64,000 nt of DNA from an uncultured Phascolarctobacterium sp. (GCF_900753045.1 NZ_CAADXO010000012.1:36588-100587), one strand, 5' to 3'. Shown: positions 1 through 64,000, counted from the first letter of the stretch. Numbers and translations: made by a program. Notes: generated by a model from the letters alone, not told the origin.

Positions 1-258
1 CGCACTACGAACCTGCCACTAAAGCGAGGCTTCATATTCGGCTCGTTGATGGGCATACCACGGTCGAGCATATCTTCAAGCCAGAGACCTTTTACCTCCA
101 AGATATTTTTGTATGCTTCCTCAAAGGTTTCGCCATCACTCCAACAACCGGGGAGCAGGGGAATACAGGCGAAGTAACCGCCGCCTTCGTCCTCAGGAAT
201 AACGCTGATTTCAACAGGATAATTTAAGGACATGTAATAGTTAAAGTCTTTTTTCATC
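1..258 (-). CDS. hicB: HicB-family antitoxin (UPF0150/RNase-H-like fold), partial; the ORF runs off the window start
   Basis: Reverse-strand ORF starting at ATG 258 translates MKKDFNYYMSLNYPVEISVIPEDEGGGYFACIPLLPGCWSDGETFEEAYKNILEVKGLWLED..., a typical HicB N-terminal domain. It lies directly downstream of hicA on the same strand. Not in the ORF table because it is truncated by the window edge. Confidence 0.6.
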
Positions 259-267
259 TGTTTCACC

Positions 268-510
268 TTAACCTTTCACTAAATCGTTCAATAAATCTGC
301 AATCTGACGTGCATAGATTTTTTTGATGGAGCCTTTGTGTACAGGGATGTACATTGTACTGTATCCTTTGCAAACAATTTTAAAATGACTGCCACCACCA
401 CGCGGAGGAATGACTTCAGCTCCTAGCCTTTCTAAAAGAGCTTTGGTCTGGTCCCAAGGCAAATCCTTTCCGTTGGCCAGAGCGCGGAGTTTTTTCTCGA
501 GGGATGTCAT
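268..510 (-). CDS. hicA: HicA-family mRNA interferase toxin
   Basis: 80 aa with the GSHFKI...KGYSTMYIPVHKG...IKKIYARQI pattern typical of HicA (YcfA-like). Sits immediately upstream of the hicB-like ORF on the same strand. Confidence 0.65.
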   Translation of the reverse strand: MTSLEKKLRALANGKDLPWDQTKALLERLGAEVIPPRGGGSHFKIVCKGYSTMYIPVHKGSIKKIYARQIADLLNDLVKG

Positions 511-557
511 ATTATACCTTCTTTCTTTATGATACTATATATAGTATAAAATATCAA

Positions 558-606
558 CAAAAAAATGGCTGTTACGTACTTCATTACGAAATTCGTAACA
601 GCCATT
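558..606 (-). terminator. Rho-independent terminator after cstA
   Basis: Inverted repeat AATGGCTGTTACG...CGTAACAGCCATT with an adjacent A7 run on the plus strand (T7 on the minus strand), just 3' of the cstA stop. Confidence 0.5.
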
Positions 607-643
607 GAACACGTTCAGTGTTTAATGCTTATAGCATATTTTA

Positions 644-2269
644 TTATTTTGCACCACCGAAGAGATACTTTCTTGATTCCAGGAACAGTGCAATTGCCAG
701 GATGAAGAGTACAGAACCCAATGCAGCGGTAATGATATGAGTTGCCATGTTAGCGAAGATGATTTGTGCCAATGCAACCAAAGTTACACAGAACATAAAT
801 GCCATCGGGATGAGAACCATCAGGTTGTCACGGCCAACGCTCTTCAGCCATACACCGACAGCCAACAGGGAGAGGGCAGCCAACAGCTGGTTAGCAGCAC
901 CGAAGATCGGCCAGATGGTGAGGTAGGAACCAAGGGACATATAACCGGACAGTACAACGGTAATCAGAGTAGCAACAAACGGGTTGGTGAGAACGTTGCC
1001 TTGAGCTTCACCGGTTTTCGGATCAACCTTAGTGAACAGCTCCTGGAAAATGAAGCGGCCCAGACGGGTTGCGGTATCAAGAGTAGTCATAGCGAAAGCG
1101 GAGATGGTCAGAGCAACGAAGCCTTTAGCAACGCCGAAGGAGAAGCCGAGCTTGGTCATGAAGGTACCAACGCCGTCAGCGAATACGTTTACAGGACCGC
1201 CATGCTTCAGCAGGTCGGTCAGCTTGTCGCCGCCAACATAGCCAACAGCAACAACTGCAACTACAGCCAGAACGCCTTCAAGCAGCATGGAGCCGTAGCC
1301 GATGAGCTTAGCATTGCCTTCGTTGTCGAGCTGTTTGGAGGTAGTACCGGAGGATACCAGGGAGTGGAAGCCACTGATAGCACCGCAGGCAACGGTTACG
1401 AACAGCATCGGGAACATCGGGTTAGTGCCTTTGCCGGAAGGATCAAAGGTGGTGAATGCCGGCAGCTGCATGGAAGGCTGATAAATTGCGATACCAACCA
1501 GAGCGAATGCGATGCAGGCATACAGCAGGAAGGAGTTCAGATAGTCACGCGGTTGCAGCAGAATCCAAACAGGAGCGATGGAAGCAACGAAGATGTAAAC
1601 CATCAGGATGCAAACCCAAACGTTTTTGGACAGGTGCAGCGGATACATGTTGCCGATAGCAATTGCAACAACCAGCATGATAACACCGATAACGGTGCCT
1701 ACGCCGAGGCTCAGGCCGCAGCGATATACAGAGAAGCCGAATACAACAGCCAGCAAGATGAACAGCAGGGAAGCGGTTGCAGCCTGCGGGCTTGCTACGA
1801 AGGTAGCGGCTACGATGTTAGCGAAAGCAGCGATAACAACCAGCAGAGTTACATATGCGAAAATGGAGAAGAGGAACTTGCCGCTCTTGCCCAAAGTTGC
1901 ATCGATAATCTGGCCGATGGTTTTGCCGTCAAAACGAATGGAGGAGTACAGAGCACCAAAGTCGTGTACGCCGCCGAAGAAGATACTGCCGATTAAAATC
2001 CACAGCATTACAGGAACCCAACCGAATACAGCAGCGGTGATAGGACCAACGATAGGACCGGCACCGGCGATGGAGGAGAAGTGATGGCCCATCAATACAG
2101 CGGGCTTGGTCGGCATATAGTCGACGTTATCGCACAATCTCTCAGCCGGAGTCTTACGGGTAGGGTCAACACCCCACTTTTTACACAGCCAGGAACCATA
2201 GGTTACGTAGGCAACAAAGAAGATAACCATTGAGCCTACAAGCAACAATAAACCACTCATAAATAACAT
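644..2269 (-). CDS. cstA: Carbon starvation protein A (CstA-family peptide/pyruvate transporter)
   Basis: 541-aa polytopic membrane protein. The N-terminal pattern ...YGSWL..WGVDP...TPA.. and the overall hydrophobic architecture match the CstA family. Confidence 0.85.
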   Translation of the reverse strand: MLFMSGLLLLVGSMVIFFVAYVTYGSWLCKKWGVDPTRKTPAERLCDNVDYMPTKPAVLMGHHFSSIAGAGPIVGPITAAVFGWVPVMLWILIGSIFFGGVHDFGALYSSIRFDGKTIGQIIDATLGKSGKFLFSIFAYVTLLVVIAAFANIVAATFVASPQAATASLLFILLAVVFGFSVYRCGLSLGVGTVIGVIMLVVAIAIGNMYPLHLSKNVWVCILMVYIFVASIAPVWILLQPRDYLNSFLLYACIAFALVGIAIYQPSMQLPAFTTFDPSGKGTNPMFPMLFVTVACGAISGFHSLVSSGTTSKQLDNEGNAKLIGYGSMLLEGVLAVVAVVAVGYVGGDKLTDLLKHGGPVNVFADGVGTFMTKLGFSFGVAKGFVALTISAFAMTTLDTATRLGRFIFQELFTKVDPKTGEAQGNVLTNPFVATLITVVLSGYMSLGSYLTIWPIFGAANQLLAALSLLAVGVWLKSVGRDNLMVLIPMAFMFCVTLVALAQIIFANMATHIITAALGSVLFILAIALFLESRKYLFGGAK

Positions 2270-2529
2270 CCTTTCTTTCCCTTTTGCATCATTGCAAAAT
2301 AAATAATTTAGAAAATGATAACTACTAGTGCACTCTATATCTTATGTGCAATATAGAAATAGTATACCACATTTAGGCTTGTTGTCAACGAATTGTCACA
2401 GAATTATTTATTAACTTAAAAAAGCGCAAAAGCTGTTAAGATTTGTACAGATTGTGCAAATGCTTAACAGCCGAAAGATTTTAAGCGTTTCCTCGGAGGA
2501 ACAAATTGTTTCGTATGAATTGACAGAGG

Positions 2530-3027
2530 TCAACCTTTTGCAAACTCAAAAATAGCCTTTTCTTTAGCGCCTGCTTTGTTGCAATAAAGCCTCTGCGCAG
2601 GGATATCTACGAGGTACAAAGCCAGGTCGGACCAGCCCTTCAGCGTGAAGCAGTAGTCCTTGTGCTGCCTGAGCTTCTGCAGGTCTGCCAAAGCCTTTTC
2701 TTCAATGCCATCTTCACAGATGAGCACGAGGGCATAGATACTGCTCATGTGCTCGGTAGTGGTTTTGAGCGCTGCCATAGCGTCTTTGGTGAACTGCAGG
2801 TAGGGGGCAACCATGTCCGCAGTCAGCTTTTTGTCGAAGTGCGTAGCATAAAGATATTCATTATGCTGCACGCTGTAGGTCTTTAGCGTAGGCACGATGA
2901 AATAGCCCTCGTCCGCAGCGTTAAGCTCTGCTGCAAGGACGAACGCCGGCGCTTGCGGCAAGGGCTTCTTATCATAATAGTGAGCAAGACGCTGCTCTAA
3001 TTGCTGTAAATATTCTTGACCGTTCAT
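2530..3027 (-). CDS. Hypothetical protein
   Basis: 165-aa ORF with a coding-like GC profile and no motif I recognise. Confidence 0.45.
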   Translation of the reverse strand: MNGQEYLQQLEQRLAHYYDKKPLPQAPAFVLAAELNAADEGYFIVPTLKTYSVQHNEYLYATHFDKKLTADMVAPYLQFTKDAMAALKTTTEHMSSIYALVLICEDGIEEKALADLQKLRQHKDYCFTLKGWSDLALYLVDIPAQRLYCNKAGAKEKAIFEFAKG

Positions 3028-3277
3028 TGTTGGGTACTTCCTTTGCGTTTGATAGCTTTTAGTATAAGCTATCAGCCGGCTTTTGTCCAGTATTGCCGTT
3101 TTTACGGCTTGTACAGGCTTCTTTGGCGTTTCTACACAGATTCGCTTTATATAATAGGATATGAATGTTCTTAAAATGCTACAATTATGAAAAAAATTTC
3201 GATAACTGATGACAATTACCGCAATTAAAGCTATAATAGGTATATAAACAAAAAATTATTTTATGAGGTGACATACA

Positions 3278-3853
3278 ATGCAATTTCCGATAGTTTTAGG
3301 TGTTTCTGCACGTCACGCACATCTGTGCCGTGAGCATATGGATATTTTATTTGGTGAAGGCAGCGAGCTGCACGTTAAAAAGGCAATCGGCCAGCCTGGT
3401 CAGTTTGCTTCCGAAGAACAGATTACCATGGTAACTCCCAAGGATTCCATGAAGCTGCGTATCATCGGTCCTCTGCGTCCGGAAACCCAGATTGAGCTTT
3501 CCCTGACCGACGCACGCAAGGTTGGCCTGGATGCTCCTATCCGCAACAGCGGCGACATCGCAGGCAGTGCAGGCGCTAAGCTCATCGGTCCGAAGGGCGA
3601 GCTGGAGCTGAAAGAGGGTATTATCATCGCAGCACGTCACGTGCATCTGTATCCGGAAACCGCTGAAAAATACGGCCTGAAGGATGGCGATATCGTTGAT
3701 ATCCAAACAGAGGGCGAGCGTTCCGTAACTATGCATAATGTTCTGGTACGTGCGGGCGTAAAGCATGCCGATGAGGTTCATATCGACACTGACGAAGCTA
3801 ATGCCTGCAACCTGGGCAGCGGCGTGATGGTTAACATCGTCTACAATAAATAA
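3278..3853 (+). CDS. pduL: Phosphate propanoyl/acetyl-transferase, PduL/EutD type
   Basis: Two copies of the PduL signature around ARH(A/V)HL: GVSARHAHLCREH near the N-terminus and IIAARHVHLYPE in the second half. Size is about 190 aa. Confidence 0.7.
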   Translation: MQFPIVLGVSARHAHLCREHMDILFGEGSELHVKKAIGQPGQFASEEQITMVTPKDSMKLRIIGPLRPETQIELSLTDARKVGLDAPIRNSGDIAGSAGAKLIGPKGELELKEGIIIAARHVHLYPETAEKYGLKDGDIVDIQTEGERSVTMHNVLVRAGVKHADEVHIDTDEANACNLGSGVMVNIVYNK

Positions 3854-3888
3854 TTCCACCGTTTTTCCAACAAAAGGATGGTGAGTAT

Positions 3889-5376
3889 ATGAAAAAAATT
3901 ACAGCCTTGGCAGCAGCACTTGTTTTGTGCGCTGCACATGCTTCAGCCTATGAAAACAGCTACGCAGGCTACAGCGTTAAGGACGGACAGCCTTACTATA
4001 AGCTGGAAGCGAAGAAGGTTTATGCGTATACCAATATCAGCAGCAAAAAGGTTTATCAGGATGAAGAGGATTTAAAAAATACCGCTGTCAACATCGTTAA
4101 CTATTACACAGCAGAGGATATGGAGCAGATTTTGGGCGATAAATTCTCTACTGCTTATTTTGATGCGGAATATGAGAAGCTGGCGCTCTTGGAGCGTTCC
4201 CAGCTTAATCCGAAAACTGTACCTGCGCCGCTGCTGGAGCTTGATAAATATGCCGAGCATGACAGTAACGGCAATCTGACGATTCAGAGCAAGGTGCTGA
4301 AGGAAAAGCTGGAAAAGCTTACGCCTCTTATTAAGACAGGAAAAATTGCCGGCAAAAAAGCGATAACTATTTCTTACCTATATAAACAGGGTGATGTGCT
4401 GGTTAAAATTGATACCAGCCTTGTTTCTGCCAACGACAGACTTTATCTGCTGTCTACCGTAAATACGGACCAGGATCTTTACGCACCCAAGAAGGACGAA
4501 AAAGATGCTGATACCGATGTGGATATTGATGATATCGATACTGACGAAGAAAGCGACGAAAATGACGAAGCAAAGACCGAGTCCAAGGATGCTGCTTCCA
4601 CAAAGGAAGATATGGAAAAGGCTCTGGAGGTTGAGAATGTTTTTGTCCGCGATGTACCGGCAGAAACAATGCAGCGCTTTGATAAAGCACACACTGATCT
4701 GCTGAAGGGCTTTAAGGCTTTTGCTCCGACAAGCACGCCGAAGGCCATCAGCTTTACTGATACTGCAGTCGGCAAAAGTGTGCAACTGCCGGATGACTGG
4801 TTCTACGGCCAGTTGAATCTCAAATACAAGGATAAGGGCACCTTTTACCTGACTTTGGCTTCTTCGATGAAGGAAATGCAGGAGGTTGCCGCTAATACTG
4901 ATTATGACAGCATTTATTCCGTATTATCTATTCCGCAGGCTGACCCCGAATACCAGAAGAAGGTTACGGAGCTTTACAGCAGCGGTGCGCGTAATGTTCT
5001 GGAGCATTGGAATCATCTGCTGATTACTGCCAGTGTTGACAACATTACCGACGCTGAAATCAAGGAGCTTCTTTCAACGCCTGTTGCCAACAGACTTGCT
5101 GTCGAGAGCTTTATCTCCGAAGGTCTGCAGCGCATGAAAGGCTTTAGCAACGAATACTTTGCTTTGAAGGATTATAAGACAAATTTTGACTTCACTCAAG
5201 AAAAAGCGCTCATCGACATCAGCGCTGATACCGATTTGCTGAAGGATTTTGCTTATAACAACAAAATTTTGCTGAGCTGCAACCAAAAAGCTGCTACAGC
5301 GATGCTTTTTATCAAAAAAACCGACGTTGAGACAGAAAAAAGCCTTGAACAGCAAGTAAACGAATGGCACTTTTAA
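3889..5376 (+). CDS. Secreted protein with an acidic low-complexity tract
   Basis: N-terminal signal peptide MKKITALAAALVLCAAHASA. Internal D/E-rich stretch DEKDADTDVDIDDIDTDEESDENDEAK. RBS GGTGAG precedes the ATG. Confidence 0.55.
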   Translation: MKKITALAAALVLCAAHASAYENSYAGYSVKDGQPYYKLEAKKVYAYTNISSKKVYQDEEDLKNTAVNIVNYYTAEDMEQILGDKFSTAYFDAEYEKLALLERSQLNPKTVPAPLLELDKYAEHDSNGNLTIQSKVLKEKLEKLTPLIKTGKIAGKKAITISYLYKQGDVLVKIDTSLVSANDRLYLLSTVNTDQDLYAPKKDEKDADTDVDIDDIDTDEESDENDEAKTESKDAASTKEDMEKALEVENVFVRDVPAETMQRFDKAHTDLLKGFKAFAPTSTPKAISFTDTAVGKSVQLPDDWFYGQLNLKYKDKGTFYLTLASSMKEMQEVAANTDYDSIYSVLSIPQADPEYQKKVTELYSSGARNVLEHWNHLLITASVDNITDAEIKELLSTPVANRLAVESFISEGLQRMKGFSNEYFALKDYKTNFDFTQEKALIDISADTDLLKDFAYNNKILLSCNQKAATAMLFIKKTDVETEKSLEQQVNEWHF

Positions 5377-5648
5377 TTACACAGGTGCAATGAATTGCAG
5401 TGCATGAAAATCTCACGTTTGAGAAAAGGAAAATTTAACATAATATACATTATCGGACGTAAAATATTATTTTGCAGTCTCTGCGCTAAAAAGGCAGCAT
5501 TATAGATATAGTTATTTCCCGACTGAGGAAAATGCTGAAAAAAGCGTCAGATTATGATAATTTTTCGCTTTTTGCTCCTCCCCCGAAGGTTTTAAGAAGC
5601 TTTTAGCGTTTTTTATGTTAAATTAGCCACCGTGCGCACTGCTGTTTG

Positions 5649-5676
5649 ACGAAATTACTTTTATCTGTTATAATTT
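5649..5676 (+). promoter_or_regulatory. Sigma-70-like promoter upstream of lexA
   Basis: TTGACG, then 17 bp, then TATAAT, about 40 bp upstream of the lexA RBS (GGAGGG). Confidence 0.4.
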
Positions 5677-5715
5677 GTATAAGGTAACTATAAACACATG
5701 ATTGGAGGGTCTAAA

Positions 5716-6381
5716 ATGGGAAGAAGAAAAGCACTCCCGCCGGACTTTGATGGCAACTATACCGAAGATATGTTGTCTGAACGCCAACGTAACATTTTGA
5801 AATTCGTCCGTACTTTTATTAATCATAAGGGTTATCCGCCTGCTGTACGCGAAATCGGTGCAGCAGTAGGTTTATCCTCCAGTGCTAGCGTGCATAATCA
5901 TCTGAAGAAGCTGCAGGAGTATGGTTTCATTCAGCGTGATGCTGCCAAACCGCGTGCTCTGGAGCTGATGAGCGAGAGCGATGCCTGGAGAAACAAACTC
6001 CTTGTTCCGGTACCGCTGGTTGGCAAGGTTACTGCAGGTGTTCCTATTCTTGCTGTCGAGAACATTGAAGAGACCTATCCTATTCCTCGCGACCTGATTG
6101 GCTGCGACGATGATGTTTTCATGCTTTCCGTATGCGGTGACAGCATGATTAACGCAGGTATTCTGGATCATGACTACATTATTGCACGTAAGCAGAATTT
6201 TGCTAATAACGGCGATATTGTCGTTGCCCTGATTGACGGCGAGGAAACCACCGTTAAGCGTTACTTCCGCGAGCTGCGCAGTGTGCGCCTGCAGCCGGAA
6301 AACGATAAGTACGAGCCGATTGTTGGTTCTGACAACATTAAGGTGCTTGGCAAGGTTATTTCTGTATTCCGCATGCTCTAA
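5716..6381 (+). CDS. lexA: LexA repressor (SOS regulator, S24 autopeptidase)
   Basis: N-terminal winged HTH (RQRNILKFVRTF...GYPPAVREIGAAVGLSSSASVHNHLKKLQEYGFIQR). C-terminal S24 peptidase with the cleavage-site region VPLVGKVTAGVP, catalytic Ser in CGDSM and Lys in TVKRY. Start chosen at the ATG with GGAGGG 7 nt upstream; the ORF table starts 18 nt earlier. Confidence 0.85.
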   Translation: MGRRKALPPDFDGNYTEDMLSERQRNILKFVRTFINHKGYPPAVREIGAAVGLSSSASVHNHLKKLQEYGFIQRDAAKPRALELMSESDAWRNKLLVPVPLVGKVTAGVPILAVENIEETYPIPRDLIGCDDDVFMLSVCGDSMINAGILDHDYIIARKQNFANNGDIVVALIDGEETTVKRYFRELRSVRLQPENDKYEPIVGSDNIKVLGKVISVFRML

Positions 6382-6442
6382 TAGCTTGACTGTAAAATGC
6401 ATGTAAAATGATGTCACTTTAGCGTCATATATGAAAAACAGC

Positions 6443-6472
6443 TCTTTACAGAGCTGTTTTTTTGTTATATAT
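6443..6472. terminator. Hairpin plus T-run terminator after lexA
   Basis: AAAAACAGCTCTTTACAGAGCTGTTTTTTT. Confidence 0.5.
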
Positions 6473-6519
6473 TATAGTTATGAATATGTGTAAACGATTT
6501 TTACAAGGAGATGACGCTT

Positions 6520-7455
6520 ATGTTACATCCATCTACTGATATTATCATGAACGCCCAGCAATTCTTTGCTGCGGACCAGAGCGAGGCGAATCTGGTTAAG
6601 CTGCTGCATGCAGTCAGCATTGTGCTGCAGGAAGGTGCCGAGGTGCTCATTCCTACTGCTGCCGATGCGCCGGAGGGCCAGCTGCTGCTGCAGACGCAGA
6701 CTACGGAAAGCGGCCTGGAATATATGACTGCTTTCAGCAGCAAGGAGGCCTACGAGCAGGGCGAGCCTTGCAACGTTATCAGCCGTCCTTTGGTCAACTA
6801 TTTTGAAGCTATCCTGCAAATGGATGGCATTGCGGGTATTATCTTTAACCCTGCTTCCCCCGCTCCCTTCAATATCCAAAACCAGATGATCAAAGAGCTG
6901 CTGGATGATGCCAAGAAGAACAAGCAGCAGAACGCTATTTCCGTTTGGCGCGGTGATATAACTACGCTGGACTGCGACGCGATTGTCAATGCTGCCAACA
7001 GCACGCTTTTAGGCGGCGGTGGCGTTGATGGTGCTATTCACAGCGCTGCAGGACCGCAGCTTTTGGAGGAATGCAAAACCTTAGGCGGCTGCACAACCGG
7101 TGCTGCTAAGATTACCTATGGCTATAACCTGCCTGCAAGCTACATTATTCATACAGTAGGCCCTATTTATAACGGTAAGGTTGAACAAAGACTGGAGCTG
7201 GCCGACTGCTACAAGAACAGCCTGGACCTGGCGCGCAAGCATCATCTGCACAGCATTGCTTTCCCGGCGATTTCTACCGGTGTTTATGCTTATCCTGTGG
7301 ATGAGGCTGCCCGTATCGCTCTTTTGACCTGCACCGAATGGATTAACGCCAACGCTGACTATGGCATGAGTGTTGTGCTGACCTGCTTCAACAGCGGCGT
7401 TTATAACGCTTATCAGGAGCTTGTTAAAAAGGCGCAAAGCGGCGAGCTGGACTAA
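6520..7455 (+). CDS. Macro-domain protein (ADP-ribose/O-acetyl-ADP-ribose processing) with an N-terminal SseB-like domain
   Basis: C-terminal half has macro-domain motifs DAIVNAANSTLLGGGGVDGAIH, IHTVGP and SIAFPAISTGVYAYP. The N-terminal 140 aa resemble an SseB-N-like domain. Start at the ATG 9 nt after AAGGAG. Confidence 0.7.
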   Translation: MLHPSTDIIMNAQQFFAADQSEANLVKLLHAVSIVLQEGAEVLIPTAADAPEGQLLLQTQTTESGLEYMTAFSSKEAYEQGEPCNVISRPLVNYFEAILQMDGIAGIIFNPASPAPFNIQNQMIKELLDDAKKNKQQNAISVWRGDITTLDCDAIVNAANSTLLGGGGVDGAIHSAAGPQLLEECKTLGGCTTGAAKITYGYNLPASYIIHTVGPIYNGKVEQRLELADCYKNSLDLARKHHLHSIAFPAISTGVYAYPVDEAARIALLTCTEWINANADYGMSVVLTCFNSGVYNAYQELVKKAQSGELD

Positions 7456-7478
7456 TTTAACAGTGCTTTTATGTACGA

Positions 7479-7513
7479 CAAAACCCGTGACTTCTTTCGG
7501 AGGTCACGGGTTT
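7479..7513. terminator. Bidirectional terminator between convergent genes
   Basis: AAACCCGTGACTTCTTTCGGAGGTCACGGGTTTTT. Confidence 0.5.
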
Positions 7514-7549
7514 TTCTTAGCTTTGGCGTAAGCTTAACAGCGTACAGAT

Positions 7550-10471
7550 TTACGCATTGATGATATTGTTGAACAAAGATTTATTGGCTTCGATAGGCTG
7601 CTTGCCGCCGACTACGCAGATCAGGCCGTCGCTGAGCATGTCCTCTACTACCTTAGCCAGTGCTTGCAGGTCTGCATTGCTTACCTGCAGGATTTCGTTG
7701 CGGATGCGCTGGCGCAGCTCTACGGGAACGTGCTTCAGATATTGCGCGGTAGCCTTGTCAAGACGCATGCTGTTGGTCAGGGGCTTATCCATCGTGCTGA
7801 TGGTACCGATAACGTACTTGTTCAGCTCGCGTTCGGGGAATTCTTCGTTTCTCAGCCATTCTGCCAGACCTTGGTAAGCCTCCAGAGTTTTCGGCAGCTG
7901 CGGGTCGCGGTAGGATGCAAACACGCCTACGCCGTTCAGCTCAAAGCGTGCGGTAACGCCGTAAGCGCCGCCCTGAATACGGATTTTGGTCCAGAGATAT
8001 TCGTAGCTCAGAATGGTTTCCAGTACAGCCATAGCGCCCACGTATTTGTGACCGTGCTTAGCAAAGTTGCCGCCTGCAGCAACGTATTGCACCTTGCCTG
8101 CGGTAGCAATAGCCTCGTTGACAGTGCCTACGGGCAGAACCTCAGCCTTCTCTCCTGCTTCGGCATCAGACAGCTTGCTGATGAAATCAAGGCACTGCTG
8201 TCTTACTGCTGCCTGCTCTTTTACGTCACAGCTGTAGCTGAGCAGGAAACGATTCTTTTGGAAGAAGCGTTTGATTAACTGTCGCAATTGCTCCAGTACC
8301 TGCGGTGCCAGCTCGTCGAAGTTGTCGGTCAGCTTTTTGAGGAACTGGTAATAGCTGAATTCATCCTGCTCGTTGACGCGTGCGCCGGCAGAGCAATAAG
8401 AGAACAGTCTGGTGATAGCAACTGTCTGACCGCGATTGAAGAAGTTGTCGTCCCAATCGGTTTTCAGCTCGGACACCAGCTCGCGGAAGCGGTCCAGATC
8501 GTCCATCTTGCTTTCCAAAGCAATAGCCTGCAGGATGTCCAGCATTTTCGGCAGGTTATCGGTAAGGCATTTTCCTTTGGTGGAAAAGTAAATTTTATAA
8601 TCGTCCGTAGATTCTGCTTCGGTGAAGGCGCGTACAGCGAACGCAATACCACCGGTATACATGATGGCGTTGGTTGCCAGCTCCTGATAGCTGTAGCGCT
8701 CGGTGTTGAACTTGCCCATGATATCGGTGAGCAGATAGCACAGAGGCAACTTGTCAGCTTCCATGTCGGTGATATCAAAATAGAAGCTGGTATAAGCGAT
8801 TTTATTGGTGTTGCGCGGAAGATACAGCAGATGGCTTGCGCCCAGCTCTTCCTCCTGCGTTTCAATCTTCTCTACCTCCTGTCTGATGTCGCTGCGTTTC
8901 AGTACAGGGATGGTGGCACGTGCTTCCTCACTGTCGGGAGTAGCCTGCAGGCGGTGCAGCTCGGCGCATTCGTCGATATGCTGCTGCAGCTCCTCCCGGC
9001 TCATCTGTGCTTTGATAGCGCTCATCTTGGCAGCAGCGGCCTCCTGGTCTGCCTCCTCCTTGCCGGGCTGCGGCAGCAGGGTTACCAGCACCTTATGGGT
9101 GTTGTCCAGCAGGTAATTTTCAATGATGCTTTCGTAATAATTGGTTTTCAGGCCCTCGCGCAGAGCTGCCAGATATTTGTTGTAGCACAGGCCTTCAATC
9201 GGATTGCCGTCGTACAGCCAGTTATCCATAACGCCGATGCCCAAAATCAGTCCCTTGGGATAGCCGCCGAAATCTGCCTCGCGCAACTTGAATTCCATAG
9301 AGTTGATGTTGGCCTCCAGCAGCTTTTTGTCAATGCCGTTGATGGTGATGTCCTGCAGTGTTTTATAGATAACACTGATAAATTTATCGCGCAGATCTTT
9401 CTCGCTGCCGCTGGCACGAATAGAAAATACCGGCTGATACATGCTGGAGGTGTAGCCGCCGTTGATAATCTGGCCTACACCTGCGTCCATCAGCGCACGG
9501 CGCAGTGCGGAGGATTCGCTGTCCAGCAGAGTGCTTTTCAGCAGGCTCAGCGCCATGCTGGTCTGCAGGTCGGTTGCCTTGCCTGTTACGATAGAAAGCT
9601 CGTGATATGTTTTGGCAGTGCAGTCCTCCTCTGCCCCAACCGGATAATATGCTTCGATATCCGCAGTACGCAGCAAGGGCTGCTGCTCTGCGATGGCGGA
9701 ATCAACAGTACCGGTCTTTTCGAAGCTGCTCAGATATTCGCTGTCGAGATATTCCAAAGTAGCGTCGATATCCATATCGCCGTATAAATAGATATAGCTG
9801 TTTTCCGGGCTGTAATAGGTTTTGTGGAACTGCTCGAATTTTTCCTGAGTCAGCTGCGGAATAGCGTCCGGATAGCCGCCGGATTCAAAACGGTAGCAGT
9901 TATCGGGGAACAGCGCCTTCAGTGCTTCGTTTTCCAGATAAGCGTCCGGCGAAGAATATACGCCCTTCATTTCGTTATAAACAACGCCGTTGTAGCTCAG
10001 CTCGCCGTCAAGGCTGTCCAGATTATAATGCCAGCCCTCTTGACGCAGGGTGTATTTGTTCTGATAGAAGGAAGGATAGAACACAGCGTCCAGATATACG
10101 TCCATCAGGTTATGGAAGTCCTTATCGTTGCGGCTGGCAACGGGATACATGGTCTTATCCGAGAAGGTCATAGCGTTCAAAAAGGTGTTCAGAGAACCCT
10201 TGACGAGGTCTACGAAGGGCTCCTTTAAGGGATATTTGCGGGAGCCGCAGAGAGAGGAATGCTCCAGAATATGTGCCACACCTGTATCATCTGCAGGCGG
10301 AGTTCTGAAGGAAATAGAAAAAACCTTGTTATCGTCATCGTTAGCAAGGTACAAAAGGCGTGCGCCGCTCTTGATATGCTCCATGATATATGCCTGGGAG
10401 CTGATTTCATCTACAAATTGTGCTTGTAAAACCTTAAAGCCGTGGTATACGGCATTTATTGCTAAAGTCAT
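7550..10471 (-). CDS. M16-family zinc metallopeptidase (PreP/insulinase-like, about 970 aa)
   Basis: Inverted zincin motif HILEHSSLCGSRKYP (HxxEH) near the N-terminus and the large four-domain size typical of M16C peptidases. Confidence 0.8.
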   Translation of the reverse strand: MTLAINAVYHGFKVLQAQFVDEISSQAYIMEHIKSGARLLYLANDDDNKVFSISFRTPPADDTGVAHILEHSSLCGSRKYPLKEPFVDLVKGSLNTFLNAMTFSDKTMYPVASRNDKDFHNLMDVYLDAVFYPSFYQNKYTLRQEGWHYNLDSLDGELSYNGVVYNEMKGVYSSPDAYLENEALKALFPDNCYRFESGGYPDAIPQLTQEKFEQFHKTYYSPENSYIYLYGDMDIDATLEYLDSEYLSSFEKTGTVDSAIAEQQPLLRTADIEAYYPVGAEEDCTAKTYHELSIVTGKATDLQTSMALSLLKSTLLDSESSALRRALMDAGVGQIINGGYTSSMYQPVFSIRASGSEKDLRDKFISVIYKTLQDITINGIDKKLLEANINSMEFKLREADFGGYPKGLILGIGVMDNWLYDGNPIEGLCYNKYLAALREGLKTNYYESIIENYLLDNTHKVLVTLLPQPGKEEADQEAAAAKMSAIKAQMSREELQQHIDECAELHRLQATPDSEEARATIPVLKRSDIRQEVEKIETQEEELGASHLLYLPRNTNKIAYTSFYFDITDMEADKLPLCYLLTDIMGKFNTERYSYQELATNAIMYTGGIAFAVRAFTEAESTDDYKIYFSTKGKCLTDNLPKMLDILQAIALESKMDDLDRFRELVSELKTDWDDNFFNRGQTVAITRLFSYCSAGARVNEQDEFSYYQFLKKLTDNFDELAPQVLEQLRQLIKRFFQKNRFLLSYSCDVKEQAAVRQQCLDFISKLSDAEAGEKAEVLPVGTVNEAIATAGKVQYVAAGGNFAKHGHKYVGAMAVLETILSYEYLWTKIRIQGGAYGVTARFELNGVGVFASYRDPQLPKTLEAYQGLAEWLRNEEFPERELNKYVIGTISTMDKPLTNSMRLDKATAQYLKHVPVELRQRIRNEILQVSNADLQALAKVVEDMLSDGLICVVGGKQPIEANKSLFNNIINA

Positions 10472-10644
10472 TGTTGCCTCCTAAAAATTTACACTATGGT
10501 ATTTATTATAGCATATTTCAAAAGCTATTGTCTGAAAATCTTGTAAAAACAGTTAGCTGTTTCTAAAAAAGATTATCTCCTTGCCAAAAGCGCTGTTCTT
10601 GCCTATAATAATTAGTAGAATAGGCAGACCTGGAGGGAATATTG

Positions 10645-10908
10645 ATGGAAGAAGCACGCTTTACACTGCGCATTCACCCTATTATTATGAATAAGATGAA
10701 GCATTTGGCAAAGATAAATGGCCGTTCGGTCAATAAGGAAATCGAACAGATTTTGAAATGGGTTATTGATGATTACGAGCGCCAATACGGAAAAATTGAG
10801 CTAACCAAGGCGGAAATGCCGGGCTTCAGCACAGGCGCGACGGTTAAGGAAGCGCCGGAACAGCCTATGGAAATGCTCTTTGGTTTGGATAATAAGAATA
10901 AAAAATAA
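10645..10908 (+). CDS. Arc/MetJ-type ribbon-helix-helix DNA-binding protein
   Basis: FTLRIHPIIMNKMKHLAKINGRSVNKEIEQILKWVI fits a beta-strand plus two-helix RHH pattern. Small protein with an own RBS (GGAGGG). Confidence 0.45.
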   Translation: MEEARFTLRIHPIIMNKMKHLAKINGRSVNKEIEQILKWVIDDYERQYGKIELTKAEMPGFSTGATVKEAPEQPMEMLFGLDNKNKK

Positions 10909-10942
10909 TATGCAGGTTCCCCTGCTCTACGCTATACAATAA

Positions 10943-10985
10943 TTAAGGCACTACTGCGCTCACAGTAGTGCCTTTAGTGTTTTTG
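10943..10985. terminator. Bidirectional hairpin terminator
   Basis: AAGGCACTACTGCGCTCACAGTAGTGCCTT followed by a T-rich run, between convergent genes. Confidence 0.45.
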
Positions 10986-10986
10986 C

Positions 10987-11982
10987 TTATTTTGCTATTG
11001 CATGTTCCTTAAGCTCAAGCTTTTGCTTTTCTTCTACATCTTTAATGCGGCAGCTGGCGAAAATAGAACCGGAAACGTTATGCCATACGCTGAAGATAGC
11101 GCCTGGAAGCGTAGCCAGCGGATTAGCAGCGAAGTTTGCGGTTGCCAGTGCAAGCGCCAGACCGCTGTTCTGCATTGCAACTTCGATAGCAATAGATGTT
11201 TCCTTAGCGTAGGATACCTTCATCAGACGCGCCATGCCCAGGCCCAGAGCCATACCGATGCCGTTGTGCAGGACAACAGCCAGCATTACGATCAGACCGC
11301 AGCTCATCAGCTTAGCAGCGTTAACCGCAACGATACCATCGATAATGGTTACAATCGCTACAACAGAAACCAGCGGCAGAATACCGCCCAGCTTGACAAT
11401 GGTATCGTGGAAAAGGCTGTTTAAGATGATACCTGCAAGCACAGGCAGCAGCACAATCTTCACTACGGAAAGCACCATAGCCATAAAGCTTACCTCAACC
11501 CAGGAGCCTGCCAGCAGGTACACCAGCACAGGTGTTACCAGCGGTGCAATCAAGGTCGAAGTGATGGTCATGCCCACGGATAAGGGAACGTCACCCTTAG
11601 CGATGTAGGCAATAACGTTGCTGGCAGTACCGCCGGGGCAGCAGCCCACGAGGATAACGCCCAGAGCGATATCAGTATCAAGATTCATCACTACAGCCAA
11701 AAGATAGGCTGACAGGGGCATAATGGTGTATTGCAGGATACAGCCGGAAATAACCTCCTTAGGTCGGGAAAAGACGATTTGGAAGTCCTCGCGCTTAATG
11801 GTCAGGCCCATGCCGAACATTGCCGTGCCCAGGAAGAGAGCGGTATACTGCGGAATCCACATGAATTCCTGCGGATGGGTGAAAGCAACCGCAGAGGTGA
11901 TTAAAATCACGACGGCGATGTACTTGGATAAAAATCCGCTTACCTTGCCAATGATGTTTAAAACGCTGTTTTGCTCGTTCAT
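10987..11982 (-). CDS. Bile acid:sodium symporter (BASS/SBF) family transporter
   Basis: 331-aa polytopic protein with ...LGVILVGCCPGGTASNVIAYIAKGDVPLSVGMT..., typical of the BASS family. Confidence 0.8.
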   Translation of the reverse strand: MNEQNSVLNIIGKVSGFLSKYIAVVILITSAVAFTHPQEFMWIPQYTALFLGTAMFGMGLTIKREDFQIVFSRPKEVISGCILQYTIMPLSAYLLAVVMNLDTDIALGVILVGCCPGGTASNVIAYIAKGDVPLSVGMTITSTLIAPLVTPVLVYLLAGSWVEVSFMAMVLSVVKIVLLPVLAGIILNSLFHDTIVKLGGILPLVSVVAIVTIIDGIVAVNAAKLMSCGLIVMLAVVLHNGIGMALGLGMARLMKVSYAKETSIAIEVAMQNSGLALALATANFAANPLATLPGAIFSVWHNVSGSIFASCRIKDVEEKQKLELKEHAIAK

Positions 11983-12107
11983 ATTAAATTGCCTCCTTAC
12001 ATGTATGCTGCCCTGGGGCAGTCACGCTGTTAATTGCCTCGAGCAGAAGCAATTACATGGGTATTGTACCACAAAAAGGAGGAAAAATCCATGCCCGGTT
12101 TAAAGTA

Positions 12108-12296
12108 TCAGCAGGCCTCCAGCAGGTGCGACACCTTCACCTGCAGCTTGTCGGCGATGCGGAATACCAGATCCATACTCGGGCGCGCGCTGCCGTGCTC
12201 GATTTTGCTCAAATACTGCGGAGTAATGCCTATCTCCTCTGCGAGCATCCCCTGCCCCAGCTCCTGCATGATTCTGTAATAACGTATTTTTCTGCC
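12108..12296 (-). CDS. XRE-family helix-turn-helix transcriptional regulator
   Basis: MGRKIRYYRIMQELGQGMLAEEIGITPQYLSKIEHGSARPSMDLVFRIADKLQV is a canonical XRE HTH of 63 aa. Confidence 0.7.
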   Translation of the reverse strand, partial: GRKIRYYRIMQELGQGMLAEEIGITPQYLSKIEHGSARPSMDLVFRIADKLQVKVSHLLEAC

Positions 12297-12590
12297 CATT
12301 TCTACATACTTTTCGCAATACATATATCATCCACTCCTCTACTTCTTACTGATTATAGCTTACAGTATTTCCGGCATTTCTTCATGTAAAAAAAGGTGCG
12401 AAGACTGCCTTGATACCGCTTGCCAAAGTAAATGCGGGCACATTACTGAAAAACGTGCCGGCAATCAGTGTTGTTTTGCATTATGCCTTAGCATAATCTT
12501 ATTATAAAAAATAGGATAGCCAGAGATTGGCTATCCTAAAAAATTTTTTGAGAAATTTTTAGATATTTTTTGCGAAAATGAATTTTGCGC

Positions 12591-13562
12591 TTAATTTACC
12601 GGTATCTCCTGTCTGGAAATAACCTCAATCAGCTCGCCCTGGCTTTTCAGCCAGATATCAATACCCTTGCCGAAAACCTCCGCTTCGATAAGCGTACCGT
12701 TTTCGCCCTCTTCTACTACCTTGGCGGTAGGCAGACGGTCAAGGATATACTCGTAGCTGCTGCCCTTAAACAGGAAGCGCAGGCGCTGCAGATGCCCGCC
12801 GTACATAAACTGGATGCGCTTGCGGAATTCGCCCTCCTCAAAGCGTTTGGAATACGGAACGGCAAAATGCGTTTCGGTGACGGTAAAGCTGTTGATTCTG
12901 TCGATGCGGTAGATAGTCGGGAAGGGATCGTTTTCTATCTCGAATTTGAGCTCCTCCTTCTCCTTGGGCACAATGAAGCCTGCCAGATAAAAGTAGAATT
13001 CGGAGAACATGATGCCTACGGGCTGCAGACTGCGCTGCACCAGCACACCGTCGGTACGGCGGTAGTTGATGATTATCTCCAGATGCTCATGCACAGCGCC
13101 GCTGATCTCCCACATTTTCTTCAGAAACTTATCTTTGTGCTGCGGTTCTACATAAAGCAGCTTTTCGTTGCCTATAAGCTCGCTCACGCGCTGCTGCTCG
13201 GTTTTGGGAATACAGCAGTCAATCAGCTTATCAAGAATCGGATACAGCTCCTTTTTGGTGAACGCCCTGCTCTCTAGCAGTATTTTGAGCGTGGCGAAAA
13301 CCTCCTCATTGGACAGCAGATTGCGTGATGGCGGTACAAGCTGGTAAGCGCCGAGCTTCTGGTTGTAGACCAAATCCTGCACCAGGCCTGATGCTTCATT
13401 CTGCTCATGTAAAAAGGACCGCAGGTCTTCTATGTCGCGCTGAATAGAGCGTAAGGAGCAGCCGAAGCGTTGGGCCTCCTCCTTCTTGTAGAGCATTTTG
13501 CCGTCTACCAGGCGCGAATACATATAGAGCAAACGATCCTTTGCGATGCGTAAATCTGTCAT
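12591..13562 (-). CDS. HTH plus WYL-domain transcriptional regulator
   Basis: N-terminal DeoR-like HTH (AQRFGCSLRSIQRDIEDLRSFL), a central WYL-like region, then a C-terminal extension. Start set at MTDLRIAK with GGGAGG 8 nt upstream. Confidence 0.55.
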   Translation of the reverse strand: MTDLRIAKDRLLYMYSRLVDGKMLYKKEEAQRFGCSLRSIQRDIEDLRSFLHEQNEASGLVQDLVYNQKLGAYQLVPPSRNLLSNEEVFATLKILLESRAFTKKELYPILDKLIDCCIPKTEQQRVSELIGNEKLLYVEPQHKDKFLKKMWEISGAVHEHLEIIINYRRTDGVLVQRSLQPVGIMFSEFYFYLAGFIVPKEKEELKFEIENDPFPTIYRIDRINSFTVTETHFAVPYSKRFEEGEFRKRIQFMYGGHLQRLRFLFKGSSYEYILDRLPTAKVVEEGENGTLIEAEVFGKGIDIWLKSQGELIEVISRQEIPVN

Positions 13563-13765
13563 TATTAGTTCCTCCCTGCCATGAAATTTGCAAAGCGGTT
13601 GATGTAAGAAAATCTCTTTAAGCTTATTATAGCACAATCATTCTCTTAAGCAAACGTTTTGCCACCGGCTATAAGCAAATTTTACCATAGCGGGAGGACA
13701 CATATTGTCTTTCTCTAAAAATATTTTTGGCCTTTTTATTTATTTTAGAGATAACAGGCTAAAAA

Positions 13766-15094
13766 TTACGCCTGTTCAGTTTTAAGCGCAGGCAGAAAGC
13801 CATCCAGTGATTCCAAAGCACGTGCTGCAATCTGAGCATTCTTTTCTCTCTTTTTGCGGATGCGTACAGTGAGCGGCGGAATGAGGCCGAAGTTGATGTT
13901 CATCGGCTGGAAGTTTTCAATCGCTGGGTTGCTGATGTAGTTGGCCAATGCTCCGTGCGCGGTTACGTCGGGGAATTCCACCTCAGGCAGCTCCAGTACC
14001 GCTCTGGCAGCAGCTAAACCGGCCATCAGTCCGGAGGCTGCCGACTCAACGTAGCCTTCTACGCCTGTCATTTGTCCGGCAAAGTAGAAGCGCTTGTTGC
14101 TGCGCAGGTTGAAATGCTTATCCAGCAGCTGCGGCGAATTCAGATAGGTGTTTTTGTGCATTACGCCGAAACGGACGAACTCTGCGTTCTCCAGACCGGG
14201 AATCATACCGAAAACACGTCTTTGCTCCGGCCATTTGAGATGTGTCTGGAAGCCAACCAGATTATAAAGGGAAGCTGCAGCGTTATCCTGACGCAGCTGA
14301 ACTACTGCATATGCTTCCTTGCCGTTGCGCGGGTCAATGAGGCCTACAGGCTTCAGCGGGCCGAAGCGCATAGTGTCCTCGCCTCTTGCTGCCATTTCCT
14401 CGATAGGCATGCAGGCTTCAAATACATCATGCTCAAAATCCTTAACGGGAGCGCTTTCCGCATTGCAGAGCGCTTCCCAGAAGGCAACGTATTCCTCCTT
14501 CGTGTAGAAGGGGCAGTTGAGGTAGTCGGCGCCGCCCTTGTCGTAGCGGGAGGCACGGTAAACCTTGTCATAGTCCAGAGAATCGGCGGTAACAATCGGT
14601 GCTGCGGCATCAAAGAAGTGCAGATAATCAGCCTGCAGCAGCTTTTTGATATCGGCGAAAAGCGCAGCGCTGGTCAGCGGTCCGCTGGCTACGATAACAG
14701 TGCCTTCGAGTCTTTCCAGGTCGGTCACCTCTTCGTGGATGACGGTAACGAGCGGGTTGGCCTTCACTGCTTCGGTTACAGCAGCGGCAAAGCCATCGCG
14801 GTCAACAGCCAGAGCGCCGCCGGCAGGCACCTGATGCTCGTCAGCCTTTTGCATGATGAGAGAGCCTAAACGGCGCATTTCTTCCTTCAGCAGGCCGACA
14901 GCGTTTTCAATATTGCCTGCGCGCAGGGAGTTGCTGCAGACAAGCTCGGCAAAATATGCGGTTTTATGTGCTTCGTCACTTTTTACGGGACGCATTTCGT
15001 GCAGGATTACGGGGATACCGTGGCGCGTGAGCTGGGTAACGGCTTCGCAGCCTGCCAGGCCCGCACCGATTACATGTACAGGAGAGATAGTCAT
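13766..15094 (-). CDS. trmFO: Methylenetetrahydrofolate--tRNA-(uracil54-C5)-methyltransferase TrmFO (Gid)
   Basis: N-terminal FAD-binding [11 protein letters not shown] and the characteristic LVCSNSLR motif, 442 aa. Lies directly downstream of topA as in the Firmicutes dprA-topA-trmFO cluster. Confidence 0.9.
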
Positions 15095-17431
15095 TTATTC
15101 GTTGCTGCCTTTCTTAGTTGTAGTAGTTTTTTTCGTTGCAGTGGTTTTCTTTGCAGTAGCGGTTTTTTTAGCAGTAGTTGTTTTAGTAGCTGTAGTCTTT
15201 TTAGCGGCAGTGGTTTTCTTCGCAGCAGTTTTGGTAGCAGCAGTTTTCTTAGCGGTAGTCTTTTTAGCCGCCGCAGTTTTCTTGGCTGCGGTTGTTTTGG
15301 CTTCCGCAGTCTTTGCTGCAGCGGTCTTGGAAGCATATACCGGTCTTGCCTTAGAGCATTCCGGGTTGCTGCAGAACTTGCGCTTGCTGCCGTTGCGTTC
15401 CACGTGCTCTACCATCATATGCTTACATTCCGGGCATTCCTCATTAAGCGGTTTATCCCAGGTGGTGTAATCGCACTCGGGATATTTTTCGCAGCCATAA
15501 AATACCTTGCCGGTTTTACTCTTGCGTTCGAGAATATCGGCGCCGCACTGAGGACATTTTACACCAATCGGGTGCAGGATAGGCTTAGTATTGCGGCATT
15601 TGGGGAAGTTGGGGCAAGCCAGGAACTTGCCGAAGCGTCCTTCGCGGATAACCATCATGGTGCCGTCGTTGCACTTGTCGCAGGGAACGTCGGATACCTC
15701 CAGCGGGATTTCGACAATAGGAATGGCCACGCCTGCGTGGTCCAGATCCTTTTTGAAGGGACCGTAGAATTCGCTGAGGACCTCGTCCTTGGTGTGCTTC
15801 TTCTCGGCAACCTCATCCAGCTTTTCCTCCATCTGGGCGGTGAAGCCGATGTTGATAAGCTCCTTGAAGTATTCAGTGAGCATATCCACGGTCATAATGC
15901 CAAGCTCGGTAACAAGCAGCTTTTTGGCTTCTTTGACAACGTAACCGCGGGTGAGCAGTGTAACGATGGTAGGCGCAAAGGTGCTGGGGCGGCCGATGCC
16001 CTTCTCCTCCAGCTCTTTGATGAGCGTTGCTTCGGTGAAGTGCGCGGGCGGCTCGGTGAAGTGCTGCTCTGCCGGCATAAGCTTGTAAAGCAGCAGCTTG
16101 CTGCCGGGTTCGACGTAAGGCACCTTGGAGTCCTTTTCTTTATCGTCATATTTGCTGTGCAGCTGCAAGAAGCCCGGGAATTTCAGTACGGAGCCTGTTG
16201 CGCGCAGCTGGTAGTCGGCAGCATCAATCGTCAGAGTGGTAACGTCATAAACAGCGTCCGACATCTGGCTGGCAACAACGCGGTTCCAGATGAGGGTATA
16301 CAGCTTGAGCTGGTCGCCTGTAAGGTACTCCTGCATCTCGGCCGGGGTACGCATAACGCTGGTCGGACGAATTGCCTCATGCGCGTCCTGTGCGTTCTTT
16401 TTGGTGCTGTAGTGGTTTTCCTTCGGCGGGCAGAATTCGCTGCCGAAGTTTTGCTTGATATAGTCGCGGATTTCGGCAATGGCAACCTCTGCCAGACGCA
16501 CGGAGTCGGTTCTCATGTAGGTAATCAGGCCGACGGAGGTTTTGCCCAGAGATACGCCTTCATAAAGCTGCTGTGCGAGCATCATGGTCTTTTTGGCGCT
16601 GAAGTTGAGCTTTTTATTGGCCTCCTGCTGCATGCTGGAGGTAGTAAACGGCGGTACGGGGTGACGCTTGCGTTCCTTCTTCACTGCGTCGCTCACGATG
16701 TAATCAGCCTTGGACAGCGCTTCCTCCGCTGCTCTTGCCTCCTGCTCGTTGTGCAGCTCCAGCTTTTTGCCCTGATATTTTACTGCTTCCGCTTCAAAGA
16801 GCTGTCCCTTGCTGCCTTCACGCAGCTTGGCGCTTAACGTCCAGTATTCTACCGGCACAAAGTCTTCAATTTCACGGTCGCGGTCGGCAACGATTTTGGT
16901 AGCAACGGATTGTACGCGGCCGGCGCTCAGGCCCTTGCGAATTTTGCGCCACAGCAGCGGGCTCAGCTGATAGCCTACGATACGGTCCAAAATACGGCGT
17001 GCCTGCTGTGCATCAACCATATCCATGTCAATGCAGCGCGGATGCTTGATAGCGTCCTTGACAGCGGCAGCGGTAATTTCATGAAATTCAATGCGGCAGG
17101 CAGATGTCGGGTCGATGCCCAGAATAAATGCCAGATGCCAGCTGATTGCTTCACCCTCGCGGTCAGGGTCAGTTGCCAGTAAAACTTTGTCGGCTTTTTT
17201 GGCTTCTGTTTTCAGCGCTTTGATTAAATCGCCCTTACCGCGGATGTTGATATATTTCGGCTCAAATTCGTTTGCATGCTCCTCGTCCGGCAGAAAGGTT
17301 ACACCTAGGGTGCTTTTCGGCAGGTCGCGCAAATGTCCCATAGAAGCCTTTACAGTATAGTTTTTGCCTAAAAATTTCTCGATAGTCTTGGATTTCGTAG
17401 GTGATTCCACGATAACCAGAGTCTTTGCCAT
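15095..17431 (-). CDS. topA: DNA topoisomerase I
   Basis: TOPRIM N-terminus MAKTLVIVESPTKSKTIEKFLG...ASMGHLRDLP, C-terminal Zn-ribbon repeats (CPxCG...), and a long K/A/T-rich tail. Confidence 0.95.
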   Translation of the reverse strand: MAKTLVIVESPTKSKTIEKFLGKNYTVKASMGHLRDLPKSTLGVTFLPDEEHANEFEPKYINIRGKGDLIKALKTEAKKADKVLLATDPDREGEAISWHLAFILGIDPTSACRIEFHEITAAAVKDAIKHPRCIDMDMVDAQQARRILDRIVGYQLSPLLWRKIRKGLSAGRVQSVATKIVADRDREIEDFVPVEYWTLSAKLREGSKGQLFEAEAVKYQGKKLELHNEQEARAAEEALSKADYIVSDAVKKERKRHPVPPFTTSSMQQEANKKLNFSAKKTMMLAQQLYEGVSLGKTSVGLITYMRTDSVRLAEVAIAEIRDYIKQNFGSEFCPPKENHYSTKKNAQDAHEAIRPTSVMRTPAEMQEYLTGDQLKLYTLIWNRVVASQMSDAVYDVTTLTIDAADYQLRATGSVLKFPGFLQLHSKYDDKEKDSKVPYVEPGSKLLLYKLMPAEQHFTEPPAHFTEATLIKELEEKGIGRPSTFAPTIVTLLTRGYVVKEAKKLLVTELGIMTVDMLTEYFKELINIGFTAQMEEKLDEVAEKKHTKDEVLSEFYGPFKKDLDHAGVAIPIVEIPLEVSDVPCDKCNDGTMMVIREGRFGKFLACPNFPKCRNTKPILHPIGVKCPQCGADILERKSKTGKVFYGCEKYPECDYTTWDKPLNEECPECKHMMVEHVERNGSKRKFCSNPECSKARPVYASKTAAAKTAEAKTTAAKKTAAAKKTTAKKTAATKTAAKKTTAAKKTTATKTTTAKKTATAKKTTATKKTTTTKKGSNE

Positions 17432-17442
17432 TTATGTTCCTC

Positions 17443-18564
17443 CTACTTTCGGTAGTAACGCTGCGCCTGATCCGTAGCCACCAGTCCGGCGGCCTGCAGG
17501 TCAAGCAGCTCCATGCTTACGGCAGCAAAAGAAGCTCCGCTCTGCTCCGTAAGCTTTTCTAAAGAAAGCGCTCCTGCCTGCAAAAGCGCAAGCAGTTTCG
17601 CTCCTAATTCCGTTGTGACAGGTGCGGGCGCAGGCTTTGGCTCCTGCGGCGCGCAGTCAAATATACTCGGCTGGGTTAAGCGGCGGTTCATCGCCTGCTG
17701 CCAGCTTCTTTTATCGTCTAAAATATCCTGTGGCATATCCACCAGCTTGGCACCGGTGCGGATAAGCTCGTGACAGCCTACGCTGCTGCCGTCGAAAATA
17801 TTCCCCGGCACGCAATATACCTCACGTCCCTCATCGGCAGCGATGTTCGCCGTAATTACAGCGCCGCTGCGCTTGCCTGCCTCTGCTACCAGTACGGCCT
17901 GCGACAGGCCGACGATGATGCGGTTGCGCGCAGGAAAGTTTGCCGCTGCGGGCGGAACTCCCGGCGGATATTCCGTTACTAGGGCACCTTGCTCGGCAAT
18001 GCGGGCGAACAGCCTGGCGTTTTCGGACGGATAGACAATATCCAGGCCGCAGCCCAGAACTGCCACCGTCACACCTCCGGCCTGCAGGCAGGCCTCGTGC
18101 GCCGCCGTATCAATGCCCTTGGCACCGCCGCTGATGATTGGTATGCTCTCGCGCGTCATTGCCTTGGCAAAGTAGCCTGCGGCACGCACGCCGTATTCGC
18201 TGCAGCGACGTGAGCCTACGATGGCCAAAGCATAATTTGCCTGCGGCAGCTCGCCCTTAACGTACAAAACTAAGGGCTTGTCGGTTAATTGGTGCAGGCT
18301 TTGCGGATAGGCAGCATCGGTATAGGCCAGTATCTGCACGCCGTTATGACGGCAGAAGTAATCCAGCCTTTGCGGCAGACGCGCATCACGGTTGCTGATA
18401 AAGTTTTGCACTGCTCGCGGCGTACAGAGCCCTGTTGCCGTGAGCATGGCGGCGCTCGCTTCAAAAACAGCGCGGGCACTGCCCAGAGCGTTAATCAGAT
18501 CAGGTATTCTGCTGCGTCCCAGACCGGGGACAACAGCGCAGACAGCGGCAAGGTATAAGGTATC
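17443..18564 (-). CDS. dprA: DNA processing protein DprA (Smf)
   Basis: Rossmann-like DprA core LAIVGSRRCSEYG...IISGGAKGIDTAAHEACL...VAVLGCGLDIVYP. Start placed at MDTLYLAA downstream of AGGAGG; the ORF table starts 60 nt earlier. Confidence 0.85.
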   Translation of the reverse strand, partial: DTLYLAAVCAVVPGLGRSRIPDLINALGSARAVFEASAAMLTATGLCTPRAVQNFISNRDARLPQRLDYFCRHNGVQILAYTDAAYPQSLHQLTDKPLVLYVKGELPQANYALAIVGSRRCSEYGVRAAGYFAKAMTRESIPIISGGAKGIDTAAHEACLQAGGVTVAVLGCGLDIVYPSENARLFARIAEQGALVTEYPPGVPPAAANFPARNRIIVGLSQAVLVAEAGKRSGAVITANIAADEGREVYCVPGNIFDGSSVGCHELIRTGAKLVDMPQDILDDKRSWQQAMNRRLTQPSIFDCAPQEPKPAPAPVTTELGAKLLALLQAGALSLEKLTEQSGASFAAVSMELLDLQAAGLVATDQAQRYYRK

Positions 18565-18806
18565 CATAAGGTCACACTCCTCCTGTTTTCCATACATGAT
18601 TATGCAGTCAGAGCGGAACTTCATGCCACAGCCTTCATAATATGCGATTTTCTTACATTATAATGATGAAATTCGTATTGGTCAAGTAAATTAATTATAC
18701 AATAGAAGAAATCGTCAGCAAAATGCGGGGCAAATTCTTCACGAAAACGCACAAAAATCGGCCTATATACAGCAAAAGGACTCCCTCATGTGAAGGAGTC
18801 CGAAAA

Positions 18807-19907
18807 TTATTTTTGCAGTCTTTGCATAACGTAGTCGACAATCTGCTGTGCTGCCAGAGGATGGGCATGCTCGCTGCACGCTGGTGCCTCACGCGGGCCT
18901 ACCGTGCTGCTTTTGATGTGCTGCACCAGCTCGTCGGTAGAACGTGCTACCAGAGCGCCGCAATACTGCTGCAGGAAGGCGGCGTTGCCCTCCTCCTGCC
19001 CCGGCAGCGGCTTGTAAATTAAAAGGTCCAGTCCGCTCGCCAGCACCTCGGCAGAGGTTAAACCGCCGGCCTTGGTGATAATCATATCAGCGCCGGCCAT
19101 GAGCTGCGGTACGTCCTCGCGGAAGCCGTAGATTTCGGCCGTTGCGCCGTATTTGGCCTGCAGCTGTGCGGCCAAAGCTTCGTTGTGGCCGGTGACGGCA
19201 ACAACGCGCAGGTTTTTCAGAGCGGCGCGCTGCAGTGCTGTAATAATCTCAGCCATCGGCAGCAGGCCCTCGCCCCCGCCCATCAAAAGGCAGACGCGTT
19301 CGTTTTCGTCCCAGCCGAAGAACTCGCGGCATTTCTGCTTATCGTGCTTAATCATAAACTGTTGGCGCACGGGAATGCCCGTAGCCTGAATGTCGGCAGT
19401 GGTAGCGAGCTTATCACGCAGCAGCTCGTCGGCGATAAAGTAGGTATCCACGCCGTCGCAAACCCACCAGCGGTGAATCGTAAAGTCGGTCACTACGGCG
19501 CCGAGCCAGAGCTTGGGATGCTGCTTTTTGTAATAGCCGATGATGCCTGCGGGTGTAGCGTGCGTAGCGATTACCGCGTCAGGCTGTACGCTGCGCAGGT
19601 AGCTGCCGCCTAACCATGCCAGCAGGCGGTTTAAAAGCTCACGCAGCCATAAGGAGCCGCCCTGCTTGTTGCCCCAGCTGTAGGCCAGCTTATAAAGCCA
19701 GGGGCAGCATTTTAAAATCCACAGGTAGGTGCCTAAAAAGGCCTTGCCCAGAAACTGCGGGAAGAAGTCGAAGATGTTGCCGTGGATGACCTCAACCTCC
19801 GGACGGTCGGCGAAAGCCTGCTCCAGCGCTTCGGCTGCCAGCCTGTGTCCCGAGCCTATGGGTGCCGAAAGCAGGAGCACAGTATATTTTTTTCGTGTTT
19901 CGTGCAT
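18807..19907 (-). CDS. GT28-family glycosyltransferase, MGDG-synthase/UgtP-like (glycolipid synthesis)
   Basis: N-terminal LLLSAPIGSGH plus C-terminal ...LLMGGGEGL... and ...ADMIITKAGGLTSAE..., resembling processive diacylglycerol glycosyltransferases. Confidence 0.65.
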   Translation of the reverse strand: MHETRKKYTVLLLSAPIGSGHRLAAEALEQAFADRPEVEVIHGNIFDFFPQFLGKAFLGTYLWILKCCPWLYKLAYSWGNKQGGSLWLRELLNRLLAWLGGSYLRSVQPDAVIATHATPAGIIGYYKKQHPKLWLGAVVTDFTIHRWWVCDGVDTYFIADELLRDKLATTADIQATGIPVRQQFMIKHDKQKCREFFGWDENERVCLLMGGGEGLLPMAEIITALQRAALKNLRVVAVTGHNEALAAQLQAKYGATAEIYGFREDVPQLMAGADMIITKAGGLTSAEVLASGLDLLIYKPLPGQEEGNAAFLQQYCGALVARSTDELVQHIKSSTVGPREAPACSEHAHPLAAQQIVDYVMQRLQK

Positions 19908-20073
19908 ATGTATCACCATCTATATTGTATCGGAAATATAGCTAATCGGAATTTTTTTGCGAAAAAGGCTTGCTATCATAGCCTTTATATTGTATCATAT
20001 TTTTAACTACAATCAATAGTTAATGTTCTCGCAAAGAGTAAAATTCGTGAGAAATTTTTGGGAGGCTCATCAA

Positions 20074-21126
20074 ATGACTACAAGAAGACCTGTTGAAAGC
20101 TTTAGCTTTCCTGTAGAAAAAATTAAAGAAGGTTATTATACTGACGCATATTTTATGCGTTCCGAAGAAATCTTAAACGGTGATAATTATCATCCGCGCG
20201 TGCTGATGCAGGTGTTCGCCCGTGACCATGTTGTTGTTTGCGGTACCGACGAAGTCATTGCTCTGATTCGTCAATGTGCTTTCCATCCGGAAACTATCGA
20301 AATTCATTCCCTGCGTGACGGCGAAGAGGTTGACGAATGGGAAACCGTTATGACTATCGAAGGCGATTATGCTGACTTTGCGCATCTGGAAACCATCTAT
20401 TTGGGTATTCTGGCACGCCAGAGCCGCATTGCTACCAATGTTCGCCGCGTAGTGAAGGCTGCCAACGGCAAGCCAGTGCTTTTCTTCCCTGCACGTTATG
20501 ATATTTACCAGACTCAGGAATCCGACGGCTATGCAGCTTTGGTTGGCGGTATCCACGGCTTCTCTACTGATGCTAATGCTTTGGCAGCAGGCGGCAAGGG
20601 CCTGGGCACTATCCCCCATGCTTTGATTGCTTCCTATAAGGGTGACACTGTTGCTGCTACCGAAGCCTTCGATAAATATGTTGACCCGTCTATCGCTCGT
20701 ATCGCCTTGGTTGACTTTGACAACGACTGCGTAAACACCTCTCTGGCTGTTGCCCGCAAGCTAGGCAAAAAGCTCGCAGGTGTGCGTCTTGATACCTCCG
20801 GCAGCATGGTTGACAAGAGCCTGTGGACTCAGATTGGTACCTTTAAACCGACTGGTGTCTGCAAGGAGCTTGTTTGCAACGTTCGCCGTGCGCTGGATGC
20901 CGAAGGCTTCAACCACGTTAAGATTATCGTTTCCGGCGGCTTTGACGCTGAGCGCGTAGCAGCTTTTGAGGAAATGGGCGTGCCTGTTGATACCTATGCA
21001 GTAGGCTCTTCCTTCTTCGACGGCAATATCAACTACACTGCTGATATCGTTAAGGTTGACGGCAAGGACTGCGCTAAGGCCGGCCGTAAATACAATCCTA
21101 ACCCCAAAATGGAGCTTGTAAAATAA
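20074..21126 (+). CDS. Nicotinate phosphoribosyltransferase-family protein (type II PRTase fold)
   Basis: About 350 aa with ...YTDAYFMRSEEIL... at the N-terminus and a C-terminal TIM-barrel-like region (VKIIVSGGFD...GVPVDTYAVGSSF). Start at the ATG after GGGAGG. Confidence 0.65.
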   Translation: MTTRRPVESFSFPVEKIKEGYYTDAYFMRSEEILNGDNYHPRVLMQVFARDHVVVCGTDEVIALIRQCAFHPETIEIHSLRDGEEVDEWETVMTIEGDYADFAHLETIYLGILARQSRIATNVRRVVKAANGKPVLFFPARYDIYQTQESDGYAALVGGIHGFSTDANALAAGGKGLGTIPHALIASYKGDTVAATEAFDKYVDPSIARIALVDFDNDCVNTSLAVARKLGKKLAGVRLDTSGSMVDKSLWTQIGTFKPTGVCKELVCNVRRALDAEGFNHVKIIVSGGFDAERVAAFEEMGVPVDTYAVGSSFFDGNINYTADIVKVDGKDCAKAGRKYNPNPKMELVK

Positions 21127-21139
21127 TTTGCAACAATGA

Positions 21140-21172
21140 GGTTGCAGTGCGAAAGTGCTGCAGCCTTTTTTG
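21140..21172. terminator. Weak hairpin plus T-run after the NAPRTase-family gene
   Basis: TGCAGTGCGAAAGTGCTGCAGCCTTTTTT. Confidence 0.35.
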
Positions 21173-21248
21173 CTATCCGAAGCCTAGCTTACACCAGGTT
21201 GAACTACAAGTTTTGCCCATAGTAAAGCTAGAATTACAACGTAAAAAC

Positions 21249-21450
21249 AGGAGAATATAGTGTCATGCAGGGAATAAAAATTACAGCGAATAAGTGTCTG
21301 GAACCACAGAAGGGGCGCAATGTCTGAGCGCTATGCTTTGCTCGTACAGTACAATCTCTTAGCTTTGCGCGAGTTTTGCGCCACTTCGTCTTGGTTCCAC
21401 ACGAAATGAGCGACCGTAATTTTTGCTGACCGAAAGGACACTTATTCTCC
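21249..21450. repeat. Intergenic nested-inverted-repeat element, tandem copy A
   Basis: About 200-bp unit bounded by GGAGAATATAGTGTC ... GACACTTATTCTCC, with inner inverted repeats GTGTCTGGAACCA/TGGTTCCACAC and GGCGCAA/TTGCGCC. Confidence 0.6.
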
Positions 21451-21492
21451 GTCTATAGCTCACTCTATGATATTTTTCGTATAAAAAAAGCA

Positions 21493-21690
21493 GGAGAATA
21501 AGTATCATGTAGGGAATAAAAATTACAACGAATAAGTGTCCGGAACCAAAAAAGTTCAGCATTGTTTGAGCGCTATGCAAACTCATATTGCAAAATCTCT
21601 AAGCTTCGCGCGAGTTTTGCGCCACTTCGTCTTGGTTCCACACGAAATGAGTGGCCGTAATTTTTGCTGACCGTAGAGATACTTACTCTC
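21493..21690. repeat. Intergenic nested-inverted-repeat element, tandem copy B
   Basis: Second copy about 243 bp downstream, bounded by GGAGAATAAGTATC ... GAGATACTTACTCTCC. The terminal arms carry compensatory substitutions relative to copy A. It ends at the hydF RBS. Confidence 0.6.
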
Positions 21691-21758
21691 CGAACTACAA
21701 TTTCTATGTGTTATTTTTTCATACATATATTTCATACATATATAAAGGAGAACCCACC

Positions 21759-22985
21759 ATGTCATTGAATACAACTCCCGCTGCCGAGCGTATCCACATC
21801 GGCATCTTCGGCAAGCGTAACGCCGGCAAGTCCAGCCTGATCAACGCCATCACCAGTCAGGAGCTTGCCATTGTCAGCGAACAAAAGGGCACCACTACCG
21901 ACCCTGTATATAAGGCTATGGAGCTTCTGCCCCTCGGCCCCGTAATGATTATCGACACCCCCGGCCTCGACGATGAAGGCGAGCTGGGCGCACAGCGCAT
22001 CGCCAAGGCTCAGCAGGTGCTTAACAAGTGCGACATCGCTCTGCTCGTTGTAGATGCCAGCGTAGGCCTCAGCGAAGCGGATAAAGCGCTGTGGCAGCAG
22101 CTGCAGGCGAAAAAGCTGCCCTCCATCCTCGTTCTGAACAAAGTAGAGCTGCTTGACGAAATGCGCCAGGCACTGCTCACCATGGAAGCCATGAAGCTCA
22201 CCAAGCAATGCTTCCTCGTCAGCGCTATCACCAATCGTAACATCAACGAGCTGAAGGAGGCCATCGCCGCCCTACGCCCGCGTGAGGTAGAACGCCAGCT
22301 GCTCGGCGATTTAATCAAGCCCTGCGACATCGTAGTGCTCGTAACGCCGATTGACAGCGCCGCCCCCAAGGGCAGGCTCATCCTGCCGCAGCAGCAGGTA
22401 CTGCGCAACGTGCTCGATAATAAGGGCATCGCCGTAAACGTACAGGAAAGCGAGCTGGCGGAAGCACTGGCACGCCTCGCCTTCCCGCCTAAGCTCGTCG
22501 TAACCGACAGCCAGGCCTTCGGCGTAGTCAGCAAAATTGTGCCGCCTACCGTTCCGCTCACCTCCTTCTCCATCCTCATGGCGCGCTACAAGGGCACGCT
22601 AAGCTCTGCCGTAGAGGCAGTGCGTGTGCTCGATACAGTGCAGGATGGGGATAAGATACTCATCAGCGAGGGCTGCACGCACCACCGCCAATGTCAGGAC
22701 ATCGGCACAGTAAAGCTTCCCGGCTGGATTCGCAGCTTCACCAAAGCGGAGCCTGAATTCTGCTTCAGCAGCGGCACGGAATTCCCCGAGGATTTGTCAC
22801 AATACAAGCTCGTAGTGCATTGCGGCGGCTGCATGCTCAACGAACGCGAAATGCAAAGCCGCAGTGAACGCGCTGCAGCGCAGAACGTTCCCATGACCAA
22901 CTACGGCATCGCCATTGCCTATATGCACGGCATTTTAAAGCGCAGCGTCGCTCCCCTGCCGGATATCGCCAAGCTGCTGGAGTAA
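21759..22985 (+). CDS. hydF: [FeFe]-hydrogenase maturation GTPase HydF
   Basis: GTPase motifs G1 GKRNAGKSS, G3 DTPG and G4 NKVE. C-terminal Fe-S ligand pattern CTHHRQC...HCGGC. Start at MSLNTT after AAAGGAG. Confidence 0.75.
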   Translation: MSLNTTPAAERIHIGIFGKRNAGKSSLINAITSQELAIVSEQKGTTTDPVYKAMELLPLGPVMIIDTPGLDDEGELGAQRIAKAQQVLNKCDIALLVVDASVGLSEADKALWQQLQAKKLPSILVLNKVELLDEMRQALLTMEAMKLTKQCFLVSAITNRNINELKEAIAALRPREVERQLLGDLIKPCDIVVLVTPIDSAAPKGRLILPQQQVLRNVLDNKGIAVNVQESELAEALARLAFPPKLVVTDSQAFGVVSKIVPPTVPLTSFSILMARYKGTLSSAVEAVRVLDTVQDGDKILISEGCTHHRQCQDIGTVKLPGWIRSFTKAEPEFCFSSGTEFPEDLSQYKLVVHCGGCMLNEREMQSRSERAAAQNVPMTNYGIAIAYMHGILKRSVAPLPDIAKLLE

Positions 22986-23019
22986 AGCAGCTGAACAGGA
23001 GAAAGTGAGGGTATGAACC

Positions 23020-23289
23020 ATGCACAGCTTTTTATATTATTACCTGATCTTCATCAACTGCACCGCCTTTGTCGTCTACGGTGCAGATAAAGCCTTCGCC
23101 AAGCTGCATAGCTGGCGTGTGCCGGAAATAGTGCTGCTGCTTTTGGCAGCGCTCGGCGGCAGCGCGGGTGCGTTTATTGCCATGCAGCTTTTCCGCCACA
23201 AGACACAGCATTTGAAGTTCATCTTCGGCGTACCGCTCATCTTCTTCCTGCAGGTTGCACTCATCAGCTATTTTTTCTATAAGGGCTGA
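23020..23289 (+). CDS. Small DUF1294-like membrane protein
   Basis: 89 aa with two predicted TM helices and the YGADKAFAKL...WRVPE pattern seen in DUF1294 proteins. Confidence 0.5.
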   Translation: MHSFLYYYLIFINCTAFVVYGADKAFAKLHSWRVPEIVLLLLAALGGSAGAFIAMQLFRHKTQHLKFIFGVPLIFFLQVALISYFFYKG

Positions 23290-23299
23290 GCGCTCCCTA

Positions 23300-23372
23300 A
23301 AAACCGTACAAACCGTGCAAAACCGTACAACCCCTTGCTGCATAAGGCTTTGGGGCTGTACGGTTTTTGTGT
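23300..23372. terminator. Palindromic terminator-like element, family copy 1
   Basis: AAAACCGTACA...TGTACGGTTTTTGT arms around the loop region CCCCTTGCTGCATAAGGCTTTGGGGC. Directly follows the DUF1294 gene stop. Confidence 0.5.
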
Positions 23373-23612
23373 TGTGTACGGTACTCCCACAGGAGTGGTT
23401 TTGGCAAATTATGTGAGTATATGCAAATCATTTTCTGCATCACAAAACGCTTCTCATTTCTGCGTATTAGAAGCATTTTTTGCTATTCGTGTAGTTTAGT
23501 GTAAAAAAAGTGCTTTTTTTCGCGTATTTTTACACGAATATTTTGGAGAAATGTGTTGTTTTTGACACGAAAGAATTTTATAATATAGGTAGAAACATCG
23601 GAGGTGATAAAT

Positions 23613-24908
23613 ATGTATAGAAAAATATCACAGAAATTACTTGCATGGAAAGAAAGTCCTTTCCGCAAACCACTTTTATTGCAAGGTGCCAGACAGGTAG
23701 GCAAAACCTTCTCTGTTTTGGAATTTGGGCGTAACAACTATGAAAATGTAGCATATTTTAACTTTGAAACCAACACACAATTAAACGCAACCTTTGAGGA
23801 AAATATAGAGCCGGGATATTTGCTGCCTATTTTATCACATATAGCAGGCACCAGTATCATCAAGGAAAAAACACTCATCATCTTCGATGAAGTGCAGCTT
23901 TGTGAACGTGCTCTCACCTCGTTAAAATACTTTTGCGAGCAGGCACCGGAATACCACATCATCGCTTTGGGAAGCCTTTTAGGTGTCGCAGTTAACCGCA
24001 AAACCTACTCCTTCCCAGTTGGTAAGGTGGATATGCTTACCATGTATCCGATGGATATGGAAGAATTTTTGTTGGCGCTGGACGAAAGCTACCTGTTGGA
24101 GAAAATCAAGGCCTGCTTTAAAGATAAAACTGCTATGCCTGCAGCCCTACACCAATCTGCCTTAGAGCTTTACCGACAATATCTTGTTGTAGGCGGTATG
24201 CCGGAGGCAGTGATGATTTTCAGCAAGACGAAGGATTATGTCTTTGTCCGTCATATTCAGGATACTATTCTTACAAGCTATCTTAATGATATGAGCAAGT
24301 ACAATACTGAAAATGAAATCAAAAAGACCAGGCTTACGTATGATAATATAACGGTGCAGCTTTCCAAGAAGAATACACGCTTTCAATATAAGCTGATAAA
24401 AAGCGGTGCGCGGGCAGCGGAGTTTGAAAACGCGATAGAATGGCTTATTCTTTCCGGTATAGTTGACCAGGTTTATAAGGTTGAGCAAATCAAAAAGCCT
24501 TTGGCTAACTACCGTGATATTGATGCCTTTAAGATTTATTTGTCAGATGTAGGCTTATTATGCGCCAAGAAAGACATTATTGCCAACGATATCCTTTATA
24601 TGGTGGATGAACTTAATGATTTTAAGGGTGGTATGACGGAAAACTATGTGCATAATCAACTGAAAATCAATGATTATACAACCTACTATTGGGAATCGGA
24701 TCGTGGCGCTGAAATTGACTTTATTATTCAGCGCGAAGGCAAGCTCATTCCTATTGAAGTAAAAGCTGCCGATAACACCAGAGCCAAAAGCTTGAAGCTG
24801 TATATGGACAGGTTCGAGCCTGCATATGCTATCAAACTTTCTACCAAAAATTTTGCTCAGGAGGATAATAAGCTTATTATTCCTTTATATGCAGCATTTT
24901 GTATCTGA
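23613..24908 (+). CDS. AAA+ ATPase with a DUF4143-type C-terminal domain
   Basis: Walker A LLLQGARQVGKT, Walker B LIIFDEVQ, and the long C-terminal region typical of the AAA_14/DUF4143 family. Start at MYRKISQ, 6 nt after GGAGGTG. Confidence 0.75.
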   Translation: MYRKISQKLLAWKESPFRKPLLLQGARQVGKTFSVLEFGRNNYENVAYFNFETNTQLNATFEENIEPGYLLPILSHIAGTSIIKEKTLIIFDEVQLCERALTSLKYFCEQAPEYHIIALGSLLGVAVNRKTYSFPVGKVDMLTMYPMDMEEFLLALDESYLLEKIKACFKDKTAMPAALHQSALELYRQYLVVGGMPEAVMIFSKTKDYVFVRHIQDTILTSYLNDMSKYNTENEIKKTRLTYDNITVQLSKKNTRFQYKLIKSGARAAEFENAIEWLILSGIVDQVYKVEQIKKPLANYRDIDAFKIYLSDVGLLCAKKDIIANDILYMVDELNDFKGGMTENYVHNQLKINDYTTYYWESDRGAEIDFIIQREGKLIPIEVKAADNTRAKSLKLYMDRFEPAYAIKLSTKNFAQEDNKLIIPLYAAFCI

Positions 24909-24937
24909 AGTAATAGAATAGCGTACACATAACAAAA

Positions 24938-24990
24938 ACCGTACACGCGCAAAGCCTTGCCACGCCTGCGTTTGTACGGTTTTGTTGTCT
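24938..24990. repeat. Palindromic terminator-like element, family copy 2
   Basis: AAAACCGTACACGCGCAAAGCCTTGCCACGCCTGCGTTTGTACGGTTTTGT, directly after the ATPase stop. Confidence 0.55.
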
Positions 24991-25118
24991 TAAAGTTGAT
25001 GCTCTGACTAATTATCATTACTTTTATCAGAAAATACTTATTCTGCCAGAAGCTTATAGGATCCCTTGTTTTTGAAAATTAGTTGCTCATAAGCTTTCAG
25101 AGCATCTTCATCATTGGC

Positions 25119-25928
25119 TTATTCTTCTGGTTCCGCAACCTTCGGCGGATACTTTTCTTCAAAAGCGCGCAATACACCAAGCAGTCTTTCGTCCAGATAG
25201 CTCATGCCCTGCTCCCGCAGTTTTTGCGGTATGCCGTAATAGCATTCTGCTACCGCACCGGTGATTGCTGCTAGCGTGTCGCTGTCACCACCGATAGAAA
25301 TAGCATTACGGATTGCATCTTCATAGCTTGTCGACTCGAAGAAAGCCATCAATGCCTGCGGTACGGTATTCTGGCAGGTTTCATTGAACATATAGGAATC
25401 GCGGATACCATCGAGCGTGAAGTCCATAGGATAATAGTTGGCATCAATATAATCCCTGATGGCTTGCATATCTGCGCCCTGCTTAGCCATAAAGGCTGCC
25501 ACGGCAGTTGCCTCCGCTCCCTTGATGCCCTCCGGATGGTTGTGCGTCACGTCTGTCACCATCAGCGAAAGCTGTTTAACCTGCTCCATGGTATTCGCAG
25601 TATATACAACACCGCTTACGCGCATTGCCGAACCGTTGCCATAGCTGTTATAAGGCTGCGGGTCGCCAAAATAAAGCCAGCAAGAAAAGGTTCTGCCATA
25701 ACCGGCATCAGGATATGCCTCACCAAAAGCACGCATTTTTGCTACAGCCTGCTCGCGCAAATCGCTGAAATCAGGCTTGCTCTCCAAAAGCGCCTCGCAT
25801 AACGCCAAAGACATTACGCTGTCATCTGTGAAAAAGCAGCCATTAGTAAAAAACTCAAAATCCTTTGCTTTGTAATTATCCCATTCAAAACGTGAACCGA
25901 CAATATCGCCGATAATTGCACCCAGCAT
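25119..25928 (-). CDS. ADP-ribosylglycohydrolase (ARH/DraG family)
   Basis: MLGAIIGDIVGSRFEW...FTDDSVMSLAL...GGDSDTLAAITGA are ARH metal-binding motifs. Start at MLGAI with GGAGG 8 nt upstream; the ORF table starts 15 nt earlier. Confidence 0.8.
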   Translation of the reverse strand: MLGAIIGDIVGSRFEWDNYKAKDFEFFTNGCFFTDDSVMSLALCEALLESKPDFSDLREQAVAKMRAFGEAYPDAGYGRTFSCWLYFGDPQPYNSYGNGSAMRVSGVVYTANTMEQVKQLSLMVTDVTHNHPEGIKGAEATAVAAFMAKQGADMQAIRDYIDANYYPMDFTLDGIRDSYMFNETCQNTVPQALMAFFESTSYEDAIRNAISIGGDSDTLAAITGAVAECYYGIPQKLREQGMSYLDERLLGVLRAFEEKYPPKVAEPEE

Positions 25929-26088
25929 TGTATACGCCTCCACTCTTTTGTTATATGTATATTATAGCATAATTGCTGCGATATTACTTGTTATATACGT
26001 ATATGCGTGTTAAAATGAGTTTGTAAACAGATAAATTTGATAGTCTTTTCAAACTTTTCTTTTATATTTTTATAAGGAGTTGGTCGTA

Positions 26089-26616
26089 TTGGAATACTTG
26101 GTTATCAAAAACAATATTACTGAGATAAAATGCGATGCTGTTGTCAATTCAGCTAATCAACATTTAATTAAAGGCTCTGGCATTTGTAAATCAATATATG
26201 AAAGTGCCGGGGAAGCAGAATTGGATAAGTATTTAGAATGCGCTGATGGTCTTGTTGAAGGTGAATGTATTGCAACACCAGGATTTAATTTGCCTGCAAA
26301 ATATATTTTTCATGTTCTCACTCCCAAGTATTATATAAAGAATGATATAAACATAGAAAAATTTAGTCAGTGCTATGCCTCTATTCTACAAGCAGCAGAA
26401 TACTATCGTTGTGAAACAATAGCTATTCCATGTATTGGCACGGGACATCATGGCTGGCCGTTGGATTTGTCTTCTAACATTGCTATAGATACTTTATATT
26501 GGATTATAAATGCAGATGAATCGCGTTTTTCTTTCTTAAAGCAAGTTATTTTTAGTTGTCCTGATTGGCAACATTACTTAACTTATAAGGGATTAATAAA
26601 TTCAAGGAAACTATAA
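26089..26616 (+). CDS. Stand-alone macro-domain protein
   Basis: IKCDAVVNSANQHLIKGSGICKSIYESAG ... IAIPCIGTGHHGWP are macro-domain motifs. GC is very low (about 33%) against a 57% host. Probable TTG start 9 nt after AGGAG; the ORF table uses TTG at 26080. Confidence 0.7.
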   Translation: MEYLVIKNNITEIKCDAVVNSANQHLIKGSGICKSIYESAGEAELDKYLECADGLVEGECIATPGFNLPAKYIFHVLTPKYYIKNDINIEKFSQCYASILQAAEYYRCETIAIPCIGTGHHGWPLDLSSNIAIDTLYWIINADESRFSFLKQVIFSCPDWQHYLTYKGLINSRKL

Positions 26617-26671
26617 ATATATACTATTGTATCTTTCCGTACATTATCGAACATAAAGGAGGCGCTACATC

Positions 26672-27058
26672 ATGCTCGTTATATATCCCGCAATTATTCA
26701 TGTTGATGATGATGGCCTGTGGGCAGAATTCCCCGATCTTCCGGGCTGCTTTACGCAAGGCGATACGCAGGAGGAGCTGCTGGCCAAAGCGGCGGAAGCT
26801 ATGGAATGCTTTTTGATGGGACTGCTGGAGGACGGCGAAAAGCTGCCGCAGGCTTCTGCTCCCCAAAACATCAAATTGACCGAACCCAATACCTATACTT
26901 CCTTGATTCAGTCGAAAATAGACCTAGCGAAGAATACGCGTTCTGTTAAAAAGACGCTGACTATTCCTGCGTGGCTCAACAAGCGCGCTCTGGACGCCAA
27001 TATTAACTTCAGCAGCCTGCTGCAGGACGCTCTTGTAAACGAACTGAAAATCGTCTAA
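26672..27058 (+). CDS. HicB-family antitoxin-like protein (UPF0150 N-domain plus C-terminal RHH), no adjacent hicA
   Basis: MLVIYPAIIHVDDDGLWAEFPDLPGCFTQGDTQEELLAKAAEAMECFL matches the HicB N-domain. The C-terminal KKTLTIPAWLNKRALDANINFSSLLQDAL looks like an RHH. Confidence 0.6.
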   Translation: MLVIYPAIIHVDDDGLWAEFPDLPGCFTQGDTQEELLAKAAEAMECFLMGLLEDGEKLPQASAPQNIKLTEPNTYTSLIQSKIDLAKNTRSVKKTLTIPAWLNKRALDANINFSSLLQDALVNELKIV

Positions 27059-27115
27059 ACCGTACATGCGCAAAGCCCTGCCCGGCCTGCGTTTGTACGG
27101 TTTTGTACGGTTTTC
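27059..27115. repeat. Palindromic terminator-like element, family copy 3
   Basis: AAACCGTACATGCGCAAAGCCCTGCCCGGCCTGCGTTTGTACGGTTTTGTACGGTTTT, near-identical to copy 2 and directly after the hicB-like stop. Confidence 0.55.
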
Positions 27116-27208
27116 TGCGACAGCCAAATATACATATAAATATACAGAAACGCTCTGCCAACCTTGCGGTCAGCAGAGCGTTTTATTGTGTCAGTATAAA
27201 GCCTCAGC

Positions 27209-30200
27209 TTATTTGAAGTAGCTTACGCCGGACAGGAAAATCTTCTGATCCTTGTCGCCAGCAATGTTGCGGAACAGGCCCGGAGCAAAGCGCTCGCTGT
27301 GACCCATCTTGCCGAGGATACGTCCGTCGGGGCTAGTGATGCCTTCGATAGCATACAGGCTGCCGTTCGGGTTGAACGGAGTGTTCATGGTCGGTACGCC
27401 CTGAGCATTTACATACTGGGTAGCAACCTGGCCGTTAGCGAACAGCTCTTTAATGGTGCTTTCCGGAGCGTAGAAACGGCCTTCGCCGTGGGATACGGCA
27501 ACTGCATGCTCTTCGCCGGGCTCGCACAGGCTGAACCACGGAGATTTGTTGGAAACAACTCTGGTGGTAACAATCTGGGAAATATGACGGCCGATGTTGT
27601 TGAAGGTCAGTGTCGGTGCATCGCTGGTCATATCGCGGATATCGCCGTACGGAACGAGGCCAAGCTTAATCAATGCCTGGAAGCCATTGCAGATACCCAG
27701 CATCAGGCCATCGCGGTTTTCGAGCAGGTCGCTGATTGCTTCCTTGATGCGCGGGTTGCGGAACATGGTAGCGATGAATTTGCCGCTGCCGTCAGGCTCG
27801 TCACCGGCGCTGAAGCCACCGGGGATCATAACGATCTGGGAGTTGTTGATATATTTAACCATTGCTTCTACGGATTCTTCGATAGCAGCAGCGGTAAGGT
27901 TGCGCACGATGAAGGTGTTAGCTTCGGCACCTGCAGCTTCAAAAGCGCGGGCACTGTCGTATTCGCAGTTGTTGCCGGGGAATACGGGGATGAATACGCG
28001 CGGTTTGGCGATATTCACCGGAGCGGTGAGCGTCAGCTCGCTCTTGTACAGCGGCATAGCGATGTCAGCAGGCTCCTCTGCCTTCGGAGTGCCGTCCGGG
28101 AAGATGCCCAGCAGCGGCTCGCGGTATGCGGCAAAGGCTTTCGCAGCGTCAATCTTGGTGTCGTTGATGGTGATGCCTGCTTCGGCAGTAGTGTGGCCGA
28201 GCAGCATGTAATCCAGACCTTCGAACAGCTCTTCCGGTTCTACGCCGGCTGCCAGCTCGATAACCATGCCACCGGGCTGCAGAGTAAAGAGGCTGTCGGT
28301 ATCGTGGAACGGTTTGATGAATTCAAAGCCAAGCTCGTTGCCCAGGCTCATGGTGGTTACCAGTGCAGCTACGCCACCCTCTTTAACAGCGGCAGCAGCA
28401 GCGATTTTGCCTGCTTCTATAGCCTTGTGTACAGCGGTCAGGTTTTCCTTCAGCGCTGCAAAATCCAGTACTTCGGCACTGTTGCGCGGGCAGGACAGGA
28501 AGATTACCTTGTCGCCTGCTGCCTTGAAGTCGGCAGATACAGCCTTGTTGCCATCGATTACGCCTACAGCGAAGGAAACGAGTGTAGGCGGAACGGTTTT
28601 GTCCATGAAGGTACCGCTCATGCTGTCCTTGCCGCCGATTGCCGGCAGGTCCAGTGCATCAAGTGCGGTGAAGGCGCCCAGCAGTGCGCTGAACGGCTGG
28701 CCCCAGCTGTTGGCATCATGCAGTTTCGGGAAGTACTCCTGCAGAGTCAGGCGCAGCTTAGCGGGGTCTGCACCCAGAGCTACGGCACGAACTACGGATT
28801 CGGTTACAGCGTACATTGCGCCGTGGAACGGGCTCCAGCAGGCAACGTTCGGGTTGTAGCCGCAGGCCATTACGCTGGCTGCAGTGGTGTTGCCATGCAG
28901 CACAGGAATGCGACCTACCATGCCCTCGCTCGGGGTGAGCTGGGTTTTGCCGCCAAACGGCATCATTACGGTGCCACGGCCGATGGTGCTGTCAAAGCGC
29001 TCGGACAGGCCCTTTTCGCTGCAAACATTCAGACGGCCGAGGTTAGCCAGCCATGCAGCCTCCAGGTCAGCAGCGGAGGTTACTTCGGCAGGAACCTGCT
29101 CGAATACGTTGTCCTCTTTTTCTTCGCTTACTACGATATTGGTGTGCTGTGCAACGCCGTTGGTATCGAGGAAAGCGCGGGACAGGTCAACAATTTTATC
29201 GCCACGCCAGAACATAACCAGGCGCGGTTCTTCGGTAACGTCGGCAACAACAGTTGCTTCCAGGTTTTCTTCGTCAGCATATTTGATGAAGGCGTCGCGG
29301 TCAGCGGCAGCGATAACAACAGCCATACGCTCCTGAGATTCGGAGATAGCCAGCTCGGTGCCGTCCAGGCCTTCGTATTTCTTGGGAACCTTGTCGAGAT
29401 CAATAACAAGACCGTCGGTCAGCTCGCCGATAGCAACGGATACACCGCCTGCACCGAAGTCGTTGCAGCGTTTGATCATTGCGGTTACGGCAGGGTTGCG
29501 GAACAGACGTTGGATTTTGCGTTCGGTCGGAGGATTACCCTTCTGTACCTCTGCGCCGCAGCTCATGAGGGAGTCAACAGTGTGCTCCTTGGAGGAACCG
29601 GTTGCACCGCCGCAGCCGTCACGGCCGGTTTTACCGCCCAGCAGTACTACGATATCGCCGGCAGAGGGACGCTCACGGCGAACTGCGCTACGGGGAGCAG
29701 CGCCGATTACGCCGCCGATTTCCATACGCTTCGCAACAAATTTATCATGATAGTATTCCTGTACATGGCCGGTTGCCAGACCGATCTGGTTGCCGTAGGA
29801 GCTGTAGCCTGCAGCTGCGCCGATGGTAATCTTGCGCTGAGGCAGCTTGCCGGGCAGGGTTTCGCTGATCGGGGTGCGCGGGTCGGCACTGCCGGTTACA
29901 CGCATAGCCTGATATACATAGGAACGGCCGGACAGCGGATCGCGGATTGCACCGCCGAGGCAGGTTGCAGCGCCGCCGAACGGTTCGATTTCGGTCGGAT
30001 GGTTATGGGTTTCGTTTTTGAACATTACCAGCCACTCTTCGGTTTTGCCGTCGATTTCGATAGGCACAACGATAGAGCAGGCATTGATTTCTTCGGACTG
30101 GTCAAGGTCAGCCAGCTTGCCTTCCTTGCGCAGCTTCTTCATGCCGATTACGGCAATGTCCATCAGGGTTACCGGACGCTCGGTGTCTTCACCGTAAACC

Positions 30201-30985
30201 TCGTCACGGGCAGCCATGTATTTGTCATAAGCCTCTTGTACAGGCTGGGTAAAGGTGCCAGGAACGATATCTACATCCTCAATCTGAGTCATGAAGGTGG
30301 TATGACGGCAGTGGTCGGACCAGTAGGTATCCAGCACACGGATTTCAGTAATAGTCGGCTCGCGGTGCTCCTCGTTAAAGTATTTCTGGCACCACAGCAG
30401 GTCGTCCAGGCTCATAGCCAGGCCCATGGATTGGCGCAGTGCTTCTGCTTCTTCCTTGGACATGGTCAGGAAACCGGTAACGGATTTAACCTTTTCCGGC
30501 TCCTCGCAGGTGCTGATGAGGGTTTCAGGCTTAGCCTGCTCAGCCTCACGCGCTTCAATCGGGTTGATGCAGTAAGCCTTGATTTTTTCAACTTCTTCCG
30601 CAGTCAGCTCGCCTTCCAGCACATATACCTTAGCGGCAGCAACCATCGGGCGCTCCTTTTGGGTAATCAGCTGGATACATTGTTCGGCAAAATCCTCACG
30701 CTGGTCATATTGACCGGGCAGCAGCTCTACGGCAAAGGCAGCCTCGCCTGCAGCCAGCGGCAGCTCTTCTTCTACAACATTGTCGACAGGTGGCTCGGAC
30801 AGTACCAGCTGTTTAGCCATAGCGAATTCCTCATCGCTCAGGCCCATCACGTCATAGCGGTTAACGATACGCATACCGGTAAGATTGCTCATACCAAGGT
30901 TATTGCGCAGGTCTGCCAGCAAGCCATGTGCTTCGACAGCAAAGGCATCCTTCTTTTCTACAAAAAGTCTTCTAATGTTACTCAT
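27209..30985 (-). CDS. purL: Phosphoribosylformylglycinamidine synthase, single-chain large form (about 1260 aa)
   Basis: N-terminal PurS-like region, central AIRS/FGAM synthetase domains and a C-terminal glutaminase with the triad region GICNGFQAL. Start at MSNIRR, 8 nt after GGAGG. Confidence 0.95.
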   Translation of the reverse strand: MSNIRRLFVEKKDAFAVEAHGLLADLRNNLGMSNLTGMRIVNRYDVMGLSDEEFAMAKQLVLSEPPVDNVVEEELPLAAGEAAFAVELLPGQYDQREDFAEQCIQLITQKERPMVAAAKVYVLEGELTAEEVEKIKAYCINPIEAREAEQAKPETLISTCEEPEKVKSVTGFLTMSKEEAEALRQSMGLAMSLDDLLWCQKYFNEEHREPTITEIRVLDTYWSDHCRHTTFMTQIEDVDIVPGTFTQPVQEAYDKYMAARDEVYGEDTERPVTLMDIAVIGMKKLRKEGKLADLDQSEEINACSIVVPIEIDGKTEEWLVMFKNETHNHPTEIEPFGGAATCLGGAIRDPLSGRSYVYQAMRVTGSADPRTPISETLPGKLPQRKITIGAAAGYSSYGNQIGLATGHVQEYYHDKFVAKRMEIGGVIGAAPRSAVRRERPSAGDIVVLLGGKTGRDGCGGATGSSKEHTVDSLMSCGAEVQKGNPPTERKIQRLFRNPAVTAMIKRCNDFGAGGVSVAIGELTDGLVIDLDKVPKKYEGLDGTELAISESQERMAVVIAAADRDAFIKYADEENLEATVVADVTEEPRLVMFWRGDKIVDLSRAFLDTNGVAQHTNIVVSEEKEDNVFEQVPAEVTSAADLEAAWLANLGRLNVCSEKGLSERFDSTIGRGTVMMPFGGKTQLTPSEGMVGRIPVLHGNTTAASVMACGYNPNVACWSPFHGAMYAVTESVVRAVALGADPAKLRLTLQEYFPKLHDANSWGQPFSALLGAFTALDALDLPAIGGKDSMSGTFMDKTVPPTLVSFAVGVIDGNKAVSADFKAAGDKVIFLSCPRNSAEVLDFAALKENLTAVHKAIEAGKIAAAAAVKEGGVAALVTTMSLGNELGFEFIKPFHDTDSLFTLQPGGMVIELAAGVEPEELFEGLDYMLLGHTTAEAGITINDTKIDAAKAFAAYREPLLGIFPDGTPKAEEPADIAMPLYKSELTLTAPVNIAKPRVFIPVFPGNNCEYDSARAFEAAGAEANTFIVRNLTAAAIEESVEAMVKYINNSQIVMIPGGFSAGDEPDGSGKFIATMFRNPRIKEAISDLLENRDGLMLGICNGFQALIKLGLVPYGDIRDMTSDAPTLTFNNIGRHISQIVTTRVVSNKSPWFSLCEPGEEHAVAVSHGEGRFYAPESTIKELFANGQVATQYVNAQGVPTMNTPFNPNGSLYAIEGITSPDGRILGKMGHSERFAPGLFRNIAGDKDQKIFLSGVSYFK

Positions 30986-31175
30986 ATACACGGCCTCCAA
31001 TGTAATTTTCTCGAGGTGAATACTTGCTATTTATGTATCTATTTTAACCAATACACTTATATGGTTATGTCAAATAGATTATAAAGAAATATATTGTCTA
31101 GGTAATAAACTTGTATTATTTTGACAATGTATTCCCTTGTAAAACCTGTTGTTTGTGACTTTATAGTGTCACATG

Positions 31176-32330
31176 CTAAGCTTCTATCACAGCAACGTGT
31201 TTTTCCGAACATTCCTGCAAGATGTGCCCATAGATAGCATAGGTGACCGCTATGCTAGTGTGTCCTAAGCGTTCTGTTATAAGAGCTATAGGTACATGCT
31301 TGTAAATCATGTTGGATGCATTTGTGTGTCTCAATCCGTGGAACGTGAAAGGTCTAGTGATACCTGCGCCTTTCCTAGTGAAATCCCACGCATGGATAAG
31401 CAACCGCTCCACATAGAAGCTATCTCTTTTCCTATTATAGAAGATATAAGGTGACTTGTCAAAGCTAAGTGGCTTTAAAGACATAAGAAGCTGTGTTGTC
31501 TTCTCAGATATTTTGATGGTGCGATACCCAGCTTGTGTCTTAGGGTATGTAACTATTGTCTTGTTATTCTTATCCTTAGCTAAGGTTCTTTTTACAGATA
31601 TTGTATTAGCAGCATCATCGAGACAATCCCACGTAAGAGCTAACAGCTCCCCTTCTCTCATGCCTGTTTCATAAGCAAGACAATACAGAGCATAGAACTG
31701 ATACTTCAGCATAGGTTTCTCCTTGTGCTCCCATAGGGGCAGGAGGAACGCTTTGATTCGCTCGTGCTCCTCTTGCGATAAGACAACCACTTCATGTTTA
31801 GGTTTGTCACTCTTTGGTGTCTTCTGCATCGAAGTTACAGGTGACTTTCCAATGAGGTCTTGTTCTACACACCATTTGAAAAAGAGCCTTAAGCGACCTA
31901 TATAATTAAGATAGGTATTAGTTGAATAGTTCTTTTGATGCCACTCTAAGAGCATGGTATCTATAGTATGAGTGGTGACCTTAGATAACGCTAAGCCATT
32001 AGCTGTTTTGTCTAGGAGCTTAAGTACACGCCTTGTGGTGATTATTACAGACCCTGACATCCGCTGAGCTTCTAGGTGCTTAAGGTACACCTCACCCTGA
32101 TACTTTATTGTGTCTTCTTCTGCTTTTACTTGCAGACCTTTATCCTCTTTGTCTCTCTGAAGCTTCTTCAGCTTCTCCACAGCTTCCTTTTTTGTGTCTG
32201 CTGTGGCTGATAGCCAACGCCTTTTGCCATCCACAGGGTCTAATTCTACCCTAACACGTACTTTACCGCTAGGGAGGACTATTATAGACCCCTCTCCTTT
32301 AGGTCTTCTACGAGTGGTTTTAGATGGCAT
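31176..32330 (-). CDS. int: Tyrosine-type site-specific recombinase (phage integrase)
   Basis: C-terminal catalytic region FHGLRHTNAS ... LGHTSIAVTYAIYGHI carrying the R..H-x-x-R...Y signature. Start at MPSKTTRRR, 7 nt after AGGAGG. Confidence 0.9.
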   Translation of the reverse strand: MPSKTTRRRPKGEGSIIVLPSGKVRVRVELDPVDGKRRWLSATADTKKEAVEKLKKLQRDKEDKGLQVKAEEDTIKYQGEVYLKHLEAQRMSGSVIITTRRVLKLLDKTANGLALSKVTTHTIDTMLLEWHQKNYSTNTYLNYIGRLRLFFKWCVEQDLIGKSPVTSMQKTPKSDKPKHEVVVLSQEEHERIKAFLLPLWEHKEKPMLKYQFYALYCLAYETGMREGELLALTWDCLDDAANTISVKRTLAKDKNNKTIVTYPKTQAGYRTIKISEKTTQLLMSLKPLSFDKSPYIFYNRKRDSFYVERLLIHAWDFTRKGAGITRPFTFHGLRHTNASNMIYKHVPIALITERLGHTSIAVTYAIYGHILQECSEKHVAVIEA

Positions 32331-32389
32331 TATAAAACCTCCTGACTTCAAAAATTGCCAAAAATTGTGAAAGGGTATATATAATATAG

Positions 32390-32800
32390 AGATTGGCTGG
32401 TTTCCCCCCCGTGCCGTGGTCTTCGGGTCTCCTGCCTGGAATAGTATACACTATATCTGAATAACATATACTATATCGGTACTCCCAAGGGCACAAGTTA
32501 TGTCCGATAATATATCTTATGTTAAATTTCCCTTGCTTATACAAGGTTTTTGATAAGCTGTCCATATGTTATTACCTAGTTTTTATGGGGATATTGCGAA
32601 CATATGTACATAATAGCGAACGTATAGTATGGTTTAGGTAAAAATTAGGTATAAAATGTATCTGTATATATACCCTAGGTATCTAGTGTATCTAGTGTAT
32701 CCTATATCCCTGCTACATCCATTATATCCCTGAGTTGCCGTTGGTTACATTACTATAGATACTATTGTTAACATTAGCAGCTATTGCTACTACCATTATA
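32390..32800. repeat. Repeat-rich non-coding region between int and the RHH regulator
   Basis: Short direct repeats: AGTATACACTATATC / CATATACTATATCGG; GTATCTAGT twice; TATATCCCTG twice. A 55-bp GC-rich island lies at 32396-32449. Confidence 0.45.
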
Positions 32801-32816
32801 CAGTCAACAGCTACTA

Positions 32817-33002
32817 TTATATATCGCTGCTGCGCTTATGTTGTATGGTGGTGTCTTGTTGCTCATGTATCCATTGTGTTATTAGTTGTCTGAGTAGCTC
32901 ACTGCTATTAATAGCCTTGCTTTTACATAATGCCTGAAAATCATCTTTTAAGCGTTGCGGTACACGTACTCTAATTACTGTATCTTTATCATTATCATAC
33001 AT
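32817..33002 (-). CDS. Ribbon-helix-helix (Arc/CopG-like) regulator, candidate prophage repressor or excision regulator
   Basis: VIRVRVPQRLKDDFQALCKSKAINSSELLRQLITQWI fits an RHH fold. Transcribed divergently from the early operon across an operator-containing region. Confidence 0.55.
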   Translation of the reverse strand: MYDNDKDTVIRVRVPQRLKDDFQALCKSKAINSSELLRQLITQWIHEQQDTTIQHKRSSDI

Positions 33003-33048
33003 TATTATACGCCTCCTCTCTTGTTGTTATCCTCATTATACCATGCGT

Positions 33049-33190
33049 GGCTACATTTTGCTACATTTTTTTGAAAAAAGTACTTGCATTTTGTAGCTAC
33101 ATGTGGTATTATATAACCATATAGAGATACAAAAATACAGATACTCTCTATATATTTTTTAAACATCATGTAGCTACATAGAGCTACAAA
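33049..33190. promoter_or_regulatory. Operator cluster
   Basis: GCTACATTTT twice in tandem, TGTAGCTACA, ATGTAGCTACAT and GAGCTACA, all between the divergent RHH gene and the first early gene. Confidence 0.45.
33085..33112 (+). promoter_or_regulatory. Rightward early promoter with an overlapping palindromic operator
   Basis: TTGCAT, then 16 nt, then TATTAT. The spacer contains the perfect palindrome TGTAGCTACA (33092-33101). Confidence 0.45.
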
Positions 33191-33205
33191 AGGAGGTAAA
33201 TTAAT

Positions 33206-33424
33206 ATGAGAAGACAACAACAGACTACTAAAAAGCATATTGTAGAACCTGAAAAAATAGGCTATAAGAAGCAGAATAATGGCAGCGGTTACGCTATCAA
33301 AAAATATACACGCTTGTATAACCGCTACTGGGGAGATTATACAGTAATAGTAAGTAACTATCCCTCTTTAAATGCTATGCACTTGTTTGGTGCTCATGCA
33401 GATGTACAGATGTACCGCTACTAA
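33206..33424 (+). CDS. Early hypothetical protein (basic, 72 aa)
   Basis: ATG preceded by AAGGAGG. The N-terminus KKHIVEPEKIGYKK is paralogous to the next ORF. Confidence 0.45.
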   Translation: MRRQQQTTKKHIVEPEKIGYKKQNNGSGYAIKKYTRLYNRYWGDYTVIVSNYPSLNAMHLFGAHADVQMYRY

Positions 33425-33517
33425 TAAACTTTTATCGGTACTACCGCCCCGGCGGTGGTACTCATTAAGAGCTTATTAAACTCTTAAAACTTAATAACCT
33501 AGGAGGGACAAAAACAG

Positions 33518-33742
33518 ATGAAAAGACAAAAGCATATTGTAAACCCTGAAAATAAGCTGGGCACTATTAAGAAAAATACCAGCGATATGGGTTATATCCT
33601 CTTTACTTATGCAAAGGGTGCTGCTACTGATGTTGTAATTGTAAGTGAGTATGATACAGACTTTATCCGCTGTATCGCTTTTGACGCTTATACTCAAAAA
33701 GTAAATGAGCAAAAAAGATACTTGCAAGCGTGGGACAAATAG
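33518..33742 (+). CDS. Early hypothetical protein, paralogue of 33206..33424
   Basis: MKRQKHIVNPENKLGTIKK... against ...KKHIVEPEKIGYKKQ; RBS AGGAGGG. Confidence 0.45.
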   Translation: MKRQKHIVNPENKLGTIKKNTSDMGYILFTYAKGAATDVVIVSEYDTDFIRCIAFDAYTQKVNEQKRYLQAWDK

Positions 33743-33754
33743 GAGGGAAAAGTT

Positions 33755-33991
33755 ATGACAATGACGGAGAACGTATATTTAACCTACATGCAACTATTAG
33801 CTAACTATTACGAAAATGTTTACAAGTCACGTAAATGCCAAACAACGTTAGCTAAATTGCATGTTAGCGGACAAATATCGGATGCAGAGTACATTTCTTA
33901 TATCCCACGCATGGAAGCAAAGCTGGAGATATTAGCAGAATTGCAGAACCGGAACTATGAAGAGGACTTGAGAGATTTTAGCAAACTGTAA
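33755..33991 (+). CDS. Early hypothetical protein
   Basis: 78-aa ORF following GGAGGG. Confidence 0.4.
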   Translation: MTMTENVYLTYMQLLANYYENVYKSRKCQTTLAKLHVSGQISDAEYISYIPRMEAKLEILAELQNRNYEEDLRDFSKL

Positions 33992-34082
33992 TAGCTTTTT
34001 TCGGACATACTAGACACTTGTCTAGTGTGTCTCATAAAGAGTTATTAAGGATAACTCTAAAAATATTAGGAGGTAAATTAAT

Positions 34083-34328
34083 ATGGTAAAAAATGTGTGT
34101 CTTATGCTGGCGGTGCTGCTCATGGTGCACCTGAGCTGTGATGCAGCATCCAACCGCATCGGTGGGGAGGTAGATAATACCAGCACTGCTACTATGATTC
34201 TGTGGGACATCCGCACTGCTGTACAAGATGGCAGGTACACCGACCATCTTGCAGACATAGCAGCACAAATAGGCTGCTATGAGCTGGCAGAACTTATCAG
34301 CAACGCAGGAGGTGCAGATAATGCCTGA
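34083..34328 (+). CDS. Early hypothetical protein
   Basis: 81-aa ORF with RBS AGGAGG and a hydrophobic N-terminus. Confidence 0.4.
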   Translation: MVKNVCLMLAVLLMVHLSCDAASNRIGGEVDNTSTATMILWDIRTAVQDGRYTDHLADIAAQIGCYELAELISNAGGADNA

Positions 34329-34638
34329 ATGGTTAGAAGCTTTACTGATTGAAAAATTTGTAGTGCCTAACAAGCTTACAGAAGACCAGCAGCAACTATT
34401 AGAACAAATAGTGCTGGTGGGTGCTGAACTACAACCCATGCAGGAACAACGCTGGTATATCTCTTTTCCATATGTGCAGGCAGATATTTTAAAGTGGTAT
34501 TTACAAGAACACCATATAAAATATCAGGCAATAGAGGTTGCTAAAAATGTTGTACAAATATGGTATAACGCCCCAAAAAATAAAAAGGAATGTAAAGCAC
34601 TTGACGCTTTTATAAACCTGCTTACTAAAACCTTTTAG
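34321..34638 (+). CDS. Early hypothetical protein
   Basis: Start MPEWLEAL, 8 nt after AGGAGG, overlapping the previous stop; the ORF table begins 42 nt earlier. Confidence 0.4.
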   Translation: MPEWLEALLIEKFVVPNKLTEDQQQLLEQIVLVGAELQPMQEQRWYISFPYVQADILKWYLQEHHIKYQAIEVAKNVVQIWYNAPKNKKECKALDAFINLLTKTF

Positions 34639-34718
34639 AGCTTTTCAGGCATCCGCTCCGGCGGGTGTCTCATAAAGCTTTTACAGCTTTAAATAATAAC
34701 CTAGGAGGGAACAAAAAT

Positions 34719-35108
34719 ATGAGAACAAACAAGCAAGTAAAAATCAGCTTGCAGGACTTGCAGGCAGGTAAATATGCCAGCTTGCGCCCCGTCGAATTGC
34801 TGCGGACCTGCAGCCGGTGCTATATCATGCAGGTGCGGAAAAATAACTTTGCAATCTGTGTTATGGAGAAGGACGGCAGCTTATATCCCATCAATGCCCA
34901 TGTAGACAATGAAAAGGGCATAACTTATCGCCTACCCTACCATAAATATAATGCTGTGTCTGAGCCTATATGGACTTTTTACGTCGATGACTATTTTCAA
35001 CTAGCTATTCAGCAACTTTGCGACGTGGTACGGGCAATAAATGCTGATTGTACCATATACGCAGGCACGGCAGGTTGCGGAATTACTACTCATAAATACA
35101 TCAAATAA
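34719..35108 (+). CDS. Early hypothetical protein
   Basis: Start MRTNKQ after AGGAGGG, preceded by the conserved 58-bp intergenic element; the ORF table begins 54 nt earlier. Confidence 0.4.
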   Translation: MRTNKQVKISLQDLQAGKYASLRPVELLRTCSRCYIMQVRKNNFAICVMEKDGSLYPINAHVDNEKGITYRLPYHKYNAVSEPIWTFYVDDYFQLAIQQLCDVVRAINADCTIYAGTAGCGITTHKYIK

Positions 35109-35191
35109 CTTTAAGAGCTTTTCAGGCATCCGCTCCGGCGGGTGTCTCATAAAGCTTTTACAGCTTTAAAACATTATAGGAGGTACAAAAA

Positions 35192-35380
35192 ATGTATGCT
35201 ATCTATTTAAAATGCCCTAGCGGACGTTTTCACCCTATTAGCTTGCCTGAGGGTATTACAGTTAACCGCTTACTTTTTGCAAGTCTATGGGCAGAAAAAG
35301 CGCAAGCTGAAAAAGTTATGCAAAAACTGAAAGCATGGAATACTACTGCAATATTGCAAGTACGTAAAGTAAGAGCATAA
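35192..35380 (+). CDS. Early hypothetical protein (62 aa)
   Basis: RBS AGGAGG, preceded by a second copy of the 58-bp element. Confidence 0.4.
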   Translation: MYAIYLKCPSGRFHPISLPEGITVNRLLFASLWAEKAQAEKVMQKLKAWNTTAILQVRKVRA

Positions 35381-35486
35381 ATTATATTCAATTTAGGAGG
35401 TACAAAAGAAAAGTGAAAAAATGTTTAGTTTATCTGATTGAGTGTTTTTTAGTATCTAAACATACTAATCAGGTATTAAAAGAGGT

Positions 35487-35518
35487 AGCAAGATGCATTG
35501 CAGCCTTGCTTTTTGTCT
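35487..35518 (+). terminator. Early-region rho-independent terminator
   Basis: AGCAAGATGCATTGCAGCCTTGCT followed by TTTTTGTC. Confidence 0.5.
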
Positions 35519-35573
35519 TATTCTTTTCCATTGATTGGGATAAGACCCTGGATGCATGGGAGGTGCTTAAGTA

Positions 35574-35780
35574 ATGGATACATTGCAACAGCTACAGGCA
35601 GAACGAGACCGCACACAAAAACACTTGACTAATATGTCAAGTCTCTACTGTAAAAAGTACATGCAGAAAAATGATAAAAGTGAAGCAGCTTCTGAACTTT
35701 TAATGGATATAAAGTACATGGAGGGATACTTGGACGCTATAAACACTGCATTACTTATAATAGAGCCTATTCCCTTTTAA
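35574..35780 (+). CDS. Hypothetical protein (68 aa)
   Basis: RBS GGGAGGTG. Confidence 0.4.
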   Translation: MDTLQQLQAERDRTQKHLTNMSSLYCKKYMQKNDKSEAASELLMDIKYMEGYLDAINTALLIIEPIPF

Positions 35781-35867
35781 GAGTTTTTAGGGCATGTAGG
35801 GCAACCGCCCTGCGTGCCTTATAAAGCTTTTAAAGCTTTAATATTACTAATCTAGGAGGTGTTACAC

Positions 35868-36107
35868 ATGGATGTAACCTTAAAAAATGGCAAGCACTAC
35901 AGTATTACCTTGCGTGCATGGGACGGAGCACATTGGATGCCTGACTGTGCCGGGGACGTGCTGGCAACTTGGCAACCTGAGACACACGAGGACATTGACT
36001 GGCTTGTAGATGACTGCGACAACTTCAACGCAGGTGTAGACCTTGACTGGCTGGAGCACTGCCCAACGTGTCAAGAGGTGTCCTTGGATGTTCAGGAGGT
36101 GCAATAA
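35868..36107 (+). CDS. Acidic small protein
   Basis: MDVTLKNGKHY...DIDWLVDDCDNFNAGVDLDWLEHCPTCQE is strongly D/E-rich. The ATG lies 8 nt after AGGAGG. Confidence 0.45.
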   Translation: MDVTLKNGKHYSITLRAWDGAHWMPDCAGDVLATWQPETHEDIDWLVDDCDNFNAGVDLDWLEHCPTCQEVSLDVQEVQ

Positions 36108-36322
36108 TGGGAGAGCACAAAAGACAAGGCAAGACCTTTTTCGTGACTGTAGACGCTCATATGCAGGTTGCAATACATCGTGCCCCTAGTGGACATTTTT
36201 CGTATATTATCTACTACGATGGTAGACAAACAACCGGGGCATTACGTATCACACAAGCACATGCAGCCGATAAGCTGGGATTGACACTGCCGGAGCTGCT
36301 GGAAAAATTCAAACTTGACTAG
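36107..36322 (+). CDS. Hypothetical protein (71 aa)
   Basis: MGEHKRQGKTFFVTVDAHMQ..., ATG coupled to the previous stop, RBS AGGAGGTG. Confidence 0.4.
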   Translation: MGEHKRQGKTFFVTVDAHMQVAIHRAPSGHFSYIIYYDGRQTTGALRITQAHAADKLGLTLPELLEKFKLD

Positions 36323-36591
36323 CTAAAAACTGAACAGAGGTACGGACAAAACTGTACCTCTAATTTTTTGCACCCTTTTTTCGCCCCTCAACCGAACGGA
36401 ACGAAATGATGTTCGTAGTTACTGAAGCTCACCTGAGCGGAACGAAACGTGTTGTCTTGTGCGACGCACGGAGCGAAACGAAACGAGGATGCAGGGGCAA
36501 CCCAAGCTGCCAAGGCAAGCAATGGTACTTTTGGGCAAGCAAGGCAAGCCAAAGGGTACACGTATTAGAAGAAAGCAAGCAAGTTTTCTAC

Positions 36592-36616
36592 AATGGGTCA
36601 CCTTTAATGAAGAAAG
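36592..36616 (+). promoter_or_regulatory. Candidate phage-RNAP promoter, copy 1, upstream of the RNAP gene
   Basis: AATGGGTCACCTTTAATGAAGAAAG. The core GGGTCACCTTTAG resembles the -12 to -1 region of SP6/T7-type promoters (SP6: GGTGACACTATAG). Confidence 0.45.
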
Positions 36617-36643
36617 ACCCATCAACACAAGGAGGTATTTACA

Positions 36644-39229
36644 ATGACACAAGTAGATGTGGACATGATGGAAGAAGAATTGAAGTTGGAATCTGCCTAC
36701 AGATTAGCAGGGTATGAAACGATGCAACGCAACCTGCAACAAGCCAAAGAAAATAGCATGGTAGATACAGCTACCCCTATTGGACAAGCATTTTTCACCC
36801 ACAAGCTGTTGGCTGTAAAAGACACAATCGAACAATGGCTTATCAAGAACATGAAACCCAAAGCAGGTGTAAAGCCTAACTATACTTTTCTTTTGGAAGA
36901 CCTGAAAAGAGAGTTCCGCACAGAGGATGATGAGGTTGATATTGACACCATATCTTCTATCTGTGCTAGTGTTACCTTATCCGCTATCTTAAATGCCTTA
37001 ACTCTCAAAGGTGAAAAAGGCAACTATCTGAATGATGTAGCTGCTAAAGCTGGGCGTGGCTTGTACTATGAGTATCAGATGAAAGCCTTTGAAAATTGGC
37101 TGAAGACACAAGACACCAATAAAGGAGCATTGGCAGGTATAGAAAAAAGAGTTGGTCTCCATTATCGTTATGTCTATCTGAAACAGGCTATGTCCAAATG
37201 TGGCTACGCTGCCCCAAATTGGGATAGTCAGAACACAGCTATCCGTACATTAGGTACTGCTTTTGTTGTCTTAGCACAGGAGGAGACAAACTACTTCACC
37301 TTAGAAGCTACTATGGATACCCCTTCTGAGCTTATCCCCACAGAGCAATTTACAGAAGCGTGGCAACGCAATGAAGACAATATGCTGGAACATGCAAGAC
37401 AAAGCTGCCCTATGATTATCCCTCCTAAAGATTGGACAAGCTATGAGGATGGTGGTTATTATGGTGACCTTGCATCCTTCACCTCTCTCCTGCGTTTAAA
37501 GTACCTTGATACTATTTTTGGTAAACAGTACAAACGTAGACTTATGCAACTTGACATTCCACAGGTTTATAAGGCTGTCAATAGTATTCAGGCAACACCA
37601 TGGGTAATCAATAAGCAGGTATTAGAGGTGCTGAAGCAATGTAGACAAAACAACTATATCCCCTGCTCTAGTGAGAATGGAAATGTGCTGTCTTTAGAAA
37701 ATGATGATGCTCCCAAACAACCAGCATCCACAGCCACGGATGAGGAAATAAAGGCATATAAGAAAAAGGCTGTGGAATACTACAAGGGATTGAAACGTCG
37801 TATGTCTTTGCAGAATCGTGCAAATACTATTATAAATACAGCAGAACGCTTCAGCTCCTATGCACACATCTACTTTCCGTGGAACATGGACTTCAGAGGT
37901 CGCATTTACCCTATCCCCTCTTTCAGTCCTCAAAGTGATGATTTAAACAAAGGCTTATTACTTTTTGCAGACACACCACCTTGCCAACATGAAGAAGACA
38001 TCAAGTGGCTTGCCATTACCGGAGCGAACCTTGCAGGTGTAGATAAAGTAAGCTACGATGATAGAATTGCATGGGTATATCAGCATGAAGAAGATATATT
38101 AGCATCTGCTGCTGACCCTATGGGACATCAATGGTGGCTGCAACAGGATGAGCCTGTACAGATGCTGGCGTTCTGCTTTGAGTGGGCAAAGGCTAAGCAA
38201 TGGATAGTTGCACATGGCTCTATTGTTGGTTGGGTAACAGGTCTCCCCTATGCTCAGGATGGAACGTGCTCCGGTCTGCAACATTTCAGTGCTATTCTCA
38301 GAGACCCTATTGGTGGTAAAGCTGTAAACCTTGTACCCCAAGACAAACCAAATGACATCTATGCACAAGTAGCGGAAAAAGTCAATGAGTTTTTGAAAAA
38401 AGATGCAGTAAATGGCACTCTTGATGAATGGGATGAAAAGAAGCTGAGAATGAAGTTTGGCACAAAAACCCTTGCGCAAATATGGTTAAACTTTGGGGTA
38501 AACCGCAAGGTTACCAAAAGACCAACCATGACACTCGCCTATGGTGCTAAAAAGGCAGGATATACTGCTCAAATTATGGAAGACACCATAAAGAAGGCAA
38601 TGAGAGAGCAGGGAGAAGCGTGTGTCTTCACTCAATCTAATAATTTTCAGGCTGCACAGTATTTGGCTGGTCAGATATGGGATGCTGTGGGTCAAACAGT
38701 TGTAAAGGCTGTTGAGGGTATGGATTGGTTACATAAATGTGCTAAACTTGTCACAAAAAATTCAAATGTTGTATCTTGGGTTACCCCTCTAGGCTTACTG
38801 TTACAACAGAGCTATGTCAAGTTTGATATTGAAATTGTTAAGCTCAGATGTGCTGGAAAACGCTATCGTATCTATACTCCACATCAGAATGGACAGATAG
38901 ACAAAAGCAGACAAACAAATGGCATTGCCCCTAACTTCATTCATAGCATGGATGCATGTCACTTGCAACTTACAGTCTGCAAATGCAAAGATGCAGGAAT
39001 TAATCACTTTACGATGATTCACGATAGCTATGGTTGTCCTATGTCTCAGGTGGATATTATGTATAAGTTAGTAAGAGAAGCCTTTATAGAGCTTTATACA
39101 GAGCATGATGTTCTTGCTGAATTTAAAGAATCTCTACAATATTTAGTAACTAAAGAACTCCCTGCTCCACCTAAAAAGGGAGAATTAGACCTGAACATTA
39201 TAAGAGACAGTAAGTATATATTTTGCTAA
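36644..39229 (+). CDS. Single-subunit DNA-directed RNA polymerase (T7 gene 1 family)
   Basis: Motif A region DGTCSGLQHFSAILRD against T7 DGSCSGIQHFSAMLRD. Motif C MIHDSYG. LAFCFEWAKAK against T7 LAFCFEY. 861 aa against 883 aa in T7. Confidence 0.95.
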   Translation: MTQVDVDMMEEELKLESAYRLAGYETMQRNLQQAKENSMVDTATPIGQAFFTHKLLAVKDTIEQWLIKNMKPKAGVKPNYTFLLEDLKREFRTEDDEVDIDTISSICASVTLSAILNALTLKGEKGNYLNDVAAKAGRGLYYEYQMKAFENWLKTQDTNKGALAGIEKRVGLHYRYVYLKQAMSKCGYAAPNWDSQNTAIRTLGTAFVVLAQEETNYFTLEATMDTPSELIPTEQFTEAWQRNEDNMLEHARQSCPMIIPPKDWTSYEDGGYYGDLASFTSLLRLKYLDTIFGKQYKRRLMQLDIPQVYKAVNSIQATPWVINKQVLEVLKQCRQNNYIPCSSENGNVLSLENDDAPKQPASTATDEEIKAYKKKAVEYYKGLKRRMSLQNRANTIINTAERFSSYAHIYFPWNMDFRGRIYPIPSFSPQSDDLNKGLLLFADTPPCQHEEDIKWLAITGANLAGVDKVSYDDRIAWVYQHEEDILASAADPMGHQWWLQQDEPVQMLAFCFEWAKAKQWIVAHGSIVGWVTGLPYAQDGTCSGLQHFSAILRDPIGGKAVNLVPQDKPNDIYAQVAEKVNEFLKKDAVNGTLDEWDEKKLRMKFGTKTLAQIWLNFGVNRKVTKRPTMTLAYGAKKAGYTAQIMEDTIKKAMREQGEACVFTQSNNFQAAQYLAGQIWDAVGQTVVKAVEGMDWLHKCAKLVTKNSNVVSWVTPLGLLLQQSYVKFDIEIVKLRCAGKRYRIYTPHQNGQIDKSRQTNGIAPNFIHSMDACHLQLTVCKCKDAGINHFTMIHDSYGCPMSQVDIMYKLVREAFIELYTEHDVLAEFKESLQYLVTKELPAPPKKGELDLNIIRDSKYIFC

Positions 39230-39252
39230 TGGGTCACCTTTAGTGAAGAAAG
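39227..39252 (+). promoter_or_regulatory. Candidate phage-RNAP promoter, copy 2
   Basis: TAATGGGTCACCTTTAGTGAAGAAAG, immediately after the RNAP stop. Confidence 0.45.
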
Positions 39253-39412
39253 AAGACAATAGATAACTATAGATTCCTATAGACTCTATAGAGACCTTTA
39301 AGTACCTAAGGTTATGTTATTAATAACTAATAATAAACTACCTAAGGTAACTAAAGGTCTCTATTGTCTTTAAAGTCCCTTTAGTTTACTTTAGTTACCT
39401 AAAGAAAATGCT

Positions 39413-39439
39413 AATGGGTCACCTTTAGTGAAGAAAAGA
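39413..39439 (+). promoter_or_regulatory. Candidate phage-RNAP promoter, copy 3
   Basis: TAATGGGTCACCTTTAGTGAAGAAAAG, 186 bp downstream of copy 2. The segment between them is AT-rich and full of internal repeats. Confidence 0.45.
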
Positions 39440-39530
39440 CAACATGCTTTTAAACACTAAATCGCTGCCGTTTCTATTTTTCCTTTCAGTGTGTTGTCTT
39501 TTCCTTAATTCATTTAAGGAGGTATTGTCT

Positions 39531-39815
39531 ATGGTGAAACATGACCTCTGTCATGTTGAGTGCTTAGAACCTACAAAGCACTACGATGAGCATTATGCGT
39601 CCATGATAGGCTTAGAGCCTATTGAGCTGATGCAGCTTGTGTTGACCTATGATGAATTTATTGGCTTTCTCAAAGGCAACATCATCAAATACACCCTGCG
39701 AGCCGGAAAGAAGCAAGGTGAAGCTGCGGAAAAGGATGTAGCTAAGGCTAAACGCTATACTGAATGGCTCGTAAAACTTGGCTATAAGATGCCAATCAAT
39801 CCAAAGGAGGACTAA
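39531..39815 (+). CDS. Hypothetical phage protein, possibly DUF3310-like
   Basis: ...FIGFLKGNIIKYTLRAGKKQGEAAEKDVAKAKRYTEWL...; start MVKHD after AAGGAGG. Confidence 0.4.
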   Translation: MVKHDLCHVECLEPTKHYDEHYASMIGLEPIELMQLVLTYDEFIGFLKGNIIKYTLRAGKKQGEAAEKDVAKAKRYTEWLVKLGYKMPINPKED

Positions 39816-39819
39816 AAAT

Positions 39820-40317
39820 TTGGTAAACATTAAATTCAAAAAACTTGACCCTGAAGCCACTCTCCCCCAAGCAATGACAGGTGGAGCTGCTGGTCTTGAC
39901 TTGGTTTGTCTTAACCGCATGGCGGTGACACCGAACCGCTGGTCTTCAAAGGCAGCTATCATTCACACAGGCTTGGCTATGGAGCTGCCTGAAGGCTATT
40001 ATGCTGAGGTTGTCTTGCGCTCCTCTACAGGCAGAGACACAAAACTCAGACTTGCTAATCAGGTCGGTATTATTGATTCTGATTATCGTGGTGAAATCAT
40101 GTTGTATGTGGAGAATTTAGGTGACCATCTTGAAATTATTGATGCTGGTCAAAGAATTGCGCAACTGTTGATTCACAAGATTGAAGAAGTGGTGATTGAA
40201 GAAGTCACTGATGAGCTGTCTAAGACTGAAAGAGGTCTTGAAAGTGGCAGTACAGGCAAAGGTACTAAACCTGCTGTGAAGACAAGAAGAACCAAGGAGG
40301 GAGCTAAGGATGCCTAA
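39820..40317 (+). CDS. dut: dUTP diphosphatase
   Basis: dUTPase motifs AGLDL, RSSTG and GIIDSDYRGE. TTG start 9 nt after AGGAGG; the ORF-table start (39778) overlaps the previous gene. Confidence 0.85.
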   Translation: MVNIKFKKLDPEATLPQAMTGGAAGLDLVCLNRMAVTPNRWSSKAAIIHTGLAMELPEGYYAEVVLRSSTGRDTKLRLANQVGIIDSDYRGEIMLYVENLGDHLEIIDAGQRIAQLLIHKIEEVVIEEVTDELSKTERGLESGSTGKGTKPAVKTRRTKEGAKDA

Positions 40318-40726
40318 ATTTAAAGTTGGTGACAGAGTTATAGTACAACCATATAGCTATAGGGATGAGATTACAGGTACTATCATTAACGTCAGGGGGC
40401 AGTATTGTCTTTATGATGTGGCATTAGATAAGCCTTTTTTAGAAAGCATGAAAACCTATCTTGCTGCTCCGGGTGAGCTTGCTCCTGCTAAGGAGGATAA
40501 GGCTAAGATTGTCTTCTATGTAGACCCTAAAGAACGTGCTGTTCATTGTAAGTTTTTTGGTTCTATGGGTATGGTGGCTCATACCAAGGCTGTATGCAGC
40601 CCTGATGATGATTTTGATTTTCTGACAGGTGTTCAGATTGCCCTGCAACGTATGCTGAAGGCACAGCATAAAGAGCTGGTACTTCCAGCACTTGGTAATG
40701 TTAAATTTATTGATTTCAAAAAATAA
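40310..40726 (+). CDS. Hypothetical protein (138 aa)
   Basis: ATG overlaps the dut stop; RBS AGGAGGG. Confidence 0.45.
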   Translation: MPKFKVGDRVIVQPYSYRDEITGTIINVRGQYCLYDVALDKPFLESMKTYLAAPGELAPAKEDKAKIVFYVDPKERAVHCKFFGSMGMVAHTKAVCSPDDDFDFLTGVQIALQRMLKAQHKELVLPALGNVKFIDFKK

Positions 40727-40741
40727 AGGAGAATAACAAAC

Positions 40742-41341
40742 ATGGCAAAGAATGATTTTGCACAAATTACAACCCCTGCTGGTGAAGCGGTGTACCCTAA
40801 GCTCCGCAGCACCGAAGTATTTGATGGCGAGGATACCGGAAAGTATGTCTGCGGTATCAAATTGTCTAAAGCAGACACTGATAAGCTGATTCAACGTATT
40901 GAAAACGAATGGGAGATGGCTAAGAAGTCTCCCGACTTTGACGGCAAGCGTTATGGTCGCAACTCTGCACCTGCCCTTGGTTTCCATGAAGACAAAGATG
41001 GTGATATTGTCTTTAAGGCTAAGACCAATGCTGTTATCAAGACCAAAGCTGGTGAGGTTATCGAAAAGACTATGGCTGTCTTTGATAAGAAGGGTAAACC
41101 TATGGATGAAGAGATGGAAGTAGGCAATGGTTCTACCATCCGTCTGTGTATGCTTCTGCGCCCCTTCTATGCTTCTGCTACTGTCTATGGCATCCAACTG
41201 CTCCTGAAGGCTGTTCAGGTGCTGAACTATGTTGCTCCTGCTGCTGGTGCGGTATCTGCTGATGATTGTGGCTTTGATGTCGAAGAAGAATTTGACGAAG
41301 ACAATCCCCCGTTTGCAACCTCTGAGGGTGCAGACTTTTAA
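40742..41341 (+). CDS. ssDNA-binding protein, T7 gp2.5 family
   Basis: Architecture parallels T7 gp2.5: N-terminal AxPxxYPKL and a central ...GSTIRLCMLLRPF... region. The acidic C-terminal tail ends in Phe (...DEDNPPFATSEGADF), as in T7 gp2.5 (...DEDGDF). Confidence 0.65.
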   Translation: MAKNDFAQITTPAGEAVYPKLRSTEVFDGEDTGKYVCGIKLSKADTDKLIQRIENEWEMAKKSPDFDGKRYGRNSAPALGFHEDKDGDIVFKAKTNAVIKTKAGEVIEKTMAVFDKKGKPMDEEMEVGNGSTIRLCMLLRPFYASATVYGIQLLLKAVQVLNYVAPAAGAVSADDCGFDVEEEFDEDNPPFATSEGADF

Positions 41342-41347
41342 GAGCCT

Positions 41348-41815
41348 ATGGCTATTAAATTTAATCGTAGAGGTGGCTTTGCTACCCTCAACAAACCCTA
41401 TCGTAGCGGTTTAGAAGACCGCCTTGCACAGCAACTTGAAAACGCAGGTGTACCTAAGGTGTACGAAAAATACTCTATCGCCTATGAGATTCCTGCTACA
41501 AAGCATCATTATACCCCTGATTTCATTCTGCCTAATGGTATCATCATTGAAGCCAAGGGTATCTTTGAAGCTGCTGACCGCAAGAAACATCTGCTTATCA
41601 GACAACAATATCCGAATTTAGACATACGCTTTGTATTCTCCAACGCTAAGACAAGAATTGGCACAGGTGCAAAGACAACTGTGGCTGAATGGTGTGAGAA
41701 GCATGGTTTCCAATACGCCAGCCGTGAGATTCCCTCTCGCTGGTTCAAAGAGACCATGAAGGACACCAATGGTCTTGTCCTGCGTGGAAAAGGTGAGCGT
41801 ATTGTCACTCTTTAA
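41348..41815 (+). CDS. Endonuclease I (Holliday-junction resolvase), T7 gene 3 family
   Basis: YRSGLEDRLAQQLE and YTPDFILPNGIIIEAKGIFEAADRKKHLLIRQQYPNLDIRFVFS align closely with T7 endo I (FRSGLEDKVSKQLE; YTPDFLLPNGIFVETKGLWESDDRKKHLLIREQHPELDIRIVFS). Confidence 0.9.
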   Translation: MAIKFNRRGGFATLNKPYRSGLEDRLAQQLENAGVPKVYEKYSIAYEIPATKHHYTPDFILPNGIIIEAKGIFEAADRKKHLLIRQQYPNLDIRFVFSNAKTRIGTGAKTTVAEWCEKHGFQYASREIPSRWFKETMKDTNGLVLRGKGERIVTL

Positions 41816-42143
41816 ATTCAAAGAGCGCACTAAGACCACACAGATATGTGTTGTCTTACGAAACCTAAAGGGTAAGCGCAAAGGTGAGCTGTTTAGGGCA
41901 GCTTACAGACAAGGTGAAGTTGACACAGGCTTTCATTTTATTGTCTTCAACAATGGTCTTTTTGAGACCGACAGAGAAATAAAGGCAGTTGCCGGATATA
42001 ATCTGCCTGAATGTGAGACTTCTGTGTATGTCTTAGCTGATACGTTAGGACGAAAGAAAATATCCGATGCTCAGCAGTATGTACTGAATGAGCTGAAGGC
42101 ACACTATAATGTGCCTATAAAATTTATTACTGACGAGGTGTAA
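41802..42143 (+). CDS. T7-lysozyme (gene 3.5, amidase_2/PGRP fold) homologue lacking two of the three Zn ligands
   Basis: FKFKERTKTTQICVV against T7 VQFKQRESTDAIFVH, and GFHFIVFNNGLFETDREIKAVAGYNL against GYHFIIKRDGTVEAGRDEMAVGSHAKGYN. His17 is replaced by Val and Cys130 by Ile, with Tyr46 changed to Phe; His122 and Lys128 are retained. TTG start after GGTGAG. Confidence 0.65.
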   Translation: MSLFKFKERTKTTQICVVLRNLKGKRKGELFRAAYRQGEVDTGFHFIVFNNGLFETDREIKAVAGYNLPECETSVYVLADTLGRKKISDAQQYVLNELKAHYNVPIKFITDEV

Positions 42144-42146
42144 CTT

Positions 42147-43763
42147 ATGGAGACACATCAACCCTGCCCTGCTTGTGGCAGCCATGATGCCCTAACCATA
42201 TATGAAGATGGACACAGTTATTGTTTTTCATGCAACACCTACTTTCGCAGCGACAAGGAGGAGAAAAAATTGTCAAGTGGTTTAAAGAAACAAGGTCTGA
42301 TAGACCTACAGGACATGGTGGTCTCCCCCTTGCCTAAGCGAAAACTGACAAAACAAACCTGCGCCAAATACGGCTACTTTACCTCTAAGGTGCATGGTCA
42401 GCCTGTGCAGGTTGCTTGTTACTATGATGATGATAACAAACTCTTGGGGCAGAAAATCAGATATGCTGATAAGACCTTTGAAGCTAGAGGTTCTTTTAGT
42501 GAGCGATTCTTTGGGCAACATCTGTTCCAAGGTGGCGGTAAGAAGCTGGTAGTGACCGAGGGTGAGATTGATTGTCTTACTGTCTCGCAGGTACAGGGTA
42601 ACAAATATCCTGTTGTGAGTATTCCTACAGGTGCTGCTAGTGCTGCTAAGGTCTTCAGAGCTAACTTTAATTGGCTAGAGAGCTTTGAGGAAGTCATTGT
42701 TATGTTTGATATGGATGATGCTGGACGTAAAGCAGTTAAGGCTGTTAGTGGTATCCTGTCACCTAACAAACTTAAGATAGCATGGTTGCCTTGCAAAGAC
42801 CCTAATGAATGTTTGCAGGAAGGCAAGGCTGATGCTGTTGTTAAAGCTGTTTGGGAAGCTAAGACATACACCCCTGCTGACATCATCAAAGGTGATGAGC
42901 TGTGGGAGGTATTGTCTAAGCATGAAGAATCCCTGAACTACCCCCTGCCTTGGGACATCCCACTGCAAAACATGACTGATGGGTTACGAAAAGGTGAGCT
43001 GGTAGTTATCACAGCAGGCACAGGTATAGGCAAAACTACGTTCGTTAGACAACTAGCCTATCATCTTGGTACAGAGTGCTATTGTAAAGTAGGTATGCTG
43101 ATGTTGGAAGAAAATGTTAAGCACACCGCCAATGGTCTTGTGTGTCTTAAGCTTGGCAAACCTGCCCATAGACCTATCATTGACAGTGAGTACAAAAAAG
43201 CATTTGAAGACATCATGGATAATTTTGTCTTCTACAATCACTTCGGCTCGCTGGAATGTGAAGACCTCTTGCAGACCATCCGTTACATGGTGACAGGTGA
43301 GCAGGTGGATTTTGTTGTCTTAGACCACATCTCCATTGCTATCAGCGGTCTTGACATTGAGAATGAGCGTAAGGCTACTGATGTACTTATGACGAAACTT
43401 CGTTCGCTTGTAGAAGAAACAGGTGTAGGAATGTTGGTTGTCTCTCACCTGCGCAGAACTGATGGCACTCCTGCTGAAGAAGGTGGAGCACTCTCCCTCT
43501 CACATCTGCGTGGTTCGCAAGCAATCTCACAGCTCTCTGATGCTGTGTGGGGTCTTGAAAGAAACCAGCAGGATGAGGGAATGAAGAAGAATCTTGTACG
43601 TGTGAGGGTGCTGAAGAACAGATATAGTGGTGATACAGGTATCGCCGGATACCTTGCATATGACAAGGAACATAATATCTTAAAAGCTGTAAAGGACTTA
43701 TCAGAGTATGAAGCACCTGCATGTCCTTTTGATACTGATGAAACAGAGAAAGGAGATTTTTAG
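42147..43763 (+). CDS. Bifunctional DNA primase/helicase, T7 gp4 family
   Basis: N-terminal Zn ribbon CPACGSHDALTIYEDGHSYCFSC. TOPRIM region LVVTEGEIDCLTV...YPVVSIPTGAASAAK...VMFDMDDAGRKA matches T7 gp4. Walker A GTGIGKTTF. The acidic C-terminus ends ...ETEKGDF. Confidence 0.9.
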   Translation: METHQPCPACGSHDALTIYEDGHSYCFSCNTYFRSDKEEKKLSSGLKKQGLIDLQDMVVSPLPKRKLTKQTCAKYGYFTSKVHGQPVQVACYYDDDNKLLGQKIRYADKTFEARGSFSERFFGQHLFQGGGKKLVVTEGEIDCLTVSQVQGNKYPVVSIPTGAASAAKVFRANFNWLESFEEVIVMFDMDDAGRKAVKAVSGILSPNKLKIAWLPCKDPNECLQEGKADAVVKAVWEAKTYTPADIIKGDELWEVLSKHEESLNYPLPWDIPLQNMTDGLRKGELVVITAGTGIGKTTFVRQLAYHLGTECYCKVGMLMLEENVKHTANGLVCLKLGKPAHRPIIDSEYKKAFEDIMDNFVFYNHFGSLECEDLLQTIRYMVTGEQVDFVVLDHISIAISGLDIENERKATDVLMTKLRSLVEETGVGMLVVSHLRRTDGTPAEEGGALSLSHLRGSQAISQLSDAVWGLERNQQDEGMKKNLVRVRVLKNRYSGDTGIAGYLAYDKEHNILKAVKDLSEYEAPACPFDTDETEKGDF

Positions 43764-43997
43764 ATGTTTGAAATCTTAGAAAAGCTTATTGATTGGTGTA
43801 CTTCCCTGCTGTCTTGGTTGTCTCGTAAGCAGGTAGAAGCTGCTAAGGCTCGCATTAAGAACTGCAATAGCATGATTCATAGTGCCAATAAAGCTAAGAT
43901 GGCATATTTGCAGAAGCATGAGAAGACAATCAATGCTCTTGAAAATGAGCGTGAGCGTATGGAATACTTCTTGTCACAAGATGCTGTGGAGCTGTAA
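43764..43997 (+). CDS. Hypothetical protein (77 aa)
   Basis: ATG overlaps the gp4-like stop (TAGATG). Confidence 0.45.
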   Translation: MFEILEKLIDWCTSLLSWLSRKQVEAAKARIKNCNSMIHSANKAKMAYLQKHEKTINALENERERMEYFLSQDAVEL

Positions 43998-44000
43998 GCT

Positions 44001-45347
44001 ATGCTCTACTTTGATATTGAAACCGATGGTCTGCTGGACAATGTTACTAAAGGGCATTGTCTAGTAATCATCGACGAACAGAACAACATCTCAGCTTACA
44101 GACCTGATGATTTTAAAAAAGGAGCTATGCGATTAATCGCTGCTCTGAGGGATGGAGAAAGCATCTGCGGGCATAACATCATCAATTATGACTGTGCTGT
44201 CTTAGCTAAGCTCTATCCCGAGTTTCGCATAAAGCGAGAATGGAGACCACAAGTTTTAGATACCCTTGTGCTGTCACGTCTTATCTGTGGCAACATAGAA
44301 GATACTGACCACGCTAGGGTACGTAATGGTACACTCCCTGCTAAATTGATTGGTAGACAATCACTAAAGGCATGGGGTTATCGCCTTGGGGAACTTAAAG
44401 GTACGTATGGTGAGCAAGAGGATGCATGGGATTCTTTCAGTGAGGAAATGCTCTCCTATTGTGTGCAGGATGTCACTGTTACCAAGAAGCTCTATACATA
44501 CCTCATGAAGATTGGTGCACCTGCTAAGGCTATAGAGCTGGAGCATCAAGCACAATGGCTGATGTCTAAGCAGGAGCGGAATGGTTTTGTCTTTGACTTA
44601 GAAAAGGCAGAAAAGCTGAGGGAAACCTTAGAATTGCGCTATGCTGTGTTGTCTTCTCAGCTTGTGGCTATTGTGCCACAGATACCTGATAAGGTCTTTA
44701 TACCAAAAAGAGATAACAAACGCTTAGGGTATAAAGCAGGTGTACCTATTCAAAGATATAAGGACTTCAATCCTAGTAGCAGACAGCAGGTAGCATGGGT
44801 GCTGGAGCATCAATTCAACTACTTGCCGGAAAACGAAGACTGCTATGAGGATGAACGCCTGAAGATTGATGGTGATACCTTTAAGTTTATTAAGGGTGAT
44901 GAAAATGCCCCACAAGAACTAAGAGACTTAGCTGCTGTCTTTGAGGAGTATCTTATGGTGGCTAAGCGGTTAGGTCAGCTTGCCACAGGTAACCAAGCAT
45001 GGCTGAAGCATGTTAAGGCTGATGGTAGAATCCATGGTAGCGTAAATCCTTGTGGTACAGTAACAGGACGTGCTACCCATGCGAACCCTAATGTTGCCCA
45101 AGTCCCCCACGTTGGTAGTCCTTATGGTCAAGAGTGCAGGGAATTGTTTAGAGCACCTGAGGGTTGGTTTGAGGTAGGTGTAGATGCCTGTGGCTTGGAG
45201 CTTAGGTGTCTTGCACACTATCTTTATCCCTATGATAAAGGTGCTTATGCCCATGTTATCTTGAATGGTGATATTCATACATTGAATCAACAGGCTGCTG
45301 GGTTACCTACTAGAAACGCAGCTAAGACATTTATATATGCGTTCCTT
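44001..45347 (+). CDS. DNA polymerase (T7 gp5 family), exon 1: 3'-5' exonuclease and N-terminal polymerase part
   Basis: MLYFDIETDGLL (ExoI), HNIINYDCAVL (ExoII), and ...GRIHGSVNPCGTVTGRATH...LELRCLAHY...TFIYAFL against T7 TFIYGFL. The reading frame stops 5 codons after the T7-equivalent position, where the intron begins. Confidence 0.85.
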
Positions 45348-46002
45348 AAAATGCACTATTGAGGAACTAAAACCCATTGAAAACGGTGAAACTCTCACTG
45401 AGACAATACCGTGCTAAGATTTTGGAGGAAATGTGAATAGATGAACAAAACTAATCATTATAGAGGTGCAGAAAATCCACAGTATAAATATGGTGCTGGT
45501 GTCTTTGTTAGAAAAAGGACAGAGATAAAAGAACGTATTGGTAAATGTGAACGCTGTGGTAAAGATTTGACTAATGCAGGACATTATGAGTGGTGTGTGC
45601 ATCATAAAAACCATAACCATTATGATAACACTGAGGGTAATTATGAGTTATTATGCAAGAAGTGCCATCAATTAGAGCATCAATGTGTAAAGAATATCCC
45701 TAAATCATATGAAAAAGTATGTGAACTCTGTGGAGATACCTTTACTGCAAAAGCACATAATCAAAAATATTGCCCTGGCTGTCTCAAAGTCCAACGAAAT
45801 ATGCGCCGATATAGAAGTTTTGAGCAAATAAAAGCATATATCCTTCAAAATAAAGTGTAACGACTATTCCGTAAGGAAGTACAGCACAAGCTAATGGTGC
45901 TGGAAGTGGTGGGCATTGATGATATAGTCTATTCTCATAGGTGACTATGAGCAGTTTCTTAGAAAACGCTTGGGGACTTGCGAACCCTAGGGAATAATTA
46001 AG
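45348..46002 (+). mobile_element. Group I self-splicing intron in the DNA polymerase gene
   Basis: 5' exon ends ...TTCCTT. An internal guide candidate GAGGA 13 nt downstream can form P1 with a U-G pair at the splice site. The intron ends in G (..TAAG). Joining 45347 to 46003 restores ...TFIYAFL|YGAGDKAIG..., matching T7 ...TFIYGFLYGAGDEKIG. Confidence 0.7.
45441..45860 (+). CDS. Intron-encoded HNH homing endonuclease
   Basis: Zn-finger-like CERCGK and an HNH core HHKNHNHYDNTEGNYELLCKKCHQLEH. Own RBS GGAGGA. Confidence 0.8.
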   Translation: MNKTNHYRGAENPQYKYGAGVFVRKRTEIKERIGKCERCGKDLTNAGHYEWCVHHKNHNHYDNTEGNYELLCKKCHQLEHQCVKNIPKSYEKVCELCGDTFTAKAHNQKYCPGCLKVQRNMRRYRSFEQIKAYILQNKV

Positions 46003-46512
46003 TATGGTGCTGGTGATAAAGCTATTGGTAAACAGCTTGGTGGGGATGAAAAGGTTGGCAAGCAGGTAAAGAACAAATTCCTGAAGGCTACCCCTGCTAT
46101 CAAGATGCTGCGTGAAGCTGTCAAGAATACACTCGTGGTTGAGTACCACGGAAAAATTAAAGAATGGAAACGAAAATATTTAAGAGGGTTGGATGGCAGA
46201 CATCTCCATGTGAGAAGTCTACATTCAGCTCTCAATTTGCTTTTACAGTCCTGTGGTGCATTGATATGTAAAAAATGGATATGCCTATGGGAAGAAAACA
46301 TGATTAAAGCTGGCTATGACCATGGAAAAGATTTTCAATTCATGGCATGGGTGCATGATGAGGGGCAAGTAGCTTGCAGAACCGAAGCTATTGCTGAAGA
46401 AGCTGTGAGAATTGCCCAAGAATCTATGAGACAAACACAAGAATATTATGGAATCAGATGCCAATTAGATACCGAGGGAAAGATTGGTAAAAATTGGTAT
46501 GATTGCCACTAG
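46003..46512 (+). CDS. DNA polymerase (T7 gp5 family), exon 2
   Basis: YGAGDKAIGKQLGG...LRGLDGRHLHVRSLHSALNLLLQSCGALICKKW...AWVHDEGQVACRTE...QLDTEGKIGKNWYDCH aligns with the T7 gp5 C-terminus (...MGPNWAICH). Confidence 0.8.
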   Translation, partial: YGAGDKAIGKQLGGDEKVGKQVKNKFLKATPAIKMLREAVKNTLVVEYHGKIKEWKRKYLRGLDGRHLHVRSLHSALNLLLQSCGALICKKWICLWEENMIKAGYDHGKDFQFMAWVHDEGQVACRTEAIAEEAVRIAQESMRQTQEYYGIRCQLDTEGKIGKNWYDCH

Positions 46513-46518
46513 GAGGTT

Positions 46519-47154
46519 ATTACAATAAAGATATTAGTAGCATGTGAAGAAAGTCAACGTGTAACCATTGAGTTACGTAAGTTAGGGCATGAAGCCTATA
46601 GTTGCGACATCATCCCTTGTAGTGGGGGGCATCCTGAATGGCACTTGCAGCAGGATGTTATCCCATTGTTGAAAGAGAAGTGGGATATGATTATTGCTTT
46701 TCCACCTTGTACCTATTTCACAACAGCAGGTGCATGTCGCATGTTTCATAAAGTAGAGGGTGTTAGCATCCTGGACGAAGAACGCTATGCTAATGCTATG
46801 AAGATGAAAGCATTGTTTTTAGCTATCTATGAAGCAGATTGTCCTTATATTTGTATTGAGAATCCTACTCCTATGAAAGTGGTAGGACTTCCTCCTCATT
46901 CACAAGTTATTCAACCCTATCAGTTTGGGCATCCGTGGAGCAAAAGAACTTTATTATGGTTAAAAGGTCTTCCACCTTTGAAGGCTACATGTGTGGTTGA
47001 ACCCACAATGGGAAGTTGGGTTAATGGTTCAGCAGATGCCTACAAGAAAGCTAATGGAAAGCACAATGGCAAAAGTTCTGCTATTGAGCGTAGTAAGACC
47101 TTTGAGGGTATTGCTAGAGCTATGGCAGAGCAATGGGCAGGAAAGAATGTTTAA
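46519..47154 (+). CDS. C5-cytosine-methyltransferase-fold protein with a degenerate SAM motif and no target-recognition domain
   Basis: The frame is open from the DNA pol stop with no ATG/GTG/TTG before the TTG at 46645. Homology to C5-MTases, as I recall their motifs, starts at 46528: KILVACEESQ at motif I (FxGxGG expected), FPPCTYFTTAG at motif IV (PCQ), ICIENP at motif VI (ENV), and HPWSKRT at motif VIII (QxRxR). A conservative CDS would be 46645..47154. Confidence 0.5.
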   Translation: MTIKILVACEESQRVTIELRKLGHEAYSCDIIPCSGGHPEWHLQQDVIPLLKEKWDMIIAFPPCTYFTTAGACRMFHKVEGVSILDEERYANAMKMKALFLAIYEADCPYICIENPTPMKVVGLPPHSQVIQPYQFGHPWSKRTLLWLKGLPPLKATCVVEPTMGSWVNGSADAYKKANGKHNGKSSAIERSKTFEGIARAMAEQWAGKNV

Positions 47155-47533
47155 CATCCCCACTCTACTCTTAGTCATATGCACCGCCTATACCCCTGCC
47201 TTGGACGAATGTGGGAAGACCGATGGCATTACAGCAAGTGGACACCCTGCAATCATGGGGCAAACAGTAGCCTGTGATGGACTACCTCTAGGAACTGAGG
47301 TGGTTATTGATGGTCACAGCTACATTGTTCAGGACAGGTTCGGCGGTGATTATGGTAAGACAAAAATTGATATATTTATGAACACTAAAGCAGAAGCCTT
47401 TAGGTTCGGAAGACAAACAAAAATTGTGGAGGTAAAGCCTTATGTCGAAACAAAAGCAACCTTTTGTGCCAAAGATTGGTCAGAAGGTCTATATCAAACG
47501 TCAGAACTCCTTAGGAGAACCTATCTATTTTGA
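47147..47533 (+). CDS. 3D-domain (MltA/RlpA-like) cell-wall-binding protein with an N-terminal signal anchor
   Basis: LPLGTEVVIDGHSYIVQDRFGGDYGKTKIDIF matches the 3D domain pattern (GT.V.I.G...D.GG...IDIF). Its C-terminal 92 nt overlap the next ORF in another frame. Confidence 0.5.
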   Translation: MFNIPTLLLVICTAYTPALDECGKTDGITASGHPAIMGQTVACDGLPLGTEVVIDGHSYIVQDRFGGDYGKTKIDIFMNTKAEAFRFGRQTKIVEVKPYVETKATFCAKDWSEGLYQTSELLRRTYLF

Positions 47534-47657
47534 GGGTGAGGTAACAAGAATCCGTGTGGAAGTTAAGTGTAAGCAAGGTAGTTTCAGAACTGTAGCTTCA
47601 CCTCATACTTTAGAGACCAAAGCAAAAGGTCTTGTAGCAGGAGGTGACCTGTTCTGA
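47442..47657 (+). CDS. Hypothetical protein (71 aa)
   Basis: Strong RBS GGAGGT 8 nt upstream. Its stop overlaps the thyX start (TGATG), suggesting translational coupling. Confidence 0.5.
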   Translation: MSKQKQPFVPKIGQKVYIKRQNSLGEPIYFEGEVTRIRVEVKCKQGSFRTVASPHTLETKAKGLVAGGDLF

Positions 47658-48277
47658 TGGTAAGTGCTAAGCTTATCTCTATCACCCCTAACTACATGGA
47701 GGTATTGAAGACTGCTTGTAGTCAACCCTATGGTAAAGATGTTACTGAAAAGTCTATCAAGAAAATTATTGAGAGTGGACATCTTAGTGTCTTGGAGCAT
47801 TGCTCTGCTTCTTTTTTGGTTACGTGTAGTGTACGTGTCTTAGGACAACTCACGAGACATCGCCACCTCAGCTTCACCTGTAAATCTGCTCGTGGTAGTG
47901 TCTTTGATACCTGCATTATTCCTGATGGTATGTATGATTTTGCTAAAAAGCATGGCGTACCTAAAGAAGTTATTGATTCTATGATTGATAAGCATCCTAT
48001 GCTTCATGCCTACAAAGAATGTATTGCTGATGGTCTTAGTGAGCAGGATGCTGCCTATTTTTTACCACAGGGCGTTGAGACATCCTTGGTAGTAACAGGT
48101 AATTTTAGAGCATGGCATGAATATTTGCCTAAGCGTTTATGCAAGAGAGCTATGCCGGAGCATAGAGAGTTGGCTATGGCTATTCAAAAATGCTTGGCTG
48201 ATGCTGCACCTGAAATCTTTGATAAAAACTTTATGAACTGTAAGCACTGTACTGAAAGGAGCTGTGATTTTAAATGA
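47657..48277 (+). CDS. thyX: Flavin-dependent thymidylate synthase ThyX
   Basis: ThyX signature RHRHLSFTCKSAR (RHR-x7-S-x-R) plus the N-terminal HLSVLEHCSASF motif, 206 aa. Confidence 0.8.
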   Translation: MVSAKLISITPNYMEVLKTACSQPYGKDVTEKSIKKIIESGHLSVLEHCSASFLVTCSVRVLGQLTRHRHLSFTCKSARGSVFDTCIIPDGMYDFAKKHGVPKEVIDSMIDKHPMLHAYKECIADGLSEQDAAYFLPQGVETSLVVTGNFRAWHEYLPKRLCKRAMPEHRELAMAIQKCLADAAPEIFDKNFMNCKHCTERSCDFK

Positions 48278-48411
48278 TAATGCAGCTGGGAAAATGCTTT
48301 ATGTATGCTCTTATCATTCTTATCTTATTTATCCTTTTCTACAGTCTTTTTGTGGGTGGCGTACTTGCTATGCTTCACCTGCTGATGGAGGTATTTAATC
48401 TTGGCTTCTAA
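48274..48411 (+). CDS. Small single-pass membrane peptide (45 aa)
   Basis: MIMQLGKCFMYALIILILFILFYSLFVGGVLAMLHLLMEVFNLGF. Its start overlaps the thyX stop (ATGA) and its 3' end overlaps the exonuclease start. Not in the ORF table (under 60 aa). Confidence 0.35.
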   Translation: MIMQLGKCFMYALIILILFILFYSLFVGGVLAMLHLLMEVFNLGF

Positions 48412-49174
48412 ACCTTTACATCTGCTCTTTGATGCTGACATGATTGTCTTCCGCACCTGTGCAGCAGCAGAGCAGGAAATTAATTGGTATGGTGACCTGT
48501 GGACACTACACTCTGACTTAGCAGAGGTTAAGGATGCTATTGACACAATGATTGTCAGTATCACCGATAAAGTCCTGCGTCACATGGAGCACGAGGGAGC
48601 TTATACCATTACCATGTGCTTCTCCTGCTACCCCTACTTCCGCTCTAAAGTCTATCCCCCCTATAAGCTCAATCGTGTAGCTAAGAGAAAACCTCTTGCC
48701 TACCATTCTGCTGTTGAGTGGGTAAAGAAAAACTATAATGTGTTGTCTATCCCAAGCCTTGAAGCTGATGATATTTTAGGTATCTATGGGACAATGCCTG
48801 ACACCTCTGCTGTTATTATCAGCGGTGACAAGGATATGCGGTCTATCCCCTGTCCTTTTTATAACTTCATTCAGGACACATTCCATAAGACAACACAAGA
48901 AGAAGCTGACTATCAGTTCTTATATCAGACCCTTGTTGGTGATGTTACTGATAACTACAAAGGTTGCCCTAAGATTGGTGAGGTTGGAGCAAAGAGAATC
49001 CTAGACAAAGACTGCTCATGGGATGCTGTGTTAGCTGCTTATGAGAAAGCAGGTTTGTCTGAGGAAGAAGCACTGACACAGGCGAGGGTTGCTCGTATTC
49101 TCAGATATGAGGATGTTGATGCAGACCTTAAGCCTATCCTTTGGACACCCAAAGGGTCACAAAAGAGACAATAA
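48401..49174 (+). CDS. 5'-3' exonuclease (T7 gene 6 / FEN family)
   Basis: LLFDADMIVF, YKLNR, EADDILG, SGDKD, and the H3TH region LVGDVTDNYKGCPKIGEVGAKRIL. TTG start 8 nt after GGAGGT. Confidence 0.85.
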   Translation: MASKPLHLLFDADMIVFRTCAAAEQEINWYGDLWTLHSDLAEVKDAIDTMIVSITDKVLRHMEHEGAYTITMCFSCYPYFRSKVYPPYKLNRVAKRKPLAYHSAVEWVKKNYNVLSIPSLEADDILGIYGTMPDTSAVIISGDKDMRSIPCPFYNFIQDTFHKTTQEEADYQFLYQTLVGDVTDNYKGCPKIGEVGAKRILDKDCSWDAVLAAYEKAGLSEEEALTQARVARILRYEDVDADLKPILWTPKGSQKRQ

Positions 49175-49197
49175 AGTAAAGGGGCATATAAGCGACA

Positions 49198-49416
49198 ATG
49201 AATATTAATATTGTATCTAATAAAGGGGATGATGGAGAAAAACTACCATATGTAAACCCTGTAATTTATGAACATTTAGAGAGAGCCTACAGTCTTGGTA
49301 GCCTTATGACACACAATGCCAAAAACAATGACGAGTTAATTGGATATATTAGGGGCGTTATGGATGTGCTGGGGCATATCAAGGCTATGGCTAACTTGAA
49401 TGATGATGAGGAGTGA
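49198..49416 (+). CDS. Hypothetical protein (72 aa)
   Basis: Sits at the position of T7 gene 6.5. Confidence 0.4.
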   Translation: MNINIVSNKGDDGEKLPYVNPVIYEHLERAYSLGSLMTHNAKNNDELIGYIRGVMDVLGHIKAMANLNDDEE

Positions 49417-49420
49417 TAAG

Positions 49421-49609
49421 ATGTGCTGGAAGATTAAGACCCCCAGCGTAAACACTGATGTATCTGCATCCTCCTTAGTACCGGAAACCAATGCTAAAGA
49501 CCCTGATAGTCCTGAGTATGGTGGTACTGCTGATACCTTTAACAAGAAAAAAGGTAGACAACAACTGACGATTGCTCGCAATGGCGTGTACAATCCTACT
49601 CAGTTGTAG
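49421..49609 (+). CDS. gp6.7-like small virion protein
   Basis: N-terminus MCWKIKTPSVNTD... against T7 gp6.7 MCFSPKIKTPKMDTN; RBS GAGGAG. Confidence 0.55.
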   Translation: MCWKIKTPSVNTDVSASSLVPETNAKDPDSPEYGGTADTFNKKKGRQQLTIARNGVYNPTQL

Positions 49610-49621
49610 AAGGGAGGAACT

Positions 49622-49801
49622 ATGTGCGGTAAAAAACCAAAAGTACAACAAGCTGCTCCTGCTGCTGCCCCTGTTGCAGCACCCTTGAAGATTGATAATG
49701 TGGCTGAGGATACCAAAAAAGGAAATCCGAACGCTAAGACCAAGGGCAAGAAAAAGCTTACCATTACTCAGATTGGTAGCGGTACAGGGGTGAACCTTTA
49801 A
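49622..49801 (+). CDS. Small basic Ala/Lys-rich protein (59 aa) with an MC- N-terminus like gp6.7
   Basis: MCGKKPKVQQAAPAAAPVAAPLKIDN...KGKKKLTITQIGSGTGVNL. Strong RBS AGGGAGG; its stop overlaps the portal ATG (TAATG). Not in the ORF table (under 60 aa). Confidence 0.4.
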   Translation: MCGKKPKVQQAAPAAAPVAAPLKIDNVAEDTKKGNPNAKTKGKKKLTITQIGSGTGVNL

Positions 49802-51348
49802 TGGCAGAGACAGCAAAAGCTTTATATGAGCGATTGGCTATTGAGCGTGAGGTGTATATTGATAGAGCTGAGGATTGTGCAAAATATACAATCCCTTTTT
49901 TATTTCCGAAAAAAGAAGCTAATGGTACTACTAAGTACCCTACGCCCTACCAAGCGGTAGGTGCAAGAGGTGTCAACAACCTCACTTCAAAGCTGGTATT
50001 AGCTCTGTTCCCTCCAAACACACCCTTTTTCAGACAAGACATCCGAGATGATGTCCTCAAATACTATGAGAGCAAACCTGAAGACAAACAAGAGATAGAG
50101 CAAGCATTAGTACAAAGAGAACAAACGGCTCAGAAATACTTTGAATCTTCACAGATGCGTGTCTCCATGGAGGTGTGTCTGAAACAGCTTATTATAGCTG
50201 GTAATGCTTTACTGTTCTTCCCTCCTAAAGAGGGTGGCATTAAAGTCTATAAGCTGAATAGTTATGTGGTACAAAGAGATTTTGTGGGACATCCTATTCA
50301 GATGATTACCTGTGACAAACTTGCTATCAATACTCTGCCCTATGAGGTCTTAGGACAACTAGATATTGATTTGTCTACCAAACGTGGTGATGAATTGGTT
50401 GAGGTCTATACCCATATCACCTATTCGTCCAAAGACAACAGATATTATAGTTACCAAGAGATTGAGGGTAAACAGATTGATGGCTATGAGCAGTCTTTCC
50501 CTGCTGATGTTTGTCCTTGGATTCCTGTCCGTCTCTTTAAGATGGATGGTGAACATTATAGTCGCTCGTATGTTGAGGAATATATTGGTGACTTAAAGAC
50601 CTTAGAAGGTCTCTCTAAAGCCATTGCAGAGATGTCTGCTATTGCTGCTTCTGTAATCTACCTTGTGCGCCCTAATGGTGTGACACAGCCTAGCAAGATT
50701 ATGAAGACAAAAAATGGTGGCTTTGTAACAGGTAACAAGGAAGATGTTACTTGCCTGTCGCTGGACAAGACACAAGACATGCAGATTGCCAAAATGACAG
50801 CTGATGCTATCGAAAGCAGATTGTCTTATGCATTTATGCTAAATTCTGCTGTCCAACGTAGTGGCGAACGTGTAACGGCTGAGGAAATCCGCTATGTGGC
50901 TAATGAGTTAGAAGACACCTTAGGTGGTATCTATTCTATTCTGTCGCAAGAATTGCAGCTCCCCTTGGCTAACACACTTTTGAATATCCTTTCCAAAAAA
51001 GGTGAAATCGCTGATGTCCCCAAAGATATTGTGTCTCTTGCCGTAACTACAGGCATGGAAGCTATCGGACGTGGACATGACCAACAGAAGCTTACTGTCT
51101 TTATTCAGGGCATTGCTCAGATTCCTGATGCAGCATCTGTTGTGAATTGGGAAGGTGTCGCTCGTGCTTGGGCAAATAGTTGTAATCTTGATACCACAGG
51201 TTTAATTAAGACTGCCGAACAAATTCAGCAGGAACAACAACAAGCACAAATGATGGCAATGGCACAGGCTGCTGTACCTAATGCAACCAAAGGTGCTATG
51301 GATGCCATGAATCAGCAAACACAAGGAGGTAGTGAATCTAATGGCTGA
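49801..51348 (+). CDS. Head-to-tail connector (portal) protein, T7 gp8 family
   Basis: Extensive collinear similarity to T7 gp8: ...YTIPFLFPK..., TPYQAVGARGVNNL, SYVVQRDFVGHPIQM, RSYVEEYIGDLKTLE, AFMLNSAVQRSGERVTAEEIRYVANELEDTLGGIYSILSQELQLPL. Confidence 0.92.
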   Translation: MAETAKALYERLAIEREVYIDRAEDCAKYTIPFLFPKKEANGTTKYPTPYQAVGARGVNNLTSKLVLALFPPNTPFFRQDIRDDVLKYYESKPEDKQEIEQALVQREQTAQKYFESSQMRVSMEVCLKQLIIAGNALLFFPPKEGGIKVYKLNSYVVQRDFVGHPIQMITCDKLAINTLPYEVLGQLDIDLSTKRGDELVEVYTHITYSSKDNRYYSYQEIEGKQIDGYEQSFPADVCPWIPVRLFKMDGEHYSRSYVEEYIGDLKTLEGLSKAIAEMSAIAASVIYLVRPNGVTQPSKIMKTKNGGFVTGNKEDVTCLSLDKTQDMQIAKMTADAIESRLSYAFMLNSAVQRSGERVTAEEIRYVANELEDTLGGIYSILSQELQLPLANTLLNILSKKGEIADVPKDIVSLAVTTGMEAIGRGHDQQKLTVFIQGIAQIPDAASVVNWEGVARAWANSCNLDTTGLIKTAEQIQQEQQQAQMMAMAQAAVPNATKGAMDAMNQQTQGGSESNG

Positions 51349-52093
51349 TACTGAAAACCAAAATACACAGGTTAATGAAGAACCTAAGGAAACACAGGTA
51401 GATATTACCGATACTACTATTGTTTCCAATGGTGAAGTAATTGATACTGCTAAAGATGAAGGTGGCAATGGTGAGGAAGAAACCACCACTGATGAAAAAG
51501 ACACCAAAGAAGAAAAAGAAGACAAACCTGCTGAGGAGCAGGAGGAGTACCAAAAAGCTAAGGGCGAGATTGAATCTGCCAAGACTGAGCTGGAAGGTAA
51601 AGGCATCGACTATGCTGCCTTAGAAGCTGAATACAATGAGAAGGGTGAGTTGTCTGAAGACAGCTATAAGCTGTTGGAAGAAAAAGGCTACCCTAAAGCT
51701 CTTGTAGAAGCAGCTCTTGCAGGTTGGCAAGCTAAGGCTGATGCTTTTGCTAACAAGATTATTGAGGATGCAGGTGGTATCAATGAGTACAAGCGCATCC
51801 AAAAATTCGTACAGTCCCAAGGTAAAGGTGCTGTCAGTGCCTTCAATGCTATTGTAAACAAAGATGATTTGTCTGTTGTGTCTGCTTACATTGCAGGTGT
51901 AAAGGCTCAAATGGTAGCGCAACATGGTACTGCTAATCCTACTTTGGGTGGTAGTGGTAACGTGGGTAAATCCAAAGGCTATACTGATGCCAATGAGATG
52001 ATTAAGGCTATGAGTGACCCACGCTATGGTAAAGACCCCAACTATATGCAGGAAGTAGAGCGTAAAGTAGCTGCTTCTAAATTCTTCGGTTAA
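51341..52093 (+). CDS. Capsid scaffolding protein (T7 gp9-like)
   Basis: Highly acidic, coiled-coil-prone protein at the gene-9 position. Start MADTEN after GGAGGT. Confidence 0.65.
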   Translation: MADTENQNTQVNEEPKETQVDITDTTIVSNGEVIDTAKDEGGNGEEETTTDEKDTKEEKEDKPAEEQEEYQKAKGEIESAKTELEGKGIDYAALEAEYNEKGELSEDSYKLLEEKGYPKALVEAALAGWQAKADAFANKIIEDAGGINEYKRIQKFVQSQGKGAVSAFNAIVNKDDLSVVSAYIAGVKAQMVAQHGTANPTLGGSGNVGKSKGYTDANEMIKAMSDPRYGKDPNYMQEVERKVAASKFFG

Positions 52094-52109
52094 GACAAAA
52101 ACGTCAATC

Positions 52110-52140
52110 CCCTCCCTAGCTGGAGGGTTATTTTTTTTTA
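52110..52140 (+). terminator. Hairpin plus T-run immediately upstream of the capsid gene
   Basis: CCCTCC-CTAGCT-GGAGGG followed by TTATTTTTTTTTA. Confidence 0.4.
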
Positions 52141-52166
52141 TTCAAAATTATTAAAGGAGTGATTTA

Positions 52167-53180
52167 ATGGCTGATATGATTATTGCCAACCCCGGTCTTG
52201 CACAATCTGATAAAGGCAAAGACCGCTTAGGTTTATTTCTGAAAATGTTTACCGGTGAAGTTCTCACCGCTTTCTCTCAATCCACTATTACCGGTGGTCG
52301 CTTCTCTGAGCGTACTATTGAACATGGTAAGTCTGCTATCTTCCCGATTGTAGGTCGTGCAAAAGCTAAGTACCTGAAAGCAGGTAAGAACTTGGATGAC
52401 CTGCGCACCCCCATTGAGCACAATGAGCGCACTATCGTGCTGGATGGTCTGCTGACCTCTGACTGCATGATTTTTGATTTGGATGAAGCTATGAACCACT
52501 TTGAGCTGCGTTCTAAGTATTCCAAGGAAATGGGTGAAGCGTTGGCTGTTGCTCAGGACTGTGCTATCTTGGCTGAAGTAGCTAAGATGATTGTAGCAGA
52601 CAAAGAGAATCTGCCTACCAATGCTACTACTGGTGTCAAAGGTACTGGCAAGGGTCTGATTGTCACCGAGACTGTGGCAACCGCTGACTATGGCGAGACT
52701 GAAGCTATGGGCGTAGCTATCTTTAAGGAACTGTTGAAAATCAAGACCAAAATGTCTGAGAACAATGTTCCGCTGGCAGGTCGCAACTGCTATATTAAAC
52801 CGATGGCACTCAATGCACTGATTGCCAACAAAGACATCATCAACAAACTGTATGGTGCTTCTATGACCATTGAGGGCAACAACCCTCCGAAACTGATTGG
52901 TTTTGATTTGATTGAAGCTCCCCTGCTGACCGAGGGTGGTGTAGATAACGAGAATGTTATGCAAGGTGATGGTCATGTATTCCCTACTACCTACAAAGAC
53001 ACCTGCCAATTCATTGTGGCACATCCGTCTTCTGCTGGTATCTTGACCCTCAAAGGTCTTGGTATGGAACATGCTCGCCGTCCTGAATATCAGGCTGACC
53101 AAATTATTGCTAAGTATGCAAAAGGCTTTGGTGGTCTGCGCCCTGAAGCAGCCTTCATGGGTGTTGTAACTCAGGCTTAA
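52167..53180 (+). CDS. Major capsid protein, T7 gp10 family
   Basis: LGLFLKMFTGEVLTAF, ...GKSAIFPIVGR..., NLDDLRTPIEHNERTIVLDGLLTSD...EAMNH, and the C-terminus ...EYQADQIIAKYAKGFGGLRPEAA closely parallel T7 gp10A. Confidence 0.92.
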   Translation: MADMIIANPGLAQSDKGKDRLGLFLKMFTGEVLTAFSQSTITGGRFSERTIEHGKSAIFPIVGRAKAKYLKAGKNLDDLRTPIEHNERTIVLDGLLTSDCMIFDLDEAMNHFELRSKYSKEMGEALAVAQDCAILAEVAKMIVADKENLPTNATTGVKGTGKGLIVTETVATADYGETEAMGVAIFKELLKIKTKMSENNVPLAGRNCYIKPMALNALIANKDIINKLYGASMTIEGNNPPKLIGFDLIEAPLLTEGGVDNENVMQGDGHVFPTTYKDTCQFIVAHPSSAGILTLKGLGMEHARRPEYQADQIIAKYAKGFGGLRPEAAFMGVVTQA

Positions 53181-53198
53181 TTTTAAACTACTAACCTT

Positions 53199-53230
53199 AG
53201 GGGATGGCGTATGCTGTCCCCTATTTTTTC
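53199..53230 (+). terminator. Late terminator after the capsid gene (T7 T-phi analogue)
   Basis: AGGGGATGGCGTATGCTGTCCCCT followed by ATTTTTTCT. Confidence 0.5.
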
Positions 53231-53251
53231 TAAAAATGAAAGGAGATGTCA

Positions 53252-53821
53252 ATGCAACTAACAGCGTTAACTGAACTTGATGCAGTCAATAGTATCATTG
53301 GTACTATTGGTGAAGCTCCTATCAACAGTCTTGAAGAAATGACAGATGTGGATGCTATTAATGCCTTACGTATCCTGCGGAATATCAGCAGACAAGAGCA
53401 GTCACGAGGATGGACTTTTAACAAGACACCCCACTTCACCCTTAACCCTGATGTAGACACCAAAAAGATTCCATGGAACAGTAACTACTTGTATCTTAAG
53501 GATAACCATGGTGTCAAACTCGTTAGACAAGGTGACTATGTGAAAGACCTGTTTAAAGACACATTGATATTTGAGCAGCCTTTAGATGTAGAGATGGTGC
53601 TTTATCTTGATTTTGAAAACTTGCCGGAGCAGATGAGAAACTATATCTTAGCTAAGGCATGTTTTATCTTCCAAAGCTCCTACTTTGGTGATGATAGTTT
53701 GACCAAGGTTACCCAGCAGGAGATTGCTGAAGCATGGCAACATCTGATGGAATTTGAGGTAGACAATAACAGCTACTCTATGCTGGAGCATACCTATGTG
53801 CATAAGCTGAGATTGAGGTGA
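53252..53821 (+). CDS. Tail tubular protein A, T7 gp11 family
   Basis: [22 protein letters not shown]...[20 protein letters not shown] against T7 [22 protein letters not shown]...[20 protein letters not shown]. Confidence 0.85.
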   Translation: [189 protein letters not shown]

Positions 53822-53825
53822 GATT

Positions 53826-56564
53826 ATGGGATTGATTAATCAAGACATAAAGAACCTTGTTAGTGGTGTGTCTCAGCAACCCCCTATCCTCAGACACCCT
53901 GAACAGTTAGAGGAACAGTTGAATGGTTATTCTAGTGAAGCAGGTGGCTTACAAAAGAGACCCCCTAGTATTCTAGTAGCCAACTTAGGGCGTAAAATAA
54001 ATGATTCCGCTAAGCCTTTGGTACACTTTATTGACAGAGATGTGAATGAGAAGTATATTGTCTTGTTCACAGGTAGTGATATTGAGATTTATGATATGCA
54101 AGGTAACAGAAAAACTGTGAACTTTGCTAGTGATACTAAATCTTATATCTATACACAGTCCCCACGTTATAATCTGAAGCCAATCACGATTGCAGATTAT
54201 ACTTTTATCTGCAACACTCTGCAAAAGACAAAGATGGCTGATACTATTGATAATAATAGTTGGGATACCCAAGGTCTCCTTGTCAACATCAAGAGTGGTC
54301 AGTATGGTAGAACTTATCGTATTGATGTAAATGGTACAACTATAGCAAGCCATGAGACACCTGACGGCTCAGATAAAAGCCACACAAAACTGATTACCAC
54401 TGACTATATTGCACAGCAATTAGCAACTAAAGCAAAGGATAGTGGCTTTGTGGTTACCACAGGTTCTTCATGGTTATATCTGAAGAAAACTGCTATTAAA
54501 ACTGTTACAGGTGAGACAGTATATTTACAACCTACCACATCTCCTGTACAACAAGAAGACCGCTTCAAAGGGTTGGCTTTTACAGGACACTTTCATACTT
54601 GGGCAGAATTTCCAACTGTTATATCACGTAATGGTTATGTTATAACAGTTAAGTTTCCTACAGAAGAAAATCTGCGTGCTAATTCAAATGAGAGCTTTGA
54701 TAGTGATTATGCTGCTTACAATAAGATGATGGCAGAGATTACACGATGTCAAAATGACAAATGGGAAGTCTCTAATGAGGTGATAACACAACAGGCTGCA
54801 CACTTAAAGTTAGATAGCACGATGAATGTCTATACACTCACATGGACTGCATCTACCTCTGTTCCTAGTAATACAAAAGTTTATTCTCTGATTGATTCTG
54901 CTACTGTCTATGATGGTTATAATAACCAAGCTGCTTTTGGTATTCTAAAGTCTGTTCAAAAATTCTCTAATTTACCTGTCAATGCTCCTGATGGTTTCAC
55001 TGTTAAAATCAATGGTGAAGAAGGTAGCAGTACAGATGATTATTATGTCTCCTATGTGGCAGCAGACCAAGTATGGCGTGAATGTGCAAGACCCTCAATG
55101 AAAAATCATATTGATAATACTACTATGCCCCATGTGCTAGTGCGTGAAGCAGATGGTACTTTCACTTTCAAATGTGCGGATTGGTCTGTGCGTGATGTAG
55201 GTGATGAAGACAGCAACCCTGAACCTTCCTTTATTGGCGAGACAATTAATGATGTCTTCTATCACAGAAACCGCTTAGGCTTTCTTAGTGGTGAGAATAT
55301 TATCCTCACTCGCTCTGCTGACTTCTTTAACTTTTGGATGACTAGTGCAACCAAGGTGCAGGATACAGACCCTATCGACTTAGCGGTCTCTGACAATACT
55401 ATTAGTACCCTCTATAATGCTGTCACGTTTGATACTGACCTTATCTTATTCAGTCAAGAAGCACAATTTATGCTCTCTGCCGATGGTGTCTTGACACCTA
55501 CAAGTGCTAACCTGTCCCCGGCAGTTACCCACTACGAAGCTAGTCTTAAAGCTAAGCCTGTCAATGCAGGACGCAATGTTTACTTTGTAGCTGAAAGAGC
55601 TAAGTATACTACTGTGCGTGAGTTCTTCACCGCAGCAGACAACACAGATGCTAAGGATGTTCAAGACATAACATCCCACGTTCCTAACTACATTCCTAAT
55701 GGTGTCTATAAAATCATACCTTCTACTGTTGAGAATGTCATGCTTTATCTTACTGAAGGTGATGAGACCTCAATGTATGTCTATAAGTACCTCTTTATCG
55801 ACAGCCAGCGTGTACAGGCTGCATGGTCTAAGTGGGATATGCAGGGTGTTGTCTATGGAGGGCAATTTATTGACAACTATCTCTATCTGATAGTTGAGCG
55901 TAATGGTTACTACTGTTTGGAGAAGGTTTCCTTTACCATTAATACTACTGACTTTGATAGTGAAGCCTATCGTATCTTGTTGGACTGTAAACACTCCTAT
56001 CAGATTCCTGCTGATTGCTATGATTCTCTAAAGGATGAAACTACAGTAAATGTACGTGACATCTTTGGAGATATATATGAGCAGGACAGACAATATAGTG
56101 CTGTTACTTCTGATGGTACGTATGCTAAGGCTAAAGAAGGTAAGCTGGTATTTATAGGTGATTATTCTAACCAAGTGTTAACTGTAGGTATCAACTATAA
56201 CTTTAAGATTGTTATGTCAACTATTATGGTTAAGCAATCTGATAATGGTAATACTCAGGCTCTTATTGAGGGCAGATTACAGCTTCGTCAGATGTGGTTT
56301 AACTATGCTGATAGTGGCTACTTTAAAGTAACTGTAGATATTAAAGACAAACAAGCCTATGTCTATGAGCATACCTCTAGGCTCTTAGGTACTCGTTTTA
56401 ATATCTTAGGTGCAATGCCTTTTACCACAGGTTCTTTTAAGTTCCCTATCCAAGCCAAAAATGAAAACGTAAACATTTGTTTGGAAACAGACACCCCACT
56501 TCCTGTATCTCTTGTAGGTGCAGGTTGGATTGGTAACTATCAAAGGAGGACGAGACTATTTTAA
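53826..56564 (+). CDS. Tail tubular protein B, T7 gp12 family
   Basis: MGLINQDIKNLVSGVSQQPPILRHPEQ...GLQKRPP against T7 MALISQSIKNLKGGISQQPDILRYPDQ...GLQKRPP. Internal INDVFYHRNRLGFLSGENIILTRSADFFNF against INDVFFFRNRLGFLSGENIILSRTAKYFNF. 912 aa. Confidence 0.92.
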   Translation: MGLINQDIKNLVSGVSQQPPILRHPEQLEEQLNGYSSEAGGLQKRPPSILVANLGRKINDSAKPLVHFIDRDVNEKYIVLFTGSDIEIYDMQGNRKTVNFASDTKSYIYTQSPRYNLKPITIADYTFICNTLQKTKMADTIDNNSWDTQGLLVNIKSGQYGRTYRIDVNGTTIASHETPDGSDKSHTKLITTDYIAQQLATKAKDSGFVVTTGSSWLYLKKTAIKTVTGETVYLQPTTSPVQQEDRFKGLAFTGHFHTWAEFPTVISRNGYVITVKFPTEENLRANSNESFDSDYAAYNKMMAEITRCQNDKWEVSNEVITQQAAHLKLDSTMNVYTLTWTASTSVPSNTKVYSLIDSATVYDGYNNQAAFGILKSVQKFSNLPVNAPDGFTVKINGEEGSSTDDYYVSYVAADQVWRECARPSMKNHIDNTTMPHVLVREADGTFTFKCADWSVRDVGDEDSNPEPSFIGETINDVFYHRNRLGFLSGENIILTRSADFFNFWMTSATKVQDTDPIDLAVSDNTISTLYNAVTFDTDLILFSQEAQFMLSADGVLTPTSANLSPAVTHYEASLKAKPVNAGRNVYFVAERAKYTTVREFFTAADNTDAKDVQDITSHVPNYIPNGVYKIIPSTVENVMLYLTEGDETSMYVYKYLFIDSQRVQAAWSKWDMQGVVYGGQFIDNYLYLIVERNGYYCLEKVSFTINTTDFDSEAYRILLDCKHSYQIPADCYDSLKDETTVNVRDIFGDIYEQDRQYSAVTSDGTYAKAKEGKLVFIGDYSNQVLTVGINYNFKIVMSTIMVKQSDNGNTQALIEGRLQLRQMWFNYADSGYFKVTVDIKDKQAYVYEHTSRLLGTRFNILGAMPFTTGSFKFPIQAKNENVNICLETDTPLPVSLVGAGWIGNYQRRTRLF

Positions 56565-56611
56565 AAGTATCTAAATTAAACATTGCACAGCTCTGTGACT
56601 TTAGAGAAAAC

Positions 56612-56986
56612 ATGAGAGAGGAAGACAGACTAGAGTGGTATTATGCTTCAGGCTGCTCTTTTGGTCTCACACCTGTTTTAGAGTTGAAGGATGCTTTGTG
56701 TCTTTATGATGATGAGACACACAAGGTCTATGCCGTTGGTGGTATTGAAGCTGACTTAATATGGGTTGTCTGCACTACAGAAGTAGACAAGCACCCTATC
56801 AAGTTCCTGCGCTTCTGTAAACCCTTTTTCAAGAAGTGGGTACAATGGCATGTCAGCAATTATGTATGGATGAAGAATATCAAACATATCAGATGGCTCA
56901 CATGGTTAGGTGCTAAATTCTACAAATACAAAGAAATCAATGGAGAGCCATTTCAGAAATTTAGTTTATATCCGGCAAAGGAGTGA
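56612..56986 (+). CDS. Hypothetical protein at the T7 gene-13 position
   Basis: 124 aa, Trp/Tyr-rich; assigned by position only. Confidence 0.4.
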   Translation: MREEDRLEWYYASGCSFGLTPVLELKDALCLYDDETHKVYAVGGIEADLIWVVCTTEVDKHPIKFLRFCKPFFKKWVQWHVSNYVWMKNIKHIRWLTWLGAKFYKYKEINGEPFQKFSLYPAKE

Positions 56987-56992
56987 TGTCTT

Positions 56993-57637
56993 ATGTGCAG
57001 TCCTATGGTGGCTGCTGGTATCAGTACAGGCTTGAAAGTAGCAGGTGACTACATGGGACAACGTGCGCAAGCTAAGGCAGCACAGGCTACCATGAACGCA
57101 CAGGCTAAGGCAGCTATTACTGAAATGAATTGGAATATCATGGATTTAGAACAGCAGCGCACAGATGCCTTTGACCAAGCTGTTGTGGAGATTAGCAACA
57201 CTAGGTTGAACTCTATGCAACTCAATAGTGGCGTAAAGGCTGCTGTGAATGAGACCATGAGCGGACGTACAGCTAACCTCATTGTACGTGCTGCCGAAGG
57301 TGATACCGCTCGTGCTGTGTCCTCTATCCAAGATAACTATAAACGTAAATCTAATGAGGTTGACCTGAATCGTGAGCGTCAGGTAAAATCTACTCACGAA
57401 TATTTAGAGAACCTTAATGCTTCTGCTCCTAAGATGCCTAGTAGATTCACTAACTTATTGTCTTCTGCTGCAACAGGCTTGAATAATTATACGCAAGCTA
57501 AGAATATTATGAATCAGCAGAAGATTACAGGTGGTGCTGGAAAAGCAGCAAAAAATGCTACTAAGACATGGGTGGGCAACGCTCCACGTAGCGTCCATGA
57601 GAAGCTAGGTATTGGTAATGGTATTTACAGGAGGTAA
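56993..57637 (+). CDS. Internal virion protein B, T7 gp14 family
   Basis: N-terminus MCSPMVAAGISTGLKVAGDYMGQRAQAKAAQATMNAQ against T7 gp14 MCWAAAIPIAISGAQAISGQNAQAKMIAAQTAAG. Size and position fit. Confidence 0.7.
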   Translation: MCSPMVAAGISTGLKVAGDYMGQRAQAKAAQATMNAQAKAAITEMNWNIMDLEQQRTDAFDQAVVEISNTRLNSMQLNSGVKAAVNETMSGRTANLIVRAAEGDTARAVSSIQDNYKRKSNEVDLNRERQVKSTHEYLENLNASAPKMPSRFTNLLSSAATGLNNYTQAKNIMNQQKITGGAGKAAKNATKTWVGNAPRSVHEKLGIGNGIYRR

Positions 57638-57642
57638 GAAGA

Positions 57643-59736
57643 TTGAGTAAAGAAGTACAGGCAGCGGTAGGTACTCAACGGCAGTTTGCAAAGCAACCGG
57701 AGATGCCCTATGCGCTGTCCTTAAATAAATTCAATGCATCTACAGGTATCTCACAACGTACAGATTTAGATGCACAGCGCTTAGCATCATCTTTAGGTCT
57801 CCTTGGTAAGAATATCATGGAGGAGCGTATTGCTGATGAGAAGCGTACCCAAGACCAAGCAGTCTTGGTCAATGCAGACAAACTCCTTGCAGGTAAGACA
57901 CAAGAAGACCTGAAGAAGTTTGACCGCATGGCAGCTTTACAGAACTCTAGTGCTGATTTTGACTTGACAGATAACCGCTATGCTATGGCTGTTCTTGAAA
58001 AAGGCATTGGTAAAATGGCAAGCCAATATGCTAAAGAGCAATGGGCAAATGACCCTGCTTCTGAAAAGCCTAAGAGTGTATCTGAAGCTGTTAGTCTTTT
58101 CAATAAATATTTGCAGGAGAACAGAGCTAACTTCAGTGATGATGGTATCTCTAATAAGGTAGCATTTGACCAAGGCTATTATGAGGGTGCTGTTCAAGAC
58201 ACAATAAAAATAGCTAATGAAGCTGACAAGAGAATCAATGATGATAAGCGTCAGAAGATGGTCATGTTAGGTTCTAGTGAGTTTCAAGACCTTGTGTATA
58301 GTGGAGCTAAGGGTGAAGACTTCCTCACTCGTGGCAATGAAGCGTTGCGTAAAGTTCAGTTAGGTGCTAGAGATAGAGATGGTTTCATTAAAGCTGTTGC
58401 TCCTCTTGCTCAGATGATTGCTGACCAAGATTTTGATACGGCAAGATTGGATGCCTTAGGTGACTATCAGTACGAAGATGGTTTGTCTTTAAAGCAGATG
58501 GTTAACCTCTACCCCTCCTATACCAAGATTGCAGATAACTTCAATCTGAGAGTTACCGATGATATTGTGTCTAAATGCACACGTCCTGATGGCACTGTTG
58601 ACCTCTCAAAAGCTGAAGCATTGTTGTCTCAGTTACCTGCGGAAACTACAAATGCTGATGGTATTCCTGAAGCTAACCTGCCTATCTCGCAGGGAGACAA
58701 CCCCGACTTAGCAGACCTGTCACCCACTATGAAAAGTGTGTTACCTATGGTTGGTGGTGCTATCTATCAGTTAGGTTTTAAGGATGCACAGATTACCAGC
58801 GGTTATCGTACAGCAGAGCACAATGCGTCTGTGGGTGGTGTACCAAACTCAGAACATACCCAAGGCAATGCTGTGGATATTTATTTAGGTGACAATGTGG
58901 ACGAAGCACAGGCAAATAAAGCATTGGCTTATTTTAAGCAATACTTTGGTGAGGTCTTGTTCCATGATGCTGGCACAGGCAGACATTTGCATCTTGCTGA
59001 TTACCATGGTGGTATGAAAGCTGCTAATCCTAAAGAGCAGTCTGCTGCTGCCTATAATCCCCAACGTGTCAATAAGATACGCCAAGCTATCTATGCCAAA
59101 CAGGCACAGGCTCAGCGTGTTAAGGCTCAACGTGATGCTGAGGAAAGAGACAGAATCAATATGGCTCTTTTGCAGACCAATGACCCCAACGAGCAATTAC
59201 AGATTATTAATAGCTCTAACTTGCCAGCAGCAACTAAAGCTACTATGGCTCGTACTATTACACGCCAAGCACGTCAGTCCGCTAAAGGCTATGGTAATGA
59301 TGCAGAAGCTAAACATTTTTGGTCATATGAAAATAGCTATCAATATATTAAAGACACACAGACATATGCCGAATGGTACAAAGCTTATCAAGACCCTGAT
59401 GTTGATGGAGATTCTGATGAGTATAAGGCTTTGCAAAAGAGAGCTAATAGAGCCACAGCAAGACTTAATGACTTGCTAGAGTTCAAAAAGAAACGTGGGT
59501 ATATTCCTAGTGAGCAGGCTAAGACAACACAGTCTAATGAACCTCCTGATGATACCCCTGTGTTCTCTCAAAAAGACAAGGATATTGCTGAGATGAAGAT
59601 ATGGGCAAACAGTAACCCTAAAAATTCTGCTGGCGTACCTTTGGATGAAGACCAAATACGTGATGCTATTGATAAGTTTGCTATACGTAATGGTCTTGAT
59701 GTGAATGATATTGAGGAGGAGGTCTTTGGTTCATAA
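57643..59736 (+). CDS. Internal virion protein C (gp15-like) carrying a peptidase-M15 (LAS metallopeptidase) domain
   Basis: Position and size match gp15, with a moderate match at the MSK N-terminus. The region at about 58780-59015 encodes ITSGYRTAEHNASVGGVPNSEHTQGNAVDIY...HLHLADYHGG. That is the SxHxxGxAxD...H zinc-site signature of M15/VanY-like peptidoglycan peptidases. Confidence 0.72.
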   Translation: MSKEVQAAVGTQRQFAKQPEMPYALSLNKFNASTGISQRTDLDAQRLASSLGLLGKNIMEERIADEKRTQDQAVLVNADKLLAGKTQEDLKKFDRMAALQNSSADFDLTDNRYAMAVLEKGIGKMASQYAKEQWANDPASEKPKSVSEAVSLFNKYLQENRANFSDDGISNKVAFDQGYYEGAVQDTIKIANEADKRINDDKRQKMVMLGSSEFQDLVYSGAKGEDFLTRGNEALRKVQLGARDRDGFIKAVAPLAQMIADQDFDTARLDALGDYQYEDGLSLKQMVNLYPSYTKIADNFNLRVTDDIVSKCTRPDGTVDLSKAEALLSQLPAETTNADGIPEANLPISQGDNPDLADLSPTMKSVLPMVGGAIYQLGFKDAQITSGYRTAEHNASVGGVPNSEHTQGNAVDIYLGDNVDEAQANKALAYFKQYFGEVLFHDAGTGRHLHLADYHGGMKAANPKEQSAAAYNPQRVNKIRQAIYAKQAQAQRVKAQRDAEERDRINMALLQTNDPNEQLQIINSSNLPAATKATMARTITRQARQSAKGYGNDAEAKHFWSYENSYQYIKDTQTYAEWYKAYQDPDVDGDSDEYKALQKRANRATARLNDLLEFKKKRGYIPSEQAKTTQSNEPPDDTPVFSQKDKDIAEMKIWANSNPKNSAGVPLDEDQIRDAIDKFAIRNGLDVNDIEEEVFGS

Positions 59737-62700
59737 TGAGTATTATCGAGGATTTAAATAAACTTGGTGATGAATCATATGGTGATTTACAAGCCAAGGG
59801 CGAAGCACAGCTCCAAAAGATACAACATCAAGGCTATAACCCTTTTGATGATTTTGCCGGTGCTGTTACCGAATGGATTGCAGACATAAATAAATCAGGA
59901 CAAAAACTTACTGAGAAAGCAAGTGAAGCTTACCAAGCAGGTGTCTTGCCTGATTCTATAGATGATATGGCATTACCTCAACAGGATATGTCTCCTGCCC
60001 AAGAAAAGGTTGCCCAAGCTTTGCAGGATGCTGTGGATGATGCTCGCTATACTGCCACTAAAGACCCTCTTACTCTCGTAGGTGATGTAGCTGGTGCTGT
60101 TAGTCCTTGGATTCCCTTAGCTGTTCAAGTACCTATCATGGTACATGAGATGCAGAAGGCACAAGAGATTGAAAACGCCCCTGAGATGTCTGACCAAGCC
60201 AAAGCATCCCTGCTCCCTATGTTGGCAGGTACTGTGGCAGCTTCTGTGACACATGGCGTGGGGGGGCTTTTATCTAAGGCTGCCCCCACAGTCTCTAAGG
60301 TTATGACTACACCTTTTGTGGGTAGTGGTATCGCAGCAGGTACAGTTCTTGCTATGGATGAAAATGTCCGTAAGTATGCAGAAGAACATCCTGCTCGTTT
60401 TGCTGTCAGTCAGTTTCTGACAGATACTGCTATTAGTGCTAAAAAGCTTGCCAAAGCAGATTGGTCTGCTAAGACAACCCCTATCACGGATGCAGAGATT
60501 GTGTCTGAAAAGACAAATCCTGCTACTGAGGTTATGGCTGATAAGACTAAGGTTGAGGAGACAAACAAAAAGTTAGGTTCTCCTACTAAAGAGAAGAATA
60601 AAAGAAAGTGTAAGCATCGTAAGCAACATCGTGAGAATGTATGGGATGTTGACAATGACTATGAGGAGATGGTTACACCTGCTCAGGTTACTAAGCGTGA
60701 ACCCAAGACAACCGCTGAAAAAGCTTATCCTGAACAGATGCCTGAACAGCAAATGCAACAGGATGCTATTGCTAATCAGTTAGCTAAAGACCGCATCGAA
60801 GCCAGTCAGACACCTGAAATTATGCAGGGTGCTCATGGTGATAAGCTTGAATATAGCAAAGATAATCTTTATCCTCATCCTGTGAGTGCAGAAGATATTT
60901 GGGAAACTGCAAAAGCTATGTTCCCTATTCGCCCCGGTAGGCTGGATTTAGCTGATAGTGATAGAACCTTAGGCTACTTTATGCCCCATGGTAAAGGTAT
61001 TCGTATCCGTGGTTTCCGTGCATGGTCTGTAATCTGTCACGAAATCGGACATGGTTTGTCTGATAAATTTGGTTGGGGTAAAGATACAGCAATTCAAAAA
61101 GAACTTTATGATGGTGCAACTTCCATATGGCAACATGGTGAGTATGGCAATAGATATGCCCCGGAAAACTATGCTACCTATGTAGAAGAAGGACGTGCTG
61201 CCTTTATGAATGAGTATTGTGTTAACCCTGAGATGGCTAAGAAGCACTTCCCTCTTGCCTATGCTGAGTTTGAAAAGGCTATTACAAGTGATAGATTCTA
61301 TCAGGCACAAATGAACCTTTTAGGTCAACAGGTACGCCGATGGGGTTCTCAGTCTGCCTTCAGCAAAGCTGCTGGTATGTTCCATTGGGCAGACAAAGAG
61401 CTTGGCAAAAGAATTGATAAACTCATTGGTACTTGGACTGCTACTAAAAAGCATTTTGCTTGGGAGTATGCTGACCTTGACGAAAGCATAAGAGCCTATG
61501 AGGATAATCAAGGTGTAAAGATAGCTATGGAGAATGACCCTGCTGTCTTAGCACAGTATGCAAAGCAAGCAGGTAATGATACTGTTGGTTGTCTTCTGAA
61601 TGGTAATAATCTAGGCACTAGAGCTGCTATTAAGATGTTGCAAACAAAATTCAATGTCGCTCTTAATAATGTTGTTGCTAGTGATATTATAGTACCCCTA
61701 AGACCACTAGGTAAGCGTGGTGCTGAACTCCAAAAGTGGCTTGCAGAGACAGAATATAAGGATATGTATGAAGCCTTTAATACTTACCAAACAGCTAAGC
61801 ATGAATTAGAAGTTATGTCAACAGGACGTAAGACAACACATACTCTTGAAGAATGTAATAAAATCATTGCTAAAGCAGAAGAACTGCCTGAAATGAAAGT
61901 GGCTTCTAACCTTTGGAAACAATGGAATGAGAATGTGTTGCGTATTGCTGTTGCTGGTCAGATTATCCCTGCAAAGGTTGCTAATACCTTTTTGAAAAAA
62001 TACCCTGAATATATCCCTATGTCTCGTTCATTTGAGATTGAGGGTACAAGTGACTTCTTTGCATCCCATAAAGCTATGACTGTTGAGGGTTCTGAGCGTA
62101 TCATCAAAGACCCTATGGTACAGGCTATGAAGAATATGCAGAGTATTGTCACTAAGGTAGAGCGCAACCGTGTTGGTCTTGCTCTTGCTGATTTAGCTAA
62201 GGGTGAAAATGGACATTTTCTTATGATGCCTGTAAAAGATGGTAAATACAAGCACGCTTCACAAATTATTACTGTCTATGAAGATGGGCATCCTAAATAC
62301 TACCAATGTATGATGAAAGGTCTCTATGAAGCTATGACTTCCGAAGATGGCAATATAAGTGCTTCTAAACTTGACATTATTGAGAAAATCTCTCATGGTG
62401 CAGCAACAGCTTTACGTATTGGTGCTACTAGCACACCTATGTTTGCTACTGCTAACCTCTGCAAAGATATTCTTGAAGCAACTATTATGAACGCTGATGG
62501 GCGTAGTGCTTCTCACATTCCCCTTGTTGCTCCTATGAAAATCTTTTGGCAGGGATTGCAGATGCTCAATAGTGACAATGCTTTTGGTAAACTTATCATC
62601 CGCAACAACAGAGAACGTGCTCTGCTTAGACAATACAAAAGAGAATTTAGGTCTAATGGTGTCACTATGTCCACACGCTTAGGCTCTATTGCTGAAATTA

Positions 62701-63917
62701 ATAAAGACTTTAGGAAAATTGTAGACCCTAACATTAGTGATTCTGCCCTTGATAAAATCTTATATCCTATCAAAGTATTATGGAATTGGAATGTAGCATA
62801 TGGTGAAGCTATGGAACAGTTACCACGTATGGCTCTTTATCGACGTGCTAAAGGACGTGGTGCTTCTATGATTGAAGCTGCTATGGTTGCTTCTGACAGT
62901 ACCCTTAATTTTGCGAAGAGTGGTACTACTGTTAAAATTCTTAACATGCATACACCTTTTTTAAATGCTGCTTTTCAAGGTACTTTAAAGACAGCTAGAG
63001 AGCTTTCTAAAAATCCTCTCAGTGTTGGTCTTGCATTGGCAGAACATCTACTATTGCCAACCCTTGTGCTTTGGTATTGGAATAAGGATGAAGATTGGTA
63101 TAAAGATATGCCTATGGAAATGAAAAATAAAGCATGGTATATAAAAATAGGAGACCATATTTATGACTATCCTAAACCAGCCTTTATCGGACAGCTTGCT
63201 GGCTCAATACCTGAAAGATTATTAGATGTTATGTCTGAGGGTGAAGATAAGCAGGTTATTGCTGATGCTGTCTATAAGCTTATCAAAGAGCTTGCTCCGT
63301 CAGGCGCACCCCCTATCATCGAAAAATTCTATGAGTGGCAGACAAATCATTCTATGTACCGAAACCGCCCTCTTGTTGACCAGCGTCTTGAAAAGCTCAG
63401 TCCTAAGAACCAATATAATCAGTACACCTCTATGTTAGCACGTGGTATTGGACAGGTAACTAATCTGTCACCTATTAAGATAGACAATACAATCTATGGT
63501 CTCACAGGCTCTATGGGTTATGCTTTTATGAATGTTGTGGATATGGTAGCTAGGGATAATATCACCCCCAGCAAGAAATGGACTGAATATACTCGCTTTA
63601 CTTATACTGAGGGTACAGGTACTTCCCGTAGCAAGGATGTATTCTTTGGTGGTCTTGATAAGTTAGAGACACAATATGCAGATGCTTCTTTTGAGGGCAG
63701 GAAGCCTAAGGTGGGCAAAGAACTCAAAGGTATGCGTAAAGCTAGGGCAGATGCTATGAAAGTTTCTAAGGCTATCAGGGAACTGTATGCAGACAAAACT
63801 ATGGATGCAGACACTAAGCGTACTAAACTTGATGAGCTGAATAAGAAGCAGAATAGTATTTTCAGAACTGCTAACAAGAAATACCTCAATTATAAATATA
63901 TACAAGCACCTAAATAA
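59736..63917 (+). CDS. Internal virion protein D (gp16-like, 1393 aa)
   Basis: Giant protein at the gene-16 position; its ATG overlaps the gp15 stop. I did not recognise an SLT/lytic-transglycosylase motif. An HExxH motif (WSVICHEIGHGLSD) lies at about 61038-61052. Confidence 0.7.
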   Translation: MSIIEDLNKLGDESYGDLQAKGEAQLQKIQHQGYNPFDDFAGAVTEWIADINKSGQKLTEKASEAYQAGVLPDSIDDMALPQQDMSPAQEKVAQALQDAVDDARYTATKDPLTLVGDVAGAVSPWIPLAVQVPIMVHEMQKAQEIENAPEMSDQAKASLLPMLAGTVAASVTHGVGGLLSKAAPTVSKVMTTPFVGSGIAAGTVLAMDENVRKYAEEHPARFAVSQFLTDTAISAKKLAKADWSAKTTPITDAEIVSEKTNPATEVMADKTKVEETNKKLGSPTKEKNKRKCKHRKQHRENVWDVDNDYEEMVTPAQVTKREPKTTAEKAYPEQMPEQQMQQDAIANQLAKDRIEASQTPEIMQGAHGDKLEYSKDNLYPHPVSAEDIWETAKAMFPIRPGRLDLADSDRTLGYFMPHGKGIRIRGFRAWSVICHEIGHGLSDKFGWGKDTAIQKELYDGATSIWQHGEYGNRYAPENYATYVEEGRAAFMNEYCVNPEMAKKHFPLAYAEFEKAITSDRFYQAQMNLLGQQVRRWGSQSAFSKAAGMFHWADKELGKRIDKLIGTWTATKKHFAWEYADLDESIRAYEDNQGVKIAMENDPAVLAQYAKQAGNDTVGCLLNGNNLGTRAAIKMLQTKFNVALNNVVASDIIVPLRPLGKRGAELQKWLAETEYKDMYEAFNTYQTAKHELEVMSTGRKTTHTLEECNKIIAKAEELPEMKVASNLWKQWNENVLRIAVAGQIIPAKVANTFLKKYPEYIPMSRSFEIEGTSDFFASHKAMTVEGSERIIKDPMVQAMKNMQSIVTKVERNRVGLALADLAKGENGHFLMMPVKDGKYKHASQIITVYEDGHPKYYQCMMKGLYEAMTSEDGNISASKLDIIEKISHGAATALRIGATSTPMFATANLCKDILEATIMNADGRSASHIPLVAPMKIFWQGLQMLNSDNAFGKLIIRNNRERALLRQYKREFRSNGVTMSTRLGSIAEINKDFRKIVDPNISDSALDKILYPIKVLWNWNVAYGEAMEQLPRMALYRRAKGRGASMIEAAMVASDSTLNFAKSGTTVKILNMHTPFLNAAFQGTLKTARELSKNPLSVGLALAEHLLLPTLVLWYWNKDEDWYKDMPMEMKNKAWYIKIGDHIYDYPKPAFIGQLAGSIPERLLDVMSEGEDKQVIADAVYKLIKELAPSGAPPIIEKFYEWQTNHSMYRNRPLVDQRLEKLSPKNQYNQYTSMLARGIGQVTNLSPIKIDNTIYGLTGSMGYAFMNVVDMVARDNITPSKKWTEYTRFTYTEGTGTSRSKDVFFGGLDKLETQYADASFEGRKPKVGKELKGMRKARADAMKVSKAIRELYADKTMDADTKRTKLDELNKKQNSIFRTANKKYLNYKYIQAPK

Positions 63918-63966
63918 ATGTTATAATTTAGGTGAATTTACACAAAGATAAGGGAGGACATTTATT

Positions 63967-64000
63967 ATGTCAACAACAGCAAAAGCTTTTCTAATAAGCT
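63967..64000 (+). CDS. Start of the next late gene (tail fibre expected by synteny), truncated by the window end
   Basis: RBS GGGAGGA then ATG; MSTTAKAFLIS... Only 11 codons are visible. Confidence 0.3.
   Translation, partial: MSTTAKAFLIS

Follow-up and report, generated by a model that had tools for sequence, protein, structure and literature searches.

The window analysed here is a stretch of 64,000 nucleotides from an uncultured Phascolarctobacterium sp. (GCF_900753045.1 NZ_CAADXO010000012.1:36588-100587), which from about 31 kb onward consists of a T7-like prophage. By exact protein matches, its host part and its phage part both belong to Phascolarctobacterium; these matches include WP_293690398.1, WP_293690457.1 and WP_293690466.1 (all 'uncultured Phascolarctobacterium sp.') and a nicotinate phosphoribosyltransferase of P. 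succinatutens. Directly behind the DNA polymerase gene of this prophage lies an ORF, denoted the MT-like ORF, whose product of 209 aa (23.4 kDa at full length) is predicted to adopt a minimal C5-cytosine-methyltransferase fold. Genes and signals of the locus are given below.

31176-32351, minus strand: integrase
36644-39229: single-subunit RNA polymerase
39778-40317: dUTPase, between the RNA polymerase and the primase-helicase, 6.2 kb upstream of the MT-like ORF
42147-43763: primase-helicase
Ending with TAG at 46510-46512: C-terminal exon of the family A DNA polymerase, directly before the MT-like ORF
46511-46516, plus strand: Shine-Dalgarno sequence AGGAGG, overlapping the polymerase TAG, 8 nt before the ATA
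46525-46527, plus strand: ATA, putative non-canonical initiation codon, aligned with the Met1 codon of homologues
46525-47154, plus strand: MT-like ORF, 209 aa, predicted minimal C5-cytosine-methyltransferase fold, PHROG 757
46624-46629, plus strand: poly-G tract GGG GGG, encoding Gly34-Gly35 (codons 34-35), of varying length among relatives
47147-47533, plus strand: 3D-domain ORF (Pfam 3D domain, E = 7e-5), adjoining the MT-like ORF
47657-48277: ThyX, second gene downstream of the MT-like ORF
After ThyX: 5'-3' exonuclease
From 49801: portal protein

The ATG of the 3D-domain ORF overlaps the end of the MT-like ORF (AATGTTTAA); this neighbour is intact in 20/20 close relatives and its product has a hydrophobic N-terminus. 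The initial annotation had placed the MT-like ORF beside both ThyX and dUTPase. ThyX does lie downstream, but it does not adjoin the gene, as the 3D-domain ORF intervenes, and the dUTPase is too far upstream to be called a neighbour.

Reading frame, start codon and selection

The reading frame of the polymerase stays open after its TAG for 214 codons, up to the TAA at 47152-47154, so that the open frame described in the initial annotation is real. It was also correct that a canonical start is missing apart from the TTG at 46645, which is the sole in-frame ATG, GTG or TTG of the MT-like ORF. The protein does not start at 46513 or 46519 as had been supposed: homologues begin MK(I/V)LVACEESQ, and the corresponding MKILVACEESQ begins exactly at 46525, where the window has ATA in the place of their ATG.

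The window was compared to 20 of its close relatives (L001, L002 and L084-L101), taken from independent metagenome assemblies, giving 21 lineage sequences in all. ATA occupies the start position in 21/21 of them and is never replaced by ATG, and the Shine-Dalgarno sequence is found in 20/20 relatives. A sequencing error was rejected as the source of the ATA because it is seen in 21 independent assemblies; it is a fixed feature of the lineage. Elsewhere the family uses mostly standard start codons (ATG 63, GTG 7 and TTG 2 among 80 genomic loci), and at these loci the only ATA start outside the lineage is that of L076.

Three other origins of the N-terminus were considered and rejected. A start at TTG 46645 disagrees with the homologues, which align from residue 1, and with purifying selection on codons 1-40, the part of the ORF upstream of this TTG. 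Between the window and L001, these codons show 6 synonymous and 0 non-synonymous differences, and the region upstream of the TTG is therefore translated; over the whole ORF pN/pS is ~0.04 (pS 0.28, pN 0.011). Since strands beta1 and beta2 and the beginning of beta3 would be missing from it, the TTG product could not fold as modelled. A start at ATT 46519 would lie merely 2 nt past the Shine-Dalgarno sequence, and the codon between this in-frame ATT and the ATA differs among relatives (ACA, ATC or GTT), so that it behaves as a spacer. A read-through fusion to the polymerase was considered as well: the two frames coincide, and L001 retains the frame by means of a 3-nt insertion and a TGA stop. 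It was rejected because L003, which is 83% identical, has its own ATG start in another frame (and no G-run), and because L086 and L098 carry a different upstream gene; the perfect Shine-Dalgarno sequence preceding the ATA also opposes it. The alignment with homologues thus points to ATA 46525 as the probable start of the MT-like protein. In E. coli, initiation at AUA reaches 1-2% of that at AUG (bioRxiv 10.1101/063800).

Gene callers and RefSeq do not accept ATA as a start, and for this reason they shorten the gene at its N-terminus and give products of 137-169 aa in the lineage; the RefSeq product is WP_293690474.1, a 'hypothetical protein' of 162 aa.

Poly-G tract

Read from consensus assemblies, the poly-G tract is in frame in 13 of the 21 lineage sequences (G6-CAT or G5-ACAT) and one G short in the other 8 (G5-CAT or G4-ACAT), with at least 4 independent shortening events. 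The in-frame alleles of L094 and L101 and the short alleles of L095, L096 and L100 are identical over the other 629 nt. The change of tract length is the sole indel in the 21 copies of the gene, which hold no further stop codon, and apart from this tract the gene is strongly constrained. Within 46024-48524 we found no second run of at least 5 G or C, and as there is no nearby control run, mutability of the tract and tolerance of the frameshift are inseparable. The tract has the look of a contingency switch or, at the minimum, of a hotspot of frequently tolerated loss of function. Programmed slippage in the short alleles may be an alternative reading. Frameshifted alleles are found in 38% of relatives, and the gene is therefore dispensable for the prophage.

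Family membership

The product matches the PHROG 757 profile with E = 3.5e-52 (residues 6-211 against profile positions 16-221 of 247), and it holds the signature residues of the family at all invariant columns; by its sequence it is a full member of this catalogued family. More than 8000 homologues were found in a large protein collection, and 4218 clusters at 50% identity were matched at E <= 0.001. The family has matches in 160 deposited phage genomes, with an identity of 31-57% to the phage copies; hosts include Flavobacterium, Vibrio, Pseudomonas, Cellulophaga, Ruegeria, Arthrobacter, Acinetobacter and cyanobacteria (P-SSP7 gp12), and one match falls in a 5.6-kb ssDNA Microviridae genome. 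At least 587 loci lie in species-representative bacterial genomes, mostly of gut Clostridia. Nearly all members are about 200 aa long. One of them (P0244) is fused to a PAPS-reductase domain, and a few are domains within much larger proteins.

The divergence that the initial annotation attributed to this one gene is in fact that of PHROG 757 as a whole, the same signature being found across thousands of members. The window lineage differs from the rest of the family in having ATA for ATG and the poly-G tract in codons 34-35, and what is lineage-specific is thus the ATA start and the G-tract frameshift.

Searches against known families gave little. Pfam, NCBIfam, PADLOC, and phmmer and hmmsearch against the PDB yielded at best sub-threshold matches around motifs III to VI: the Pfam C5-methyltransferase profile PF00145 scored 13.3 bits against a cut-off of 22 and covered residues 53-103 only, and NCBIfam gave no match. 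Among PDB sequences the family profile picked up DNMT2 as the sole one, with E = 0.78 and over motifs IV to VI only. None of the 120 homologues listed has a precomputed Pfam domain, and the names given in the source databases are 'hypothetical protein' or lacking. As the PF00145 threshold, motif I and the target-recognition domain (TRD) all failed, the protein is not filed as a member of the C5-methyltransferase family. The PHROG 757 label 'DNA methyltransferase' is a prediction, and our literature search found no assayed or characterised member.

Fold and motifs

In an AlphaFold2 model built from 119 sequences (mean pLDDT 91, pTM 0.88), the best fold matches found by Foldseek were DNMT3B and DNMT3A, followed by 3g7u, a prophage-encoded putative DNA methyltransferase, and M.HhaI. 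Comparisons to the PDB and to viral models agree on the fold, and the C5-cytosine-methyltransferase fold originally proposed for this protein holds for the model. Conservation was taken from an alignment of 117 cluster representatives and from a cleaner set of 72 sequences. The elements discussed below, all on the plus strand, are the following.

46540-46557: A6-C7-E8-E9-S10-Q11, loop after beta1, at the place of motif I (FxGxGG)
46600-46608: S26-C27-D28, end of beta2, D28 invariant
46642-46656: H40-L-Q-Q-D44, beta3 and a motif III-like Asp (H40 95% and D44 84% conserved)
46684-46713: D54-MIIAF-P60-P61-C62-T63, motif IV with a catalytic-type Cys (PPCT itself at 46702-46713)
46858-46866: E112-N113-P114, equivalent of motif VI (ENV)
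46903-46968: Q127...P131..FG135....K140.T142..W145, motif VIII-equivalent region
46990-47088: variable Gly/Lys-rich loop, residues 156-188, at the TRD position
47089-47136: R189-SKTFEGIARAMAEQ-W204, conserved C-terminal helix, motif IX/X-like, with G-I-A in place of G-N-A/S

Seven residues (C62, E112, N113, D28, H40, K140 and W145) are invariant in the 72-sequence alignment, whose members are 38-58% identical to the query. Invariant or nearly so are, in the N-terminal part, C7-E8, S10, Q/G11, S26-C27-D28, P37-E38-W39-H40, D44 and W53-D54; in the middle, P60-P61-C62-T63, R87, E112-N113-P114, Q127, P131, F134-G135, K140, T142 and W145; and in the C-terminal part, R189-S190, T192 and G195-x-A197-x-A199-M200-x-x-Q203-W204.

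The strings ACEESQ, PPCT, ENP and FGHPWSKRT quoted in the initial annotation are all present. Its equation of PPCT with motif IV (PCQ) and of ENP with motif VI is supported by the alignments, in which motif IV pairs with hDILCAGFPCQ of M.HhaI and PPCQ of DNMT2 and ENP with the ENV of DNMT2. In hhalign comparisons to M.HhaI alone and to 33 of its relatives, both sub-threshold and the latter with a probability of 3.7%, D44 pairs with M.HhaI D60 and D54...PPC62 with D73...PC81; the M.HhaI query sequence was checked to be identical to PDB 10mh_A. The alteration of the motifs is real, but it is a family-wide signature and not special to the copy in the window.

Further departures concern the putative cofactor site. 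The glycine-rich FxGxGG loop is absent from the protein and from the family, whose consensus at this place is [AG]-C-E-x-S-[QG] with C7 and E8 conserved at 92% or more. As beta1 of the model comprises residues 2-6 and a helix runs from residue 11, C7-S10 would take the place of the glycine-rich loop. In the model D28 appears to stand at the position of the motif II Glu, the residue for the cofactor ribose. By pattern and secondary structure, W138-S-K140-R-T142 is the candidate for motif VIII and G195-I-A197 that for motif X. In the pattern register against M.HhaI, K140 and T142 would fall at the positions of the two Arg of the QxRxR of motif VIII, and the modelled C-terminal helix is probably equivalent to motif X. 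With the glycine-rich loop replaced, and with Ile apparently at the motif X Asn and Thr at the second Arg of motif VIII, cofactor binding and the contact to cytosine O2 would therefore be non-canonical.

The pocket can be compared to that of CmoX, a C5-methyltransferase homologue whose published structure assigns the ribose of the cofactor to the Glu of motif II and the adenine to the Asp of motif III; the carboxymethyl group of the cofactor is bound by an Arg in the active site, which mirrors the engineered N374K variant of M.MpeI (PMC12783734). This Arg probably sits at the motif X Asn position. Judged from alignment and model, our reading of the pocket of the MT-like protein is that the adenosine half has been kept and that the half facing the amino acid and the transferred group has been rebuilt.

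Target-recognition position

The segment that follows the motif VIII strand and precedes the C-terminal helix has 43 residues here and 28-69 (median 44) in 216 family members. About 10 of the 43 are a conserved strand and turn. Residues 156-188 show the lowest conservation in the family, the lowest pLDDT (73-82) and a variable length. The alignments and the model thus indicate that the TRD position holds a mini-loop and not a domain, which bears out the earlier claim that there is no TRD. DNA methyltransferases typically combine a conserved core with a recognition region that varies. To our knowledge, no known C5-methyltransferase works without a TRD.

Neighbours across the family

We performed Pfam scans on 150 flanking ORFs at 66 genomic loci of the family and found no recurrent partner gene among them. 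The commonest neighbour families were SSB (4), HTH regulators, DNA polymerase B, Gp157, RusA, YopX, replisome organiser, helicases and terminase. With no recurrent partner, the gene stands by itself as an accessory of replication and recombination modules, and neither thymidylate genes nor a TRD-bearing subunit nor a cofactor synthase regularly accompany it; the link to thymidylate metabolism suggested earlier fails, with the dUTPase 6 kb off and no partner recurring in the 66 loci. In the prophage carrying the MT-like ORF we found no CmoA-type gene for cofactor synthesis.

Discussion

The MT-like protein can be compared to several known systems. It has the same motif order as the C5-methyltransferases (PF00145; M.HhaI, M.HaeIII, DNMT3A/B), and it shares with them the Pro-Cys nucleophile, the Glu-Asn of motif VI, the acids ending beta2 and beta3 and a variable region at the TRD position. 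It differs from them in motif I, which has become C-E-x-S-Q, in having PCT for PCQ and ENP for ENV, in the reduction of the TRD to a loop of about 30 residues and, in the registers that we infer, in Lys-x-Thr for the Arg-x-Arg of motif VIII and G-I for the G-N of motif X. What we take to be helices B and E of M.HhaI have no counterparts in the model. The smallest active C5-methyltransferase domains known have at least 280 aa, compared to about 200 aa for the MT-like protein. The annotated genes of PHROG 757 in cyanophage P-SSP7 (gp12), Pseudomonas phage PA11, Acinetobacter phage Ab105-2phi and Flavobacterium, Vibrio, Ruegeria and Arthrobacter phages are homologous over the full length, and the signature residues are shared. 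CmoX is a phage DNA cytosine C5-carboxymethyltransferase that recognises a GC motif, stacks a Phe on the cofactor adenine and is encoded beside CmoA, the maker of its cofactor (PMC12783734). It is a full-size enzyme (333 residues in the chain of PDB 8yf3, compared to 209 aa here), and neither this size nor the recognition of GC, the stacking Phe or the CmoA neighbour is seen in the MT-like ORF.

The family is most simply read as a stripped-down derivative of the catalytic domain of a C5-cytosine methyltransferase. Our best explanation, to which we give about an even chance, is that the MT-like protein is a single-domain, stand-alone DNA cytosine-C5 modifier of low specificity, probably a methyltransferase that uses SAM and produces 5-methylcytosine, and that it serves anti-restriction, with an expression that in the window lineage is low and often off. 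The invariant Cys62 and Glu112, the acids of the adenosine site, the fold and the pattern of core and loop together suggest covalent catalysis on a flipped cytosine. The DNA would be held by a basic surface and by the short variable loop of residues 156-188 in place of a TRD. With the cytosine flipped out, Cys62 of PPCT would attack C6 and Glu112 of ENP would protonate N3, and the activated C5 would then receive a group from an adenosyl cofactor bound by Asp28 and Asp44. The cofactor would most probably be SAM, giving 5-methylcytosine with little sequence specificity, and phage DNA modified in this manner would be shielded from host restriction.

The identity of the cofactor is where this explanation meets its main rival, since motifs I, VIII and X are non-canonical. 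The same fold and the same Cys/Glu chemistry might serve an enzyme that is not a SAM methyltransferase and that uses another adenosyl donor (modified or decarboxylated SAM) or none, so as to add a non-methyl group at C5 or to perform a cofactor-free deamination or exchange on the 5,6-dihydrocytosine intermediate. We consider this unlikely. The family-wide loss of the motif I glycines, with an invariant Glu8 instead, the Ile at the motif X Asn position and the PAPS-reductase fusion of P0244 speak for it. Against it, Asp28 and Asp44, which are placed to bind adenosine, are conserved as one would expect for ordinary SAM, no CmoA-type gene recurs beside family members or is present in the window prophage, an Ile at motif X is compatible with a methyl group, and the registers of motifs I and X were assigned from secondary structure and sequence pattern. 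Should it be right, for which we see a small chance, PHROG 757 would not be a methyltransferase family but a TRD-less family of the same fold, performing an undescribed modification or deamination of DNA cytosine in a rebuilt pocket made up of the invariant Cys7-Glu8, Ser10, Cys27-Asp28 and His40 and of an Ile in the motif X Asn position. The toxicity of that chemistry would then be what lies behind the ATA start and the poly-G switch of the lineage.

A second question is the nature of the target. A protein whose substrate is not duplex DNA but RNA (tRNA in the case of Dnmt2) or a single-stranded nucleic acid could dispense with a TRD, and both the match of the family profile to DNMT2 alone among PDB sequences and the member in the ssDNA Microviridae genome are in line with such a target. 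That match is confined to motifs IV to VI at E = 0.78, however, whereas the fold search ranks DNA enzymes first, with DNMT3B and DNMT3A ahead of 3g7u and M.HhaI, and the gene resides within DNA replication and recombination modules. We therefore regard a target other than duplex DNA as quite improbable.

Whether the copy in the window is expressed at full length bears on the same explanation. A decaying, unexpressed remnant, or a gene of which only the 169-aa TTG product is made, would account for the missing canonical start codon, for the 8 frameshifted copies among the 21 and for the N-terminally truncated products given by gene callers and RefSeq. Such decay is very improbable in view of a dN/dS of ~0.04 for the ORF as a whole, of 5-6 synonymous against no non-synonymous changes in codons 1-40, of an ATA and a perfect Shine-Dalgarno sequence that are invariant in 21 sequences next to a variable spacer codon, and of the lack of any other indel or stop in the 21 copies; the TTG product, moreover, would be unfoldable as modelled. 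That the protein is one subunit of a split methyltransferase of the M.AquI type, whose TRD or cofactor-binding elements would come from a partner, is hardly credible, for in spite of its small size, its want of a TRD and a stop that overlaps the next ORF start (47147), that next ORF encodes a 3D-domain protein with a hydrophobic N-terminus and no methyltransferase fragment, no neighbour family recurs among the 150 flanking ORFs, and in the model the MT-like protein's own motif IX/X-type C-terminal helix completes the fold.

For a stand-alone anti-restriction modifier, the unusual start and the G-tract find a common interpretation. Initiation at a weak ATA behind a perfect Shine-Dalgarno sequence may be coupled to termination of the polymerase gene, and the G6 tract in codons 34-35, by its repeated loss of one G, would turn the gene off. 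Both would be expected of an enzyme that is useful in infection and, as we presume, costly to the lysogen. Mu mom is a phage modification gene kept at very low expression since its product is costly. In phasevarions, a repeat tract within the coding sequence turns DNA methyltransferase genes on or off, and the present gene has this feature of contingency genes, namely a coding-sequence repeat whose varying length shifts the frame among close relatives. It differs from phasevarions in that the tract is of 6 G, shorter than classical contingency tracts, and in that the gene is prophage-borne and lies outside a host restriction-modification system. The conserved ATA and the recurrently frameshifted G-tract would make a compact natural case of a low-dose, switchable and costly prophage gene.

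If active, the family would contain the smallest known cytosine-C5 DNA-modifying enzyme, with a methyltransferase core that works without a recognition domain or a canonical glycine-rich SAM loop, and it would be useful for enzyme engineering and for understanding phage escape from restriction. As gut prophages and marine phages carry the family very often, its label, right or wrong, spreads to thousands of annotations.

Prophage in the host chromosome

The Phascolarctobacterium chromosome holds an integrated T7-like podophage genome, which lies beside a tyrosine integrase (window 31176-32351) and carries a single-subunit RNA polymerase (36644-39229). GC content is 39-43% in the phage part of the window as opposed to 43-58% in the host part, and GC skew is steadily positive across the phage part.

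Insertions at the DNA polymerase locus

With the uninterrupted gene of L002, a close relative, as reference, the family A DNA polymerase gene upstream of the methyltransferase-like gene is split by a clean insertion of 655 nt (window 45347-46001). The insertion contains an HNH-like ORF and, at 45775-45951, a match to the group I intron family of Rfam (RF00028) with 29.2 bits and E = 3.9e-5, a score under the gathering score. Self-splicing introns with a homing endonuclease occur in T7-like phages, and the insertion is probably such an intron together with its endonuclease. Among the relatives, differing insertions were found within or 3' of the same polymerase gene (L001, L090, L094, L086/L098 and L091); in L091 the gene is called as two pieces. 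It looks as though homing endonucleases turn over at one locus.

ORFs associated with the polymerase locus:
Window 45441-45860, HNH-like ORF inside the 655-nt insertion
L001 (region 3324-5866) and L090, Endonuclease_7 ORF about 15 nt from the insertion site of the window
L094, HNH_3 ORF, insertion in or after the polymerase gene
L086 and L098, additional 129-aa ORF between polymerase and methyltransferase-like gene

Annotation and start codons

In public annotation the lineage of the methyltransferase-like gene (window 46525-47154 compared with WP_293690474.1) appears as an N-terminally truncated 'hypothetical protein' of 137-169 aa because gene callers ignore ATA starts, and the annotated products are without motifs I to III. 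A second, unrelated family member, in the Dysosmobacter MAG locus L076, likewise has ATA where the start codon is expected (position 6001), with GGAG approximately 9 nt 5' of it; since an in-frame TTG lies six codons upstream of this ATA, the true start there is ambiguous.

Downstream ORF

The stop of the methyltransferase-like gene is overlapped by the ATG of the following ORF (AATGTTTAA):
Window 47147-47533, 3D-domain ORF, 128 aa
Its hydrophobic N-terminus (MFNIPTLLLVICTAY) possibly serves as a signal sequence or a lipoprotein sequence. The ORF is intact in all 20 relatives, though never called there by gene callers, and it overlaps a called 71-aa ORF (47442-47657) by 92 nt.

Unusual family members

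One PHROG 757 protein, P0244 (547 aa), has a fused N-terminal PAPS-reductase domain (PF01507, E = 8.5e-15). Enzymes of DNA sulfur modification, and of other base modifications, use the PAPS-reductase fold, and the fusion could be either a lead to the chemistry of the family or a gene-calling artefact. Another member lies between VP1 and VP2 (3790-4362) in a Microviridae genome from pig faeces (L102, MG945386.1), a 5.6-kb record labelled 'unverified'. In an ssDNA phage with only about seven genes, such an accessory gene is out of the ordinary.
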